Assembly: GCA_044356295.1 (NCBI GenBank)
Contig: JBIKWN010000001.1
Coordinates: 96,001-160,000 of the forward strand
Origin: Bdellovibrionota bacterium
GTDB taxonomy: Bacteria > Bdellovibrionota_C > UBA2361 > JBIKWN01
Length of the DNA: 64,000 bases
Direction: 5' to 3'
How positions within the stretch are numbered: position 1 is the stretch's first letter; every line of letters begins with the position of its first letter. Both the position numbers and the translations under genes were made by a program. A model generated the notes under the pieces. That model saw nothing but the letters and a program-made list of their open reading frames with translations, ran no database searches and was not told the origin of the DNA. Below, piece by piece: positions 1 to 64,000 of the stretch.

Positions 1-99
1 ATTAAAAAAAGACCCCGTTGAAATGCGAGAAGCCCTCTCAGAGGCGTTCTGCATGGCCTGATAGATCCCCCGAGCAGCAATTTCAGTCACTGATGACAT
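1..99 (-). CDS. Partial ORF running off the window start (MSSVTEIAARGIYQAMQNASERASRISTGSFFN...), weakly like flagellar basal-body rod/hook N-termini
   Basis: ATG at 99 on the minus strand, open to position 1; IAxxG...AxxI pattern only. Confidence 0.4.
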   Translation of the reverse strand, partial: MSSVTEIAARGIYQAMQNASERASRISTGSFFN

Positions 100-134
100 G
101 GATGAACCATCGTCTTTTAGTGTAGAATCCTTTT

Positions 135-761
135 GTGGGTGTACCTCTTTTTTCTATAGTCGCAGCAATAATCCTAATTTCAGCGGGGGGCTCCCTCATA
201 ATTTTTCTTATAAAAAGTCTTTTTCAGGCTATTGGCGTCACTATTCCCAAGATGGCTCTGCCTAATATTAAGGAGCGACGACTTGAATCAATTCTTCAGA
301 AAAGAATTAATGCTATTGAAGAACTGAGATCCTCAAAGGACTTCCTTATTCTTCCTGCTGATAAAATATTTAAGCCCTTTGATTTTATCGAGATCCAAAC
401 TCACCTTGAAGCTATTCCTCTACTTCTTAAAGTTCACCTTCTCTATTTCGAAACAGCCCTTGCCTATATTGAAGGAGGACATATCCACTGTGAACGACTT
501 GGTGTTCTTGAAGCGCTTTTTAATGAAAAACAATCACTGCTTGAAGCCATAATTGAAATTCTTCGCACAGAGAAAAAACTTCGCAATGCAAAGAACAGAG
601 ACCCCAATAACTGGGCGATGAAAGAAATTGAAAGACAAAAAAAAGAGCTTGAAGAATCACTGTTAAGTAATACAAAAGAGTTAAAAGATGAACTTCAGCT
701 CTTCGTTCGAACTATTGAAGAAGTGATTAGAAAAAGTCACTCAGAAAAAGCAATTCATTAA
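135..761 (+). CDS. Hypothetical protein with N-terminal membrane anchor and C-terminal coiled coil
   Basis: 208 aa ORF, hydrophobic first ~35 aa, abuts next gene. Confidence 0.7.
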   Translation: MGVPLFSIVAAIILISAGGSLIIFLIKSLFQAIGVTIPKMALPNIKERRLESILQKRINAIEELRSSKDFLILPADKIFKPFDFIEIQTHLEAIPLLLKVHLLYFETALAYIEGGHIHCERLGVLEALFNEKQSLLEAIIEILRTEKKLRNAKNRDPNNWAMKEIERQKKELEESLLSNTKELKDELQLFVRTIEEVIRKSHSEKAIH

Positions 762-1472
762 ATGGATACGCAAGAGTCAGTTTGTGTAATCAGCGAATCA
801 AACGATTATCTATTTTTATATAAGCCAACTGGTGTTCACTCTATTGAGGGAAAAAATTCAGAAAGTGTTGCATCGTGGCTAAAAGAGCATTTTCCTCAAT
901 ACGCTACTTTTGGAAGATCCGAGGGGGACTGTGGATTAGTACAAAGGCTTGATTTTGAAACTGCAGGAATCATCACGGCTGCAAAAAATAATTCTGCTCG
1001 AGAAAAATTTATTGAAGTAACAGAAAAAGATTTATTAGAGAAAAAATATTTATTTTTATCACATTTCTTACGCCGTGAAAGCTGGGAATGCCACGAAGCT
1101 ATCGGGCAACAATCACGAGGATCTAAGAGAGTAAAAACAACCTCTCAACATAATGATTTAAGAGGTATCCAAGAGGCATCGACAAAATTTAGGCTCCTTG
1201 GCGCTAAAAAAATTGCACTCTATGAAGCAAGGATTACTGCTGGAAGAAGGCATCAAATAAGAGTTCATGCTGAAGCATCAGGAACACCACTCATTAACGA
1301 TACTCTCTATGGAGGGGCGCTCAATGAAACAATCTCTAAAAATTTCTTTCTTTTTTCATATCAATTAACTTCAAAAACTTTAGGAATTAACCTGCTCTAT
1401 TTGCCCCCAATAACCTCTGCATTCTTCCTTATGCTGAGTCAGAATGACTTGAGCTCATCTCTTCCAGATTGA
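762..1472 (+). CDS. RluA-family RNA pseudouridine synthase
   Basis: KPTG, QRLDFETAG (catalytic Asp), GRRHQIRVH, DTLYG motifs. Confidence 0.9.
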   Translation: MDTQESVCVISESNDYLFLYKPTGVHSIEGKNSESVASWLKEHFPQYATFGRSEGDCGLVQRLDFETAGIITAAKNNSAREKFIEVTEKDLLEKKYLFLSHFLRRESWECHEAIGQQSRGSKRVKTTSQHNDLRGIQEASTKFRLLGAKKIALYEARITAGRRHQIRVHAEASGTPLINDTLYGGALNETISKNFFLFSYQLTSKTLGINLLYLPPITSAFFLMLSQNDLSSSLPD

Positions 1473-1602
1473 GTTGAGTACTCATTCTAGAAATTTCGAT
1501 TTTAGTGGATCCTCACTCTCGAAGTGCTACAAATAGGCTTTGAAGCGTCTTTGTAGTTTAGAAGTTTTTTTAATATTTCTTTTTAACTAAGGAACAAACA
1601 TT

Positions 1603-2073
1603 ATGAGCATTAACACTTCAGTCAGAAGTATGCTTTCACAGAAAACAGTTCAAGGGATTAAAACAATCTCTTCTGGAGCCTCAGTATTCGAAGCTATTTC
1701 GCTTATGACACGACATAATATCGGAGCACTATTTGTCGTCGAAGAATCTAAGCTTTTAGGAGTAATCTCCGAACGAGACTACACACGAAAGGTTATCTTA
1801 AAACAAAGATCTTCACAGACTACTAAAGTCGTTGAAATAATGGAAAAGAAGATTCTCATTGTTCATCCAACAGATAATGCAGACACGTGCTTAAGCATCA
1901 TGACTGAAAACCGCATACGACACCTGCCAGTCGTTGAACATGGAAAGATTCTCGGTGTAGTTTCAATGGGTGATATTGTAAAAGCTATTATAGAAGACCA
2001 AACTTTTATGATTGAAGAGCTTACCCGTTACGTTACAGGTACTAACTACTCAGAATTTCCTACTTCTTTGTAG
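1603..2073 (+). CDS. CBS-domain pair protein
   Basis: IGALFVV, GVISERDY, IRHLPVV, GVVSMGDIVK; SD aagga upstream. Confidence 0.9.
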   Translation: MSINTSVRSMLSQKTVQGIKTISSGASVFEAISLMTRHNIGALFVVEESKLLGVISERDYTRKVILKQRSSQTTKVVEIMEKKILIVHPTDNADTCLSIMTENRIRHLPVVEHGKILGVVSMGDIVKAIIEDQTFMIEELTRYVTGTNYSEFPTSL

Positions 2074-3683
2074 CCTATAGCGTCGAGCACTGCAGTAATC
2101 GCTGTTGAAGCGTTACGTGATTTAGTCACAAAGGATCTCTTTTTTTCGTTACCCTTAGCTGCGTTAGAAAGATAAAACTCACCAATTTTCTTTGTGGTAA
2201 TAGTATATGTACCCTTTGTCGTTTGTACTATTTTTTCTAAGGATATTTCTTGAAGATCATATGTCTCAACAAGAACTTTAGGAAAGGTTTCTTCAAATCT
2301 CTCGACAAGACTATCGATAGTTTGAATGGATAGAGTCCCATCTCTAAATCCTTTATGTTTCATTAATGATTGCAAAAAAGATATGTTAGTCTCTATGCCA
2401 GATATTTTTACTAATGAAAGGTAAGAAACTGCCATATCAAGAGTTTCTAATCTATTTTTTCCAGTAAAAATAATTTTTCCAATCATTGCATCGTAGTACG
2501 GCGAAACTGAATCACCTTCTTTAAATCCAAAATCGATTCGGACATTTTTTTGTTTAGGTAAAAAAAGTTCTTTAATATCTCCTAAGCTTGGTATAAATCC
2601 AGGAAGGCTTTCAGCATAAATCCTACACTCTACTGCATAGGCAGAGGGGGCTTTCTTTAAAAAAGCTTTCGGTATTTTTTCACCATTAGCAACTTTCAAT
2701 TGCAAGTCCACAAGATCCACACTATATGCAATCTCTGTTACTGGATGTTCTACCTGTATCCTTGTATTGATCTCTAAAAAGAAAAACTCATCTCCTTTTA
2801 CAATAAATTCAGCAGTGCCTGCGTTTTTATATTTTGCACTCTTTGCAATGGTAACAGCTGCTTTTTCAATTCGGCGCCTTAAAGAACTTGATAAAAACGG
2901 AGCTGGTGCTTCTTCTATAATTTTTTGATATCTGCGTTGTGCTGAGCAGTCTCTTGTTCCGAAATGAATAACGTTTCCAAAGCTATCTCCAAAAAGCTGT
3001 ACTTCTACATGTCTTGGCTTTTCAATATATCTTTCGATAAATACATCAGGATTTGAAAAAAACTTTTGAGCTTCCGCTCTCGTTCTAGCTAGCTCAGCCG
3101 GAAGGCTTTGTAAGTCTTTGACAATCCTCATTCCTCTTCCACCACCGCCAGCTGTAGCTTTTATAAGAATTGGAAACTTCATCTTTTTAGCTTCTCGGGT
3201 AAGCTCTTCATTACTGAGAGCCCCCTTAGTGCCTGGTACAATCGGTACTCTACATTTTTTAGCAAGTGCTCTGGCATTTGTTTTAGAGCCAAGCATTTCT
3301 ATTACCTTAGAATCTGGTCCAATCCAGACTAATCCTGCATCAACAACTGCTTTAGCAAACTCTGCGTTTTCAGAGAGAAATCCATATCCAGGATGGATTG
3401 CATCACACTCCTTTGATTTAGCAGCGGCTATCAATTTTTCAATTGATAGATAGGTATCTGAGGCTTTTTGCCCTTCCAAAAGGACAGATTCTTCAAAAGC
3501 CCTCGAAAAACTCTGGTCTTGATCAGCTTCAGAGCAAACCCCAACAGCTTTAATGCCTTGTTTCTCACATGCCCTCTTTATTCTAAGAGCTATTTCCCCT
3601 CTGTTTGCGATGAGTAGTTTAGTTATTTTATGATGGGTGGGTATCTTTTTGTTACTGGCAATACGCCCTTTATTTTTTTTCAT
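2046..3683 (-). CDS. Biotin carboxylase (acyl-CoA carboxylase BC subunit) with ~100 aa C-terminal extension
   Basis: LIANRGEIA, HPGYGFLSENA, GGGGRGM, RDCSAQRR, EINTRIQVEHPVTE; no biotinylation (AMKM) motif; ATG at 3683. Confidence 0.9.
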   Translation of the reverse strand: MKKNKGRIASNKKIPTHHKITKLLIANRGEIALRIKRACEKQGIKAVGVCSEADQDQSFSRAFEESVLLEGQKASDTYLSIEKLIAAAKSKECDAIHPGYGFLSENAEFAKAVVDAGLVWIGPDSKVIEMLGSKTNARALAKKCRVPIVPGTKGALSNEELTREAKKMKFPILIKATAGGGGRGMRIVKDLQSLPAELARTRAEAQKFFSNPDVFIERYIEKPRHVEVQLFGDSFGNVIHFGTRDCSAQRRYQKIIEEAPAPFLSSSLRRRIEKAAVTIAKSAKYKNAGTAEFIVKGDEFFFLEINTRIQVEHPVTEIAYSVDLVDLQLKVANGEKIPKAFLKKAPSAYAVECRIYAESLPGFIPSLGDIKELFLPKQKNVRIDFGFKEGDSVSPYYDAMIGKIIFTGKNRLETLDMAVSYLSLVKISGIETNISFLQSLMKHKGFRDGTLSIQTIDSLVERFEETFPKVLVETYDLQEISLEKIVQTTKGTYTITTKKIGEFYLSNAAKGNEKKRSFVTKSRNASTAITAVLDAIGYKEVGNSE

Positions 3684-4628
3684 ATGGCTCAATCAACAGA
3701 ACACCACAAAGTAATTATTTTAGGTTCAGGCCCTGCAGGACTTACTGCAGCAATTTATACAGCAAGAGCTGCATTAAGCCCAATGCTAATTCATGGCCCA
3801 CTGCCTGGAGGGCAGCTTACCACGACTACGGAAGTTGAAAACTTTCCTGGTTTCCCTGAAGGTATTATGGGTCCTGAGCTCATGGAGTTATTTGAAAAAC
3901 AAGCTGCTCGTTTTGGAACAAAAATTGAAGTAGGCATGGTTGAGTCAGTTGATTTATCAAACAGACCTTTTACATTAAAAACTTCTTCAAAATCTTTTAC
4001 CTGTGATGCTTTGATTATTGCAACTGGTGCAACTCCTAAATGGTTAGGACTTCCAAATGAGAAAGAACTCACTGGTTTTGGAGTTTCTAGCTGTGCAACA
4101 TGTGATGGTGCTTTTTTTAGAAATCAACCAATGGCTGTAATTGGAGGAGGAGACTCTGCATGTGAAGAAGCGCTTTTTCTTTCTAGGTTTGGAAGTAAAA
4201 TTTATCTTGTGCATAGAAGAGACCAACTTCGTGCATCAAAAATTATGCAGGAACGCGTCTTAAATCATGAAAAAATTACTGTGATTTGGGATAGTGGAGT
4301 TTCGGAAATTCACGGAACAAAGGAATCTGGTGTTACAGGGCTTTCTTTGCAGAATTTAAAAACAAATGAAATATCTAAAATTGATTGTGCTGCAATGTTT
4401 GTAGCAATTGGACATATTCCTAATGCAACACTCTTTAAGGGAATTCTAGACGCTGATGAGAACGGTTATTTAAAACCTAAGCCAAACTCAACTTCTATGA
4501 ATATCCCAGGTGTTTTTGCTTGCGGAGATGTGCAGGATTCAACGTATCGCCAAGCAATTACTGCCGCAGGGTCTGGATGTATGGCAGCTATTGAATCTGA
4601 AAGATGGCTTGAAGCTCAGCATAAGTAA
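3684..4628 (+). CDS. trxB: Thioredoxin-disulfide reductase
   Basis: GSGPAG, CATCDG, GGGDSA, YRQAITAAGSGC; likely start ATG 3684 (MAQSTEHHK). Confidence 0.95.
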   Translation: MAQSTEHHKVIILGSGPAGLTAAIYTARAALSPMLIHGPLPGGQLTTTTEVENFPGFPEGIMGPELMELFEKQAARFGTKIEVGMVESVDLSNRPFTLKTSSKSFTCDALIIATGATPKWLGLPNEKELTGFGVSSCATCDGAFFRNQPMAVIGGGDSACEEALFLSRFGSKIYLVHRRDQLRASKIMQERVLNHEKITVIWDSGVSEIHGTKESGVTGLSLQNLKTNEISKIDCAAMFVAIGHIPNATLFKGILDADENGYLKPKPNSTSMNIPGVFACGDVQDSTYRQAITAAGSGCMAAIESERWLEAQHK

Positions 4629-4637
4629 ATAAACTTT

Positions 4638-5009
4638 ATGCCGCACATAGTTTTAGAAGTCTCAAAAAACACCTCTATTGAATCGTCTGCCAAAGAGCTT
4701 CTTGTTTCCGTTCATAATACGCTCGTAGCAACTGGCGCTTTTAAATCGAAAGATATTAAAAGCAGATTGTATGTAAGCGAACATTGCCTCGTTGGAGATG
4801 GATCTGACCAGATTGGTTTTGCACATATGTCAGTTTCAATACTTCCAGGAAGAGAGCTTACACTTATCAAAGACACTTCTGAAAAGCTTTTATCTCTGCT
4901 TAAAACTACAATAGAGAAGCTTCATCCAGAAAAATTAGAACAATTTGCTCTCTCAGTTGAGTTTAGAGAGCTTCACAAAGAAACTTACTCAAAAATTGTG
5001 AAACAGTAA
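4638..5009 (+). CDS. 5-carboxymethyl-2-hydroxymuconate isomerase (tautomerase) family protein
   Basis: N-terminal MPH (catalytic Pro1), IKSR, PGR motifs. Confidence 0.8.
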   Translation: MPHIVLEVSKNTSIESSAKELLVSVHNTLVATGAFKSKDIKSRLYVSEHCLVGDGSDQIGFAHMSVSILPGRELTLIKDTSEKLLSLLKTTIEKLHPEKLEQFALSVEFRELHKETYSKIVKQ

Positions 5010-5049
5010 CGGCTTCTTTAAGAGCTCTTTAGTTGCTATCCTAAACAGG

Positions 5050-5514
5050 ATGAATGCACTTCCTCTTCTCAATAGAATTGCGGCTCTTTTTTTCAAATAT
5101 AAATTTGAAGCTGTCATGATAGGAAACGCAGGTGCTGCACTTCACGGAGCACCTGTTACCACCCTTGATATTGATTTCATGTTTAGAGCAACGCCTGCAA
5201 ATCTTTTGAAATTAAAAAAAATAGCAAAAGACCTAGATGCTGTAATATTTCGACCTTACTACCCAGCCTCTCAGCTTTTTAGATTAGAAGGGGGGCCATT
5301 AAATGTACAACTTGATTTTATGCCCATTATTCATGGAGTTAAAAGTTTTGCTGGGCTTCGTTCGCGAGCAATAGAGATGAAAATAGGAACTCAAGTTTTA
5401 TTAATTGCAGACCTTAAAGATATTATTAAGAGTAAAAAGTCTGCAAATCGCCCTCAAGATAAAGTTTCTTTACCAATTCTTGAAAAGGTACTACGTGAAA
5501 AAGAAAGAAAGTAA
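5050..5514 (+). CDS. Nucleotidyltransferase-fold protein
   Basis: IGNAGAALHG..TTLDIDF (G..DxD) and KSKKSANRPQD motifs. Confidence 0.8.
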   Translation: MNALPLLNRIAALFFKYKFEAVMIGNAGAALHGAPVTTLDIDFMFRATPANLLKLKKIAKDLDAVIFRPYYPASQLFRLEGGPLNVQLDFMPIIHGVKSFAGLRSRAIEMKIGTQVLLIADLKDIIKSKKSANRPQDKVSLPILEKVLREKERK

Positions 5515-5671
5515 GGGAAAAGCTCTTAAAAGAAAAAAAGAGCTTCAAGCATTAAAGAATGGAACAGAAGAACTTTTGCTCAGACAAATTCGCTACCTCT
5601 TATCCCTTCCAATGAATAAAAGAACTCATTTTCTACGCGTAAGGCACCCTAATCGCGGCAGCCATCTTTAA
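5495..5671 (+). CDS. Small basic protein (58 aa) overlapping the nucleotidyltransferase stop; possible TA partner
   Basis: GTG at 5495 in frame with ORF 5405..5671; KKKESKGK...QIRYLLSLPMNKRTHFLR. Confidence 0.55.
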   Translation: MKKKESKGKALKRKKELQALKNGTEELLLRQIRYLLSLPMNKRTHFLRVRHPNRGSHL

Positions 5672-5707
5672 AAATAAAAAAACCACCTCTTTCAAGGTGG
5701 TTTAAAA
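5672..5707. terminator. Intrinsic terminator hairpin, U-tract on the minus strand (atpE)
   Basis: AAACCACCT-ctttca-AGGTGGTTT flanked by A/T tracts between convergent genes. Confidence 0.75.
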
Positions 5708-5742
5708 TTCTAGAAAGAAAAACTTCTTCTTTCTTCGAAAAA

Positions 5743-6057
5743 TTACATTTTACCAACAAGGCTGAATGCAATAACGAACGCTAAAATTACAAGCGACTCG
5801 ATAAATGCAAGACCAAGAAGCATTGGAGTAAAAAGATTTCCTGAAGCTGTTGGGTTTCTTCCGATTGCTTCTAGTGCTGACGAAAGAGCTTTACCTTGTC
5901 CAAGAGTACCACCAAGTGCTGCAAGTCCGATTGCTGCTGCTGCTCCGATTGGAAGTAGGTAGCTACCTGCTTCTGTGCCTTCTGCAAATGCAAACGCAGG
6001 TGTACATGCAACTGCTAAAAGAGCGATAAGCTTAAGGGTTTTGTTTAATCGATTCAT
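5743..6057 (-). CDS. atpE: ATP synthase F0 subunit c, with signal-like N-terminal extension
   Basis: GxGQG, IGRNP loop, IESL with catalytic Glu. Confidence 0.95.
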   Translation of the reverse strand: MNRLNKTLKLIALLAVACTPAFAFAEGTEAGSYLLPIGAAAAIGLAALGGTLGQGKALSSALEAIGRNPTASGNLFTPMLLGLAFIESLVILAFVIAFSLVGKM

Positions 6058-6105
6058 GAATGTATCTCCAATATATAAAATCTAACTAATGGTTAAAATC
6101 ACCAC

Positions 6106-6810
6106 TTAATGCTCTTCTGCTCCGTGGTCAACGGCGAGAAAGATATAGACCATGGTGAGTGTTGTAAAGACAAACGCCTGCATAAAACAAACAAAAGTCC
6201 CCAATCCGTAAAAAATGACTGGAACAACGTACTTCGTAAGCTCTGTAAAAACACCTAATACAATGTGATCAGCTGTAATATTCCAGTACAAACGAAGATT
6301 TAGTGTTAGTACTCTTAACACAGCTGAGAGTACTTCAAGTGGGAACAAAAGGGGAGCAAGCCACCAAACAGGTCCTGCAAAGTGCTTCAAGTAGTTAACA
6401 AGCCCTTGTTCACGGATTCCGTAGAAATTAAACGAGATAAATACAATCAGCGCTATCGCAACGTTAATTGAAACCGTTGTCGTAGGAGAGACCATACCAG
6501 GTATCAACCCGATAAGATTCATTAAAAGAATTGTAAAAAATACTGAAACACTTAAAGAAACATATTTCCTATTTTGAGGACCAGCAACACTGTCATGGAA
6601 CTTAATAAAGATCTCAAGGACATAATCAAACACAGTCGTTAATGATGCTTTTTTTGGAGTGATAAATTCTTTTCTTTTCTCAGCAGAATTAATCTTTGAA
6701 GCAGCTACAACACCTGCACCAGCAATCAATAACATGATCGATCCAGCAACAAGATGCTTTTGCGTCTCAGTATCAGTCGTTATGGCTTGTAAAAATGTAT
6801 ATCCTGACAC
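6106..6810 (-). CDS. atpB: ATP synthase F0 subunit a
   Basis: NLIGLIPG, LRLYWNITADH (essential Arg), QAFVFTTLT. Confidence 0.95.
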   Translation of the reverse strand: MSGYTFLQAITTDTETQKHLVAGSIMLLIAGAGVVAASKINSAEKRKEFITPKKASLTTVFDYVLEIFIKFHDSVAGPQNRKYVSLSVSVFFTILLMNLIGLIPGMVSPTTTVSINVAIALIVFISFNFYGIREQGLVNYLKHFAGPVWWLAPLLFPLEVLSAVLRVLTLNLRLYWNITADHIVLGVFTELTKYVVPVIFYGLGTFVCFMQAFVFTTLTMVYIFLAVDHGAEEH

Positions 6811-7052
6811 GTAAATTGTCCTTCAGCTTTTAGCTTTCGGGTTGTAAATTACCTAATTTCTGCAATTCGATCAAATAAGGGTAATCTTTTTTACTTTCAA
6901 CCACTTAAAGTAAAAAAGAAATAGTGGTTTTGATTCTTAGATTTAACAAAGATTTTTTTTTAATTTGTTCTTTTCATCAAAAAGTTCTTGAAAATATTTT
7001 TTCTAAAGTTATACAGTAGCACCTTCGCACTTTTTGGTACTTGCATTATCGT

Positions 7053-8504
7053 ATGACTTCTACTTTTTTCCCAGAATCACTAAATCCTTCTGCAGAAGTC
7101 CTCCATACTGATATTACTACTCAAAATACTTACTCTGCTTGGAATAAAGCTCTCTCTGAGCTTAAGGTCTCTGTTAGTGGTCCTGTCTTTGATGCGTATC
7201 TTGGTGCTTTAAAGTTTGGATCTTTTGATCCGAATAACTCAACGATAACAGTTGCAGCACCTTCTTTGCTTGTTAAAACACAGGTAGAGGAAAAATACAG
7301 AGAAGCACTTGAATCTCAGCTCCGCCAAATCACTGAAATTACAACTCTTAGGCTCTCTCTAGAGATAGATGCAAACCCAGAAGTTATTAAGCCTCAGCCT
7401 TTTATAATTATTAAGCGTCCCGAGGAGTCTCAAAATAAATCTGGTGTAACCAACCAGCAAGCTCTTGCTTCACTTGAGCCAAACAATATTAATCCAAAAT
7501 ATACATTTGAAAGTTTCGTAGTAGGAAATAGCAATCAGTTTTGCCACGCTGCTGCACTTCAAGTAGCTGAAAAGCCGGGTGTTTCATATAATCCGCTTTT
7601 TATTTACGGAGGTGTAGGACTAGGAAAAACGCACCTTTTACACGCAATTGGAAACAAAATTTTATCTGAGCGTCCTTCTGCTAAAGTTTTGTATCTTTCA
7701 AGTGAAGCTTTCACCAATGAGCTAATCCTTGCTCTTCGTCACTCAAAAATGGACGAGTTTAAAACTAAGATGCGCGCAATTGAGGTTCTTCTGATTGATG
7801 ACATTCAATTCATGGTTGGAAAAGAGCGTACCCAAGAAGAGTTCTTTCATACTTTTAATGCTCTCTACAGTGCCAGACATCAGATTGTAATCTCATCAGA
7901 TAAAATTCCATCGGATATTCCTCAAATCGAAGAGCGTCTCTACACTAGATTTTCCTGGGGACTTATAGCCGACATTCAATCTCCTGATTTTGAAACAAGG
8001 GTTGCTATACTTAATAGAAAAGCCCACAACGAAAATTTTGAACTTCCTCAAGGTGTTGCTCACCTTATCGCTGATAAGGTTTCTAGTAATGTTCGTGAGC
8101 TAGAAGGAGCTCTTACAAGACTTCATGCAGTTAGCTCTCTTCAAAAAATCGAGATCTCAGAAGATCTTGCTGTTAATTGTTTGAAACATCTTTTTGCTCC
8201 AAAAAAAGTAAATATATCTGTTGATGATATTAAAAAAGCTGTTGGAGTTCATTTCTCTCTGAAAGTCTCTGAGATCATCTCAAAGCGTCGTACAAAAAAT
8301 CTTTCTTTCCCCAGGCATATTGCAATGTATCTTTGCAGGAAACATACTACGTGCTCTTATCCTGAGATTGGTTCTCACTTTGGAGGGCGTGATCATTCCA
8401 GTGTGATTCATGCAGCAAGTGTTGTAAGTGCTAAACTGAAAAGTGACCCAGAGGTAAGAAAACAGGTTGGTGAGATTGAGAAAGCTCTTTTAAATACAAA
8501 TTAA
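7053..8504 (+). CDS. dnaA: Chromosomal replication initiator
   Basis: YNPLFIYGGVGLGKTHL, LLIDDIQ, NVRELEGAL, FGGRDHSSVIHA; ATG 7053 preferred over TTG 7041. Confidence 0.98.
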   Translation: MTSTFFPESLNPSAEVLHTDITTQNTYSAWNKALSELKVSVSGPVFDAYLGALKFGSFDPNNSTITVAAPSLLVKTQVEEKYREALESQLRQITEITTLRLSLEIDANPEVIKPQPFIIIKRPEESQNKSGVTNQQALASLEPNNINPKYTFESFVVGNSNQFCHAAALQVAEKPGVSYNPLFIYGGVGLGKTHLLHAIGNKILSERPSAKVLYLSSEAFTNELILALRHSKMDEFKTKMRAIEVLLIDDIQFMVGKERTQEEFFHTFNALYSARHQIVISSDKIPSDIPQIEERLYTRFSWGLIADIQSPDFETRVAILNRKAHNENFELPQGVAHLIADKVSSNVRELEGALTRLHAVSSLQKIEISEDLAVNCLKHLFAPKKVNISVDDIKKAVGVHFSLKVSEIISKRRTKNLSFPRHIAMYLCRKHTTCSYPEIGSHFGGRDHSSVIHAASVVSAKLKSDPEVRKQVGEIEKALLNTN

Positions 8505-8878
8505 GAGTTATCAACACCCTTAGTAAAAGTGACATAACTAGTTAAATTTACTATTTAAAATCCGGTAAATACTGTTGATAAGCTCTTGGAGTTTTCAACA
8601 ATTGCTCTCACTTTCCGGTAATTATCTCTGTACCGACAAAACTTTCGAAATTACATAGTATTGTTCACACAGGTTTTCAACACTATAAGATTAGTAATTT
8701 CAAGTGGTTATCAGACTTATAAACATTAATTCCTTTGCCTATTACTACTACTAGTATTTATATATAAAGATCTTAGTACATTAGGACTTTATTTTTTTCT
8801 TAAAAGTTTTCTTTAATAGTTTTTCTTTCTTTCAAAAGTTTTGCTTTAATAGCCTTAAAATAAAATCATTACATACCT
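8505..8878. other. Probable oriC
   Basis: dnaA-dnaN intergenic region; DnaA-box variants TTATCAACA 8508, TGTTGATAA 8573, TTTTCAACA 8592 and 8674, TTATAAACA 8717; DnaA-trio-like CTATTACTACTACTA 8739-8753 followed by an AT-rich tract. Confidence 0.85.
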
Positions 8879-10042
8879 ATGAAGTTCACTCTCAGTAACA
8901 CTGATCTTTTCAAAGCATTAAATCTAATCGGAAATATTGTTGAAAAAAAAGCAACAATGCCTATTTTGGCAAACGTTTTAATTTCTGCAGAAGAAGGCAA
9001 AGTTTTCTTTTCAGGATCAGAGCTTGATATCACTGCGCAAACTCAAGTTCCTGCAAAAGTAAAACAAAGAGGAAGTACAACAGTAAACGCAAAGATGTTC
9101 TTAGAGGTCGTACGTGAGCTTCCAGAAGGAGATGTTGAGCTTACCCTAACACCAGGTGAGAGATTAGAAATAAAAGCAAGGAATTCGAATTTGACGCTCG
9201 TAGGGGTAAGTGCACAAGAGTACCCAAGTCTTGCAGGATTAAGTTTAACTCCGAAGGATTCAATATCATCATCTGTTCTACTAGAAATGATTGAATCAAC
9301 CCTCTATGCAGTTTCAACAGATGAGACAAGATTTAACTTAGGAGGAGTTTGTTTTGAATCAGTTCAAACAGGAGACACAGTTTCAGGTCCAAAAATTGTT
9401 AGAGGAAAAAAAGATTCTAAAACAAGTACGCTCCGACTTGTTTCAACTGATGGCCACCGACTTGCATTAATTACTCGAGAAGTAGAGGGACTATCTTTTT
9501 CAGGAAGAGTAATAGCACCAAGAAAAGGACTACAAGAACTTAAAAAAGTTCTCGAGGATAACAAAGATACAAATATTCTATTCGGAATATCAGAAGGATT
9601 TCTTGTTGTAGAATCTCCAACATCAAAACTTACCATGCGCCTCATTGACGGAGAATTTCCAGATTACACTCGAGCACTTCCAGAAAAAGAAGGAACAAGA
9701 ATTACTGTTGATTCTAAAGAACTATCGTCAGCTTTAAGAAGAGTTGCCCTCTTAGTTTCAGATAAACAAAAATGTGTAAAATTTGATATTCAAAAAGATA
9801 TGCTTCACATGTCTAGCTCTTCACCTGAGTTAGGAGAAGCGTTTGTATCACTTCCAATAGAACATAAAGGAAACCCTTTTGTCGTCGGTTTTGATTCAAG
9901 ATTTATCCGTGATATTAGCGATAATATTGGGGAATCTAAGGGTTTTGTTATGGAACTAAATGGAGAAACAGGCCCTGGAAAATTCTATGTGCAAGGTGAT
10001 GAATCTTCTTTTGGCGTTGTAATGCCAATGAGAATTGTTTAG
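8879..10042 (+). CDS. dnaN: DNA polymerase III beta clamp
   Basis: MPILANVLI, STDGHRL, RLIDGEFPDY, VVMPMRI; follows dnaA. Confidence 0.97.
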   Translation: MKFTLSNTDLFKALNLIGNIVEKKATMPILANVLISAEEGKVFFSGSELDITAQTQVPAKVKQRGSTTVNAKMFLEVVRELPEGDVELTLTPGERLEIKARNSNLTLVGVSAQEYPSLAGLSLTPKDSISSSVLLEMIESTLYAVSTDETRFNLGGVCFESVQTGDTVSGPKIVRGKKDSKTSTLRLVSTDGHRLALITREVEGLSFSGRVIAPRKGLQELKKVLEDNKDTNILFGISEGFLVVESPTSKLTMRLIDGEFPDYTRALPEKEGTRITVDSKELSSALRRVALLVSDKQKCVKFDIQKDMLHMSSSSPELGEAFVSLPIEHKGNPFVVGFDSRFIRDISDNIGESKGFVMELNGETGPGKFYVQGDESSFGVVMPMRIV

Positions 10043-10059
10043 AAAAAAATAGCACGAGA

Positions 10060-11145
10060 GTGATTCTTTCAGAAATTTCACTTTTTCAATTTAGAAACTC
10101 TTGTGACTCCTCTGTTCAATTTTCACCGAAGCTAAATATCGTTGTTGGAAAAAACGGACAGGGAAAAACAAACCTTGTTGAAGCAATTCACCTTCTATCT
10201 ACTTCAAAATCGTTTCGCACTTCTCGAACAAGAGAATTAATTGCGTGGGGACAAAAAGAAGCATCTGTTTTTGGAAACCTCATTACGAGAGCAGGAGATA
10301 TTCGACTTGGAGTCATACTTTCTTCCGCTTCTAAAATGTTAATGATTAATGGCACAGCTGAAAAAGCAACTCAATTCATTAGTACTTTTGTAAGCATTAC
10401 ATTTAGCCCTGCAGATATTGAAATCATTAAAGGTGAAGCAGCAGTTAGAAGACAGTTTTTAGATAAACATTTAGCAGATATTTTTCCTCAATCAATACCG
10501 AACCTTTTAAACTATGTAAGAGCTCAAAAAAATAAAGTGGCGCTTCTTAAAAGCGGAGCAACTCCCGAAAGTATTCGTCCATGGAACGAGATAATGGCTG
10601 TTCATGGATTTGAGATAGATAACTATCGCCGGAAAGTAATCAGTGAACTTTCAAACAGAGCAGCAATTCATCACCAAAAATTTGCTCATGCAGATGGAGA
10701 ACTCACCTTAACATTAGAAAGAAAAAGTGATGGACTGTTCGAAAAGGTTGACGATTTTAGAGAGCTTTTTGAAAAAAATATTGAAAAAGAAATTTCCAGC
10801 GAGCGCTCCTTAGTGGGACCTCACCGTGATGATATTGAATTTTTATATAATGGAATCTCTGCAAGAAAATTTGGCTCCCAAGGACAATCAAAATCAATAG
10901 CGATTGCGCTTAAACTTGGACTTATCGATTTAATAAATGAACATCGAAAAGAACCACCGGTGGTCATTCTTGATGATGTTGACTCTGAGCTTGATGAGAA
11001 TCGGCTTGAAAAACTCTATCAACTTCTCTTAAGCGGAGAGTATCAAGTTTTTATTACTGGAACCTCTGAAAATAGGGCTTTGGAGGCTGCCCCAGAGAGC
11101 TGCAAACGATTTCAGATTGATCAAGGAAAAATTACTGAAAAATAG
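10060..11145 (+). CDS. recF: DNA replication/repair protein RecF
   Basis: GKNGQGKTN, GPHRDD, SQGQ, ILDDVDSELD. Confidence 0.95.
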   Translation: MILSEISLFQFRNSCDSSVQFSPKLNIVVGKNGQGKTNLVEAIHLLSTSKSFRTSRTRELIAWGQKEASVFGNLITRAGDIRLGVILSSASKMLMINGTAEKATQFISTFVSITFSPADIEIIKGEAAVRRQFLDKHLADIFPQSIPNLLNYVRAQKNKVALLKSGATPESIRPWNEIMAVHGFEIDNYRRKVISELSNRAAIHHQKFAHADGELTLTLERKSDGLFEKVDDFRELFEKNIEKEISSERSLVGPHRDDIEFLYNGISARKFGSQGQSKSIAIALKLGLIDLINEHRKEPPVVILDDVDSELDENRLEKLYQLLLSGEYQVFITGTSENRALEAAPESCKRFQIDQGKITEK

Positions 11146-11146
11146 T

Positions 11147-11159
11147 AATCAACTTATTG
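11147..11159 (+). promoter_or_regulatory. IHF-like site upstream of gyrB
   Basis: AATCAACTTATTG matches WATCAANNNNTTR. Confidence 0.35.
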
Positions 11160-11234
11160 AAAAGACAAGATTTTCAGAAAGAAAGACGCTTTTTTAAAAG
11201 AGCAAAAAAAGCTATAATCGGTCGATTTATTTAA

Positions 11235-13703
<2,469 letters not shown>

Positions 13704-13819
13704 CAGTTTTGATTAAATTATTAACAACTTCAGGCAGTTTGGAGTGTTTTAATTCAGCATAAAGTTATAGTTTCTGTGACCCATTTAATTTTTTTATCAT
13801 CTGTGGCAATATTGGGCTT

Positions 13820-13927
13820 ATGGCATCACTAGCGAAAAAGACAAAAAAGAAAAGACAACTTAGAGACGATAAAATTCTTAAAAATCGTTTAAAGAATAGT
13901 AATAAGAAAAATCAAAGTAAGAAGTAA
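13820..13927 (+). CDS. Small, very basic 35 aa protein MASLAKKTKKKRQLRDDKILKNRLKNSNKKNQSKK
   Basis: Clean ATG-TAA ORF in gyrB-glmU intergenic region followed by hairpin 13932-13955. Confidence 0.55.
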   Translation: MASLAKKTKKKRQLRDDKILKNRLKNSNKKNQSKK

Positions 13928-14045
13928 TTCTTTACTTAACTTTGAATATAAGTAACTAAGTCGTAGCACTGAGCGCAATGTTTGGGGTGGTACTCCCTTA
14001 TGAACGTTTTAAAAAGCGTTGCGTTAGGGTGTATTTAAATTGAAA

Positions 14046-15467
14046 TTATCCCTTCTTTGCAGCACCTCTTTTTTTTGTAGTCCAACCTTTTATCTCTTTT
14101 TGTTCAGCGCGAGTTACTGCAAGGGATCCTTCGCTTACATCTTTTGTGATAACAGAGCCTGCGCCAATGGTTGTATCTGATTCAATCGTAACAGGGGCTA
14201 CCAGGCTTGAATTACTTCCGATAAAAACTCTTTCACCTATAATTGTTTTTGATTTTTTAATACCATCATAATTACAGGTAATCGTTCCAGCGCCTACGTT
14301 AGTATCCTTGCCAATAGTTGTGTCACCGATATAGCTTAAATGATTTACCTTTACCCCTGTTTCAAGAATTGATTTTTTTGTTTCAACGAAATTACCAATT
14401 CGCACATCTTTCCGAAGCACAGTTTCAGGACGAATGTTAGCAAAAGGTCCAACACTTACTGATTCTTCAAGAATACTTCCTTCAATCCTACTTCCTAGTT
14501 TTAGCGTGCAGTTATCACCAATGATACTGTCGATAATTAATGCAGTCCCTTCAATAGTGACGTTTGAACCAATTTTCGTGTTTCCTTTAATTTGAATATT
14601 TGAACCAAGCTTTGACCTGGTTCCAACGGTAACTGATGGTTCTATATAAACTGAAGAGGGATCTAAGCAGGTTACACCTTCAGCGATAAGTTTTTTCAGA
14701 TGTTCATTCATAATTATTCTGTTTACGATTTGTAGATCTAAAAGATTATTAACTCCCATAACGTGATCAAACGTTGGAGCTATATACCCAAAAATAGTTT
14801 GATGAGCTGCTGATGCAAGCTCAACCAAGTCGGTTAGATAGTATTCATTCTGAGAGTTATTGCTGCCTATCTTGTAGATCAGATCATTTAAAAGATTTTT
14901 TGAAATAAGATAAATTCCAGAGTTAACCTCTTGGATTTTCTTCTCAAGATCCGAGCAATCTTTTACTTCAACAATTTTACTAATATTTGATGTACTGTCT
15001 CTTACGATTCGGCCAAATGAGTTTTCCTTTGGTTCATTGACTGTAATCAAAGAAAGCGAAGCATTTTGAGACTTGTGAGAGATTAAAAAGTTCTTAAGGA
15101 GTGAAGCTTCAAGAAGTGGCGTATCACCGTATAAGATTAAAACATCTGAATTTTGGGGAATTGATTGAAATGATGCTTCATCAGCCACTACTTTCACAGC
15201 ATGACCTGTACCGAGCTGTTCTGATTGATGAACAAAATGAAGTTTTTTTAGATGAGGCTCAAATACTGTTTTTACGTGCTTTTCTACAAACTCTTTTTTG
15301 TAACCTGTAACAATAAATATGCTGTCAGGGTTAAGATCTAATGCGTGTCGAAGAACGACATCTATCATAGCCCCTGCAACAGTTTCACAAAGGACTTTCG
15401 GAAGCTCGGTCTTCATCCGAGTGCCTTTTCCGGCAGCTAAAATGATAATAGCAAGATTAGAACACAT
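14046..15467 (-). CDS. glmU: Bifunctional UDP-GlcNAc pyrophosphorylase/glucosamine-1-P acetyltransferase
   Basis: LAAGKGTRMK, QLGTGHA, EYYLTD, hexapeptide repeats, NYDG. Confidence 0.97.
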   Translation of the reverse strand: MCSNLAIIILAAGKGTRMKTELPKVLCETVAGAMIDVVLRHALDLNPDSIFIVTGYKKEFVEKHVKTVFEPHLKKLHFVHQSEQLGTGHAVKVVADEASFQSIPQNSDVLILYGDTPLLEASLLKNFLISHKSQNASLSLITVNEPKENSFGRIVRDSTSNISKIVEVKDCSDLEKKIQEVNSGIYLISKNLLNDLIYKIGSNNSQNEYYLTDLVELASAAHQTIFGYIAPTFDHVMGVNNLLDLQIVNRIIMNEHLKKLIAEGVTCLDPSSVYIEPSVTVGTRSKLGSNIQIKGNTKIGSNVTIEGTALIIDSIIGDNCTLKLGSRIEGSILEESVSVGPFANIRPETVLRKDVRIGNFVETKKSILETGVKVNHLSYIGDTTIGKDTNVGAGTITCNYDGIKKSKTIIGERVFIGSNSSLVAPVTIESDTTIGAGSVITKDVSEGSLAVTRAEQKEIKGWTTKKRGAAKKG

Positions 15468-15676
15468 ATCTGAAATATAATAATCTTACTTATGCATTTT
15501 CGCTACGTTATCTGAAGTATTTCAAAACAAATAAATAAGCAATTTAGGCATCGAATTTGTCAGGCACTTACAGCCGACGTTAACTACAAAAAACAATGCA
15601 CAATTGTTACAGGTGCTCATCGATACTGAGATCAATTAGAGCAATTAGCTTCCTTAATAGCACTTGCAATGACATT

Positions 15677-16636
15677 CTAGCCTCTAAGAGCTTCATAGCC
15701 AATATGTAGTGCAGTATATGTCGTATTAAGTGCAGGAGTTGAAATTCCCATGCGAGCTGCAATTTTTACAATTGTGCCATGAAGTGCTTCCAATTCAGTC
15801 GGGTTACCTCTATCGATATCGACTGCCATTGATGATTTTGAATTTACCCCAACTGTTTTGTATGCAATTGCTTTATCCATTGCCGCTTTTTTTTCTGAGT
15901 CGCCTAGTGGTATTTTCATTGCGTTTGCAACGGCAATTGTTTCATCTAAAAGGTCTTCAAAACATTGTATTCCAATAGGATCGTTAACAATTTCACCGAC
16001 CGGGCGTCTTGTTAATGCTGTAACTCCGGCAAACGCTAAAATCCATGCGTATTTTGTCCAAAGATCTTTCTCAATTGTATCACTTAGGAAGGTATCAAGG
16101 CCTGCATCTTTCATTACCAGGACAAGGGGGCTAAGAAGTTCCGCCTCTCTTGAATCACGCGTTCCAACGATAAATTTTCTTGGGCCGGCTGTTTGAGTAA
16201 TAAATCCGCCTTCATTTTTAGCTGTAATGATATACGCAATTCCTGGAAAAACATCGGCATTAGGAAACTTGTTTTTTATACGAAGATCATTATCGATCCC
16301 ATTTTGAAATGTAACGACCTTTGCCGTACTCATCAGAGATGAAGGCAAACGCTCTGCAAAACCGACGATGTCGTATGCTTTTGTTGTGACCAGAATGTAA
16401 TCAACATCAGCTAACTCTGAAACCGAAGAAACTGCCTTTACCTTTGGAAGGATTATTTTTCTTTCGACTGTCTGAACAACTAGACCTGATGTCCTCAATG
16501 TTTCAAAATTACTACGTGCAACAAACGTAATATCAAGTCCCGCCTCTGCAAGATGTGCCCCTAGAAATCCACCAACTCCACCAACCCCAACCACTGCAAA
16601 TCGAAGATTATTTTTCTCAATTTTGGTTTGAACCAT
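15677..16636 (-). CDS. panE: 2-dehydropantoate 2-reductase (PanE/ApbA family)
   Basis: GVGGVGG, TTKAYD, QNG, WTK, SSMAVD..TELEALHG. Confidence 0.85.
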   Translation of the reverse strand: MVQTKIEKNNLRFAVVGVGGVGGFLGAHLAEAGLDITFVARSNFETLRTSGLVVQTVERKIILPKVKAVSSVSELADVDYILVTTKAYDIVGFAERLPSSLMSTAKVVTFQNGIDNDLRIKNKFPNADVFPGIAYIITAKNEGGFITQTAGPRKFIVGTRDSREAELLSPLVLVMKDAGLDTFLSDTIEKDLWTKYAWILAFAGVTALTRRPVGEIVNDPIGIQCFEDLLDETIAVANAMKIPLGDSEKKAAMDKAIAYKTVGVNSKSSMAVDIDRGNPTELEALHGTIVKIAARMGISTPALNTTYTALHIGYEALRG

Positions 16637-16744
16637 ATAGGGACTATATTTAGTTTAAAACTCCTAATCAAAGAATATTGTTAACTTTGGAAGGGAGGTG
16701 TGTATCAAACCTGGAAGATTACCAGTATTCATCGATTAAATGTT

Positions 16745-16917
16745 TTTTTTACAAGCTCTTCAACAAGATCGTTTTTATAACCGGTAACAATAAAAAAAGG
16801 GTACTGTTAGGACTGAGCCCTAAAGCGTGTCCAATAAGGACATCTATCATAGCCCCTGCAACAGTTTCACAAAGGACGTTAGGCAGCTAAAATAATAATA
16901 GAAAGGTTGGAACCCAT
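16745..16917 (-). pseudogene. glmU: Decayed 5' fragment of a second glmU allele
   Basis: 39 bp identical to glmU 15357-15395 at 16839-16877; translates MGSNLSIIILAA/VLCETVAGAMIDVLIGHALGLSPNS/FIVTGYKN with a deletion and frameshifts. Confidence 0.85.
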
Positions 16918-16975
16918 GGGTAACTCATGATAAACATAGTCTCGCTTTTTCGCTACGTAAACTAAGGTAATTTCT

Positions 16976-18205
16976 ATGGCAAAAATTAAGGTAAAAACTC
17001 CAGTTGTTGAACTAGATGGAGATGAGATGACACGAGTCATCTGGGCTAAGATTAAAAATGAGCTGATTCTTCCTTACCTTGATATTGATCTGAAGTATTT
17101 TGACCTCTCAATTCAGCACCGCGATGAAACTTCAGATAAGGTAACTGTGGAATCAGCAGAAGCGATAAAAAAATACGGAGTTGGGATAAAATGTGCCACG
17201 ATTACTCCGGATGAAGACCGGGTTAAAGAATTTTCACTTAAAAAAATGTGGAAATCACCAAATGGAACTATCAGAAATATTATTGGTGGAACTGTTTTTC
17301 GTGAACCAATTATCTGTCAAAACGTACCAAGACTTGTTTCTGGTTGGAAAGAGCCAGTAGTAATTGGGCGTCACGCATTCGGTGATCAATACCGTGCAAC
17401 TGATTTCTTAGTTCCTGGAAAGGGTAAGCTTACTATGAAGTTTACTCCAGCTGATGGATCTGCTCCTATTGAACACGAAATATATTCTTTTGAAGAATCT
17501 GGTATGGCAATGGGGATGTTTAATGTTGATTCCTCAATTATTGGTTTTGCACGAAGCTGTTTAAATTATGGTTTACTCAAAAAATGGCCAGTATACCTTT
17601 CAACTAAGAATACAATTCTTAAAGCATACGATGGTCGGTTTAAGGATCTGTTCCAGAAAGTTTACGAAGAAGAATTTAAGGCAAAGTTTGATGCTGCAGG
17701 AATCTGGTATCAGCACCGTTTAATTGATGACATGGTTGCATACTGCATGAAGAGTAGTGGTGGTTTTGTTTGGGCATGTAAAAATTATGATGGTGATGTT
17801 CAATCTGATTCGGTGGCACAAGGATACGGATCTCTTGGTTTGATGACATCTGTTCTTCTTACAGAAGACGGAAATACTGTAGAAACTGAGGCAGCACACG
17901 GAACAGTAACAAGGCATTTTAGACAGCATCAGCAAGGAAAAGAGACTTCTACGAATCCTATTGCTTCAATATTTGCTTGGACAAAGGGGCTTGAATACCG
18001 AGCTCGATTTGATAATACTCCGGATGTTGCAGAGTTTGCAGCTGCGCTTGAAAAGGCGTGTATTGCAACTGTTGAAAGTGGAACTATGACTAAGGATCTA
18101 GCGCTTTGTGTCCATGGGGAAAGTGTTGATAGATCTCAGTATGTGACTACGGACTGGTTTATGAGTGCTATAGGTCAGAATCTTAGTAGTATTCTAAAAA
18201 AATAA
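16976..18205 (+). CDS. icd: NADP-dependent isocitrate dehydrogenase (eukaryote-like type II)
   Basis: [48 protein letters not shown]. Confidence 0.97.
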
Positions 18206-18242
18206 ATAATAATCTCACTTGGAAGTTCAACAGGATTTAAAT

Positions 18243-20393
18243 TTAATAAATACTTTTACAATCGGTCAGGATGTTGTCTTCACTTGAAGAAGATTTAAGT
18301 TTAATAGTAACAAATGGAACTGTCTTCAAAGCTTTAGGAAGGGTGAATAGCACACCGTTATCTTTAACTACTGTTGGTATATTTTCTAAGGTATGAGCCA
18401 GTATTGCACTTATTGAAGAATCTGGTTGAAGTGGGCTAGCAAAATTACAAGTCACCATTTTTACATTTGATTGCACAATGAGTGAGCTTAATTCAGAGTT
18501 GGAAATCTTTATACGAGGATGAAAGCTAAATTGAAAACTTCCATCCTCAAGCTCGACTTTATTAGTTAGAAAATCTTTGTAGAGATTAAGATTATCAGTT
18601 GAAAAAAGTTTGGAGTTCGATGAATAACTTGAGGTTACTAGGATGGTGTTAAGATCAATTATCTCAGAAAGAGTCCTTAAGGACTTTTCGTCAGGAAAGC
18701 TTGAAAGCTTTTGAGGCAGCTCTTTTACAAGACGAGTTTTTATTCCTGTAAACCCATTTATACTTTTTAAGTTATTTTCAACAGACCAAAGTAAGAATTG
18801 ATTCTGCATTGTCGCAAAATTAAAGAAGCTTTTAATTCCACCATCTTCTGATTGAGTGTCTCCATATGGAATTAATACTCCAAGAGCACTACTTTTGGAT
18901 TGATTGGAAGAGATATTTCTTGCCGAGAGAATATTTGAGCTCGGCTCAAATGGAAAAACGGCTGAAATATTTTCTAAAAAAATAAAACAACAACAAAGGC
19001 AGCAGATTAAAATTTTCTCTCTCTTAGCTTGGAAAATTGCAAGCCAATAAAATGCAATAAGTGAAAAGAGGTATATAGAAACAATACCAGCTCTGCTAAT
19101 CGCTCTAAATCCCGAAAAACCAGGTATAAAATTATATAAGAAATAGTATGGTGAATAAGAAGCAATATCAGGACGGCTGATAGGTCCAAATGAAATAGCC
19201 ATAAAAATAAAGGCGAGGGAAGAAAATAATAAAATAAGTTCTTGATTTGAAATAATAGTTATTTGGTCAGTTTTTTTTACTATTTTAACTACTACCAATC
19301 CCAATAAAATAAGCGAAATCAACGTTAGCCAGGAAAGAGTAGAATTAAGAATCCAATAAAAATCAGGAATCAGTGTACTTGCTATAAAGAGCGATAGAAA
19401 AACAGTAAAAATATATTTGTATTTAATAATTTTTTTGTGAGTTGCAGAGCAGTAAAAAGAAATCAGCGCTAGTAAAGGAATGAAAATTCCAGTGCCAAGA
19501 CTTGCCTCAGAGTGTGAAAGATTAAATATTTTTGAGTAGAGAAAATTAAAAGATCCAAAAGATAAAAAAGATGCAATTGTTGCTTGAAAAGCGTGAGGTT
19601 CCCAATACCCGCGGTCTCCAAATGCTTTCAGTACATCTAGATAAGGTAATAAAAACGGAAGGGAAGGGGATAGTCCAAAAAGAAAAGTTACTACAAATCG
19701 AGAAATGAAAATTACCTTATTATCTGAATGAAATCGGACTGCCCACCAAAGAGACATCAGAACAAAAAGTATCCCTGAAAAAAATGTAAGGTAGATTGAA
19801 CATAAAAAACTACAAAATAGAGATATCCCAATTAGAAATGGATAAAGAAGTCGTTCTTCCGACACCCACTTTAAAAATAGATAGATAACCAGCGGAACAA
19901 TCCAAACATGGAGCATTTGAGGATGTCCAAAATGAGCCTGTATTGGAGCAAGTTGTGGTGTAAGAATTCCAAAAAAAATACTTAAATAAAAATTTTCAGT
20001 AAGACTGTAGAGCAGTAAAAAAGAAAAAAAACCAAGTAGCAGAAGAGCCACAATAAAAATAATATTCCAACAAAGAATTTTCCCTATTCCTATATTTTTT
20101 AAAAGAAAAAATGCAAAAGATGGAAGTATCCAATTATCTGAGAAGGCAAGACTTTGGGAGTATGGAAAGAATCCATTTGTTTCAAACCAAGTGCTTGGCG
20201 TAACTTGGTATGGAAACAGATTACAAAGCCAAATATAAATAGATGTATCTCCACCACTGCCTCCAAGATAATGAGTGGAACTTTGAATAATAATAGACGG
20301 GCTAAGTATTAGAAAGGCAACGAGAATACAGAAGAGAGCTACAGATTTCTGTCTAACTGTTAGTTGAGCAAGGGTGAGAACTGAAGCTTTCAT
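18243..20393 (-). CDS. Polytopic membrane protein, GT-C/YfhO-like glycosylation membrane protein
   Basis: Many TM segments; FFPYSQSLAFSD, PGFSGFRAISR, SINGFTG motifs. Confidence 0.6.
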   Translation of the reverse strand: MKASVLTLAQLTVRQKSVALFCILVAFLILSPSIIIQSSTHYLGGSGGDTSIYIWLCNLFPYQVTPSTWFETNGFFPYSQSLAFSDNWILPSFAFFLLKNIGIGKILCWNIIFIVALLLLGFFSFLLLYSLTENFYLSIFFGILTPQLAPIQAHFGHPQMLHVWIVPLVIYLFLKWVSEERLLYPFLIGISLFCSFLCSIYLTFFSGILFVLMSLWWAVRFHSDNKVIFISRFVVTFLFGLSPSLPFLLPYLDVLKAFGDRGYWEPHAFQATIASFLSFGSFNFLYSKIFNLSHSEASLGTGIFIPLLALISFYCSATHKKIIKYKYIFTVFLSLFIASTLIPDFYWILNSTLSWLTLISLILLGLVVVKIVKKTDQITIISNQELILLFSSLAFIFMAISFGPISRPDIASYSPYYFLYNFIPGFSGFRAISRAGIVSIYLFSLIAFYWLAIFQAKREKILICCLCCCFIFLENISAVFPFEPSSNILSARNISSNQSKSSALGVLIPYGDTQSEDGGIKSFFNFATMQNQFLLWSVENNLKSINGFTGIKTRLVKELPQKLSSFPDEKSLRTLSEIIDLNTILVTSSYSSNSKLFSTDNLNLYKDFLTNKVELEDGSFQFSFHPRIKISNSELSSLIVQSNVKMVTCNFASPLQPDSSISAILAHTLENIPTVVKDNGVLFTLPKALKTVPFVTIKLKSSSSEDNILTDCKSIY

Positions 20394-23300
20394 TGCCCTC
20401 TGAGTGTAGAGTCTTTGCGTTTTTCAGCAAAGAGCCCCAAGGGGTTTTGCCTTGAGCTGTTTTAAAAGGTGTTCCAGCAGAGATTACGTTTCCACCGTTT
20501 TGCCCAGCTCCGGGACCCATTTCTAGGAAAAAATCAGCTGCAGCAATCATATCCATGTCATGTTCTATTACAAAGACTGACGATCCTCTTTCAACAAGTG
20601 CTCTTAGAGAATTAATCAATCTAAAAACGTCACTTCGGTGAAGTCCAAGAGTCGGTTCATCAAGAATATAGAGAACATGACCTCGAGGATTGCCACTGAG
20701 TTCTGAAACAATTTTTAGTCTCTGGGCTTCTCCTCCAGAGAGCGTCACGGAAGATTGTCCAAGAGTAAGATAGCCAAGTCCTAAGTCGCATGCGATTTTT
20801 AAACTCTGATGTATTTTTTTATGATTTGAAAACTTACTTTTTGCTTCTTCAAAGGTAAGGCTTAGTACTTCACTAATCGTAAGACCGCCGTATCTAACGA
20901 TTTGAATATCACTTCCATACCTTGTTCCGCTGCAGCTTTCGCATTCAACTTTTGCATCAGCAAGAAAATTCATTTCAAGTGTAATAACACCCGCACCTTT
21001 ACATTCAGAGCATCGTCCTTTTCCAGCATTATAAGAGAAATGACCCTGATTCCACCCTTGGGCTCTTGCTTCAAGCGTGCTTGCAAACACTTTTCGTATT
21101 TCATCCCATACACCTAGATATGAAGCTGGAGTTGAGCGAGAAGTTGAGCCAATTGGTTTTTGATCAAGATAAACAATTTTATCGATATTTTCATCAAATG
21201 TTATCTCTCCACGTTCCGAAGATATCGTATTTTTTTTATTTTTCCCTTCTCGAAGAGTGTAGTTAATAATTTCATGTATGAGGGTACTTTTTCCTGAGCC
21301 CGAAACTCCACCAATCGTTACAAGCTGCTTTAGGGGAAGTGTCGTAGAAAGATTTTTAATTGTATGACAGTTAGCATTTTTTACCTTTAACTCAGGCGTT
21401 TTTTTCTTTACAACTTCGGCAATTTGCAGTGGGAGTGCTAAGGCAGCACCAGTTGGCGTTGTCCTATCAGTGTATGAAGTGACAGGCCCTTGAAAAACAA
21501 TTTCACCTCCGTGAATTCCAGCCATGGGACCAATATCAATTATATGATCTGCTGACTTAATTGATTCGATGTCATGCTCAATTAAAATAACAGCATTATT
21601 GTTGTAGTTAAGAGTCCTTAATTTTTTTAGAACCAATCTGTTATCAAGTGGATGTAGTCCAGCACTCGGCTCGTCAAAAATATACATTACTCCTGAAAGA
21701 GGAGATCCCATTGCGGTTGCTAATCGAAGGCGTTGTAATTCCCCACCAGAAAGTGTTCTGCAACTTCTAGAGAGCGAAATATAATCTAAACCTAGCTCAC
21801 ACAGAGACAATAACTTTGAGCGGAGTTCAATTATTACTGGTTCAGCAAGGGCTTGGTTCATTTTAGTAAGCGTCTGTGAGATCTTATCTAAAAATACAAG
21901 AAGTTCTCGAGGAGTTAAGCTTGAGCTCTCAAAGATATTTTTTCCGAATATACGTATATTTCTTCCAATAGCTTGTATGCGGGCTCCCTGACAACTTGTA
22001 CATACAACTTGTTTTTCATCATGACCAAATCCGTCACATTCAGCACACCGGCCTCGCTTGGAATTAAATGAAAGATCTTCTGGGTCTACTTTAAAAAATC
22101 CAGTTTCACAGACGGGACATGCTCTTTTTGAACTTAATATCTCTTCTTTGCCAGAATCAGAGAGAATAATAATGGAACCACCACCTAAGGTTAAAGCTGT
22201 TTCTATAGTTTCAACGAGAACTTCTTTGTTAATAGTTTTTGGATTAAATTTTGCAATGACAAAATCAATAGAATGAACTTTTGATTTTGTTAGTCCTTCT
22301 GCAAAATGAGATGTCTTTCCAAGCACTGAATCAACACGTACTTCAAGAATCTCTGATTCGATAGCTCGAATAAATACCGCTTGATGACTTCCTTTTTTCT
22401 TAATGATGACAGGGGATAGAAGTCGAATCGTTGCATCTTTTCGATTCATAATTTTTGTTGCAATTTCTTGAGCAGAAAGAGGTGCTATCTCTTGATCCGG
22501 ATGGTCGGGACAGTACTGTGTTCCAGTTTTTGCATAAAGAAGTCTTAAGAAGTTATATACTTCTGACATCGTTGCCACGGTAGATAGAGCAGATGGTTGA
22601 AACGTATGCTGATAGACACAAATAGTAGGTCGTACATTACGAATTGAATCAATATCAGGTTTTTTAAGCTCTTTAATAAATTGTCTTGCGTATGGAGACA
22701 AACAATCAAGGTACCTGCGTTGTCCTTCAGCAAAGATTATATCTTTTGCTAACGTTGATTTTCCAGAACCGGATACTCCTGTGATGGCTACAACTTTATC
22801 GACCGGAATAGAGACTGATATATTTTTAAGATTATGCTCCCTGGCTCCTTTGATCTCTAGCTCAGATGTTTTTGTTACATCAGTAGTTTTCTGAGGATTT
22901 TTAGCTTTTGCACGAATTGTGTTTCCACAAGAAGAGATATAGGTGGAAAGGTGGTTTGCTGTTTCGTTTTTCTTTTCTTTTAGAAGCTCGGGGAGTGTTC
23001 CTTGAAAAAGCAGATGTCCCCCTTCTTCTCCTCCTTCAGGACCTAGATCAATAATCCAATCGGCATTTTGAATGACTGAAAGATTGTGTTCAATACACAG
23101 CACTGAGTTTCCACGAGAAATAAGTTCTCTGAGTAGTCGAATAAAATTTTCAACATCATGGACATGAAGCCCAGAGGTGGGTTCGTCAAAAATAAATAGA
23201 TAATGTTTTGATGAGTTCTCGGATAGATATGGAACAAGTTTTAAACGCTGGGCTTCGCCTCCACTTAATTCACTAAGAGGATGTCCTAAACGACACGCAC

Positions 23301-25701
23301 CTAATCCAAGTTTTTGCAGAACTAAAAGTGTCGCTGATACTGATTTATTATTAAGTTGTGTGAAAAAAGTATATGCATCATCGACAGACATCGAAAGATA
23401 TTCGTCAACGTTTTTTCCTTTATAAAAAATGTTAAGAACTGAAGGTTGGAATCTCTTTCCGAGGCATGATTCACAAGGAACATAGACATCACTTAAAAAC
23501 TGCATGTCCTCTCTAATAAAGCCGGCTCCTTCACAGCTGGTACACCGTCCAGCGTTAACATTAAAGCTAAAACTAGATTTGCTAAATCCTAGTGCCTGGG
23601 CTTCTTCGGTGCTTGCAAGGAGGTCTCGAATGACGTCCCAAATTTTTGTGTATGTAGCAATATTGGCACGAGGCGTTTTTGCAAGTGGACTTTGATCCAC
23701 AAAGATAAGCTCATCAATTTTTGAAAATCCTGCACTCTTTTCGAAACCAAAAGCTGAGTCAATGATACCTTTATGGAGCTTCCATGCATTTAAGATTACT
23801 TCATGAGCAAGGGTGCTTTTCCCGGAACCACTAACTCCCGTTAAGCAGGTGAGGGTCTTTAGAGGGATTTGAACATTACATGATTTTAAGTTTCGGGCCG
23901 AAGCTTTAAAAATAGAGATTGAATCATTTAGATTAACTTTTTCAGTAGCGTTGATTCGTTTTGCTATCTGAACACCTTTCCATTTGGAAGCAGGGCCATT
24001 AAAAATAACATCACCACCAAATGTTCCAGCCTTTGGACCAATCTCAATAATATGATCAGCTTCAGTAATCACATCCGGATCATGCTCTACGACTAAAAGA
24101 GAATTTCCCTTTTGAGTCAGATTTTTCATGGCTCTTGTCAATCTTTCAGAATCTCTTGCATGAAGCCCAATTGAAGGTTCATCAAGTACAAATTGAGTTG
24201 AAGTAAGCTCACTTCCAAGGGCAGTTGCTAAGTTAACACGTTGGGTTTCTCCACCAGAAAGGGTTTTTGCTTGTCTGTCCAACGTAAGATACGGCAGACC
24301 AAGGTTTTCAAGATACTGAAGCCTGCCAACGAGATTTTCAAAAGGACTTTGTAAAGCTTGATAAAGTGCTTTATTTTTTTTTGCTTCAATTTGAAGCTCT
24401 TTAATCCAAGATAGAAGTCTTCCAATCGGAAGGGACCAGATTTCGCCGATATGTTTATTATTCACTCGAAATGCCAAAGCCTGAGCTTTTAGTCTTGAGC
24501 CACTGCAAGATGAGCAAACTTTTTGCTCTCGGTACCGAGATAAGAAAACTCGTACATGCATCTTATAAGTTTTTTTCTCAAGCCATTGGAACCAATGATC
24601 TACCCCCCAAAAGTCTTTCTCTTTGGTTTCAAAAATTTTTCTTTTTTGAATGTCGGATAAGTTTTTCCACGGAATATCTGTGGCAATCCCTTCACGTTTA
24701 GCAAAAGTAAGTAGGCTTTTAAATTCCCATTCAGCTGATGGTCCTGACCAACAAGCTATAGCATGTTCTTCGAGTGTTTTTGAAACATCAGGAACTACTT
24801 TTGATTCAGAGATTGATAGAGTAAATCCAAATCCTTTACAAAGTTCGCATGCACCAATTGGATGGTTAAAAGAAAAAAGTGCTGTTTTAGGTACTTCAGC
24901 AGTGAAGTCATGTTTCTCGCACCGAAATGATTTCGAGAATATTTTTTTTATAAAAGGCTTATCCTTTTCTGATTGTAAAAGAAGTGTTACTTCGTTTGGG
25001 TTTAATGAAAAACCCGCATCAAGAGATGTCTTTAACCGTGAAATTTGAACAGCGCCTGAAATGCGATCAAGGATAACTGTTATAGTGCTGATATTCTTAA
25101 AATCTTTTTTACTAATCTCGCTAAGCTGTATAACAAGGCCTGTATGAGGGTGAAGTATTCGGGAATATCCTAATGTTTTTAATCTATCTATTTCAAAATC
25201 AATAAATTTTTTGTTGCAGTGAACTTCAGCTGCGATAAGTATAGAAAAATTATCTTTAATAAGATCTTGGATTTGTGCTGCTATAGTAGCGCTATTCCAA
25301 CGCACTAACCCTTCATCACAAACAGGGCAATGAGGAATAGCAAGAGATCCCCAAATTACTTTCAAATAATCATTACTATTAGTAAGTGAACCAACAGTTG
25401 ATCTGGCGCTGGTAATTCTCGTTCTTTGCTGAATAGAAATCGCAGGGCGAACATTTTCTAACTTTTCAACAAGTGGCTTTTTTACCTTATCAAAAAATTG
25501 TCGTGTATACGGTGAAAAAGTTTCAATATATCTGCGTTGACCTTCAGCATAGACCGTATCAAAGGCGAGTGATGATTTACCGGATCCAGACAGACCAGTA
25601 ATCACTGTTAATTCGTCATGAGGAATCTCAAGAGAGATGTTCTTTAAGTTATTCTCTTGAGCACCAATAATTTTTAGAGATTCTTTGTGCTTACCATTCA
25701 T
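20353..25701 (-). CDS. uvrA: Excinuclease ABC subunit A, tandem-duplicated double-length form
   Basis: Two AEGQRRY starts, four GxSGSGKS Walker A, four LSGGE signatures, Zn fingers; 1782 aa. Confidence 0.95.
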   Translation of the reverse strand: MNGKHKESLKIIGAQENNLKNISLEIPHDELTVITGLSGSGKSSLAFDTVYAEGQRRYIETFSPYTRQFFDKVKKPLVEKLENVRPAISIQQRTRITSARSTVGSLTNSNDYLKVIWGSLAIPHCPVCDEGLVRWNSATIAAQIQDLIKDNFSILIAAEVHCNKKFIDFEIDRLKTLGYSRILHPHTGLVIQLSEISKKDFKNISTITVILDRISGAVQISRLKTSLDAGFSLNPNEVTLLLQSEKDKPFIKKIFSKSFRCEKHDFTAEVPKTALFSFNHPIGACELCKGFGFTLSISESKVVPDVSKTLEEHAIACWSGPSAEWEFKSLLTFAKREGIATDIPWKNLSDIQKRKIFETKEKDFWGVDHWFQWLEKKTYKMHVRVFLSRYREQKVCSSCSGSRLKAQALAFRVNNKHIGEIWSLPIGRLLSWIKELQIEAKKNKALYQALQSPFENLVGRLQYLENLGLPYLTLDRQAKTLSGGETQRVNLATALGSELTSTQFVLDEPSIGLHARDSERLTRAMKNLTQKGNSLLVVEHDPDVITEADHIIEIGPKAGTFGGDVIFNGPASKWKGVQIAKRINATEKVNLNDSISIFKASARNLKSCNVQIPLKTLTCLTGVSGSGKSTLAHEVILNAWKLHKGIIDSAFGFEKSAGFSKIDELIFVDQSPLAKTPRANIATYTKIWDVIRDLLASTEEAQALGFSKSSFSFNVNAGRCTSCEGAGFIREDMQFLSDVYVPCESCLGKRFQPSVLNIFYKGKNVDEYLSMSVDDAYTFFTQLNNKSVSATLLVLQKLGLGACRLGHPLSELSGGEAQRLKLVPYLSENSSKHYLFIFDEPTSGLHVHDVENFIRLLRELISRGNSVLCIEHNLSVIQNADWIIDLGPEGGEEGGHLLFQGTLPELLKEKKNETANHLSTYISSCGNTIRAKAKNPQKTTDVTKTSELEIKGAREHNLKNISVSIPVDKVVAITGVSGSGKSTLAKDIIFAEGQRRYLDCLSPYARQFIKELKKPDIDSIRNVRPTICVYQHTFQPSALSTVATMSEVYNFLRLLYAKTGTQYCPDHPDQEIAPLSAQEIATKIMNRKDATIRLLSPVIIKKKGSHQAVFIRAIESEILEVRVDSVLGKTSHFAEGLTKSKVHSIDFVIAKFNPKTINKEVLVETIETALTLGGGSIIILSDSGKEEILSSKRACPVCETGFFKVDPEDLSFNSKRGRCAECDGFGHDEKQVVCTSCQGARIQAIGRNIRIFGKNIFESSSLTPRELLVFLDKISQTLTKMNQALAEPVIIELRSKLLSLCELGLDYISLSRSCRTLSGGELQRLRLATAMGSPLSGVMYIFDEPSAGLHPLDNRLVLKKLRTLNYNNNAVILIEHDIESIKSADHIIDIGPMAGIHGGEIVFQGPVTSYTDRTTPTGAALALPLQIAEVVKKKTPELKVKNANCHTIKNLSTTLPLKQLVTIGGVSGSGKSTLIHEIINYTLREGKNKKNTISSERGEITFDENIDKIVYLDQKPIGSTSRSTPASYLGVWDEIRKVFASTLEARAQGWNQGHFSYNAGKGRCSECKGAGVITLEMNFLADAKVECESCSGTRYGSDIQIVRYGGLTISEVLSLTFEEAKSKFSNHKKIHQSLKIACDLGLGYLTLGQSSVTLSGGEAQRLKIVSELSGNPRGHVLYILDEPTLGLHRSDVFRLINSLRALVERGSSVFVIEHDMDMIAAADFFLEMGPGAGQNGGNVISAGTPFKTAQGKTPWGSLLKNAKTLHSEGNESFSSHPCSTNS

Positions 25702-27090
25702 TTATTTGCCCATCATACCACGGAATGCTGATTCTAGCGTGGGAGATGTAAATGCAAAATTAGATTCAAGAAGTTTTTTTGGAATTATTCTTTGAGAAGA
25801 AAGAATTGTTTCATCAGCCATTTGACCAAAGACAAGCCTTAGAAACAAAGGTGGAACAGGGAAAAGGCAAGGACGCCTCAGTACCGTTGAGAGAGTTCTG
25901 CTGAACTCTAAATTGGTTGTTGCTTTTGGCAAACAGAAATTGAAAGCACCACTTACTTCTTGGCTAGCAGCTAAATGATACAGTCCATAGATGACATCAT
26001 CTTTTGAAATACAGCTCATGAAGCGTTGCCCTTTTCCGATTGGGCCACCAATACCTAATTGGAAGGGAAGAAGAAGTTTTTTTAAAGCACCACCATCAGG
26101 CGAAAGAATTATTCCAAATCTTGCATGGCAAACCCGAATACCGATTTTATTAAGGGGCGTTGAAGCCTCTTCCCATTGTCTTACTACGTCGGCCAGAAAA
26201 CCTTCTCCTTGCGGAGAGCTCTCATCAACTTCAATTTTTGTGTCAGTTCCATAAAAACCAGAACCAGACGCCGAAATAAAAGTTTTAGGTTTGTTTTTTA
26301 ACTTCGAAATGCATTCCACTAAAAAAGAAGTTGTTTCAACTCGAGAACGTAGGATCGTATCTTTCACTAAAGTACTCCACCGTTTTGCAACAGATTCTCC
26401 AGAAAGATGGATAATATGATCAAAGCCCTCTAACGAATCAGGACTTATGATTTTTTTATAAGGATTCCATGGAATTCTTTTAACAGCATCGGGGATACCT
26501 TCATCATTTCCTCGAGAAAGGATAGAGACCGAATGTCCAGCAGTTAACAGAAATGCAACAAGACTCTTGCCGAGAAACCCACTTGCACCTGATATCAGAA
26601 AATTTTGTTGCGTTTGAAAACTTCCCTTGTATTTTTCAATAACAGAAAGATCTTGTAGGGTTATGTGGTGTCGGTATTTAAAAAGCCTTTCTAATTTTTT
26701 TCTAAAAATCCAACCAAACAATGGTTCTGACAATATTGGAAATGGCAGTGAAAACGATAACTCATCTTTAAGAATAGAAGTATGTGAGCTTACTCCTTCA
26801 AAGACATGTTGATGCTTCCAAGATTTAAAAGGACCGTTAACTTGATGGTCTTCGAATTTTTTATTTTCTATATATCCTTTATGGGTAAGATTCCAACGAA
26901 TTCCGATTTTTCCGAAAACTGGAACCTTAATGACGACTGTTGCTCCGTCTCGAATGCCCCCTGAGTGAGAAACTAATTCAACTGGCTCAAAAGGGGGATT
27001 TAGTCTGAGAAACGCACCAGGACGCTCATGCCAAGCAAAAAGATCTTCAACTGGAATAGGAAATTCTTTTTGAAAGGTAAGTGTAATCAA
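25702..27090 (-). CDS. TIGR01777-family NAD-dependent epimerase with N-terminal SRPBCC domain
   Basis: WHERPGAFLRL..GPFKSWKHQH, GASGFLG, SASGSGFYG. Confidence 0.85.
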   Translation of the reverse strand: MITLTFQKEFPIPVEDLFAWHERPGAFLRLNPPFEPVELVSHSGGIRDGATVVIKVPVFGKIGIRWNLTHKGYIENKKFEDHQVNGPFKSWKHQHVFEGVSSHTSILKDELSFSLPFPILSEPLFGWIFRKKLERLFKYRHHITLQDLSVIEKYKGSFQTQQNFLISGASGFLGKSLVAFLLTAGHSVSILSRGNDEGIPDAVKRIPWNPYKKIISPDSLEGFDHIIHLSGESVAKRWSTLVKDTILRSRVETTSFLVECISKLKNKPKTFISASGSGFYGTDTKIEVDESSPQGEGFLADVVRQWEEASTPLNKIGIRVCHARFGIILSPDGGALKKLLLPFQLGIGGPIGKGQRFMSCISKDDVIYGLYHLAASQEVSGAFNFCLPKATTNLEFSRTLSTVLRRPCLFPVPPLFLRLVFGQMADETILSSQRIIPKKLLESNFAFTSPTLESAFRGMMGK

Positions 27091-27518
27091 CCAAAGACCT
27101 CTTTGGCGACAGTAGCTGCAAGCTTTCCATCATACTGACCATTATGTGAATCTTTTAAGCTCTTCATAGCTCCACCTTGATTGATAGTAGCGTCATTTGC
27201 TTTCAGTGAAGCAAAGAAAGAGCTTAACTCTTCTTTTGTCATTTGTTTTGGAAGAAACGATTCAAGAACAGAGATCTCAATAAGAAGTTTTTCTAAAAGT
27301 TCTGGTCTGTTTCCCTTCTCTGCAAATTCAATCTCTTCCTTTCTTTTTTTTAGCTCTCGTTGAAGAATTGCCATAACATCAGTAATGCTTGCATCGGATA
27401 TTCCTTTTTGCATTTCATCATACTGAATTTCACTTAAGACCCCTCGAATTGTTGAAAGCTTAACAGCATCCTTTGCTTTCATTGCTTCTTTCATTTCGGT
27501 TTTTAATCTTTCTTTCAT
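27087..27518 (-). CDS. GatB/YqeY domain protein
   Basis: MKEAMKAKD, KKRKE, FLPKQM, DGK. Confidence 0.9.
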   Translation of the reverse strand: MKERLKTEMKEAMKAKDAVKLSTIRGVLSEIQYDEMQKGISDASITDVMAILQRELKKRKEEIEFAEKGNRPELLEKLLIEISVLESFLPKQMTKEELSSFFASLKANDATINQGGAMKSLKDSHNGQYDGKLAATVAKEVFG

Positions 27519-27523
27519 ACGAC

Positions 27524-27931
27524 CTATATTTTTTTGAATTCTTTTAAAAATTTTTCTAATTTAGCAGTGGTTTCGGCGCTTACAAGATGTTCAATCTTAC
27601 ATGCATCAATCTCGGCTTGACCTGGGCTCACACGAAGTACCTTTTCAAAAAATTCTTTTACTAACTCGTTTCTGACCACAATTGCTTTTGCAAGCCGCTC
27701 GCCTTCGGATGATAAGATCAGAAATTTATTATCATCTTCAACAATAAATCCTTTTTGTTTCAAACTTTTGAGGTTTGTAGAAGCACTACCAGTTGTGATG
27801 TTTAACTCTTTAGCAACGTCAGTAACTCGGGCATAGCCACGCTTTGCACGAAGATCCATTATGGCTAATAGATGATGAGCAGCACTGTGTGTGATGTCGT
27901 TTTCTTCAAATTGCTTCCAAACGTCTTCCAT
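27524..27931 (-). CDS. DtxR/MntR-family metal-dependent repressor (no FeoA domain)
   Basis: ARVTDVAKELNIT HTH, DACKIEHLVS. Confidence 0.9.
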   Translation of the reverse strand: MEDVWKQFEENDITHSAAHHLLAIMDLRAKRGYARVTDVAKELNITTGSASTNLKSLKQKGFIVEDDNKFLILSSEGERLAKAIVVRNELVKEFFEKVLRVSPGQAEIDACKIEHLVSAETTAKLEKFLKEFKKI

Positions 27932-28067
27932 AATTTATGCTATCTAACTAAAAGCATATTGTAGATGCAAAGAATTGATATATCAAGCAAATGCTCTGCT
28001 GCTATTTTTGGCAATGTAAAATAAGCTGTGATAGGCTACTTGGTGTCATTTTTATCGATTTTAAACT

Positions 28068-28910
28068 GTGAATAACTTACAGATAAGCCCCAAAAAACTT
28101 AATATTATCATTAAGTTAGTCTTATTTTTGGTCTGTCTATTACCTGTTGGCTACACGAAATTTGCATTTTCTGAAGTAGATCCAGCCGAAGCCATTAAAA
28201 ATAAAGAGATAGGCTTTGAAACAGCTCTAGGTACCAAGCTAGATACTCAGATACCTTTTACAGATGAAGATGGAAATCAGACATCTTTATCCTCTTTATT
28301 GAAACCAGCACAGCCAACTCTTTTTGTACCTATGTACTTTAGCTGCCCAAGGCTTTGTGGGCTTCTTATGAATGGCTTCATAGAGCTTATTAGGAAACTT
28401 GACCTTAAGCAGGGCTCTGAATACAACGTTGTTACTTTAAGTTTTGACCCAACTGAAGACTCAAAGTTAGCTAAAGATAAGCAACAAACAGTTCTAAAAG
28501 AAATTGATAGGTCAGACATTACTCCTAAAAGTTGGAGGTTTTTGACTGGTAAAGAGGAAAATATCAAGAAACTCCTTGATCAAGCAGGCTATAAATATAA
28601 GTTTGCAGAAGGGGAATACCTTCATTCCTCTGGTTTCTTTATATTGACCTCTGAGGGAGAAATCTCACAATATTTCACCGGAATAGATTTTTCTGCTTGG
28701 GATGTAAGACTTGCTATGGTTGAAGCATCTAAGGGTGGGATAGGAAGTGCTGTTGATCATATTTTGTTGTATTGCTACGACTTTGATCCTTCAAAGGGTA
28801 AATATACATTAACTGCATTTAATGTTCTGCGTTTCGGGACTCTTTTTGCTGTTATTCTTTTCTTCATTGTTGCCGTTAAGCTGTCAAGAAGGGTCGTCAA
28901 AAACAATTGA
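28068..28910 (+). CDS. SCO1/SenC copper chaperone
   Basis: CPRLC motif, SFDP, WRFLTG, conserved His. Confidence 0.9.
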   Translation: MNNLQISPKKLNIIIKLVLFLVCLLPVGYTKFAFSEVDPAEAIKNKEIGFETALGTKLDTQIPFTDEDGNQTSLSSLLKPAQPTLFVPMYFSCPRLCGLLMNGFIELIRKLDLKQGSEYNVVTLSFDPTEDSKLAKDKQQTVLKEIDRSDITPKSWRFLTGKEENIKKLLDQAGYKYKFAEGEYLHSSGFFILTSEGEISQYFTGIDFSAWDVRLAMVEASKGGIGSAVDHILLYCYDFDPSKGKYTLTAFNVLRFGTLFAVILFFIVAVKLSRRVVKNN

Positions 28911-28958
28911 TACATCTATAATAGTCGCTAAATAAACTCAAAGGATTACTAAGTAAAC

Positions 28959-30269
28959 ATGTTTCGTTTTTTACCTGAACAAGCCTCAAGTGTCGCCAGC
29001 GAAGTTGATTGGTTGCATAACATCATTACAGACCTCTCGGTGTTCTTTACCGTGGCAATCGTCGGCACGATGCTCTACTTTGCATTTAAGTATCGCGCTA
29101 AAAATGGAGTTGATCACGCAACACCTAGAATCGAAGGTAGCCATTTTCTAGAGCTTGTTTGGACAATCGTTCCAACTCTTATATGTGTATTTGTTGGTAC
29201 TTATGGAATTCTCATATTTAAAGACATGCGAACTGTTGGAGAAAATCCAGTTGTTATTAACGTTACCGGAAAAAAATGGAACTGGACGTTCCAATATGAA
29301 AATGGAAAACAAATTGTTAGTGAAGCTGTAATCCCTGTAAACAGACCAGTTAAGTTTGTACTCACATCGAAAGATGTTTTGCATAGCTTCTTTGTTCCTG
29401 CAATGAGAGTGAAGAGTGATGCCATACCTCATCGCTATACGTATGTAACTTTTAATCCGATTAAAACTGGTGAGTATCAAATTTTTTGTACAGAGTACTG
29501 CGGCACAAGTCACTCAGATATGTTAGCGAAACTTCGAGTAGTTCCAGAGGATGAATATACTCGTTGGTTAAATGATCAATCAGATAAAATTAAATTTAAT
29601 CCTGCTGAACTCGGTGCACAGCTCTATAATCAACAAGGGTGCGCTGCTTGTCACTCAGTAGATGGCTCAAAAAGAGTAGGTCCATCATTCCAAAAAATTT
29701 ATGGCCGAGATGGAACCTATGATAATGGAAAGCCGTATAAAGCTGATGATGATTACTTACAGGAATCAATTCTTTATCCAAATACTCATATTGTTGATGG
29801 CTATGCTGCCAATCAGATGCCAGCATTTAAGGGTATCCTTAGTGATGAACAGATAGCAGCAATTATTGCTTGGATGAGAACACTCGATGGTTCTCAAGCA
29901 ACTCAAGCAGCAGCTCCAGCGCCGCAGTTTCAATTTGCAAAACTTCTTAACGGCGATGATCCTTCGAAGCAATCACCAGCTGAAAGAGGTAAAGCAATCT
30001 ACCAAGCAAAAGCTTGTATTGGTTGTCACAGCTTAGATGGCTCACAAGTTGTTGGGCCAACATGGAAGGGGCTTTACGGTTTAACCAATCACAAGATGTC
30101 AGATGGTACTTCAGTAACTGCTGATGATTCGTATCTCAAAGAATCAATCTTAAATCCTACGGCTAAAATAGTTGAAGGATTCCAAGCAGGGGTGATGCCT
30201 TCTTACCAAGGGCAGCTTTCTGATGCAGAAATAGCTGACGTCATTGAATTCATGAAGACTATTAAATAG
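28959..30269 (+). CDS. coxB: Cytochrome c oxidase subunit II with two fused cytochrome c domains
   Basis: DVLHSF, CTEYCGTSHSDM (CuA), CAACH and CIGCH. Confidence 0.95.
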   Translation: MFRFLPEQASSVASEVDWLHNIITDLSVFFTVAIVGTMLYFAFKYRAKNGVDHATPRIEGSHFLELVWTIVPTLICVFVGTYGILIFKDMRTVGENPVVINVTGKKWNWTFQYENGKQIVSEAVIPVNRPVKFVLTSKDVLHSFFVPAMRVKSDAIPHRYTYVTFNPIKTGEYQIFCTEYCGTSHSDMLAKLRVVPEDEYTRWLNDQSDKIKFNPAELGAQLYNQQGCAACHSVDGSKRVGPSFQKIYGRDGTYDNGKPYKADDDYLQESILYPNTHIVDGYAANQMPAFKGILSDEQIAAIIAWMRTLDGSQATQAAAPAPQFQFAKLLNGDDPSKQSPAERGKAIYQAKACIGCHSLDGSQVVGPTWKGLYGLTNHKMSDGTSVTADDSYLKESILNPTAKIVEGFQAGVMPSYQGQLSDAEIADVIEFMKTIK

Positions 30270-30279
30270 AGGATATTGT

Positions 30280-31944
30280 ATGAGCGAAGCAGTACATGCT
30301 GATGGAACAAATTATTTAAATTGCGAAAAGGGACTTTGGTCTTGGTTGACTACTGTTGATCACAAGCGAATTGGCTTGATGTATCTTTATGCAATCACAC
30401 TTTTCTTTTTTGTTGGAGGGCTCGCAGCTCTTGCTATACGTGTTGAGCTTTTTCAAAGTGGTCCAACTTTTCTTCATCTTCTTACAGGTGGTGATTTAGT
30501 AAAGGCAAAGAATCTCTATAATATTCTTTTCACTCTTCATGGAGTGATAATGATCTTCCTATTTATTGTTCCGGGTATCCCTGCAGTAATGGGTAACTGG
30601 CTTCTCCCAGTTATGATTGGAGCAAAAGATGTTGCATTCCCACGATTAAATCTTTTGAGCTATTACATTTACCTTCTTGGTGCCCTTATTGCCCTGATTT
30701 CGCTTCTAAGTCCTATTGATACTGGTTGGACTTTTTATGCTCCTTATTCTCTGCAAACAAGTTCAGCAGTTGTAATGATGACCTTTGCTGCTTTTGTATT
30801 AGGGTTTTCATCAATCCTTACAGGACTTAATTTTATCGTAACAGTACATAAGCTTCGTTGCCCTGGAATGACTTGGGGTAAACTTCCTGTCTTTGTTTGG
30901 GCTGTTTATTCAACATCCATTATTCAAACACTTGCAACGCCCGTTGTCGGAATGACACTTGTTCTTTTAATTATTGAAAGAGTTGTAGGGATAGGAATTT
31001 TCGATCCAGCCAAGGGCGGAGATCCAGTATTTTATGAACATATGTTTTGGTTTTACTCTCACCCTGTTGTTTACATCATGGTGCTTCCTGCTTTTGGAGT
31101 AATAGGAGAGATAATCCCAGTTTTTTCAAGAAAACCAATCTTTGGATATAAAGCAGTTGTTGCGGCATCCCTTGGGATCGCTGCAGTAAGTTTCATTGTA
31201 TGGGCTCACCATATGCTTGTTGCTGGTATCTCTGATACTTCAGGAAAGCTTTTCTCAATTATAACTTTTGCAGTTGCAATCCCAACTGCAGTTAAGGTTT
31301 TTAACTGGGTAAGTACAATGTATAGAGGATCGATAAAGCTTGATACTCCGATGCTTTATGCTATGGCATTTGTGTTTCTTTTTATGGTTGCCGGTACCAC
31401 AGGGATTTATCTTGCAACTCTTGCCGTCGATGTGTTTTATCACGATACCTATTTTGTTGTTGCTCACTTCCACTACACTATTCAAGGTGGAGCTGTAATT
31501 GGACTAGTAGCAGCACTTCATTTTTGGTTCCCGAAAATGTTTGGCACTATGTACAACATCACAATCTCGAAAATCGCGTTTTGGTTGATCTTTATTGGAT
31601 TTAACGGAACGTTTCTTCCGCAGTTTGTTGCTGGAATGCAGGGAATGCCCCGACGATATTATGATTATCCTGTTGAATTTGAAATTTGGCATAGCATCTC
31701 GACAGTCTTTGCATTTTTAAATGCTGCTGGATACTTTTTAGCGCTAGCAAACCTTTTCTATGCAATGGCATTTAGTAAAAATAAAGCTAGTGACAATCCT
31801 TGGAATTCACTTGGTTTAGAATGGAAGATGGCGACACCTCCTCCAACAGAGAATTTTCCAGTTACTCCAGTTATCCCTGAAAATGAATGGTCATATGGAT
31901 ACGGAGATGAATTGCCAGGTAAAGCTACAAAAGGAGCTCATTAA
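30280..31944 (+). CDS. coxA: Cytochrome c oxidase subunit I, type A2
   Basis: DHKRIG, FWFYSHPVVY (YS motif), WAHHM, HFHY, MPRR. Confidence 0.97.
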   Translation: MSEAVHADGTNYLNCEKGLWSWLTTVDHKRIGLMYLYAITLFFFVGGLAALAIRVELFQSGPTFLHLLTGGDLVKAKNLYNILFTLHGVIMIFLFIVPGIPAVMGNWLLPVMIGAKDVAFPRLNLLSYYIYLLGALIALISLLSPIDTGWTFYAPYSLQTSSAVVMMTFAAFVLGFSSILTGLNFIVTVHKLRCPGMTWGKLPVFVWAVYSTSIIQTLATPVVGMTLVLLIIERVVGIGIFDPAKGGDPVFYEHMFWFYSHPVVYIMVLPAFGVIGEIIPVFSRKPIFGYKAVVAASLGIAAVSFIVWAHHMLVAGISDTSGKLFSIITFAVAIPTAVKVFNWVSTMYRGSIKLDTPMLYAMAFVFLFMVAGTTGIYLATLAVDVFYHDTYFVVAHFHYTIQGGAVIGLVAALHFWFPKMFGTMYNITISKIAFWLIFIGFNGTFLPQFVAGMQGMPRRYYDYPVEFEIWHSISTVFAFLNAAGYFLALANLFYAMAFSKNKASDNPWNSLGLEWKMATPPPTENFPVTPVIPENEWSYGYGDELPGKATKGAH

Positions 31945-31947
31945 ATT

Positions 31948-32607
31948 ATGAATAGTGCACACGCTGAAGTTGTAAAACCTGGTGAACCGCCACATGCGCA
32001 TCATTGGGATCCTGTAAATGCGTATCATGGCTCAAAATTAGCCATGTGGCTTTTTCTTGCTACAGAGATTCTTCTTTTTGCAGTTATTCTTGGTGGATTT
32101 TTTCTTTTTCGTTGGGAATATTTTCAAGAGTTTAAAGCCGCTTCACACCAATTGAATTGGAAATTTGGTGCAGTCAACACTGCCGTACTTCTTTTTAGCA
32201 GTTATACAGCTGTTCTTGGAGTTGATGCAGCGCAACACGGCGATAACAAGGGAATTATTAAATACTTTGGTACTTCTATCTTATGTGGTTTTGGATTCCT
32301 TGGAATTAAATCTGTTGAGTACGGTTCAAAGTTTTCACACGGAGTATTTCCATGGACACAATCGATTATACATGATGGTCACGAAGAAAAGTTCGGGAAT
32401 TTCTTTGGATTCTATTACTGCTTAACAGGTCTTCATGGTTTACACGTTATTATCGGAATGAGCTTGCTGGCTTGGATGTGTTTAAAGGCCAGAAAGAATC
32501 GCTTCTCAGCACACTACTATACCCCAGTTGAAAACGTTGCTCTTTATTGGCACTTAGTCGATCTTATCTGGATTTATCTATTCCCAATGCTTTATTTTAT
32601 ACATTGA
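31948..32607 (+). CDS. coxC: Cytochrome c oxidase subunit III
   Basis: WLFLATE, TGLHGLHV, YWHLVD. Confidence 0.95.
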   Translation: MNSAHAEVVKPGEPPHAHHWDPVNAYHGSKLAMWLFLATEILLFAVILGGFFLFRWEYFQEFKAASHQLNWKFGAVNTAVLLFSSYTAVLGVDAAQHGDNKGIIKYFGTSILCGFGFLGIKSVEYGSKFSHGVFPWTQSIIHDGHEEKFGNFFGFYYCLTGLHGLHVIIGMSLLAWMCLKARKNRFSAHYYTPVENVALYWHLVDLIWIYLFPMLYFIH

Positions 32608-32642
32608 TTTAACCAAGACTTTACGTAATCGAGTAATACATT

Positions 32643-32990
32643 ATGAGTCATCATTCACACGACGCACATCACGGAGAGCTTGGACATATTGTTCCTAGAG
32701 ATGTTTATTTAAAAGTTTTCCTTGCACTTCTTGTTCTGACGGTCATTACCGTTGGAGTAGCACATATTGATATCAGCCCTGGTTGGAATCTTGTCCTTGC
32801 TCTTTTTGTTGCAACTATCAAGGCAGTCTTAGTACTTCTTATTTTTATGCATCTAAAATATGAAGATAAAGTTATATGGGCATATGTTGCATTTCCGATA
32901 ATTCTTGTTTTTATTCTAATCGGCGGAGTGTATTCCGATAATCCACTCAGAGTTCATACCGAACCAATGCAAGTAAAAATGCAAAAATAA
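32643..32990 (+). CDS. coxD: Cytochrome c oxidase subunit IV
   Basis: Three TMs, KAVLV..FMHLKY, His-rich N-terminus. Confidence 0.85.
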   Translation: MSHHSHDAHHGELGHIVPRDVYLKVFLALLVLTVITVGVAHIDISPGWNLVLALFVATIKAVLVLLIFMHLKYEDKVIWAYVAFPIILVFILIGGVYSDNPLRVHTEPMQVKMQK

Positions 32991-33030
32991 AAAACGGCGA
33001 AGGTAGATACTCCTTCGCCGTCGATCTTTT
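32985..33030. terminator. Bidirectional intrinsic terminator
   Basis: ACGGCGAAGG-tagatact-CCTTCGCCGT, long U-tract on the minus strand, TTTT on plus. Confidence 0.8.
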
Positions 33031-33270
33031 AGATTAAGAACTTTATCTTCTTGAGCCTAAAAGCTTTTCGGTATTTTTAAAACGCCCCTCAAACGCCGAA
33101 AAAATGGTTTATCCCGTCTTAATCCCGACGGAGAGGCGTCATTATACTATGTTCATTCATTGACGAATCACCTCCCTTCTAAAATATGTTTACTAGTCAC
33201 TTTTTAAATACGTAAGGAGTGGCATACCGATGAAAGCTCCAACATCCCGTCATTAAAAAGTTTTGGATGT
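32985..33270 (-). ncRNA. Candidate structured small RNA / micro-peptide mRNA (ORF MNEHSIMTPLRRD at 33119-33160)
   Basis: SD AGAAGGGAGGTGAT 33167-33180, several complementary segments, own terminator. Confidence 0.45.
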
Positions 33271-33442
33271 AACTTTACAGAATTGCAAACATTACAACCT
33301 AAGAAAAAACTTCTTTCTTCCTCTGAGTATGTACAAAAAACTCAACCTCTATAAGAGGAAAAATAGAGGCTACGTCATAAATGATAATAAATTTGCCCCT
33401 GTCGAATTAGAAGCGGATGTATGCTATGTTCTAGATAAGTAT

Positions 33443-34042
33443 ATGGCTCAAATTTTAATTATAAATGGATCAATCTCTGGGAATGCTGGAAATACTGCTG
33501 AGTTACTAGGGCTTGCAGAGATGCGTCTTTCGGAGCAAGGGCACACTGTTGATTATCTTGAACTAGTTCGAGACCCATCTCTCGATAGAATTATTGAGCA
33601 AGCCTCCAAAGCAGATGCATTTATTTTTGGAACTGGAACATACTGGGACTCATGGGGATCTCCCCTTCAGAAATTCTTTGAAATAACTTCTTCAACAGAA
33701 GGAGAAGATTATTGGCTTGGAAAACCAGTTGCTGCAATCGTTACGGCACATGCGGTTGGAAGTAAAGGAATACTTTCTAGACTCTTTGGTGTGTTAAATG
33801 TATACGGAATGTTAATACCACCACTTGCAGGTTTTGCTTATACCTTTGTTAATCATGTTGCGCTTACAAAAAATGTTGCACCTGAAGAGTTAGAAAAAGA
33901 GCTTTGGAGTCACCATGACGTTGATATCGTCACTCATAATTTAATAGAGGCAATCAACGGGACAAATCGTTGGAAAAAATGGCCAAGTGATAACGTACAT
34001 TATGTTGATAAGTGGTTAAATCTTTTAACAGGTGATGAATGA
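33443..34042 (+). CDS. NAD(P)H-dependent FMN reductase / flavodoxin-fold protein
   Basis: ILIINGS..GNT, ADAFIFGTGTYW, GKP; start at ATG 33443 (MAQILIING). Confidence 0.8.
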   Translation: MAQILIINGSISGNAGNTAELLGLAEMRLSEQGHTVDYLELVRDPSLDRIIEQASKADAFIFGTGTYWDSWGSPLQKFFEITSSTEGEDYWLGKPVAAIVTAHAVGSKGILSRLFGVLNVYGMLIPPLAGFAYTFVNHVALTKNVAPEELEKELWSHHDVDIVTHNLIEAINGTNRWKKWPSDNVHYVDKWLNLLTGDE

Positions 34043-35886
34043 CCTCTCGTTTTATTGTAAGTGCAGCTTCAATAAAATTAACTCCTCTTGATTTCGAGGG
34101 AAATAGAAGAAATATTATTACCGTTATAGAGCAAGAGAGGCGAGCAGGGACTTCTCTGATCTGTTTTCCTGAGCTCTGTATTAGTGGTTACGGATGTGAA
34201 GATGCTTTTTTCTTTCCTCACGTCATAGATCTTGCTCTACGTTCGCTTGAAGAAATCATCGAGGCGACACAAGACATTGCTGTGGTAGTCGGCCTTCCAC
34301 TTATATTTAAAAATACTCTTTATAATTGCGCTGCACTGATACATAACAAGGAACTCTTAGCGGTTGTTCCCAAGCAACATCTTGCAAATAATGGAATCCA
34401 TTACGAAACTCGATGGTTTTCTGCATGGACACGTGAAAAGAAAGATTTTATTGAGATCAATAATCAAAAAATTCCATTTGGTGATATCGTTGTATCTCTT
34501 GAAGATCAAGTCATTGGTTTTGAAATCTGTGAAGATGCCTGGGTCGAAGACAGACCGGCTCGAACTCTTAAGGAACGCTCAGTAACAATTATAGTGAATC
34601 CATCAGCGAGCCATTTTTCTTTAAGAAAATACCTCATTCGCTTAAACTTAATTCGTACTGGCTCAAAAATTTCGAATGCAGTCTATGTTTACGCAAACCA
34701 GCTTGGCAACGAAGCAGGAAGAGCGATTTATGATGGCGACGGGCTTATTGCAGAAAATGGATTGATCGTTTCTGCAACGCGAAGATTTAGTTTTGGACAA
34801 TTTCAAGTCTGTAGGTACGAATTAAATTCGTTAAAAGATAAAAATTCTAGTAAAGAAGTTATTTCGTACCAAGCGAGTGAAGAAGAGCAGTTTGAAGAGT
34901 TTACCCGTGCTGCAAGTTTAGGACTTTTTGATTATTTAAAGAAATCAGGATCGAAAAACTTTGTGCTTTCCTTGAGCGGTGGAGCTGATTCTACCTCAGT
35001 TCTTTTATTAGTATCTGCTATGGTCCATTTTGGAATAGGGGAACTTGGGTTTGAAAACTTTAAAAATAATTTAGATCCAGTATTTTACTCAGCATGTAAA
35101 AATGAAAGAGAGCTTTTAGCAAAGCTTCTCATTTGTGTTTATCAAGGCACTGAACAAAATAGCGAAGTGACCAGCTCTGCTGCAAAACAAGTTGCTACGC
35201 AGGTTGGAGCTAGTTTTTTTACTATTTCTGTTGATGATCTTGTTTCTAATTATACATCCAAGATTGAATCATTAATTGGAAGAGAATTGAGCTGGGAGAG
35301 TGATGATATAGCCCTTCAAAATATTCAATCCAGAGTTCGCTCACCAGGAATATGGTTTCTTGCAAATATTGTTTCTGGTTTATTGTTAACGACAGGGAAT
35401 CGAAGCGAAGCTTCTGTTGGATATTCTACAATGGATGGAGATTCTAGCGGCTCTTTGGCCCCAATAGCAGGGGTAAGTAAGTATTATATAAAACAGTGGC
35501 TTTTATATATGCAAACAAAAGGTATTCCTTCTTTTGGTCCTTTCCCTTGGCTTTCTTGTATTACTGAACAATCTCCTACTGCTGAGCTTCGTCCATTATC
35601 ACAACATCAAACTGATGAAGCAGATCTAATGCCCTATGCAGTACTTAATTGTTTTGAGCAACAATATTTGCGGGACAAAAAAAATCCTATAGAGATAAAA
35701 ATAAATGTTTCACGTATATTTCAATCTGAATATTCCGAAGAGCAGATTTCACTTTGGTTCGATAAGTTTTTAAGGCTTTGGAAGTCTTCTCAGTGGAAGC
35801 GTGAGCGAATTGCTCCTTCATTTCATCTTGATGATTTTAGCGTAGACTCAAGAACCTGGATGCGTTATCCGATTCTTTCAAAATAG
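34039..35886 (+). CDS. nadE: Glutamine-dependent NAD+ synthetase
   Basis: Nitrilase domain (FPEL, PK, EICED) plus SLSGGADS, QNIQSR, GNRSE, GYSTMDGD, PTAEL. Confidence 0.95.
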   Translation: MTSRFIVSAASIKLTPLDFEGNRRNIITVIEQERRAGTSLICFPELCISGYGCEDAFFFPHVIDLALRSLEEIIEATQDIAVVVGLPLIFKNTLYNCAALIHNKELLAVVPKQHLANNGIHYETRWFSAWTREKKDFIEINNQKIPFGDIVVSLEDQVIGFEICEDAWVEDRPARTLKERSVTIIVNPSASHFSLRKYLIRLNLIRTGSKISNAVYVYANQLGNEAGRAIYDGDGLIAENGLIVSATRRFSFGQFQVCRYELNSLKDKNSSKEVISYQASEEEQFEEFTRAASLGLFDYLKKSGSKNFVLSLSGGADSTSVLLLVSAMVHFGIGELGFENFKNNLDPVFYSACKNERELLAKLLICVYQGTEQNSEVTSSAAKQVATQVGASFFTISVDDLVSNYTSKIESLIGRELSWESDDIALQNIQSRVRSPGIWFLANIVSGLLLTTGNRSEASVGYSTMDGDSSGSLAPIAGVSKYYIKQWLLYMQTKGIPSFGPFPWLSCITEQSPTAELRPLSQHQTDEADLMPYAVLNCFEQQYLRDKKNPIEIKINVSRIFQSEYSEEQISLWFDKFLRLWKSSQWKRERIAPSFHLDDFSVDSRTWMRYPILSK

Positions 35887-35891
35887 TTTTC

Positions 35892-36905
35892 TTATTCATC
35901 AACTATCTTTTTACCCTCTTCTCTGGCAGTAAGAGGATTTGTAAAACCTCTATTGATATGTTCAACGGCTTCTTCAGAACTAAATCCTTGATTTGACCAT
36001 TCTCTCGCTGTTGGAGGTTGGAATCCAAATCGAATCCAAGGAGCAGCCTCTGCCGACTCAAACATTAAACATTTCCAAAACCAAGCAGATCGAGGAACTG
36101 TAATTCCAACTTGCATCCACTCAACAAAATCACGAGCAGTCATGGTGAATGCATGCCAATAACCAGCAGTAAGTGCATTGATATTGATAACTCGCCATTC
36201 TTGGGCTTCTTCTTGTGGAATATCAGTCATTTCAAAATCAAAAGGACCCACATAAGTTGCACTAAATCTATTGAAGTCATGAACTGAAGTTCTAAATACT
36301 CCAGGAAGGAAAAGGCCTTCTTCGAAAAGACTTCTATAAAAAATTGGTGGAACATCACCTTCACCAGTATACATATCAAAGAAGAGGTGAGCTGCTTCTA
36401 TGTTTTTTTCAGCTTGGGGCAACAGTGCACTGTAGCTTGATTCAAGATCAACTAAAGTATAATGCTTAGCATATTCAATGAAGCCTTTGATATAGTGCTC
36501 ATGAGTATATGCATAACGACAGTAGGCACCGATAAGTAATCTTGACTGTTCTTGGTCTTCAACGAGATTTGGCTCAATAAGAATTTTTTCAACTTGATGT
36601 GCGAACGATAGGAGCTCTTTTTTTGCATATTTCAAAAGAAGTAACACTTCTTTTGAATCTTGAGTTTGCGGAGATTTCCAAATACGAGAAAAGATTGGTA
36701 TCCCTTCATAGAGATTTTTAAGTAGTTTATCAATATAAGAGATATTACTTTGGCACTCAGCAATTTGATCTGGATTTAAGTTATGAAATCCTAACTGTGA
36801 AAGCAGATTTAAAGAGGCAAATTGACCCTGAAAATTAGCGTGAAGATAGCTTAAAATATTTTGACTTAGTTCGAGGTCTTGTCCAAGGTTTTCATCCATA
36901 TGCAA
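35892..36905 (-). CDS. Hypothetical protein with C-terminal ~13 aa Trp repeats
   Basis: 337 aa ORF; repeats AxxWxxxGF. Confidence 0.7.
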   Translation of the reverse strand: MHMDENLGQDLELSQNILSYLHANFQGQFASLNLLSQLGFHNLNPDQIAECQSNISYIDKLLKNLYEGIPIFSRIWKSPQTQDSKEVLLLLKYAKKELLSFAHQVEKILIEPNLVEDQEQSRLLIGAYCRYAYTHEHYIKGFIEYAKHYTLVDLESSYSALLPQAEKNIEAAHLFFDMYTGEGDVPPIFYRSLFEEGLFLPGVFRTSVHDFNRFSATYVGPFDFEMTDIPQEEAQEWRVININALTAGYWHAFTMTARDFVEWMQVGITVPRSAWFWKCLMFESAEAAPWIRFGFQPPTAREWSNQGFSSEEAVEHINRGFTNPLTAREEGKKIVDE

Positions 36906-36949
36906 TCAATCGACTATAGCGTATCGACTGCTTCAAGAGAATATAGAGA

Positions 36950-37975
36950 CTAGCTCTTAGAGGAGGCTTTTTTATGCCTTTTCTTTGGGAAAATCACAGA
37001 AAAAAGCATCGAGCCCGAGATAACGCCCGCAATAAATATCAAAGAGTATACTATCGGAAAATGACCATCAAAAAGGTCATTGAGCCATACCATTTTCAAG
37101 CCAATGAAAATAAGCACGATTCCCAAACCATATTTAAGTAGGTAGAAAAGATCGACAGAACCTGCCAGCAGAAAATACAGAGATCGCAGTCCAAGAAGTG
37201 CCATCATATTTGAAGAAAAAACAATAAAGGGCTCTTTGGTAATCGCAAAAATTGCAGGGACTGAATCAACAGCAAAAATAATATCTGAAAATTCAATCAT
37301 CAAAAGAGCAACAAAGAGGGGAGTTGCAGACCATGTTTGATTCTTTTTGCTAAAAAATTTAAAGGAAGAAGTCTGATAACTTATTGGAAGGATTTTGTTT
37401 AGAATTCTTAAAATAATATTTTTTGAAAGATCAGTTTCCTTTTCGGGCGCAAAGCAAAGTTTAAATCCTGTAAAAATGAGGAACACTCCAAAAACGGTAA
37501 GAACCCAGTGGTATTGAAGAAGTATGCTCCCAAGGCTTATGAATAGACCTCTGAAGAGGATGGCTCCTATAATTCCAAAGAAAAGGATTCTATGTTGAAA
37601 AGCGCTAGGAATTGCAAAGTAATTAAATATCACTACAAATACGAAAATATTATCAACAGCAAGTGATTTTTCAACGAGATATCCAGTTAAGAATTCAAGA
37701 GCAAGTTGTTGACTGAAAATTTCAGGGGTTTTTCCAGAACCAGAAATAAGTTCAGGATGGGCGCTAAATTTTAAAAGACAGTACTCATAGAACCAGTAAT
37801 TAAACGAAAGTGCTAATAGGATCCAAATCAAACTCCATGCAGTGGCTTCTTTCATTGAAACAGCGTGAGGTTTTTTATGAAATAATCCCAAATCAAGAGT
37901 AATGATTACGAGGAGGAAGCAGATAAATCCTAGATAAAGCTGCCAATATTCATGAAAAGGAAATGCTTGAAACAT
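36950..37975 (-). CDS. TerC/Alx-family membrane protein
   Basis: EKSLAVDNIFVF, DIIFAVDSVPAI, GLRSLYF. Confidence 0.92.
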   Translation of the reverse strand: MFQAFPFHEYWQLYLGFICFLLVIITLDLGLFHKKPHAVSMKEATAWSLIWILLALSFNYWFYEYCLLKFSAHPELISGSGKTPEIFSQQLALEFLTGYLVEKSLAVDNIFVFVVIFNYFAIPSAFQHRILFFGIIGAILFRGLFISLGSILLQYHWVLTVFGVFLIFTGFKLCFAPEKETDLSKNIILRILNKILPISYQTSSFKFFSKKNQTWSATPLFVALLMIEFSDIIFAVDSVPAIFAITKEPFIVFSSNMMALLGLRSLYFLLAGSVDLFYLLKYGLGIVLIFIGLKMVWLNDLFDGHFPIVYSLIFIAGVISGSMLFSVIFPKKRHKKASSKS

Positions 37976-38058
37976 ATGAATTAAATTGCTGAATTATTGT
38001 GATTTTTAATATAGTAAAAATAGATTAAATACAAGGTTATATATATAATAATCTATAT

Positions 38059-38958
38059 ATGGAATGGCTCAACTATCATCATCTTTTATATTTTTGGACT
38101 GTTGCTAAAAAAGGGAGTGTCGTTGCCGCATGTGATGAACTCAAGCTTAGGCAGCCCACTATAAGCGCACAGATACAATCCCTTGAAGAGAGTATAGGCG
38201 AGAAGCTCTTCGAACGTACAGGGAGAAAACTTGTTCTGACTGAGACTGGAAAAACAGTCTTTAAATACGCCGAACAGATCTTCTCTTTAGGGAGGGAGTT
38301 AACTGATGTCATGAAGGGTCGTCCAGTCGATCATGTGCATCAACTTGTTGTTGGTATCAATGAAGTAATTCCAAAATCAATAGCATATCGGTTTTTAAAA
38401 ATTGCATTAAACTTAAAAGAGAAAGTTCATCTTATCTGTAAGGAAGATACTGCTGATAGGCTCTTTGCAGATCTTGCTATTCATAATGTTGATATGGTTA
38501 TTAGTGATGAGCCACTAACAAGCGCTGCTTCTGTAAAGGGATACAGTCATCTTCTTGGTGAGTGCGGAGTTAGTTTTGTAGGAGTAAAAGAGCTAGCTTC
38601 AAAGTATCGAAAAAATTTCCCATTGAGTATTCATGAAGCTCCAATACTTTTACCTTTAGAAAACTCATCACTTCGAGGGCAGGTTATCTCTTTCCTTCAT
38701 GGACAAGATATTCACCCAAAAATTATTGCAGAGTTTACAGATAGTGCGCTCTTGAAATTATTTGGCTCTGAAGGTCATGGTATTTTTGTTGTTCCAACAG
38801 CTATTGAAGAAGAAGTAATTGCCCAACATAACCTTGAGGTTATAGGGCGAGTAACTTCTATTAAAGAGAGATTTTATCTTATTACCGCGTCTCGTAAGAT
38901 TAAGAATCCAGTTGTCCAAGCTATTACTGATGTAGCTAAGGATATACTCAAGGATTAA
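38059..38958 (+). CDS. nhaR: LysR-family regulator, NhaR-like
   Basis: MEWLNYHHLLYFW N-terminus characteristic of NhaR; divergent from terC. Confidence 0.8.
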   Translation: MEWLNYHHLLYFWTVAKKGSVVAACDELKLRQPTISAQIQSLEESIGEKLFERTGRKLVLTETGKTVFKYAEQIFSLGRELTDVMKGRPVDHVHQLVVGINEVIPKSIAYRFLKIALNLKEKVHLICKEDTADRLFADLAIHNVDMVISDEPLTSAASVKGYSHLLGECGVSFVGVKELASKYRKNFPLSIHEAPILLPLENSSLRGQVISFLHGQDIHPKIIAEFTDSALLKLFGSEGHGIFVVPTAIEEEVIAQHNLEVIGRVTSIKERFYLITASRKIKNPVVQAITDVAKDILKD

Positions 38959-39704
38959 AAAGGATCGAGTGTTATAAGATCCGCACCCTCTACTTTGACC
39001 CCATCTGGAGTGGCAGCGAGCGCTGCAATTTCTGCAGACCATTCCTCTATAATTTTTCGTTGGTGTGCATATGCTTCAAAATCTTTTATTGAAAAAGCGC
39101 TGGTTTTGTCTGATTGCCTATCTTTAAATTCAACATAAATTTCTCCTGTTCGTGCATCCCGTAGTATTGCTTCAAAGGCGATACTTCCTGTTGAAAAAGG
39201 TTTAGTGATCCCCGAACCAGGTAAGAAAAATCCAGCAACAGTAGATAAAACATTGAGAGTAGCTTTTGTAGGCTCTAATTCTACTAAAGCGAGTTCAAGC
39301 TTTAGTGTTGGCATTTTATCGTCAGTAAGATTTTCAGCGACCATCATAGGATGATTTGGGTAGTTCTTGAATGAACTTTTGAGAAGCCCTTGAAAATATC
39401 TTGCAGTTTCATTGAGTTCTTCAAGACGATCTTCACGAAATAGTTCTAATGATTTATCTTCAAAAATTCTCTTTTCAACGTAATCAGTTTTTACAGGTAG
39501 AATAATTATTTTTGTGAATGTAGGTTTTAAATCGTAAAATCTTTTCCTGTCAGGAAAATAATTTCCATTAAAAGGGGATCTCTCTTTTTCTTCAACAAGC
39601 AATTCACCATGAGGAAGAAAACCCGAATTTTTAGCAGGACTCGCTCGAAGCACTGCGCACCCTAAGAAAAGAACAGATAAGGAGAGTATGACAAATCGGA
39701 TCAT
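38955..39704 (-). CDS. Lipoprotein, DUF3313-like
   Basis: Lipobox FLGC, SGFL motif, EAILRDARTG. Confidence 0.7.
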   Translation of the reverse strand: MIRFVILSLSVLFLGCAVLRASPAKNSGFLPHGELLVEEKERSPFNGNYFPDRKRFYDLKPTFTKIIILPVKTDYVEKRIFEDKSLELFREDRLEELNETARYFQGLLKSSFKNYPNHPMMVAENLTDDKMPTLKLELALVELEPTKATLNVLSTVAGFFLPGSGITKPFSTGSIAFEAILRDARTGEIYVEFKDRQSDKTSAFSIKDFEAYAHQRKIIEEWSAEIAALAATPDGVKVEGADLITLDPF

Positions 39705-40276
39705 TTACTTTCAGCAAGGAGTGATTCAATTTTTTTTATCACTTTCCCGCTCATAGGGTTAGTAAATGAACCGAAACGTTCGACAAGTTTTCCGTCCTTA
39801 TTGATAAGGAATTTTTCAAAATTCCAATTGATATCACCTTTTAGATCCGGATTTGCTGTATTAGTGAGAAATTTAAAGAAGGGCTGAATGTTTTCACCAG
39901 AAACATCATTTTTTTCAAATAATGGAAAAGTAACTCCAAAGCGAACTTTGCAAAATTCTTTTATCTCTTTATTAGAACCAGGCTCTTGTCCTCCATAGTT
40001 ATTTGCTGGAAACCCAAGAACAGTAAATCCTTGTTCTCTATACTTATTATATAAATTTTCAAGATCCTCGTACTGTGGGGTAAATCCACACTGTGAGGCA
40101 GTATTTACTATTAGTAAGACCTTACCTTTGTAGGTTGAAAGATCTATCTGCTCTCCTTCAATACTTTTAACTTTAAATTCATGGATAGCTGGGAGTGATC
40201 CAGTATCAGCAAGAGATCTATGTGGAAAAATTAATGAAACAATTGAAGCGAGTATAAATGAAAAAATCTTATTCAT
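39701..40276 (-). CDS. Glutathione peroxidase family protein with signal peptide
   Basis: NTASQCGFTPQY, GFPANN..QEPG, WNFEKFLI. Confidence 0.93.
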   Translation of the reverse strand: MNKIFSFILASIVSLIFPHRSLADTGSLPAIHEFKVKSIEGEQIDLSTYKGKVLLIVNTASQCGFTPQYEDLENLYNKYREQGFTVLGFPANNYGGQEPGSNKEIKEFCKVRFGVTFPLFEKNDVSGENIQPFFKFLTNTANPDLKGDINWNFEKFLINKDGKLVERFGSFTNPMSGKVIKKIESLLAESK

Positions 40277-40360
40277 GATGGGGTATCTTAAGTGAGTTCT
40301 TAAAAAGCAAACACTATTTATATGATTAACAGTTTGAACATTTTGATAAATATCCCATTT

Positions 40361-40498
40361 CCGGTAATTCTAAAATTATGCCTGTGGATAACTTCAAAGA
40401 AGAAGTAAAAATTGAGATAGGAAAATTTAGTTAATTCAAATAGTTATCAATTCTAGAAATTTTTACAATCGAGTAGTGCCGGTAAATCCTGTGGATAA
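40361..40498. promoter_or_regulatory. Two consensus DnaA boxes upstream of nrdA
   Basis: TGTGGATAA at 40383-40391 and 40490-40498, each preceded by CCGGTAA. Confidence 0.75.
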
Positions 40499-40615
40499 CC
40501 CGGGAAATAGAAAGCTATTTTAAAATATATATGAAGTAATATTGAGCGGTTAACTTTTAGAGTAAAAATAACTTTAGCTAGGTTAAAGAAAATATATCGA
40601 CACTTTGCCGGACTA

Positions 40616-40663
40616 CCCATATATATTGTGGTAGTAGTCAGGTTAGAATACTAGATGTTGTGG
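40616..40663. promoter_or_regulatory. Tandem NrdR boxes
   Basis: CCCATATATATTGTGG (40616) and ATACTAGATGTTGTGG (40648), 32 bp apart, match acaCwAtATaTwGtgt. Confidence 0.8.
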
Positions 40664-40874
40664 TTTTGCTCTTAGGGTTGAATTTAATGTTAAACATCGC
40701 TGTCTTAAATATACAATTATTTCAGCAAGTTAACATCGATCTCCCCCAAATAACAGTGCACACTCATAAAAGTATAGTAACTTCAGCTAGTTAGCTTGTT
40801 GTAAATAAGCCAATTTTGTTGAAAGGCTTCGGTATTTTGTTTTTATAAAAAGTATTCAAGAGGGAAAAAGCTAG

Positions 40875-43800
40875 ATGGAAGGTAGTCAGCGTCAAGAAGG
40901 GTCAGCAGCGGTTGGGGTTAAGAACGGAGTAGTAGCAGGCAAAGCACTATCATCTTCAACAAAAGAGATAGATATAAGCAGAGCTGCTCAAAAGGCAGCT
41001 GATCATTTCACGGTTGTAAAAAGAAACGGAATGCTTGTTCCCTTTCGTAGAGACCGTATTTTTACTGCGGTTGAAGCTGCTGTAAGAGCAACAAGAAGTA
41101 TCATCGAGACGGACAGCCTTCCTCAACAGCTTTATAGTGCAGTTGGTGCAGTTACTAATGACGTTGTTGTTGAATGTCGAACACAGGCATTAAAAGGTGC
41201 AGCACTTACCGTTGAAGGAATTCAAGATATCGTTGAGCAAAAGCTTATGTCTAATGAGCTTTTTGATGTTGCAAGAAATTATGTCATCTACCGAGAAGAA
41301 CATAAGACATTACGAGAAGACTCTCCTCGCAATCTAAAAATCACACGTCGTGATGGAAAGACTGCCGTTCGATTTAATCCGATGAAAATAGCTTCTGCAA
41401 TTGAGAAAGCATTTAGAGCATCGCTCAATATAGAGGACCAAACTCCTGGTGAAATCGTTGATGCTGTAAATATTCTTACCAATAAAGTAGTGGTAAGAGC
41501 TACTCAACTTTCAAAAAGTGGGGCAACTCTTTCAGTCGAACTCATTCAAGATGAAGTTGAAAGAGTGATGATGCAGGAAGGGTATTTTCAAGTTGCAAAA
41601 GACTTTATTGTTTACCGAGCTGAAAGAGCACTCTTAAGAGAACAAGAAGAGCTTCTTGCAAAAGATGCACCAGCAGTTACTAAAAATGTAAAAGCTCCGG
41701 TTGATCAAGGAAGAACTTTTAAAGCAGTTGCAAAAGATGGTTCTTCTGTTTCCGTGGCAGAGTCAGAGCTTCGTGCAAGAATTGAATTTGCGTGTACTGG
41801 ATTTCCGACTTCATTAATTAATCCTGAAGAGATTTTTCAATCGTCAGTTGGAAATTTCTATGAAGGAATGAGGCTTGATGAAGTTGATACTTCCAATATT
41901 CTTTCTGCTCGTCAAAAGATTGAAAAGGATCCAGCGTATTCACAGGTTGCAGCACGTCTTCTCTTAGATGTGAGCTATGTTGAAAGTTTTGGGGTTCATG
42001 CTCATGCAAGTAATGCAGATGAGGCACAAAGAAAATATTTTAAAGAGTACATTTCAAAAGCTGTTGAGCTTGAAAGAATCTCACCAGAGCTAAAGAAGTT
42101 TGATCTTGATAAGCTAGCAAATGCCCTTCGTTTTGATAGAGATCTTAAGTTTACCTACCTAGGTCTTCAGACTCTTTATGACCGCTATTTGATTCATAAC
42201 CAAGATGTCAGAATGGAGACTCCTCAGATCTTCTGGATGCGTGTTGCAATGGGACTTTCTATCTTAGAAGGTGATAAGAAAAACGAAAAAGCAATCGAGT
42301 TCTATGATGTGCTTTCACAGTTCTTATTTACTTCAAGCACACCAACACTTTTCAATTCAGGAACGCTTCACTCCCAGATGAGTTCATGTTATCTCTCGAC
42401 AACATTGGATGACTTAGGACACATTTTTAAAGTTATCTCAGATGATGCACAGCTTTCAAAGTGGGCAGGTGGTTTAGGAAATGACTGGACAAGTGTTCGT
42501 GCAACAGGCGCTTGGATTAAAGGCACCAACGGCAGAAGCCAAGGTGTTATACCGTTTCTTAAAGTTGCAAATGATACTGCAGTTGCAGTGAACCAAGGTG
42601 GAAAAAGAAAAGGTGCAATGTGTGCTTACTTAGAATCATGGCACCTTGATATTGAAGATTTCCTTGAGCTTCGTAAAAACACCGGTGATGAAAGACGACG
42701 TACTCATGACATGAATACAGCAAACTGGATTCCTGATTTATTCATGAAGCGTGTTTCTGAAAATGGTTCTTGGACTCTTTTTAGCCCAAGTAATGTTCCA
42801 GAACTTCATGATCTTTACGGAAAAGAGTTCGAGAAAAAATATGAAGAGTATGAAGCTAAAGCAGAAGCTGGTGAAATTACTCCATACAAAAAAATTGAAG
42901 CAGTTTCGCTATGGAGAAAAATGCTTTCCATGTTGTTCGAAACAGGACATCCATGGATTACATTTAAAGATCCATCAAATATTCGCTCACCACAAGATCA
43001 TTGCGGAGTAGTGCATAGTTCAAACCTTTGTACTGAAATTCTTTTGAATACTTCAAAAGATGAGACTGCGGTTTGTAACCTAGGCTCTGTCAGTATGACT
43101 GAACACCTAGATCCAAAGACTGGTAAGATCAACAAAGCGCTCCTTGAAAAAACTGTTCGTACAGCAGTGAGGATGTTGGATAACGTTATTGATATTAACT
43201 TCTATCCAACGCAAGAAGCTGAGAACTCAAACTTAAAGCATCGCCCAATTGGTTTAGGACTTATGGGCTTCCAAGATGCGCTTTACATGAAACGTATTAG
43301 TTACGCTTCACAAGAGGCTATTGAGTTTGCTGATGAAAGTATGGAACTTATTTCATACTATGCGATCTTAGCATCAACAGAGCTTGCAAAAGAGCGTGGT
43401 ACGTATAAGAGCTATAAAGGCTCTAAGTGGGACAGAGGGCTGCTTCCAATTGATACAATTGAAGTGCTTGCAAAAGAGCGTGGTACAGAACATCTTGAAA
43501 TCGATGCTGCAACACGACTTGATTGGACACCTATTAGAAAGGCAGTCAAAGAATTTGGTATGAGAAACAGTAACGTTATGGCGATTGCGCCAACGGCAAC
43601 TATTTCAAACATTACTGGTGTTACTCAGTCGATTGAGCCGATGTATAAGCATTTATTTGCAAAATCGAATCTTTCAGGCGAGTTCATTGTTCATAATACG
43701 TACCTGGTTGAAGAGTTAAAGAAAATTAATCTTTGGGACTCAGAGATGATAGATGATCTTAAATACTTCGATGGATCCATTCTTGAAATTGAAAGAATTC

Positions 43801-44183
43801 CAGATGAATTAAAAGTTATTTATCTGACTGCATTTGAAATCGAGCCTGAGTGGATTATTGAGTGTGCTGCACGTCGCCAAAAATGGATTGACATGGGCCA
43901 ATCACTAAACCTTTATATGGCTGAACCAAGTGGTAAGAAACTCCATGATATGTACATGTTTGCATGGAAGTCTGGACTTAAGACTACGTACTACTTGAGA
44001 AGCTTAGGGGCGACTCAAATTGAAAAATCTACAACTGATGTGAACAAAAGAGGTCTTCAACCTCGTTGGATGAAGAATAAATCTGCATCTTCAAACATTA
44101 AAGTTGATAGAGATCCTGCAAAGGGGAACCTTGAAGTTCCAAAAGTGTGTGGTCTTGATGGTGATTGTGAGAGTTGTCAGTAA
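40875..44183 (+). CDS. nrdA: Ribonucleoside-diphosphate reductase alpha subunit with three ATP cones
   Basis: [19 protein letters not shown]-terminal CESCQ; three cone starts (VVKRNG, ITRRDG, VAKDG). Confidence 0.97.
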
Positions 44184-44220
44184 AAAATTAATTAGTAATA
44201 AAGTAATATAAGGAGAAGTT

Positions 44221-45291
44221 ATGCTTACATTTGGTGATGATGATACAGAAGGAAAGAAAAAATCTGCCGCTGAAGGGCAAGGTCGCTTTGCGGCAAGTCA
44301 GAAGCGACTTATTAACAATAGCGTTGTTGATGTTAATCAATTAATGCCACTGAAATTTAAATGGGCATGGGAGCACTACTTAAACGGTTGTAACAACAAC
44401 TGGCTTCCAACAGAAGTTCCAATGGCAAAAGATATTGAACTGTGGAAGTCTGACAAGTTAAGTGACGATGAGCGCAGAGTTATCATGAGAAACTTAGGTT
44501 TCTTTAGTACAGCAGAGAGCCTTGTTGGAAACAATATTGTTCTTGCAGTATTTAAACACATCACAAACCCAGAGTGTCGTCAGTATTTGCTTCGTCAAGC
44601 ATTTGAAGAAGCCGTTCATACACATACATTCCATTACATAGTTGAGTCTCTCTCACTTGATCAAAGTGAAGTATTTAATATGTATAATGAAGTAAATACG
44701 ATCAATGACAAAGATAAGTTCGAAATGGAGCTTACTGCTGCGTTATGTGATCCAAACTTTACGACCTCAACCCCTGAGGGTGCGCAGAAATTCCTAGAAA
44801 ACCTAATCGGTTTTTACGTTATCATGGAAGGAATATTTTTCTACTCTGGATTTGTAATGATGCTTTCCTTTATGCGCCAAAACAAAATGACGGGAGTAGC
44901 AGAGCAGTTCCAATATATTTTAAGAGACGAAACTATCCACTTAAATTTCGGAATTGATCTTGTTAACAGCTTGAAAGAAGAAAATCCTGGACTTTGGACA
45001 GCTGAGTTCCAAGAACAGATGACTGAAAAAATAAAAACTGCTGTAGAGCTTGAAGTTAAGTATGCAGAGGATTGTTTACCGCGTGGAATTTTAGGATTAA
45101 GTGCTCCAATGTTCCGCGAGTATGTACAGCATATTGCTGACAGACGTCTCGAAAGAATTGGATTGAAACCTCAGTATGGTTCAAAAAATCCATTCCCATG
45201 GATGAGTGAAACAATTGACCTTGGTAAAGAGAAGAACTTCTTTGAAACACGGGTTACCGAGTATCAAACTGCTGGAGCGCTTCAGTGGTAA
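44221..45291 (+). CDS. nrdB: Ribonucleotide reductase beta subunit, class Ic (R2c, Mn/Fe)
   Basis: FFSTAESLV (Glu as first ligand), EEAVHTHTF (Phe at the radical-Tyr position), MEGIFFY, RDETIH. Confidence 0.93.
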
Positions 45292-45317
45292 AAAGCTAGG
45301 GGATTACTATATGAACC

Positions 45318-45350
45318 TAAAAGGGCGGGGTAATTCCCGCCCTTTTTTTA
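45318..45350 (+). terminator. Intrinsic terminator of nrdAB
   Basis: AAAAGGGCGGG-gtaatt-CCCGCCCTTTTTT. Confidence 0.9.
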
Positions 45351-45555
45351 TTTAGAGCAGTGTAGCAATGGAAGATTTGGTGGGGACTTAGGATTTATTA
45401 CGGATAGATTTTTATTGTTAGTCTTCTTCTCTATTAGATTAGATTGTGAGAAGCAAAAATTGTTTTATCTGTGGTTATTGTTATTAATCACAGATGTTGG
45501 TTAAGGATTTGGATTTGGGTAACATGGACACTTATATGTTATACCTAAAAATCTC

Positions 45556-45870
45556 ATGGCAGCTTTATTATCAATTACATGGATGTTTAGTGTCTTCGCT
45601 GTAGCGCTTTTTAGCTATCGGTATTTACGAGCTTATAAGAAGTCATGGGCCACAATGAAGAATCTCAAATGGTCCGAGGAACTTCGCTATGATGGACCTG
45701 GTAGTGAGGTTAGTATTACTGAAGACAAATTTGAGCTTGCAAATGAAAAGCCGCTTTATTCACCCAAGAGTGCCAAGCTGCTTTGGGACGCAATCGAAAC
45801 AGCTTTAGGCATTTTTTGGTTTGCATTGGCGTTAGGTGGTGCAGCTGGAATCGCATATTTGGGTAAATAA
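45556..45870 (+). CDS. Cassette 1: small two-TM membrane protein
   Basis: 104 aa, hydrophobic termini, between GTTATAC and attC. Confidence 0.7.
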   Translation: MAALLSITWMFSVFAVALFSYRYLRAYKKSWATMKNLKWSEELRYDGPGSEVSITEDKFELANEKPLYSPKSAKLLWDAIETALGIFWFALALGGAAGIAYLGK

Positions 45871-45889
45871 AATCCTAATATGTGGGTGG

Positions 45890-45985
45890 GTATAACAATA
45901 GAATCCACGAGAATTATAAGCCGCTAAATTCATAGATGATTAACAATTCATCATGGCTTATAATCTCGTGATTCAAACATTATAT
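45890..45985 (+). repeat. attC site 1 (96 bp)
   Basis: R'' GTATAAC; arms GAATC(C)ACGAGA(A)TTATAAGCC / GGCTTATAATCTCGTGATTC with two extrahelical bases; AAAC; R' ATTATAT (G lost). Confidence 0.9.
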
Positions 45986-46040
45986 GCTTAGGACGAAGCG
46001 TTACGTAATTAAGCTTAAATATTTGTATTAGGAAAAAGTA

Positions 46041-46598
46041 ATGCAAGATAAATCAACAGAACTGAAACCTGCCGTAAATGAGTTTGCTACTAATGCACCA
46101 CAATTAAACAACGGAAGTGCTTCGCAGAAAGATATCGCTTCAAGCGCGTTGCCAATATTGGATAGAGTGCTTCTCGAACTTCCACGGGTAACTCAGTTAG
46201 AATGGACTCAAGATTTGTGGATGCACCGATCTTCTGAAGAAGACGATTTAATGGAAGATCTACAGCAAGCTGAGCGAGTTTTTGTTCTTCAAGGAGTCGC
46301 AGCTGATTTAACCGCAATCACACTAGGTCGACCGCGTTTGAGAGAGATTTTTAAATCTAAGTTACCACCTGATACAAGTAAGGTTCCGGATTTTGCCCAA
46401 AGATTTTTTGCTGATGCTAACGAATATTTGATGCCTTCCCAAGCCGGGGACATAGAACCTGCCGTAGCTAAAATGCGAGTTAAATACACTAAGAAACAAT
46501 TGATCGATGCTATCGATACTGTAAAAGACAATTTGATCTCCGAGGAACAGCAGGTTTTGGATCTTATGGTTGTAATGTTGTCATCTGGTAATAGATAA
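46041..46598 (+). CDS. Cassette 2: hypothetical protein
   Basis: 185 aa; stop codon inside R'' (AGATAAC) of the next attC. Confidence 0.7.
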   Translation: MQDKSTELKPAVNEFATNAPQLNNGSASQKDIASSALPILDRVLLELPRVTQLEWTQDLWMHRSSEEDDLMEDLQQAERVFVLQGVAADLTAITLGRPRLREIFKSKLPPDTSKVPDFAQRFFADANEYLMPSQAGDIEPAVAKMRVKYTKKQLIDAIDTVKDNLISEEQQVLDLMVVMLSSGNR

Positions 46599-46682
46599 CA
46601 GAGCGATCGAGAAGATTTTGCAGTATTAATTCAATCTGATAGAGGCAATGAATACTGCGCACACATCAGGCAAACGTTATGT
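46593..46682 (+). repeat. attC site 2 (90 bp, degenerate L box)
   Basis: AGATAAC ... GCAGTATT/AATACTGC inner stem ... AAAC GTTATGT. Confidence 0.7.
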
Positions 46683-46693
46683 CTCAAATTCAT

Positions 46694-47179
46694 CTAGAAG
46701 CCTATTTTTCTCTTAGGCGGAACTTCTGAATCGCCCATTAATCTTCTTATTGCCTCAAACACTCCTCGGAATTGCGCGTCATATTTCTGCTCAAGAGTGT
46801 TTAACCGTTGTAGTAATCCTGGATGGGACGCAATCAATTGCCGTAATTTTACGAAAGCTCTTACGATGTGAATATTAATGTCTACGGCTCGTTCGCTACG
46901 TAATACACTTGATAACATAGCGACACCATGTTCGGTGAAGACATATGGTGCAGTGCGGCGACCTCCACGACCCTTTGAGGTCACAATTTGTGACCTCAAA
47001 GCCGTAAACTCTTGAAATGACAACTGAAACATAAAGTCCTCAGGGAAACGATTTCTGTTTCTTTGGACAGCTTGTATTAATGCCTTTGTTTCTACTTGAT
47101 AAAGATTGGCAAGATCCTGATCAAGCATGACTCGCTCCCCTCTAATCAAGTATATTAGGTTTTCGATTTGATTGTTCAT
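46694..47179 (-). CDS. Cassette 3 (inverted): ORF6N-domain DNA-binding protein
   Basis: [47 protein letters not shown]-terminal KIGF. Confidence 0.9.
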
Positions 47180-47232
47180 TTATATTTCTCCATAGGATTG
47201 TATCGGAGAAATAAACGAGAAGTTTCCCAGAG

Positions 47233-47289
47233 ACATAACAATTAAATCCAGCGGAGCAGTAATCTGCGCGCTGATTTGAAACTTTAAGC
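47233..47289 (+). repeat. attC site 3 (57 bp)
   Basis: ACATAAC aat TAAATC(C)AGCGG(A)GCAG taat CTGCGCGCTGATTTG AAAC TTTAAGC (R' G lost). Confidence 0.85.
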
Positions 47290-47293
47290 ATCA

Positions 47294-47890
47294 ATGATTA
47301 TGAAAGATGATTTGTGGCTAGAACCATGGATGGCGCTACTTAAGGAACGTGCGCTTAGTGGAAGTATTTTGGAACTCGGATGCGATACCGGGAGAGATAC
47401 TCAAATTCTTGTAAACCAAGATTTCCAAGTTATAGCAACTGAAATTTCTGAATCTGCACTAGCTAAGGCAAAAATTTCAGTTCCTGAAGCTACTTTTATC
47501 CATCACGATTTAAAAGATGCATTCCCGTTTAAAGATGGTGAGTTTAATGCAGTCATAGCAAGCCTCTCGCTTCACTATTTTGAGTGGCAAAAAACCAAAG
47601 AGATAGTCTCGGAAATTAGGAGATGTCTCGCAGACAATGGAATTCTTATTTGTCGGCTTAACTCAGTAAAAGACAAAAATCATGGGTCTGCTGGATTCGA
47701 AGAAATTCAGCCAAACTACTATAAGGCTAATGGTAGATACAGCGAGTTAAAGCGATTTTTCGATGAACAATCAATAAATGAACTTTTCAAAAATGGATGG
47801 AAATTTTATTCATGTGAAGAGATGACGATTGATCGATACGAAAGACCTAAAGTGGTTTGGGAGCTGATACTACTAAAGAAAAATGCATAA
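47294..47890 (+). CDS. Cassette 4: class I SAM-dependent methyltransferase
   Basis: ILELGCDTGRD motif I, ASLSLHYF; stop codon inside GCATAAC (R''). Confidence 0.85.
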   Translation: MIMKDDLWLEPWMALLKERALSGSILELGCDTGRDTQILVNQDFQVIATEISESALAKAKISVPEATFIHHDLKDAFPFKDGEFNAVIASLSLHYFEWQKTKEIVSEIRRCLADNGILICRLNSVKDKNHGSAGFEEIQPNYYKANGRYSELKRFFDEQSINELFKNGWKFYSCEEMTIDRYERPKVVWELILLKKNA

Positions 47891-47928
47891 CAAATTGAGT
47901 TACAATCTGGTGCATAAAAAGGTTAGTC

Positions 47929-47958
47929 AGCAAAAGGAAGAATCTTTTTCCTTTTGCT
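47929..47958. terminator. Hairpin, possible terminator after the cassette array
   Basis: AGCAAAAGGAA-gaatcttt-TTCCTTTTGCT. Confidence 0.5.
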
Positions 47959-48134
47959 ATTGTTACCTGACTGAGCTCCCAATTGTTTTGAAGATTGTCG
48001 TCTCTTTGCAATCAAGGCCAGAAGCATGTTTTCAAAGAATTTAATGAGGCATATCGGGGCTAATTTATTTTTGGACTAGCAACCTAATCCAAATTAAACT
48101 CACCAATGAAAAGAACTTTCACAAATAAACTCAA

Positions 48135-49235
48135 ATGCTTGATCCAATCAAACCAACTAATCCAACCCAAGCCGAGATAAAGGATCTCTACACCCGATCA
48201 CCTGCTGATAGTTTCGGATTCGATCTGCATCAAAGAAGAATAGAGGCAATTCCTGCTCTTTTGGAATCTTATCTTCAGAAGGAGATGCCGAAGATTAATC
48301 TTCAGCCAGGTCGTGTAGATTGTACCGGTATTGGATCATCAGAAGCCCATGCCAGATATCTTGCTGGACTTTTGAATCGCATTAAAGGATTTTATGCTCA
48401 ATTTCGTCCGCTCGATCTCGATTTCACTCGCACAAAGTGGAGTGAACAAGTAGCCGTTTTCAGTCAAGGATTAAGCAGTAATACACACGCTGCAGTTAAA
48501 CATGCCATAAACCAAAAAAGCGGCGTTGTAGTTACTGCGGCCTCACTTGATGACGAGACACTTAACTCGACTCGGCGCACACAACTTGAAAAATGCAACA
48601 AAGCTGGAGTTTCGATTGTTGAGATTCCGCTTCGAAGCGAGTATGAAGTGTTGATGCGAACCATAGGACCATGGTTCGGATATCTCGCCGCATATCGCAT
48701 CGCTAATCAAATAGATCCTTCTCATTTTCCTGATATCGATGCAGATAGTCTTTTAAATATGTTTAGTTCAGCTCAGAACAAGGCGGTAAGTCTAGTAAAT
48801 CAAGGATTACAAAGGGATCAACTGGAACGTGGAATGGTTACGCTGCTTAACACCGATGTGTCCAGATGGACGCTGGAAAATATGCGGATGAAGCTTTATG
48901 AAGGTCTTTTCATTGCGAAACCAGCAGAGGATAGCCTTATCTCTTTCGGACATGGACCTGTACAAGTTATCAGCCGAAGACCAGGAACGGTGATTGCTTT
49001 TCATACCGATGAAGAGACGGAGGTTGCGAATTTAAAGCCTGTTCGAGAAGCAGTGGAAAAAAGTGTTGGCGCGAAAATGTTTGAAATCGCTTCTCCGTTA
49101 GGGGATCTAGCGATTCTTGAATGGGAGCAAGTAATGAATTGGGTGGTTTTGTCTGGAATGAGAGAGGGCAATTCTAAATGTGATCAAGTGAATTTTGCAG
49201 AAATTTCAACTTACCATATTGTGACGGAGTATTGA
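48135..49235 (+). CDS. SIS (sugar isomerase)-fold protein, GlmS C-terminal-like
   Basis: TGIGSS, VFSQG, KLYEG, FGHGP motifs. Confidence 0.6.
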   Translation: MLDPIKPTNPTQAEIKDLYTRSPADSFGFDLHQRRIEAIPALLESYLQKEMPKINLQPGRVDCTGIGSSEAHARYLAGLLNRIKGFYAQFRPLDLDFTRTKWSEQVAVFSQGLSSNTHAAVKHAINQKSGVVVTAASLDDETLNSTRRTQLEKCNKAGVSIVEIPLRSEYEVLMRTIGPWFGYLAAYRIANQIDPSHFPDIDADSLLNMFSSAQNKAVSLVNQGLQRDQLERGMVTLLNTDVSRWTLENMRMKLYEGLFIAKPAEDSLISFGHGPVQVISRRPGTVIAFHTDEETEVANLKPVREAVEKSVGAKMFEIASPLGDLAILEWEQVMNWVVLSGMREGNSKCDQVNFAEISTYHIVTEY

Positions 49236-49360
49236 TTTCACTGTTGATCTTGAGCTGTCAAAAGATCCAAAAAATTTCAGGTCTTAATCTATGCCCCATC
49301 TGTCGAGTTAAGCTATGGTTGTTCTATCTGTGATCTATTTCGATCCCGGGGCAATCGTTA

Positions 49361-49882
49361 TCACCAATACTCTGAACGATCAAACTCTTCAGGAATCGTT
49401 TTTACTGTCATTCTTTTACCTGATTCGTTGAATCCGTAGTACGTGCGACCATCAAGAGTAATGCTTTGAAATCCTTCTTCATGAGGATAGCTTCCATCAT
49501 CTTCAATTAGGAACATAGTTGAGTCTTTCTTACCGATAAAATGCTGTAAGTTTCGGTCGTAATATATTTCAGAATATCTATCAGGTGACGCAACAAAGTG
49601 ACCATCTTGCTTTGATCCATTCCAAGTAAGAACAGAGAGAAGTCCGTCACGTTGACCTAACTGTAGAAAGTGTTGCGGATTTCGAGGGGATTCGATTCTT
49701 CCAAAGTTTTCATATTCAGCACTGACACCTCTGCCTTTAAGCATCAGTGTGATGAGATTGCCATTCCTTTCGGATTGATAACCAGTAATGGTTTGGGAAA
49801 AAACAGGTTTAACAATATTAAGGTCTTGTCCAGTTGGAGGTTGTTCCGGATTCGTTGCGTTTTGATTTATCGAGATGACCAT
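49361..49882 (-). CDS. Hypothetical protein
   Basis: 173 aa ORF with no recognised motif. Confidence 0.6.
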   Translation of the reverse strand: MVISINQNATNPEQPPTGQDLNIVKPVFSQTITGYQSERNGNLITLMLKGRGVSAEYENFGRIESPRNPQHFLQLGQRDGLLSVLTWNGSKQDGHFVASPDRYSEIYYDRNLQHFIGKKDSTMFLIEDDGSYPHEEGFQSITLDGRTYYGFNESGKRMTVKTIPEEFDRSEYW

Positions 49883-50119
49883 CGGCGTTGATACTACTTT
49901 TAAAGGGGTTTTCTACCAAAACATTTTTCAACCTGCGAAGATCTTTTTTACCTTAAGCACTAGTTCTTTCATAAAGTAATATATATTTAGAAAATCTATG
50001 AAACCTATCGAAAATAGATGAATCTTTTGGAAGATGGACGAGATACTAAGCTGTTAATTTTAAGCTTTTAAAAGAATGTAGTTTCTCAGAAAAAAAACTT
50101 TAAAAGTTATCTTTAAAAT

Positions 50120-50554
50120 CTAACCAGTAGCAGAGCAGCTCTTGCAAACTCCTCTTACAACAATTTCAATTTCTCTAGCATACTTGCGCCACTTAAGTGG
50201 AAGAGCCGCAGTTGAGACAGAACTTTGTGGTAATTTAAAATCATGAATATCATGAACCTTCCTGCAATCATCACAGACAAAGTGAAGGTGAGTGTCGTGG
50301 ATGTATTCATATAGCGACATGTCTGAGGCGATGTTTAATTCACGAACCAACCGCGCTTTAACAAGTGATTTCAAAATATTATAGACAGAGGCCCTAGAAA
50401 CTGTTCCAAATTCTTTACCAAGTGCTTTCTGTATATCTTCTACTGATAAGTGTGTGCGATTCGACGATAGAGCTTTTAAAACCATCAATCGTTGGGGTGT
50501 TACTCTTAAATTACAATCTTTCAATTGATGTATATGATCTGCTTGCATGCTCAC
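50120..50554 (-). CDS. Fur-family regulator, PerR/FurA-like
   Basis: RVTPQR, HLSVE, SRASVYN, HLHFVCDDC, CKSC; divergent from katG. Confidence 0.9.
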   Translation of the reverse strand: MSMQADHIHQLKDCNLRVTPQRLMVLKALSSNRTHLSVEDIQKALGKEFGTVSRASVYNILKSLVKARLVRELNIASDMSLYEYIHDTHLHFVCDDCRKVHDIHDFKLPQSSVSTAALPLKWRKYAREIEIVVRGVCKSCSATG

Positions 50555-50561
50555 TTAAAAT

Positions 50562-52823
<2,262 letters not shown>

Positions 52824-52827
52824 TCTT

Positions 52828-55221
52828 TTATTCAGCGTGTCTTAATCCGGCATACTGGTAAATAAGTTTTTTTGACTCCTGTGTTTGTTCGAACAGGATC
52901 TTAACTTTTATTTTAGACTGCGCAGCTTGATCGTCACCGATGCCTTCGATTGCTTCAATTGCCCCAATACCAAATGAAGGATGAACAACACGAAGCCCAA
53001 TTGCTAGATCTTCATCGACAACTGGTTTTAAATGTGCAGTTTTCTTTTCGCGCTCCTCATACAACGAGTCAGCATTTTTAATAATTGCTTGCTCATACGG
53101 TTTTGATGGTAGTTTTCGCCCCTTTGCACTTGTAATTCTTGATGGAGGATCTTTAAAGGGATCAAAGGGCTCATCAGTACTATCTGAATATGATTCATAT
53201 TCAAGAGAAGTAAAGAAACTACCAAGTGGATCGTCAATCATCGCCTTCGGTAGGTCGAAAGAGAATCTGCTTGCTTCACGAAATCTTGAACCGAGAGGAT
53301 CGCTCATCCCTCCAGCACTAAACATTCCTCGTTTTTTTGCACGTGTAATGAATAGTGCTTGCTTTGCCCTAGTCATTCCAACATAGCAAAGTCTTCTTTC
53401 CTCTTCGATCTCATTTGGATCGTTTACTGTTCGTTGATGCGGCAGTAGCCCTTCTTCGAATCCTGTAAAGAAAACAAGATCGTACTCAAGTCCTTTTGCA
53501 AGGTGAAGAGTCATGAGTGAAACGGTTTGGGTCGGAGCTTTATTAGCAGTATCACTTTTTTCTTGTTGATCAAGGACTGGATTTTCTTCCGTTGAAGAAA
53601 GGGCAATGCGGTCAAGGAACTGCTGAAGAGGATCTGAATCAGGTACAAATTCAAATGTAAGGGCTAAACCTAAAAGTTCATCGATGTTTTCAAGTCTTGA
53701 TTCTGCTTGAGGATCATCTTTCATCGCCTTAAGTTTAGCTGCGTAATGTGTGTCCTCGACAATGGCTTTTAATAGCTCAAAAAGTTTTCCGTCTTTATAG
53801 TTTCCTTTGAGCCCGGAAATTAATGAAACAAAAGCCCTCACCGATTTATTAGAACTAAAAGAATTGCTTGCAACTTCAAAAAGACTTTCTTGACTACTTG
53901 AAGCTTGATTCATGATTTGCACGATCGTTTGAGCACCAATACCTCGCGCTGGAGTGTTAATAATTCTTAGAAATGCTTGGTTATCATTTGGATTAGCGAT
54001 GAGTCTGAGGTAAGCAATTAAGTCTTTGATTTCTTTTCGGTCATAGAACTTAAGCCCACCATAAACACGGTAAGGAATTTTAAATGTAAGAAATGCTTCT
54101 TCAAGTGCACGAGACTGCGCGTTTGTTCTATAGAAACATGCGATATCTTGATATCCAAGTCCTGCAGCAACTCTTTTTTTAATTTCTTTTGCAATGAATT
54201 GAGCTTCTTCCGATTCGTCACTACCTGCAAAAAGATGAACTGGTTCTCCTGAACCTTGTGAAGTCCAAAGTTTTTTATCTTTTCGTCCTTTGTTTTTAAC
54301 GATAACTGCATGAGCACTCTCGAGAACATTTCCAGTCGACCGATAGTTTTGCTCTAGTTTGATAATTTTCGTTTCTGGAAAGTCTTTCTCAAAATCAAGA
54401 ATATTTTTGATAGTAGCACCACGAAACGCGTAAATTGATTGGTCATCATCACCAACAACTAGAAGGTTTTTCTTTTTACCTGATAGAAGTTTTATAATTT
54501 TATACTGAACATCATTGGTGTCTTGAAATTCATCGACAAGAACATAGTCAAGATTATCTTGAAAATAGGATAGGATTTTAGGATTTTCAGAAAGTAATTT
54601 ATAGGTAAAGCAGAGCAGATCTCCAAAATCCATTGCATTTGCCGCGCGCAGGGCTCGCTGATAGAGGTCATACACTTCTGCTTTTTGAGCGTCATAAGTA
54701 TTCTTGGAATCTTTCAATGCTTGCTCTGGATAGAGAGGAATATTTTTTATTTTATCGATATAACTTGTGAAGCTTTGAACTGGATACCTTTTATCATCGA
54801 TGTTTCGTTCTCGAAGTATGCGTTTGATAAGATCTTTACTATCAGCGGCATCATAAACAGTGAAATCATTTTTAAATCCAATTGCTTCAGCATAGCGGCG
54901 TAAAATTTTTAGTCCGCATGAATGAAACGTTGAGACCCACAGTGATTGTGCTAGATCTCCAACTAATAACTTTAAGCGATGCCGCATTTCACCTGCAGCT
55001 TTATTGGTAAAAGTAACAGCAAGAATTGAAGAAGATCGTACTTGGTTTTGAATAATAAGGTTTGCAATGCGACGGGTAAGAATTCTTGTTTTACCAGTGC
55101 CGGCTCCTGCAAGAACTAAGATCGGACCAGTTGTGTGTGTGACGGCATCTTTTTGTGGTTGATTGAGATTATCAAGGTGGCGCAACGACTGAGATTGGAT
55201 GGTTATACTGCTTTGTTCCAT
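52828..55221 (-). CDS. uvrD: UvrD/PcrA SF1 DNA helicase
   Basis: LAGAGTGKT, VDEFQD, VGDDDQSIYAFRGA, QNYRS, KGLE, EERRL. Confidence 0.95.
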   Translation of the reverse strand: MEQSSITIQSQSLRHLDNLNQPQKDAVTHTTGPILVLAGAGTGKTRILTRRIANLIIQNQVRSSSILAVTFTNKAAGEMRHRLKLLVGDLAQSLWVSTFHSCGLKILRRYAEAIGFKNDFTVYDAADSKDLIKRILRERNIDDKRYPVQSFTSYIDKIKNIPLYPEQALKDSKNTYDAQKAEVYDLYQRALRAANAMDFGDLLCFTYKLLSENPKILSYFQDNLDYVLVDEFQDTNDVQYKIIKLLSGKKKNLLVVGDDDQSIYAFRGATIKNILDFEKDFPETKIIKLEQNYRSTGNVLESAHAVIVKNKGRKDKKLWTSQGSGEPVHLFAGSDESEEAQFIAKEIKKRVAAGLGYQDIACFYRTNAQSRALEEAFLTFKIPYRVYGGLKFYDRKEIKDLIAYLRLIANPNDNQAFLRIINTPARGIGAQTIVQIMNQASSSQESLFEVASNSFSSNKSVRAFVSLISGLKGNYKDGKLFELLKAIVEDTHYAAKLKAMKDDPQAESRLENIDELLGLALTFEFVPDSDPLQQFLDRIALSSTEENPVLDQQEKSDTANKAPTQTVSLMTLHLAKGLEYDLVFFTGFEEGLLPHQRTVNDPNEIEEERRLCYVGMTRAKQALFITRAKKRGMFSAGGMSDPLGSRFREASRFSFDLPKAMIDDPLGSFFTSLEYESYSDSTDEPFDPFKDPPSRITSAKGRKLPSKPYEQAIIKNADSLYEEREKKTAHLKPVVDEDLAIGLRVVHPSFGIGAIEAIEGIGDDQAAQSKIKVKILFEQTQESKKLIYQYAGLRHAE

Positions 55222-55504
55222 TTGATATTTGAAAGTACAAATTTTTTATAAAAACTACGCAATAGGTGTACAGTATTTTTCTAAAGTTTACTACATTCGA
55301 TTAGTAAGTATGTTCTTTCAAAGAGACATAAAGTGTATCGATAGTTTCTGATCAATGTTCGAGTATTGGAAACAAAAAGTTTACCAAAATGGCGGAAGAA
55401 TTAACTTTGTATTGTTTGAAGCTGGGTAGAAAATCTTGAAGAATTTAAAGCTCTATAGAGAGCTATGTTAAATTTTTACAGTCCAGCTTTTAGTGTGACT
55501 TTAA

Positions 55505-55559
55505 CGTAGGCGTGAGCGATTTTTTTCAGGTCACGCTCACGCCTACGCTCACGGTCATG
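55505..55559. repeat. GC-rich 14 bp inverted repeat built from hexamer units (REP-like)
   Basis: CGTAGGCGTGAGCG 55505-55518 / CGCTCACGCCTACG 55534-55547; CACGCT-CACGCC-TACGCT-CACGGT. Confidence 0.7.
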
Positions 55560-55584
55560 GGCTGAAGCGATGTACTTGATTCTG

Positions 55585-55740
55585 TTATGCAGTACGTCGG
55601 CGAAGAACATTCTGATTTAACAGTGACCGCTTAAATTCCTTAGAATCGCCAAATCGCTCTGAAAGGTTTATGGCAACATAGGCAAGCCCAATTAGAGCTG
55701 GGATGATATTTAATAAAAGTTGTACTGAAAGTGCTATCAT
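55585..55740 (-). CDS. Small single-TM protein (51 aa) MIALSVQLLLNIIPALIGLAYVAINLSERFGDSKEFKRSLLNQNVLRRRTA
   Basis: SD AAGGA just upstream of ATG; hydrophobic N-terminus, basic tail; followed by hairpin. Confidence 0.6.
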   Translation of the reverse strand: MIALSVQLLLNIIPALIGLAYVAINLSERFGDSKEFKRSLLNQNVLRRRTA

Positions 55741-55866
55741 ATGCTTCCTTGCAAAAATGTTCTTCGAGTCTATTTCTATATGTTATTTAAATAGGTTTCA
55801 AGTCTTTTTCTATAGTCGAAAGAAAATAAAATTGCATTTTTACTCTAAACCCACCAAAATTTATCT

Positions 55867-56466
55867 GTGTCCAGCTCATACGATAGAAAAGATAAATACT
55901 ATAACCTTGCGAAAGAACAAGGATTTCGCTCTCGTGCTGCATTTAAACTTAAAGAATTAGATAAGAAATATAAATTATTAGAACGTGGATTTAAGGTTGC
56001 AGATCTAGGCGCTTGGCCTGGTGGATGGATGCAAGTTGCTGCGCAAACTGTGGGACCTAAGGGACTTGTTGTTGGAATTGATCTCGCAGAAATTGAAGAA
56101 TTTCAAGATGATAACGTCTTAACAATTGTTGGCGATGTTCGTGACGAAGAAGTAATCTTGAAAGCTAAAGAAGCTGCTTCTGGTTACTATGATCTTGTTT
56201 TATCTGATATGTCTCCAAAGCTTATCGGCATCAAAGAGGCTGATAGGGCAGGAGCAGTTGGATGTGCAGAATTAGCATTGTGGGCATGTGAAGAGCTTTT
56301 AAAAACTGATGGAACTCTGGTGATAAAAGTTTTTAAAAACAACGAAACGGATGAGTTTGTTAAAGTAATGCGAAAAAGTTTTACTAAAATTGTAAGAAGC
56401 GAACTTGAAACGACACGCAAAACTTCAGATGAGTACTATTGTTTAGGATTTGGATTTAAGCGTTAA
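55867..56466 (+). CDS. rlmE: 23S rRNA Um2552 methyltransferase
   Basis: GFRSRAAFKL, DLGAWPGGW, LSDMSP, KVF. Confidence 0.93.
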   Translation: MSSSYDRKDKYYNLAKEQGFRSRAAFKLKELDKKYKLLERGFKVADLGAWPGGWMQVAAQTVGPKGLVVGIDLAEIEEFQDDNVLTIVGDVRDEEVILKAKEAASGYYDLVLSDMSPKLIGIKEADRAGAVGCAELALWACEELLKTDGTLVIKVFKNNETDEFVKVMRKSFTKIVRSELETTRKTSDEYYCLGFGFKR

Positions 56467-56471
56467 CAAGG

Positions 56472-57269
56472 ATGATTTCTACAACAACTGCTACAATTGA
56501 AAAACTTGGAACAACTATGCTTGATCTCACTGAAGGGTGGGGCAGGTGCTGGGTATTTTTATATAGATCAATTCGAGCCATTTTCTCGAGACCATTTCGT
56601 CTTTTCCTTTTTTTACAGCAGATCCGACAGATTGGTGTTAATTCAACATTAGTTATTTCCTTGATAGCTATTTTTACAGGTGCAGTTCTTGCAGTTCAAG
56701 CTGATTATACCTTAGCAAAATTTGGAGCCACTGCATTTACTGGACCTGCCGTTGCGCTTAGTTTGATTCGGGAGCTTGGTCCAGTGCTGACGGCTCTTAT
56801 GATTATAGGAAGAGCTGGCTCAGCTATAACTGCCGAACTTGGTATCATGAGGATTACTGAACAGATTGATGCACTTCGATCTATGGCTGTCGATCCAATT
56901 AAATATTTGATGGCACCTCGAATACTTGCGGGTCTCATTGCGATGCCACTTCTTACAGCTTGGTTTGTTTTTATAGGTATTGTTGGTGGTTTTATTGTTT
57001 CAACTTCACTCCTTGGATCAAGCTCTGGAACTTTTATTTCTCAGATGGAATCAGCTGTTGGTGCTGTGGATATATATTCAGGATTTATAAAATCAATCGT
57101 GTTTGGTCTCTTATTCGGTTGGATCTGTTGTTATAAAGGGTACTACTCTGGATTTGGAGCTGTTGGTGTAAACCGCGCAACAACTCAAGCAGTAGTTGCC
57201 TCTTCCGTTGCAGTTCTGGTTGTTGATTATTTTCTAACAAGTATTCTTACCCGCGTTTTCATGGGTTAA
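56472..57269 (+). CDS. mlaE: MlaE-family ABC permease
   Basis: RELGPVLTAL, EQIDALRSM. Confidence 0.92.
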   Translation: MISTTTATIEKLGTTMLDLTEGWGRCWVFLYRSIRAIFSRPFRLFLFLQQIRQIGVNSTLVISLIAIFTGAVLAVQADYTLAKFGATAFTGPAVALSLIRELGPVLTALMIIGRAGSAITAELGIMRITEQIDALRSMAVDPIKYLMAPRILAGLIAMPLLTAWFVFIGIVGGFIVSTSLLGSSSGTFISQMESAVGAVDIYSGFIKSIVFGLLFGWICCYKGYYSGFGAVGVNRATTQAVVASSVAVLVVDYFLTSILTRVFMG

Positions 57270-57279
57270 GTGACGGCAT

Positions 57280-58032
57280 ATGATTAGTGTTCGAAACCTA
57301 TATAAAAGCTTTGGAGCACAGATTGTCTTAGATTGTGTAAGCTTTGATATAGAGGTTGGAAAAACCACTGCTATTGTAGGACCAAGTGGAGTAGGTAAAT
57401 CTGTTTTACTTCGGCTCATCATGGGAATGATGAAGCCAGATGCAGGTCAAATTTTTATAGATAATAGAGAAATTACCTCAGTAACCGATGAAGGTGAATT
57501 AAATGAGATTCGGTCAGACCTCGGCGTACTCTTTCAAAACGCAGCACTTTTTGATTCTTTAACAGTCTATGAGAATATTGCATTCGCACTGAGACAGCGA
57601 CCGAAAAAGGTTTCTCAGATGGATATCCATCATCGAGTTGTTGCTATGTTAAAGGCTTTGAACTTAGCTTCTTCTGCTTTTTCTCTTCCTGGCGAATTAT
57701 CAATGGGTATGAGAAAAAGGGTAGGAATGGCTCGTGCATTAGTAACAGAGCCAAAGGTGATTCTTTTTGATGAACCAAATACTGGGCTTGATCCTTGGGA
57801 TGGGCAACAAGTGTACGATCTTATTGCACACTGTAAATTGGAGTATGGATTTACAGGGATTGTTATTAGCCATGAAATACCTGAAATATTTCAGATCGCG
57901 GATAATGTGCTTATGTTGCTGGATGGAAAAATTGCAGAAGAGGGTAATCCTGAAGTATTGCAACACTCCGTAAATCCAGCGGTACAACAATTTTTAACAG
58001 GAAGTATTGATGGACCAATTAAAATCCAATAA
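57280..58032 (+). CDS. mlaF: MlaF-family ABC ATPase
   Basis: GPSGVGKS, FQNAALFDS, LSMGMRKR, DEP. Confidence 0.9.
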   Translation: MISVRNLYKSFGAQIVLDCVSFDIEVGKTTAIVGPSGVGKSVLLRLIMGMMKPDAGQIFIDNREITSVTDEGELNEIRSDLGVLFQNAALFDSLTVYENIAFALRQRPKKVSQMDIHHRVVAMLKALNLASSAFSLPGELSMGMRKRVGMARALVTEPKVILFDEPNTGLDPWDGQQVYDLIAHCKLEYGFTGIVISHEIPEIFQIADNVLMLLDGKIAEEGNPEVLQHSVNPAVQQFLTGSIDGPIKIQ

Positions 58033-58528
58033 AGAAACAGCTCAAGAAATACCGATACCTAAGAGGACTATTACATTAGAGTTCCTTGTTGGGATTTTTA
58101 CACTTATCACCGTTGCTGCAGCTGGATATCTTGCTGTTGGCTTAGGAGATATTCGATTTTTTAATACTGGTGAGAAATTTATAACAGCTGAATTTAACAA
58201 TGTATCCGGCCTTAAGCCTGGCGCCAGTGTTGAGCTAGCAGGAGTTCCTGTAGGTTCAGTAGATGCTATTGAATTAAAAGGATACTTTGCTGAAGTAGTT
58301 TTACGCATTTCTAAAAATTTTGATTTAAAAGATGAGGATAGTTTAGCAATCCGAACTAAGGGAATTATCGGCGATAGATATGTAAAGATTATTCCTGGGG
58401 GTTCTCAAACTATTATAAAAGATGGTGGCAAAGTCTCTGAAAGTAGCACTCTCTCTGTGATAGATTTTGAAGAGCTTGTAGAGAAAGTGGTGAGCCACTA
58501 TTCAGATGATAAGGATTCAAGTAAGTAA
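58010..58528 (+). CDS. mlaD: MlaD (MCE domain) protein
   Basis: FNNVSGL..V.LAGV.VG, IRTKGIIGDRY. Confidence 0.9.
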   Translation: MDQLKSNKETAQEIPIPKRTITLEFLVGIFTLITVAAAGYLAVGLGDIRFFNTGEKFITAEFNNVSGLKPGASVELAGVPVGSVDAIELKGYFAEVVLRISKNFDLKDEDSLAIRTKGIIGDRYVKIIPGGSQTIIKDGGKVSESSTLSVIDFEELVEKVVSHYSDDKDSSK

Positions 58529-58551
58529 AAAAAGATTCTTAAAAGGTTATT

Positions 58552-59154
58552 ATGAGCATTATACAAAAATTATTAACAGCATTAACCCTTACCTCTGTAA
58601 TGATCTTTGCGCCATTGGTCACTGCAGAGTTGCCTTCACCTAAACAAACGGTACAGCAAACGCTTGACGATATAGTTGCTGTTGTAACTAAAAATAAAGG
58701 AGATGAAAATAAGCCTGCTCGGAGGAATGGTCTTCGCTCAATTATGAATCCAAAGTTTGACTTTGCAAAAATGGCACAACTCTCTTTGGGCACAAATTGG
58801 AATACAATTGACGAAGATCAGCAAAAAGAATTTGTCGACGTATTTTCCAACCTTCTTTCTAAAACGTATATGGCAAAAGTTGAGACAGTAGAGCCAGGTA
58901 TGATTACGGTTGAAAGCGAGAGAATTGAAGAAGGAAATGTAAAAGCTGTTGTAAAAACATTAGTGAAATCAAAAGGAGATTACTTTCCAATTGATTACCG
59001 ACTTGTTTTGCAAGGTGATACGTGGCGCGTGTACGATGTTGTTATTGAAAACATTGGACTTGTTGTTAATTACCGAAATGAATTTGCTTCAATTGTTAGA
59101 AAAGATAAATTTTCAGGACTCATGGAGCAGCTTCGAAAAAAGAGCGCTGAGTAA
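58552..59154 (+). CDS. mlaC: MlaC/Ttg2D phospholipid shuttle
   Basis: FDFAKMAQLSLG, WRVYDVVIE..LVVNYR. Confidence 0.9.
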   Translation: MSIIQKLLTALTLTSVMIFAPLVTAELPSPKQTVQQTLDDIVAVVTKNKGDENKPARRNGLRSIMNPKFDFAKMAQLSLGTNWNTIDEDQQKEFVDVFSNLLSKTYMAKVETVEPGMITVESERIEEGNVKAVVKTLVKSKGDYFPIDYRLVLQGDTWRVYDVVIENIGLVVNYRNEFASIVRKDKFSGLMEQLRKKSAE

Positions 59155-59166
59155 GAAACAATAGTA

Positions 59167-60099
59167 ATGAAAAAAAACTCAAAGATTTTTATTGCTGGTC
59201 ACGGGGGTCTTGTAGGATCTGGAATAGTCCGATTATTGAAGGCGAACGGATATACTAACTTATTACTTAAAACTCGAGAGGAGCTGGATTTATCCAATCA
59301 AGCTAAGGTTAATAGTTTCTTTGAACAAGAAAGACCTGAGTTTGTTTTTTTTGCAGCAGCAAAAGTTGGTGGTATTTTCTATAATCAAACCCATCAGGCA
59401 GATTTTCTGTATGATAACTTGATTATAGCTGCAAATGTAATTCATGCTGCTGCAACTTTTGATACAGAGAAATTACTTTTTCTTGGAAGTTCTTGTGTGT
59501 ATCCAAAAATGGCGCCACAACCGATTCGTGAAGAGTACCTTTTGACTTCAAGTCTTGAGCCGACAAATGAAGGGTATGCAATTGCAAAAATTGCTGGTTT
59601 AAAACTTTGTGAGAAATATGCCGAGCAGTACGGAAAAAGATTTATATCGGCTATGCCTACAAATCTCTATGGCCCAAATGATAACTTTCACCCAGACCGA
59701 TCGCACGTGATACCAGGAATGATGAGGCGATTTCATGCTGCAAAGATTAATGGTGATAAAACTATTTCAGTTTGGGGAACCGGAAATCCTAAGAGAGAAT
59801 TTCTTTTTGTAGACGATCTGGCCGCTGGATTACTTCTGCTTATGGAAAATTATGAAGAAAAATCGACTATTAATATCGGTACAGGAACTGATATTACAAT
59901 TCGAGAGCTTGCAGAAGTAATGGCAGAGGTTGTTGATTTTAAAGGTGAAATTATTTTTGATACAACCAAACCTGATGGAACTCCAAGAAAAGTTCTTGAT
60001 GTGTCAAAAATAAAGTCACTTGGATGGTTACCGAAAGTAGATCTAAAAAATGGTCTTGCTGTTGCTTATCAATGGGCAGTTTCAAATCAAAAAATATAA
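59167..60099 (+). CDS. fcl: GDP-L-fucose synthase
   Basis: AGHGGLVGS, AAAKVGGI, GSSCVYP, YAIAK, PTNLYGP. Confidence 0.95.
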   Translation: MKKNSKIFIAGHGGLVGSGIVRLLKANGYTNLLLKTREELDLSNQAKVNSFFEQERPEFVFFAAAKVGGIFYNQTHQADFLYDNLIIAANVIHAAATFDTEKLLFLGSSCVYPKMAPQPIREEYLLTSSLEPTNEGYAIAKIAGLKLCEKYAEQYGKRFISAMPTNLYGPNDNFHPDRSHVIPGMMRRFHAAKINGDKTISVWGTGNPKREFLFVDDLAAGLLLLMENYEEKSTINIGTGTDITIRELAEVMAEVVDFKGEIIFDTTKPDGTPRKVLDVSKIKSLGWLPKVDLKNGLAVAYQWAVSNQKI

Positions 60100-60113
60100 A
60101 TTTAGCTTAAGAT

Positions 60114-61112
60114 ATGACGAACAAAAAAGCTGGAACTATTCTTGTACTTGGGGGAGCAGGATACATTGGAAGCCACGCAGTGCTTGCGCTTAAAGAGCGT
60201 GGGTATACACCTGTTATTTATGATAATTTTGTTTATGGAAATAGAGATATCGCTAAAACTCTTGATGTCTCAATAGTTGATGCAAATATTTCAGATAGAA
60301 CTGCACTTCGTGAAGCTTTTTCAAAATATAAGCCACAAGCAGTTATGCATTTTGCAGCCTTTGCATATGTTGGTGAATCTGTAACAGAACCTGCAAAGTA
60401 TTATGATAATAATCTTGCAACGACTCTTATTTTACTAGATGAAATGAGAAGTGCGGGAATTAATAACTTTATATTTTCTTCTACGTGCGCTACATACGGA
60501 GTTCCTCAAAAGTTTCCAATTACAGAAGATCTTCCTCAAAATCCAGTGAATCCATATGGAAGAACAAAGCTTATGGTTGAGCAGGTCTTAAGGGACTATG
60601 ACCATGCCTATGGATTTCGCTCAGTTATTTTTAGATATTTTAATGCAGCTGGAGCTCATCCTGTAGGAGATATTGGGGAACGTCATAACCCAGAAACACA
60701 TTTAATTCCTTTAGCTCTTGCTGCAACAGAAAGTAGCGCTCCTCTAAAAGTTTTTGGCGATGACTATGATACTCCTGACGGTACATGTATACGTGACTAT
60801 ATTCATGTCACTGATATTGCAGATGCTCATGTAAAAGGGCTTGAAATGCTCATCAATGAAAATACTTCTGATATTTTTAATATTGGAACTGGTAACGGAT
60901 ATTCAGTCAAAGAAGTTATCTCTACAATTGAAAAGATCTCTGGAAGAAAAGTACATTACTCAATGAATCCACGACGAGCAGGCGATCCTCCAAAGCTTGT
61001 TGCAGGTGCTGATAAAATTAAAAAAATACTTGGATGGAATCCTCAGTATAGTGATCTAAATACTATTATTGAGTCTGCATGGAACTGGTACTTGAAAGAG
61101 CAGAAACGTTGA
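60114..61112 (+). CDS. galE: UDP-glucose 4-epimerase
   Basis: GGAGYIGSH, HFAA, YGRTK, RYFN, DGTCIRDYIHV. Confidence 0.95.
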   Translation: MTNKKAGTILVLGGAGYIGSHAVLALKERGYTPVIYDNFVYGNRDIAKTLDVSIVDANISDRTALREAFSKYKPQAVMHFAAFAYVGESVTEPAKYYDNNLATTLILLDEMRSAGINNFIFSSTCATYGVPQKFPITEDLPQNPVNPYGRTKLMVEQVLRDYDHAYGFRSVIFRYFNAAGAHPVGDIGERHNPETHLIPLALAATESSAPLKVFGDDYDTPDGTCIRDYIHVTDIADAHVKGLEMLINENTSDIFNIGTGNGYSVKEVISTIEKISGRKVHYSMNPRRAGDPPKLVAGADKIKKILGWNPQYSDLNTIIESAWNWYLKEQKR

Positions 61113-61114
61113 CG

Positions 61115-63940
61115 ATGATGAATGAGCCAAATGTATCTTTTGAGTTGATGCTCACAAGCCCGTTATATGAATTTGGAGCTGGAAAGTCGGGGAAACGAGT
61201 CTCAGAAAGAAGACAACAGACAACTTTCGATTTTGAACAATATCTTACAAAACAATATAACGAAGCATTCGATGTAGCTAATGAGCTCTCACTAAAGTCT
61301 TTTCAAATATATTATCCAAACTTTGGAGCGTTTGAAAAATCTTCTTTATCAAACGACTTACATCATCTTTCTATTATTTCAGAAGTTGATGATAAACGCC
61401 TTTGGGTAAACGCTTTCCCAAAGGTACATCATGCTCATGCAGAATCTTGGTCACATAACGCCGTAAGTGAAGTTATCGAAACAGATGATTGTGAATCAAA
61501 ATTGATTGTATGTTGTGATGTTTTACCCTATGTCAAAGACCCTCGTGTTATTTTAAGGGTAATACGTTCTCTACTTCTAAAAAACGAAAAAAATATTTGT
61601 TTTCTATCAATTGATACAAAACATCGATGCGGATCTCCATATAGAATGTGGTCTTTTCTAGAGCTTCAAAGAGTCATTCTCTCTTCTGGTTTTCTGATTC
61701 AATCATCTCATGAAGGAGAGATAATTTCATTTGTCTTACGTTGTCCCACCGATGCCTATCAACGATTTCTCTCTCATGCTGGTTTTGAAACGCAGAATTT
61801 TTCTCTTACAAAACGTTTATTACTCACAACTGAACATCCAAGGGCAGGAAAAAGTGGTGGCATTGGCTCTTATTATCAAGAGATTCAAACTTTGGTTGGT
61901 TCAAATATTGCAGAAATTTGTTTTGTATCTCAACATTTAACGCCAACTCCTTTTGCTTTAAGTAATGAAAAAGTACTTGGTTTTGTTATTAATGATGATT
62001 CGTATGACGAATTAAATGATTCTGATATTGCTCTACTACTTGTAGAGCAGGCCCTCTTTTACTTACCAAATATTGAAGTTATTGAATATCAAGATTACCA
62101 GGGTATTGGAGGAAGGATTGTTCAAGCACGAAACGCAGGTCTTTTCCCTGCTGGAATTTCTCTTGAAGTTGGATGTCATGGAAGTATTTTGTATGTTGAA
62201 GCAGCTAATCAAAAGTGGTGCGGACACGAACATAATGAATTAATAACTCTTGAAAAGATTGCAATCGAAGGCGCAGATAGAGTTCGATTTCCTACAAAAT
62301 TCTTGCAACGTTTTTACCAGGAGCGTGGCTATCTGATTGATGTCGATAAAATTATCTTTGAACGTTATCCGTTTACAGTATCACCGAGAGTACCTGTTGA
62401 ATTTACAGATGTAGAGAGAATTGTATTTGTAGGTAAACAAAGCCCTATGAAAGGTTTCCCTGAATTCTTAGAGGTTATCTATGAATTAGTATCAAATAAC
62501 AAATTAACAGGATTACAAGAAATTGTATGTTTTGGTCCTGTTGTTGATATTTCACTCCTTGATAATCATCGAAAAGAGTTTTTAAAAACGAAACTTCGTT
62601 GGAGAGAAGAGTTCCTTGAAAGAGATATTGTACAGAGAGAATTAAAAAACCTTTCATCTAATTCAATAGCGTTTATCCCGTATCGAGGCGACAATCATCC
62701 TAATGTAATTTTAGAGATACTCAATTCAGGAATGCCACTTTTAGCTTTCTCAACAGGAGGAATTCCCGAATTAATACCTGAGTCTTCACATGGATTCTCA
62801 CTTTGTAAACCAACAATACATGATGCAAAAAATGCGCTTATAAATTTGTGGTTCTTGTCCACAGAAAAACGAAAAGACTTAGCTAATAATTCATATGAAC
62901 TCTTTAAGACAAACCAGGATGAGATTAACAAAGCTATTACTAAACGATATAGCGATTGTAGTCCTAAGATAACTAGAGAAATATCTTCATACATCGGAAG
63001 TGATTTCACATTTATTATTCCGACCTATAATACAAAAATTTCATATATCTTAGAGTTAATAGAATCTATAAATATCCAAAGCCAGATACCTAAAGAAGTA
63101 ATCTGGGTTGATGATGCATCAGATGAATCGTATGCCAATGAGCTTGAAGCAGTTATTAAACAGAATTTAAAACTTCCCTTTAGAATTATACGACATGCAC
63201 ATAATCTCGGTCTTTCAGGTGCCCGTAATACGGCTCTTAACTCATGTACTTCTGAGTTTTTAATCAATATAGACAGTGACGATATTATTACTCCTGATTT
63301 TTTATCAATCATTTCTAAAACATGTAATCTGAATCCAAAATCTTCTGTGATTGTCCCTTATCTTGAAGCTTTTGATGATGGTGACCAGTGGCAGACTTAC
63401 GATTCAACTCGTTATATTTATCGTCCTCTTGGACAAGGAATTATTTTTGGCCAACTTGAAAATCGTTTTGGACATGCAAATAGTGCATATCGAGTAAGCG
63501 ATATCAAAAGTGTAGGTGGATGGAATCAAGATAGTCGGGCAATGTGGGAGGATTGGGAGTTATTTGGGAAATTAGCTTGTACTGGTCGAACGATAACGAT
63601 TATTCCAACTATTGCCGTGCTCTATAGAGTACAGCCGAAAAGTATGGCACGAACCTATGCACGTTTTCCTGCAATGGAGAGAATTGTATTTGGACAAAAT
63701 TTATTACCACGATTTGAATCATTTCGACTTCAAGCAATGATGCGAGATTTTTTAGAACTTTCGGAATATCAAGAGCAATATGCAGAGCTCAAATCTGAAT
63801 ATGATGAAATGTCGAAGCAGTATAATAGACTTGCTCATCGATGCATGAAAATGATTATTTCATTTATCGAAAGATTGAATTTGGATTATATATATAAACA
63901 AATAAAGAATTCTCTCAAGAAAGCATCATCAGGTAAGTGA
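61115..63940 (+). CDS. Multidomain glycosyltransferase (degenerate MTase-like + GT4 + GT2 + coiled coil)
   Basis: GGIGSY, KGF, GGIPE (GT4); IPTYN, DDAS, ARN, DSDD, WED (GT2). Confidence 0.8.
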   Translation: MMNEPNVSFELMLTSPLYEFGAGKSGKRVSERRQQTTFDFEQYLTKQYNEAFDVANELSLKSFQIYYPNFGAFEKSSLSNDLHHLSIISEVDDKRLWVNAFPKVHHAHAESWSHNAVSEVIETDDCESKLIVCCDVLPYVKDPRVILRVIRSLLLKNEKNICFLSIDTKHRCGSPYRMWSFLELQRVILSSGFLIQSSHEGEIISFVLRCPTDAYQRFLSHAGFETQNFSLTKRLLLTTEHPRAGKSGGIGSYYQEIQTLVGSNIAEICFVSQHLTPTPFALSNEKVLGFVINDDSYDELNDSDIALLLVEQALFYLPNIEVIEYQDYQGIGGRIVQARNAGLFPAGISLEVGCHGSILYVEAANQKWCGHEHNELITLEKIAIEGADRVRFPTKFLQRFYQERGYLIDVDKIIFERYPFTVSPRVPVEFTDVERIVFVGKQSPMKGFPEFLEVIYELVSNNKLTGLQEIVCFGPVVDISLLDNHRKEFLKTKLRWREEFLERDIVQRELKNLSSNSIAFIPYRGDNHPNVILEILNSGMPLLAFSTGGIPELIPESSHGFSLCKPTIHDAKNALINLWFLSTEKRKDLANNSYELFKTNQDEINKAITKRYSDCSPKITREISSYIGSDFTFIIPTYNTKISYILELIESINIQSQIPKEVIWVDDASDESYANELEAVIKQNLKLPFRIIRHAHNLGLSGARNTALNSCTSEFLINIDSDDIITPDFLSIISKTCNLNPKSSVIVPYLEAFDDGDQWQTYDSTRYIYRPLGQGIIFGQLENRFGHANSAYRVSDIKSVGGWNQDSRAMWEDWELFGKLACTGRTITIIPTIAVLYRVQPKSMARTYARFPAMERIVFGQNLLPRFESFRLQAMMRDFLELSEYQEQYAELKSEYDEMSKQYNRLAHRCMKMIISFIERLNLDYIYKQIKNSLKKASSGK

Positions 63941-64000
63941 CAATTTGCTTTTAATGTATCTATACTAATGCGCTTTGATAAGCAGGATCTCGGTATAGCT

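Follow-up and report, generated by a model that had tools for sequence, protein, structure and literature searches.

The question raised by this locus is what kind of gene, if any, is contained in a 452-nt gap between a COX4_pro gene, which ends at 32990, and an FMN_red gene, which starts at 33443. Coordinates refer to the window, i.e. the whole stretch of 64,000 nt that was analysed; the genome from which it derives, that of an uncultured Bdellovibrionota bacterium, is called G000. While no ORF of at least 40 amino acids was found on the minus strand of the gap, this strand holds a single-copy, conserved and structured unit of about 295 nt (approximately 33282-32988) with its own terminator. 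Our preferred reading, to which we assign a probability of roughly 0.6, is that of a ribosome-capturing small mRNA acting at the RNA level, analogous to the rreB/rreR RNAs. The outer features of the unit are the following.

32988..33282, minus strand: proposed transcript of about 295 nt (5' end predicted, 3' end set by the terminator)
33289..33294, minus strand: putative -10 element TAATGT, from reading of the sequence
33242..33270, minus strand: 5' hairpin ACAUCC...GGAUGU, from minimum-energy folds
33029..33060, minus strand: spacer hairpin P5, AAGAA...UUCUU, from minimum-energy folds
32993..33022, minus strand: intrinsic terminator hairpin with loop AGUAUCUA, from a terminator scan

The minus-strand sequence and its coordinates were as reported in an initial annotation, which had been made from the sequence by a model and had proposed a stand-alone unit closed by its own terminator, with no downstream gene. 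The terminator has a stem of 11 pairs (33022-32993), a loop at 33011-33004 and a U-tract at 32992-32983, and no same-strand gene follows it in G000, the next gene being the convergent COX4_pro ORF. The folding z-score is equally good for the two strands (-4.0 for the minus and -4.2 for the plus strand). The strand is indicated by the terminators of three homologues (G001, G002 and G019), which end in T-tracts on the strand of the element, and by the G.U pairs of a long-range stem described below (stem A), which would become A.C mismatches on the plus strand. Because of these two observations, the non-conserved neighbours and the presence of its own terminator, the element can be regarded as a stand-alone minus-strand unit, as had been proposed.

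Upstream of the element, a consensus promoter scan of the minus strand gave no match, and homologues carry GTAATT at a distance comparable to that of the putative -10 element of G000. A sigma-54 reading of the GTAAT-N-GC motif was discarded, the spacing being wrong in three of the four sequences as read. An RNA-library contig of 210 nt corresponds with 0 differences to 33280-33071, wholly within the element, although such a contig carries no strand, end or level information and libraries of this kind can contain DNA. The flanking cox and FMN-reductase genes have no RNA-library cover, an absence which carries no weight as evidence. Concerning the 5' region, two small hairpins had been placed at 33216-33270; the one at 33270-33242 is indeed separate in the minimum-energy fold, but the other is not. 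Homologues also bear a hairpin at the position of the 5' hairpin, with a different sequence, and a hairpin at the position of P5 is found in G002 and G001 and is absent from G019.

A covariance model detected the element in four of the 91 genomes of its order, belonging to two GTDB families. These four (G000, G001, G002 and G019) constitute the type IV subtype, and the expectation that the element would be conserved in relatives was thus confirmed, with both the Shine-Dalgarno (SD) sequence and stem A kept. The four members do not differ in the block from SD to AUG, in the spacings or in the 5' strand of stem A, and all contain GGAGGTGAT[CT]CGTCAATGAA, followed by 14 variable nt and by TGACGCCTCTC; between G000 and G002, conservation spans 33267-32989. 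Pattern and model searches extended the family to 19 of 124 Bdellovibrionota genomes, in eight families. The shared traits are a contiguous complementarity of 12-18 nt to the 3' tail of 16S rRNA, an AUG 9-10 nt past GGAGG and an ORF of 13-29 codons. To these are added a long-range stem, which begins with its 5' strand about 19-20 nt past the AUG, and a second helix placed in pseudoknot order; the terminator loop is often UAUCUA. On these sequence features, the type IV element is the short-ORF subtype of a wider Bdellovibrionota small-RNA family, the subtypes being joined by shared features and the common terminator loop rather than by an alignment-based test. The element is single-copy in each genome, and the flanking genes differ in every lineage examined, so that the gene neighbourhood is unconserved and the element is not tied to any neighbouring gene.

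Several candidates were left out of the family. A 34-nt DNA match in G020 (E 7e-4) was, on reading, devoid of SD, ORF and stem, and weak matches to the R1 model in G115, G046, G102 and G120 (E 0.15-0.99) lacked the SD-AUG block. Fourteen pattern matches (L031, L032, L034, L037-L042, L044, L046, L047, L050, L051), nine more (L057, L062, L063, L068, L069, L073, L074, L077, L080) and four weak R2 matches (G028, G091, G050, G061) were judged by eye to contain a long ORF, i.e. a real gene, or to have no hairpin-terminator; for L047 (in G087, with a GTG start and 16 codons) the exclusion is uncertain.

In Rfam 15, the whole 64-kb window gave no match at gathering thresholds, an E-value search of 32700-33700 returned only noise (E 0.36 to 8.3, far below threshold), and the sole match among 12 wider-family loci was an unrelated tRNA. 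The initial annotation had recognized no known family, and this holds for Rfam; however, RNAs of this kind, rreB/rreR, have already been described, and the element is not a singleton. No similar DNA was found in plasmid and phage collections. A literature search for an earlier account of such an RNA in Bdellovibrionota, or of any anti-SD decoy RNA, found nothing relevant, and the Bdellovibrionota family is apparently undescribed so far.

The region through which the element would engage the ribosome consists of two features.

33165..33179, minus strand: extended SD, 15 contiguous pairs with the 3' tail of the genome's own 16S rRNA, from duplex computation
33119..33160, minus strand: small ORF with ATG start and 13 codons, peptide MNEHSIMTPLRRD, UAA stop

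The SD sequence (AGAAGGGAGGTGAT, 33180-33167 on the minus strand) forms with the 3' end of the genome's own 16S rRNA a duplex extending from 33179 to 33165, with an energy of -24.0 kcal/mol and three G.U pairs out of 15; one additional G.U pair is possible at 33164. This duplex ranks second among the 23,624 GGAG/GAGG sites on both strands of the 2.96-Mb assembly, the first being the antisense of the 16S gene itself, and none of 1,641 long ORFs is preceded by an SD duplex of -18 kcal/mol or better. Apart from the rDNA antisense it is the strongest such site in the genome; the initial annotation had called it much stronger than the SDs of the housekeeping genes. Against a longer genomic 16S reference the G000 run comes to 16 pairs, four of them G.U, with a longest perfect Watson-Crick run of 9 nt; the outer two to four pairs of the helix may be absent, depending on the mature 16S 3' end.

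The run reaches 18 pairs (two wobble) in G001, 15 (one wobble) in G019 and up to 18 (one wobble) in sister subtypes. Across the 19 family members it measures 12-18 nt, and the substitutions within it can all be accommodated as wobble pairs (U for C opposite G, G for A opposite U), which is consistent with selection for 16S pairing. Between the paired run and the AUG, 3 nt are left unpaired in all four type IV members and 1 nt in five type I members. Sequestration of the SD by an upstream segment (CUCCUU/AGGGAG), present in the G000 fold, was dropped, no equivalent having been found in the homologues. Further complementarity to 16S rRNA exists within the element (a 10-mer at 33233-33224 and 24 7-mers, including CGTCAAT after the SD), but was rejected as a set of meaningful contacts, the number being that expected by chance.

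The 13-codon ORF starting from the ATG at 33160 was found as annotated, with its stop codon at 33121-33119 in the context UAAG. The reading frame is kept in the homologues (13, 13 and 16 codons), and the distances from GGAGG to AUG (10 nt) and from AUG to stem A (20 nt) are the same in all four type IV members. Peptide conservation is limited to the first residues and to those encoded by stem A, and ORF length drifts from 13 to 29 codons across the subtypes. The remaining features are base-paired or potentially base-paired segments.

33131..33140, minus strand: 5' strand of stem A, GACGCCUCUC, codons 8-10, from duplex computation
33081..33090, minus strand: 3' strand of stem A (A'), GAGGGGCGUU, from duplex computation
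33113..33132, minus strand: hairpin P3, UCCGUC / GACGGG, with the stop codon at the 3' end of the loop, from the fold
33091..33104, minus strand: segment B, UUUUUUCGGCGUUU, from the fold and duplex tests
33060..33076, minus strand: B' and P1 3' strand, AAAUACCGAAAAGCUUU, partner of B or of the P1 5' strand, from the fold and duplex tests
33224..33239, minus strand: P1 5' strand, GAGCUUUCAUCGGUAU, from the fold and duplex tests

Stem A/A' comprises 10 bp, including one G.U and one U.G pair, at -16.2 kcal/mol, and these pairs work only on the minus strand, in agreement with the initial annotation. The 5' strand is invariant in the four type IV members, and the changes in A' of G001 and G019 convert the G.U and U.G pairs into G-C and U-A. 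In each of the four genomes the stem beats 299-300 of 300 shuffles; this support comes from per-sequence duplex tests, model-guided alignment having put G019 out of register. Variation among the four sequences is one-sided and of the wobble type, with no double compensatory changes. In an 11-member sister subtype, the equivalent stem shows compensatory double changes at seven of eight pairs (RNAalifold). An alternative partner for the 5' strand of stem A is the SD (GGGAGGUG, -13.3 kcal/mol in G000). The hairpin CCGUC/GACGG with UAA in its loop is also present, and each of the four type IV members has, at the position of P3, a hairpin with the stop codon in its loop (-7.8 to -12.5 kcal/mol).

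Helices A and B are in the crossing order A-B-A'-B', on which an H-type pseudoknot had been proposed. The core of B/B' is UUUUCGG/CCGAAAA, and shuffles as good number 31 of 300 in G000, 135 of 300 in G002, 1 of 300 in G001 and 7 of 300 in G019. Segment B may pair with B', giving the pseudoknot; alternatively, its CGGCG may pair with CGUCG in the 5' strand of P3. The P1 duplex (33239-33224 with 33074-33060) has an energy of -16.6 kcal/mol, or -19.4 kcal/mol with wider windows, where 2 of 300 shuffles are as good in G000; in the other three type IV genomes it is no better than shuffles, although the core CGGUA of its 5' strand is conserved in all four. In G000, B/B' and P1 compete for one 3' segment and B/B' is the weaker of the two, a point on which the initial annotation needs correcting.

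In the sister subtype, the second helix (GGUAGC/GCUACC, GGUGGC/GCCACC, GGUGAC/GUCGCC) has its 5' strand between A and A', which is the pseudoknot order; its variants keep pairing, as read from the duplex table with no formal count, and 12 or fewer of 300 shuffles are as good in only six of 11 genomes. The crossing order, the support for stem A and the recurrence of the topology in the sister subtype speak for the proposed pseudoknot, while the shuffle results for B/B' in G000 and G002 speak against it; on these models, a pseudoknot is likely in the family. In G000, AGAUA of the P5 loop could also form a kissing pair with UAUCU of the terminator loop; this pairing was rejected, being unconserved in G002 by reading.

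It is in the light of stem A that the coding capacity of the ORF should be considered. An ordinary micro-protein gene, with a functional peptide of 13-16 residues and RNA features that tune its expression, would agree with the preservation of AUG, frame and length (13, 13, 13 and 16 codons), with the synonymous changes at codon 2 (AAU/AAC), with the residues M/M/L/V at position 7 and with the invariant T-P-L; in addition, the RreB and RreR peptides are reported to be conserved within their clades (PMC5711450, in the parts available to us). However, residues 3-6 and 11 onward are unconserved, and the T-P-L codons, which coincide with the 5' strand of stem A, show no change at any of the three positions, so that a constraint on the RNA accounts for them. 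Furthermore, sister subtypes keep only about the first seven codons of ORFs of 20 to 29 codons, and an open 13-codon frame in three independent lineages would occur without selection with a chance that we estimate at about 0.1-0.2. We therefore consider a micro-protein gene unlikely.

The terminator loop provides a second conserved feature. GGAGUAUCUACC also occurs in the terminator of G047, a member of another family, and G011 has GAGUAUCUACC. UAUCU is present in the terminator loop of 13 of the 19 family members (11 by script and two by reading, the script having chosen a wrong T-run in G047 and G088 and detected no terminator in G032), and the motif is missing from G001 and G019, two of the four type IV members. 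Among the 44 stem-flanked RTATCTA sites read in the G000 genome, that of the element is the sole GC-rich hairpin with an RTATCTA loop followed by a T-tract.

Such a loop, or the C-rich, anti-SD-like 11-nt segment UGACGCCUCUC, might serve as the seed of a trans-acting base-pairing sRNA, possibly with a dual function. The segment is invariant in the four genomes, is complementary to SD-like sequences and forms a duplex of -12.6 to -13.8 kcal/mol with the SD of the element itself. There are documented precedents both for sRNAs with a dual function and for sRNAs with leader peptides that derive from attenuators (PMC6614838, PMC7968998, PMC12612679, each as far as available to us). Nevertheless, this candidate seed is base-paired within stem A in every fold, and the equivalent strand of the sister subtype is unconserved in sequence and covaries freely, which indicates a structural role rather than a seed. 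An sRNA of this type thus appears improbable.

The closest described kind of RNA remains, by its described features rather than by sequence, that of rreB/rreR, small mRNAs of alpha-proteobacteria (Hahn et al., RNA Biol 2017, PMC5711450). According to the parts of that paper available to us, these have a 16S complementarity of 16-17 nt and ORFs of 14 or 18 codons; rreB binds the 30S subunit, is only weakly translated because of its long SD, and has a stability that depends on the start codon. Since overproduction of rreB in Bradyrhizobium left growth unaffected, the authors doubt a simple sequestration of ribosomes, and the function of rreB/rreR is still unknown according to the same source.

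Like them, the element would be a short stand-alone transcript with its own terminator, its SD lies within a complement to nearly the whole single-stranded 16S tail, structure is predicted for part of the SD region and for the start codon, and genomic context is unconserved across lineages. The complementarity (15-16 nt, and up to 18 nt in sister subtypes) and the ORF, which in type IV has 13-16 codons and directly follows the extended SD, are of similar size. The differences from rreB/rreR as described in PMC5711450 are the phylum and the start codon, ATG rather than GTG (although an ATG-start rre is noted for Azospirillum); the paired run, which in rreB reaches the first base of the start codon, whereas type IV leaves 3 nt unpaired and the G000 run has 3-4 G.U pairs; and the length of the transcript, proposed as about 295 nt as against 165 nt. 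The peptide is poorly conserved in the family of the element, unlike in rreB/rreR, and no long-range stem, pseudoknot or conserved terminator loop was noted for the rre RNAs from that paper. Binding to the 30S subunit is shown for rreB, while for the element it is presumed.

Leader-peptide attenuators such as trpL/rnTrpL of Sinorhizobium (PMC6614838, PMC7968998, in the parts available to us) share with the element an ORF of about 14 codons, an intrinsic terminator, mutually exclusive RNA pairings and a small RNA that can act alone. Unlike them, as far as these sources describe, the element has no downstream regulated gene and no regulatory codon runs, its alternative helices spare the terminator, and its SD is extreme rather than ordinary. 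The last switching segment, B', ends at about 33060, and a further hairpin lies between it and the terminator stem, the start of which is at 33022; no anti-terminator pairing overlapping the terminator stem was found in G000. Likewise, a regulated same-strand gene after the terminator was not found, the next gene being the convergent COX4_pro in G000 and G002, and unrelated genes elsewhere.

These results also bear on whether the element could act in cis on a neighbour, be it as an attenuator, as the 5' UTR of the FMN-reductase/NadE operon on the plus strand or by antisense regulation of the cox operon. Its placement in the COX4_pro/FMN_red gap, an FMN-reductase-like gene as divergent neighbour also in G001 and G002, a plus strand that folds as well as the minus strand and the attenuator-like alternative pairings might suggest such a role. 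However, the neighbours differ in G019 and at all 15 other family loci examined, and G000 and G002 have no same-strand gene after the terminator. Since, in addition, the helices do not overlap the terminator, the ORF has no run of regulatory codons and the G.U pairs would be lost on the plus strand, a cis element is highly improbable.

Returning to a ribosome-capturing small mRNA, its mode of action could be envisaged as follows. The extended SD would pair with nearly the whole free 16S tail and capture the 30S subunit with unusual affinity, placing the AUG at 33160 in the P site, while the stem A and pseudoknot domain would start just past the stretch of mRNA covered by the initiating ribosome. 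Once initiated, the ribosome would be held from behind by a 15-bp SD helix and would face the pseudoknot, and we propose that translation would therefore be slow or paused. Ongoing translation would have to melt stem A and the stop-codon hairpin P3, which would free A', B and B' to re-pair, with P1 and B/B' as alternatives. As an output, engagement by the ribosome might control the conformation and stability of the RNA itself, or the RNA might hold or report 30S subunits. In either case, the functional output is most likely at the RNA level, and the 13-residue peptide is a less likely effector.

Frameshift and pause stimulation make use of an SD-like sequence behind the ribosome and of a hairpin or pseudoknot ahead of it. 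The element resembles these arrangements in having a strong anti-SD pairing upstream and a predicted pseudoknotted structure past the leading edge of the ribosome, but differs in that its SD is the initiation site and is not internal.

A more elaborate version would be a two-point clamp on the platform of the small subunit, in which the SD and the terminator loop, kissing 16S rRNA, would hold the subunit while the pseudoknot blocks the path. The terminator loop (G)UAUCUA(C) is complementary to UAGAUAC at position 766 of the genome's 16S rRNA, which we take to be the '790 loop' in E. coli numbering. The '790 loop' is located on the same platform as the 16S 3' tail and has a part in the binding of IF3 and the joining of the subunits. 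In an RNA of this size, a 7-nt complement to 16S rRNA is no more than chance would give (24 7-mers and four longer matches were found), two of the four type IV members lack the loop motif, and the clamp is a very doubtful proposal. If true, it would make the element an RNA-based factor that parks or counts 30S subunits, which could suit predators alternating between a non-growing attack phase and rapid growth.

In the literature searched, small mRNAs that pair with the whole 16S tail have been described once, and in alpha-proteobacteria only (PMC5711450, as far as available to us). The same design, an extreme SD with a tiny ORF on a stand-alone transcript, in a distant phylum suggests that this manner of engaging the ribosome recurs among RNAs and is selected for, rather than being a curiosity. 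The Bdellovibrionota version is accompanied by a long-range stem with support from covariation, by a pseudoknot that is likely and by a terminator loop that is conserved, and provides a second, independent family in which the roles of such RNAs can be tested, candidates being ribosome-controlled RNA stability, sensing of free 30S subunits and subunit parking. More generally, a search for maximal anti-SD complementarity can uncover genes that are unannotated.

The element occupies a 452-nt gap between two plus-strand gene sets. The SD sequence, ORF, stem A, stop-codon hairpin and terminator described for it in the initial annotation were all read exactly as stated there.

33180-33167 (-), extended Shine-Dalgarno (SD) sequence AGAAGGGAGGTGAT
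33160 (-), ATG of a 13-codon ORF (MNEHSIMTPLRRD) ending with UAA at 33121-33119 (-)
33140-33131 and 33090-33081 (-), stem A, GACGCCUCUC with GAGGGGCGUU
CCGUC/GACGG (-), hairpin whose loop contains the stop codon
33022-32993 (-), terminator, followed by a T-tract
31948-32607 (+), COX3, cytochrome oxidase operon, one side of the gap
32643-32990 (+), COX4_pro, same operon
33443-35886 (+), FMN_red-family gene and NAD synthase gene, other side of the gap

When the 15 nt from the 3' end of the assembly's own 16S gene were taken as reference, positions 33179-33165 gave 15 contiguous pairs (-24.0 kcal/mol). Of the 23,624 sites in the 2.96-Mb assembly (both strands) that contain GGAG or GAGG, this one ranks second, after the antisense of the 16S gene; the other top-ranked sites examined lie within coding sequence or have no usable start. 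For the 1,641 long ORFs, the median upstream SD duplex is -6.6 kcal/mol, and not one reaches -18 kcal/mol. The third-strongest anti-SD complement of the genome, GAAGGGAGGUGAUC (locus L081, G000:C93:20351-20374, minus strand; -23.2 kcal/mol), is directly followed by a start-stop pair, ATG-TGA. In addition, GAGGAGGUGGUCG followed by a perfect hairpin (GGTCGCAAAATGCGACC) occurs in two near-identical coding stretches on the minus strands of G000:C128 and G000:C38 (script coordinates 3874 and 8092, respectively), suggestive of a gene that is duplicated or mobile.

At the DNA level, five of 41 related genomes (counting the window's own) gave a match, one of which (G020) proved spurious once its sequence was read. 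Scanning 185,579 species genomes for an exact pattern returned the same three relatives, and a metagenome scan gave a single contig, almost identical to G002. With covariance model R1 the element was found in 4 of the 91 genomes of the order, and no credible hit was obtained among the 124 of the phylum. Three carriers belong to one genus (G000, the window's own genome, G001 and G002) and the fourth (G019) to another family. All four share GGAGGTGAT[CT]CGTCAATGAA, 14 variable bases and TGACGCCTCTC, a GGAGG-to-AUG spacer of 10 nt, a distance of 20 nt between AUG and stem A, a UAAG stop context within a hairpin loop, a downstream ACCG[AG]AAA and a terminator. Conservation in relatives, which the initial annotation had proposed as a check, is thus present for the SD-AUG block and its spacings. 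The encoded peptides are MNEHSIMTPLRRD, MNEHSIMTPLRRN, MNYSSKLTPLRLN and MNSSYNVTPLCRCWIV; their T-P-L codons, invariant at all three positions, constitute the 5' strand of stem A. That the element is a micro-protein gene is a weaker reading, because the peptide is poorly conserved except at these stem-forming codons.

In fold energy, the 286-nt region beats all of 200 shuffles on either strand, with z of -4.0 for the minus and -4.2 for the plus strand, so that this measure does not decide the strand. Single helices were evaluated in each sequence by duplex tests against 300 shuffles.

Shuffles (of 300) that equal or beat the actual pairing
Stem A: G000 1, G002 0, G001 0, G019 1
B/B' (33104-33091 with a segment within 33076-33060): G000 31, G002 135, G001 1, G019 7
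P1 (33239-33224 with 33074-33060): G000 2, G002 57, G001 191, G019 131

Stem A is far above chance in all four genomes. Stem A can be regarded as solid, as can the hairpin holding the stop codon, and the pseudoknot helix is plausible but uneven: the B/B' pairing is good in G001 and G019 only, and P1, in which an upstream CGGUA segment takes the 3' partner of B/B', is good in G000 only. The minimum-energy fold in G000 is a nested alternative made of P1 and an extension of stem A, and the SD can alternatively pair with the 5' strand of stem A (-12.6 to -13.8 kcal/mol). Of the two helices of the A-B-A'-B' pseudoknot in the initial annotation, stem A is supported in all four genomes, and B/B' beats shuffles in G001 and G019 but is weak in G000 and G002. 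The 5' strand of P1 contains UCAUCGGUAU (33224-33233, minus strand), whose 10 nt are perfectly complementary to the organism's own 16S rRNA at positions 1453-1462; with about 0.4 such 10-mers expected by chance for this RNA, it was treated as a coincidence.

As to the strand, in each of G001, G002 and G019 the T-tract of the terminator is found on the element's strand alone. Stem A contains one G.U and one U.G pair in G000 and G002, which become G-C and U-A in G001 and G019 by changes in the 3' strand only; read as plus strand, the G.U and U.G pairs would become A.C mismatches. On the plus strand, too, the hairpin 32994-33021 is called as a terminator, there with a weaker T-tract, and it may serve both convergent units. 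A 210-nt contig from one public RNA library (an rRNA-depleted metatranscriptome) is identical to 33280-33071; it weakly supports a transcript, as it gives neither strand nor ends and DNA may be present in such libraries. The contig begins just downstream of TAATGT (33294-33289), a possible -10 element in view of the GTAAT found at a similar distance in all four homologues, although a promoter scan did not call it.

In the cytochrome c oxidase operon (28959-32990, plus strand), the first ORF encodes 436 aa and carries two CxxCH motifs in the C-terminal part of its product; the other members are a 554-aa ORF, COX3 and COX4_pro. The FMN_red-family gene probably starts at ATG 33443, not at the listed TTG 33263, and shares 4 nt with the gene for a 615-aa CN_hydrolase and NAD_synthase protein, a glutamine-dependent NadE. 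An Fe-dependent-repressor-like gene sits downstream of the G019 copy; the masked bases (translated as XXXX) interrupting it at about 1000-1010 of L013 (L013/L033) are not a real feature.

The wider family was searched for in 124 genomes of the phylum as a long anti-SD complement followed by a start codon. A first pattern gave 27 matches versus 18 for its reversed control, and a second 29 match rows versus 4. Three further groups were sorted by reading the matches and by a search with R2, a sequence model of one group.

Subtypes of the family
Type I: 11 genomes, ORF of 23-29 codons starting MN[DN]xSDRP
Type II: 2 genomes, ORF of 24 codons
Type III: 2 genomes, ORF of 20-23 codons
Type IV (this element): 4 genomes, ORF of 13-16 codons

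The family is present, in single copy, in 19 of the 124 genomes (8 families). In all 19 members the run of contiguous pairs with the G000 16S tail is 12-18 long, and the only substitutions inside this run are those keeping a wobble pair. In type I, RNAalifold gave a long-range stem whose 5' strand directly follows a conserved CCGAUA, about 19 nt past the AUG, with compensatory double changes at 7 of 8 pairs. A second helix (GGUAGC/GCUACC, GGUGGC/GCCACC or GGUGAC/GUCGCC, plus a variable extension) has its 5' strand between the two strands of this stem and its 3' strand past them, so that the crossing topology originally proposed for the element is seen here; it clearly beats shuffles in six of the 11 genomes (no more than 12 of 300 as good). 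UAUCU is found in the terminator loop of 13 of the 19 members (11 by script, G047 and G088 by reading), with GGAGUAUCUACC in the terminators of G000 and G047 and GAGUAUCUACC in that of G011. In the G000 genome a script kept 44 RTATCTA sites that have a flanking stem of at least six pairs, and the element's terminator was the only GC-rich one with a following T-tract seen among them. The shared SD design, equal distance to the long-range stem, pseudoknot order and terminator loop, as well as the Asn codon after AUG in types I, II and IV, are good evidence, short of an alignment-based proof, that the four subtypes probably constitute one family. Outside the 19, locus L047 (G087:C187:2638-2656, minus strand) carries AAAGGAGGTGATCCATAAGTG and then, in what looks like an intergenic region, an ORF of 16 codons starting with GTG, and may be a further, more rreB-like variant.

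An FMN-reductase-like gene is the divergent neighbour in G001 and G002 as well, which could suggest a cis-regulatory element; the lack of conserved linkage to neighbours makes this reading weak. Within the genus the FMN-reductase-like gene stays next to the element, but it does not do so in G019, flanking genes are different at every family locus, and no same-strand gene lies 3' of the terminator in G000 or G002.

The Rfam search suggested in the initial annotation, performed on 12 loci of the wider family, matched no family. The closest likeness is to rreB of Bradyrhizobium, described by Hahn et al. (PMC5711450) as a stand-alone 165-nt mRNA that has a 14-codon ORF, is perfectly complementary to the 16S 3' end over 17 nt and co-sediments with 30S subunits. 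In that account, weak translation is due to the long SD and the GTG start, exchanging the start codon for a stop codon stabilizes the RNA, overproduction has no growth effect, and the authors state the function as unknown; the analogues with 16-17 nt of complementarity, including rreR (18 codons), are reported from four alpha-proteobacterial orders only (PMC5711450). Neither follow-up work on rreB nor a report from Bdellovibrionota was found in open-access papers and bioRxiv.

The element has a short ORF like that of rreB, and would probably resemble it as a stand-alone small mRNA with extended 16S complementarity. The reading that fits it best is that of a small mRNA of the rre kind that would capture ribosomes, differing in its new phylum and added structure. 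The 15-bp SD helix would hold a 30S subunit, and the pseudoknotted domain would start just past the initiating ribosome, so that translation would be slow and, when occurring, would remodel the RNA. The terminator loop might additionally contact the 16S platform loop UAGAUAC (position 766 of the organism's own 16S), although support for this is thin. The element is a real, conserved feature absent from current RNA family libraries, and the kind to which it belongs is already known and barely studied; with it, a second and independent family becomes available for asking what purpose maximal anti-SD complementarity serves.
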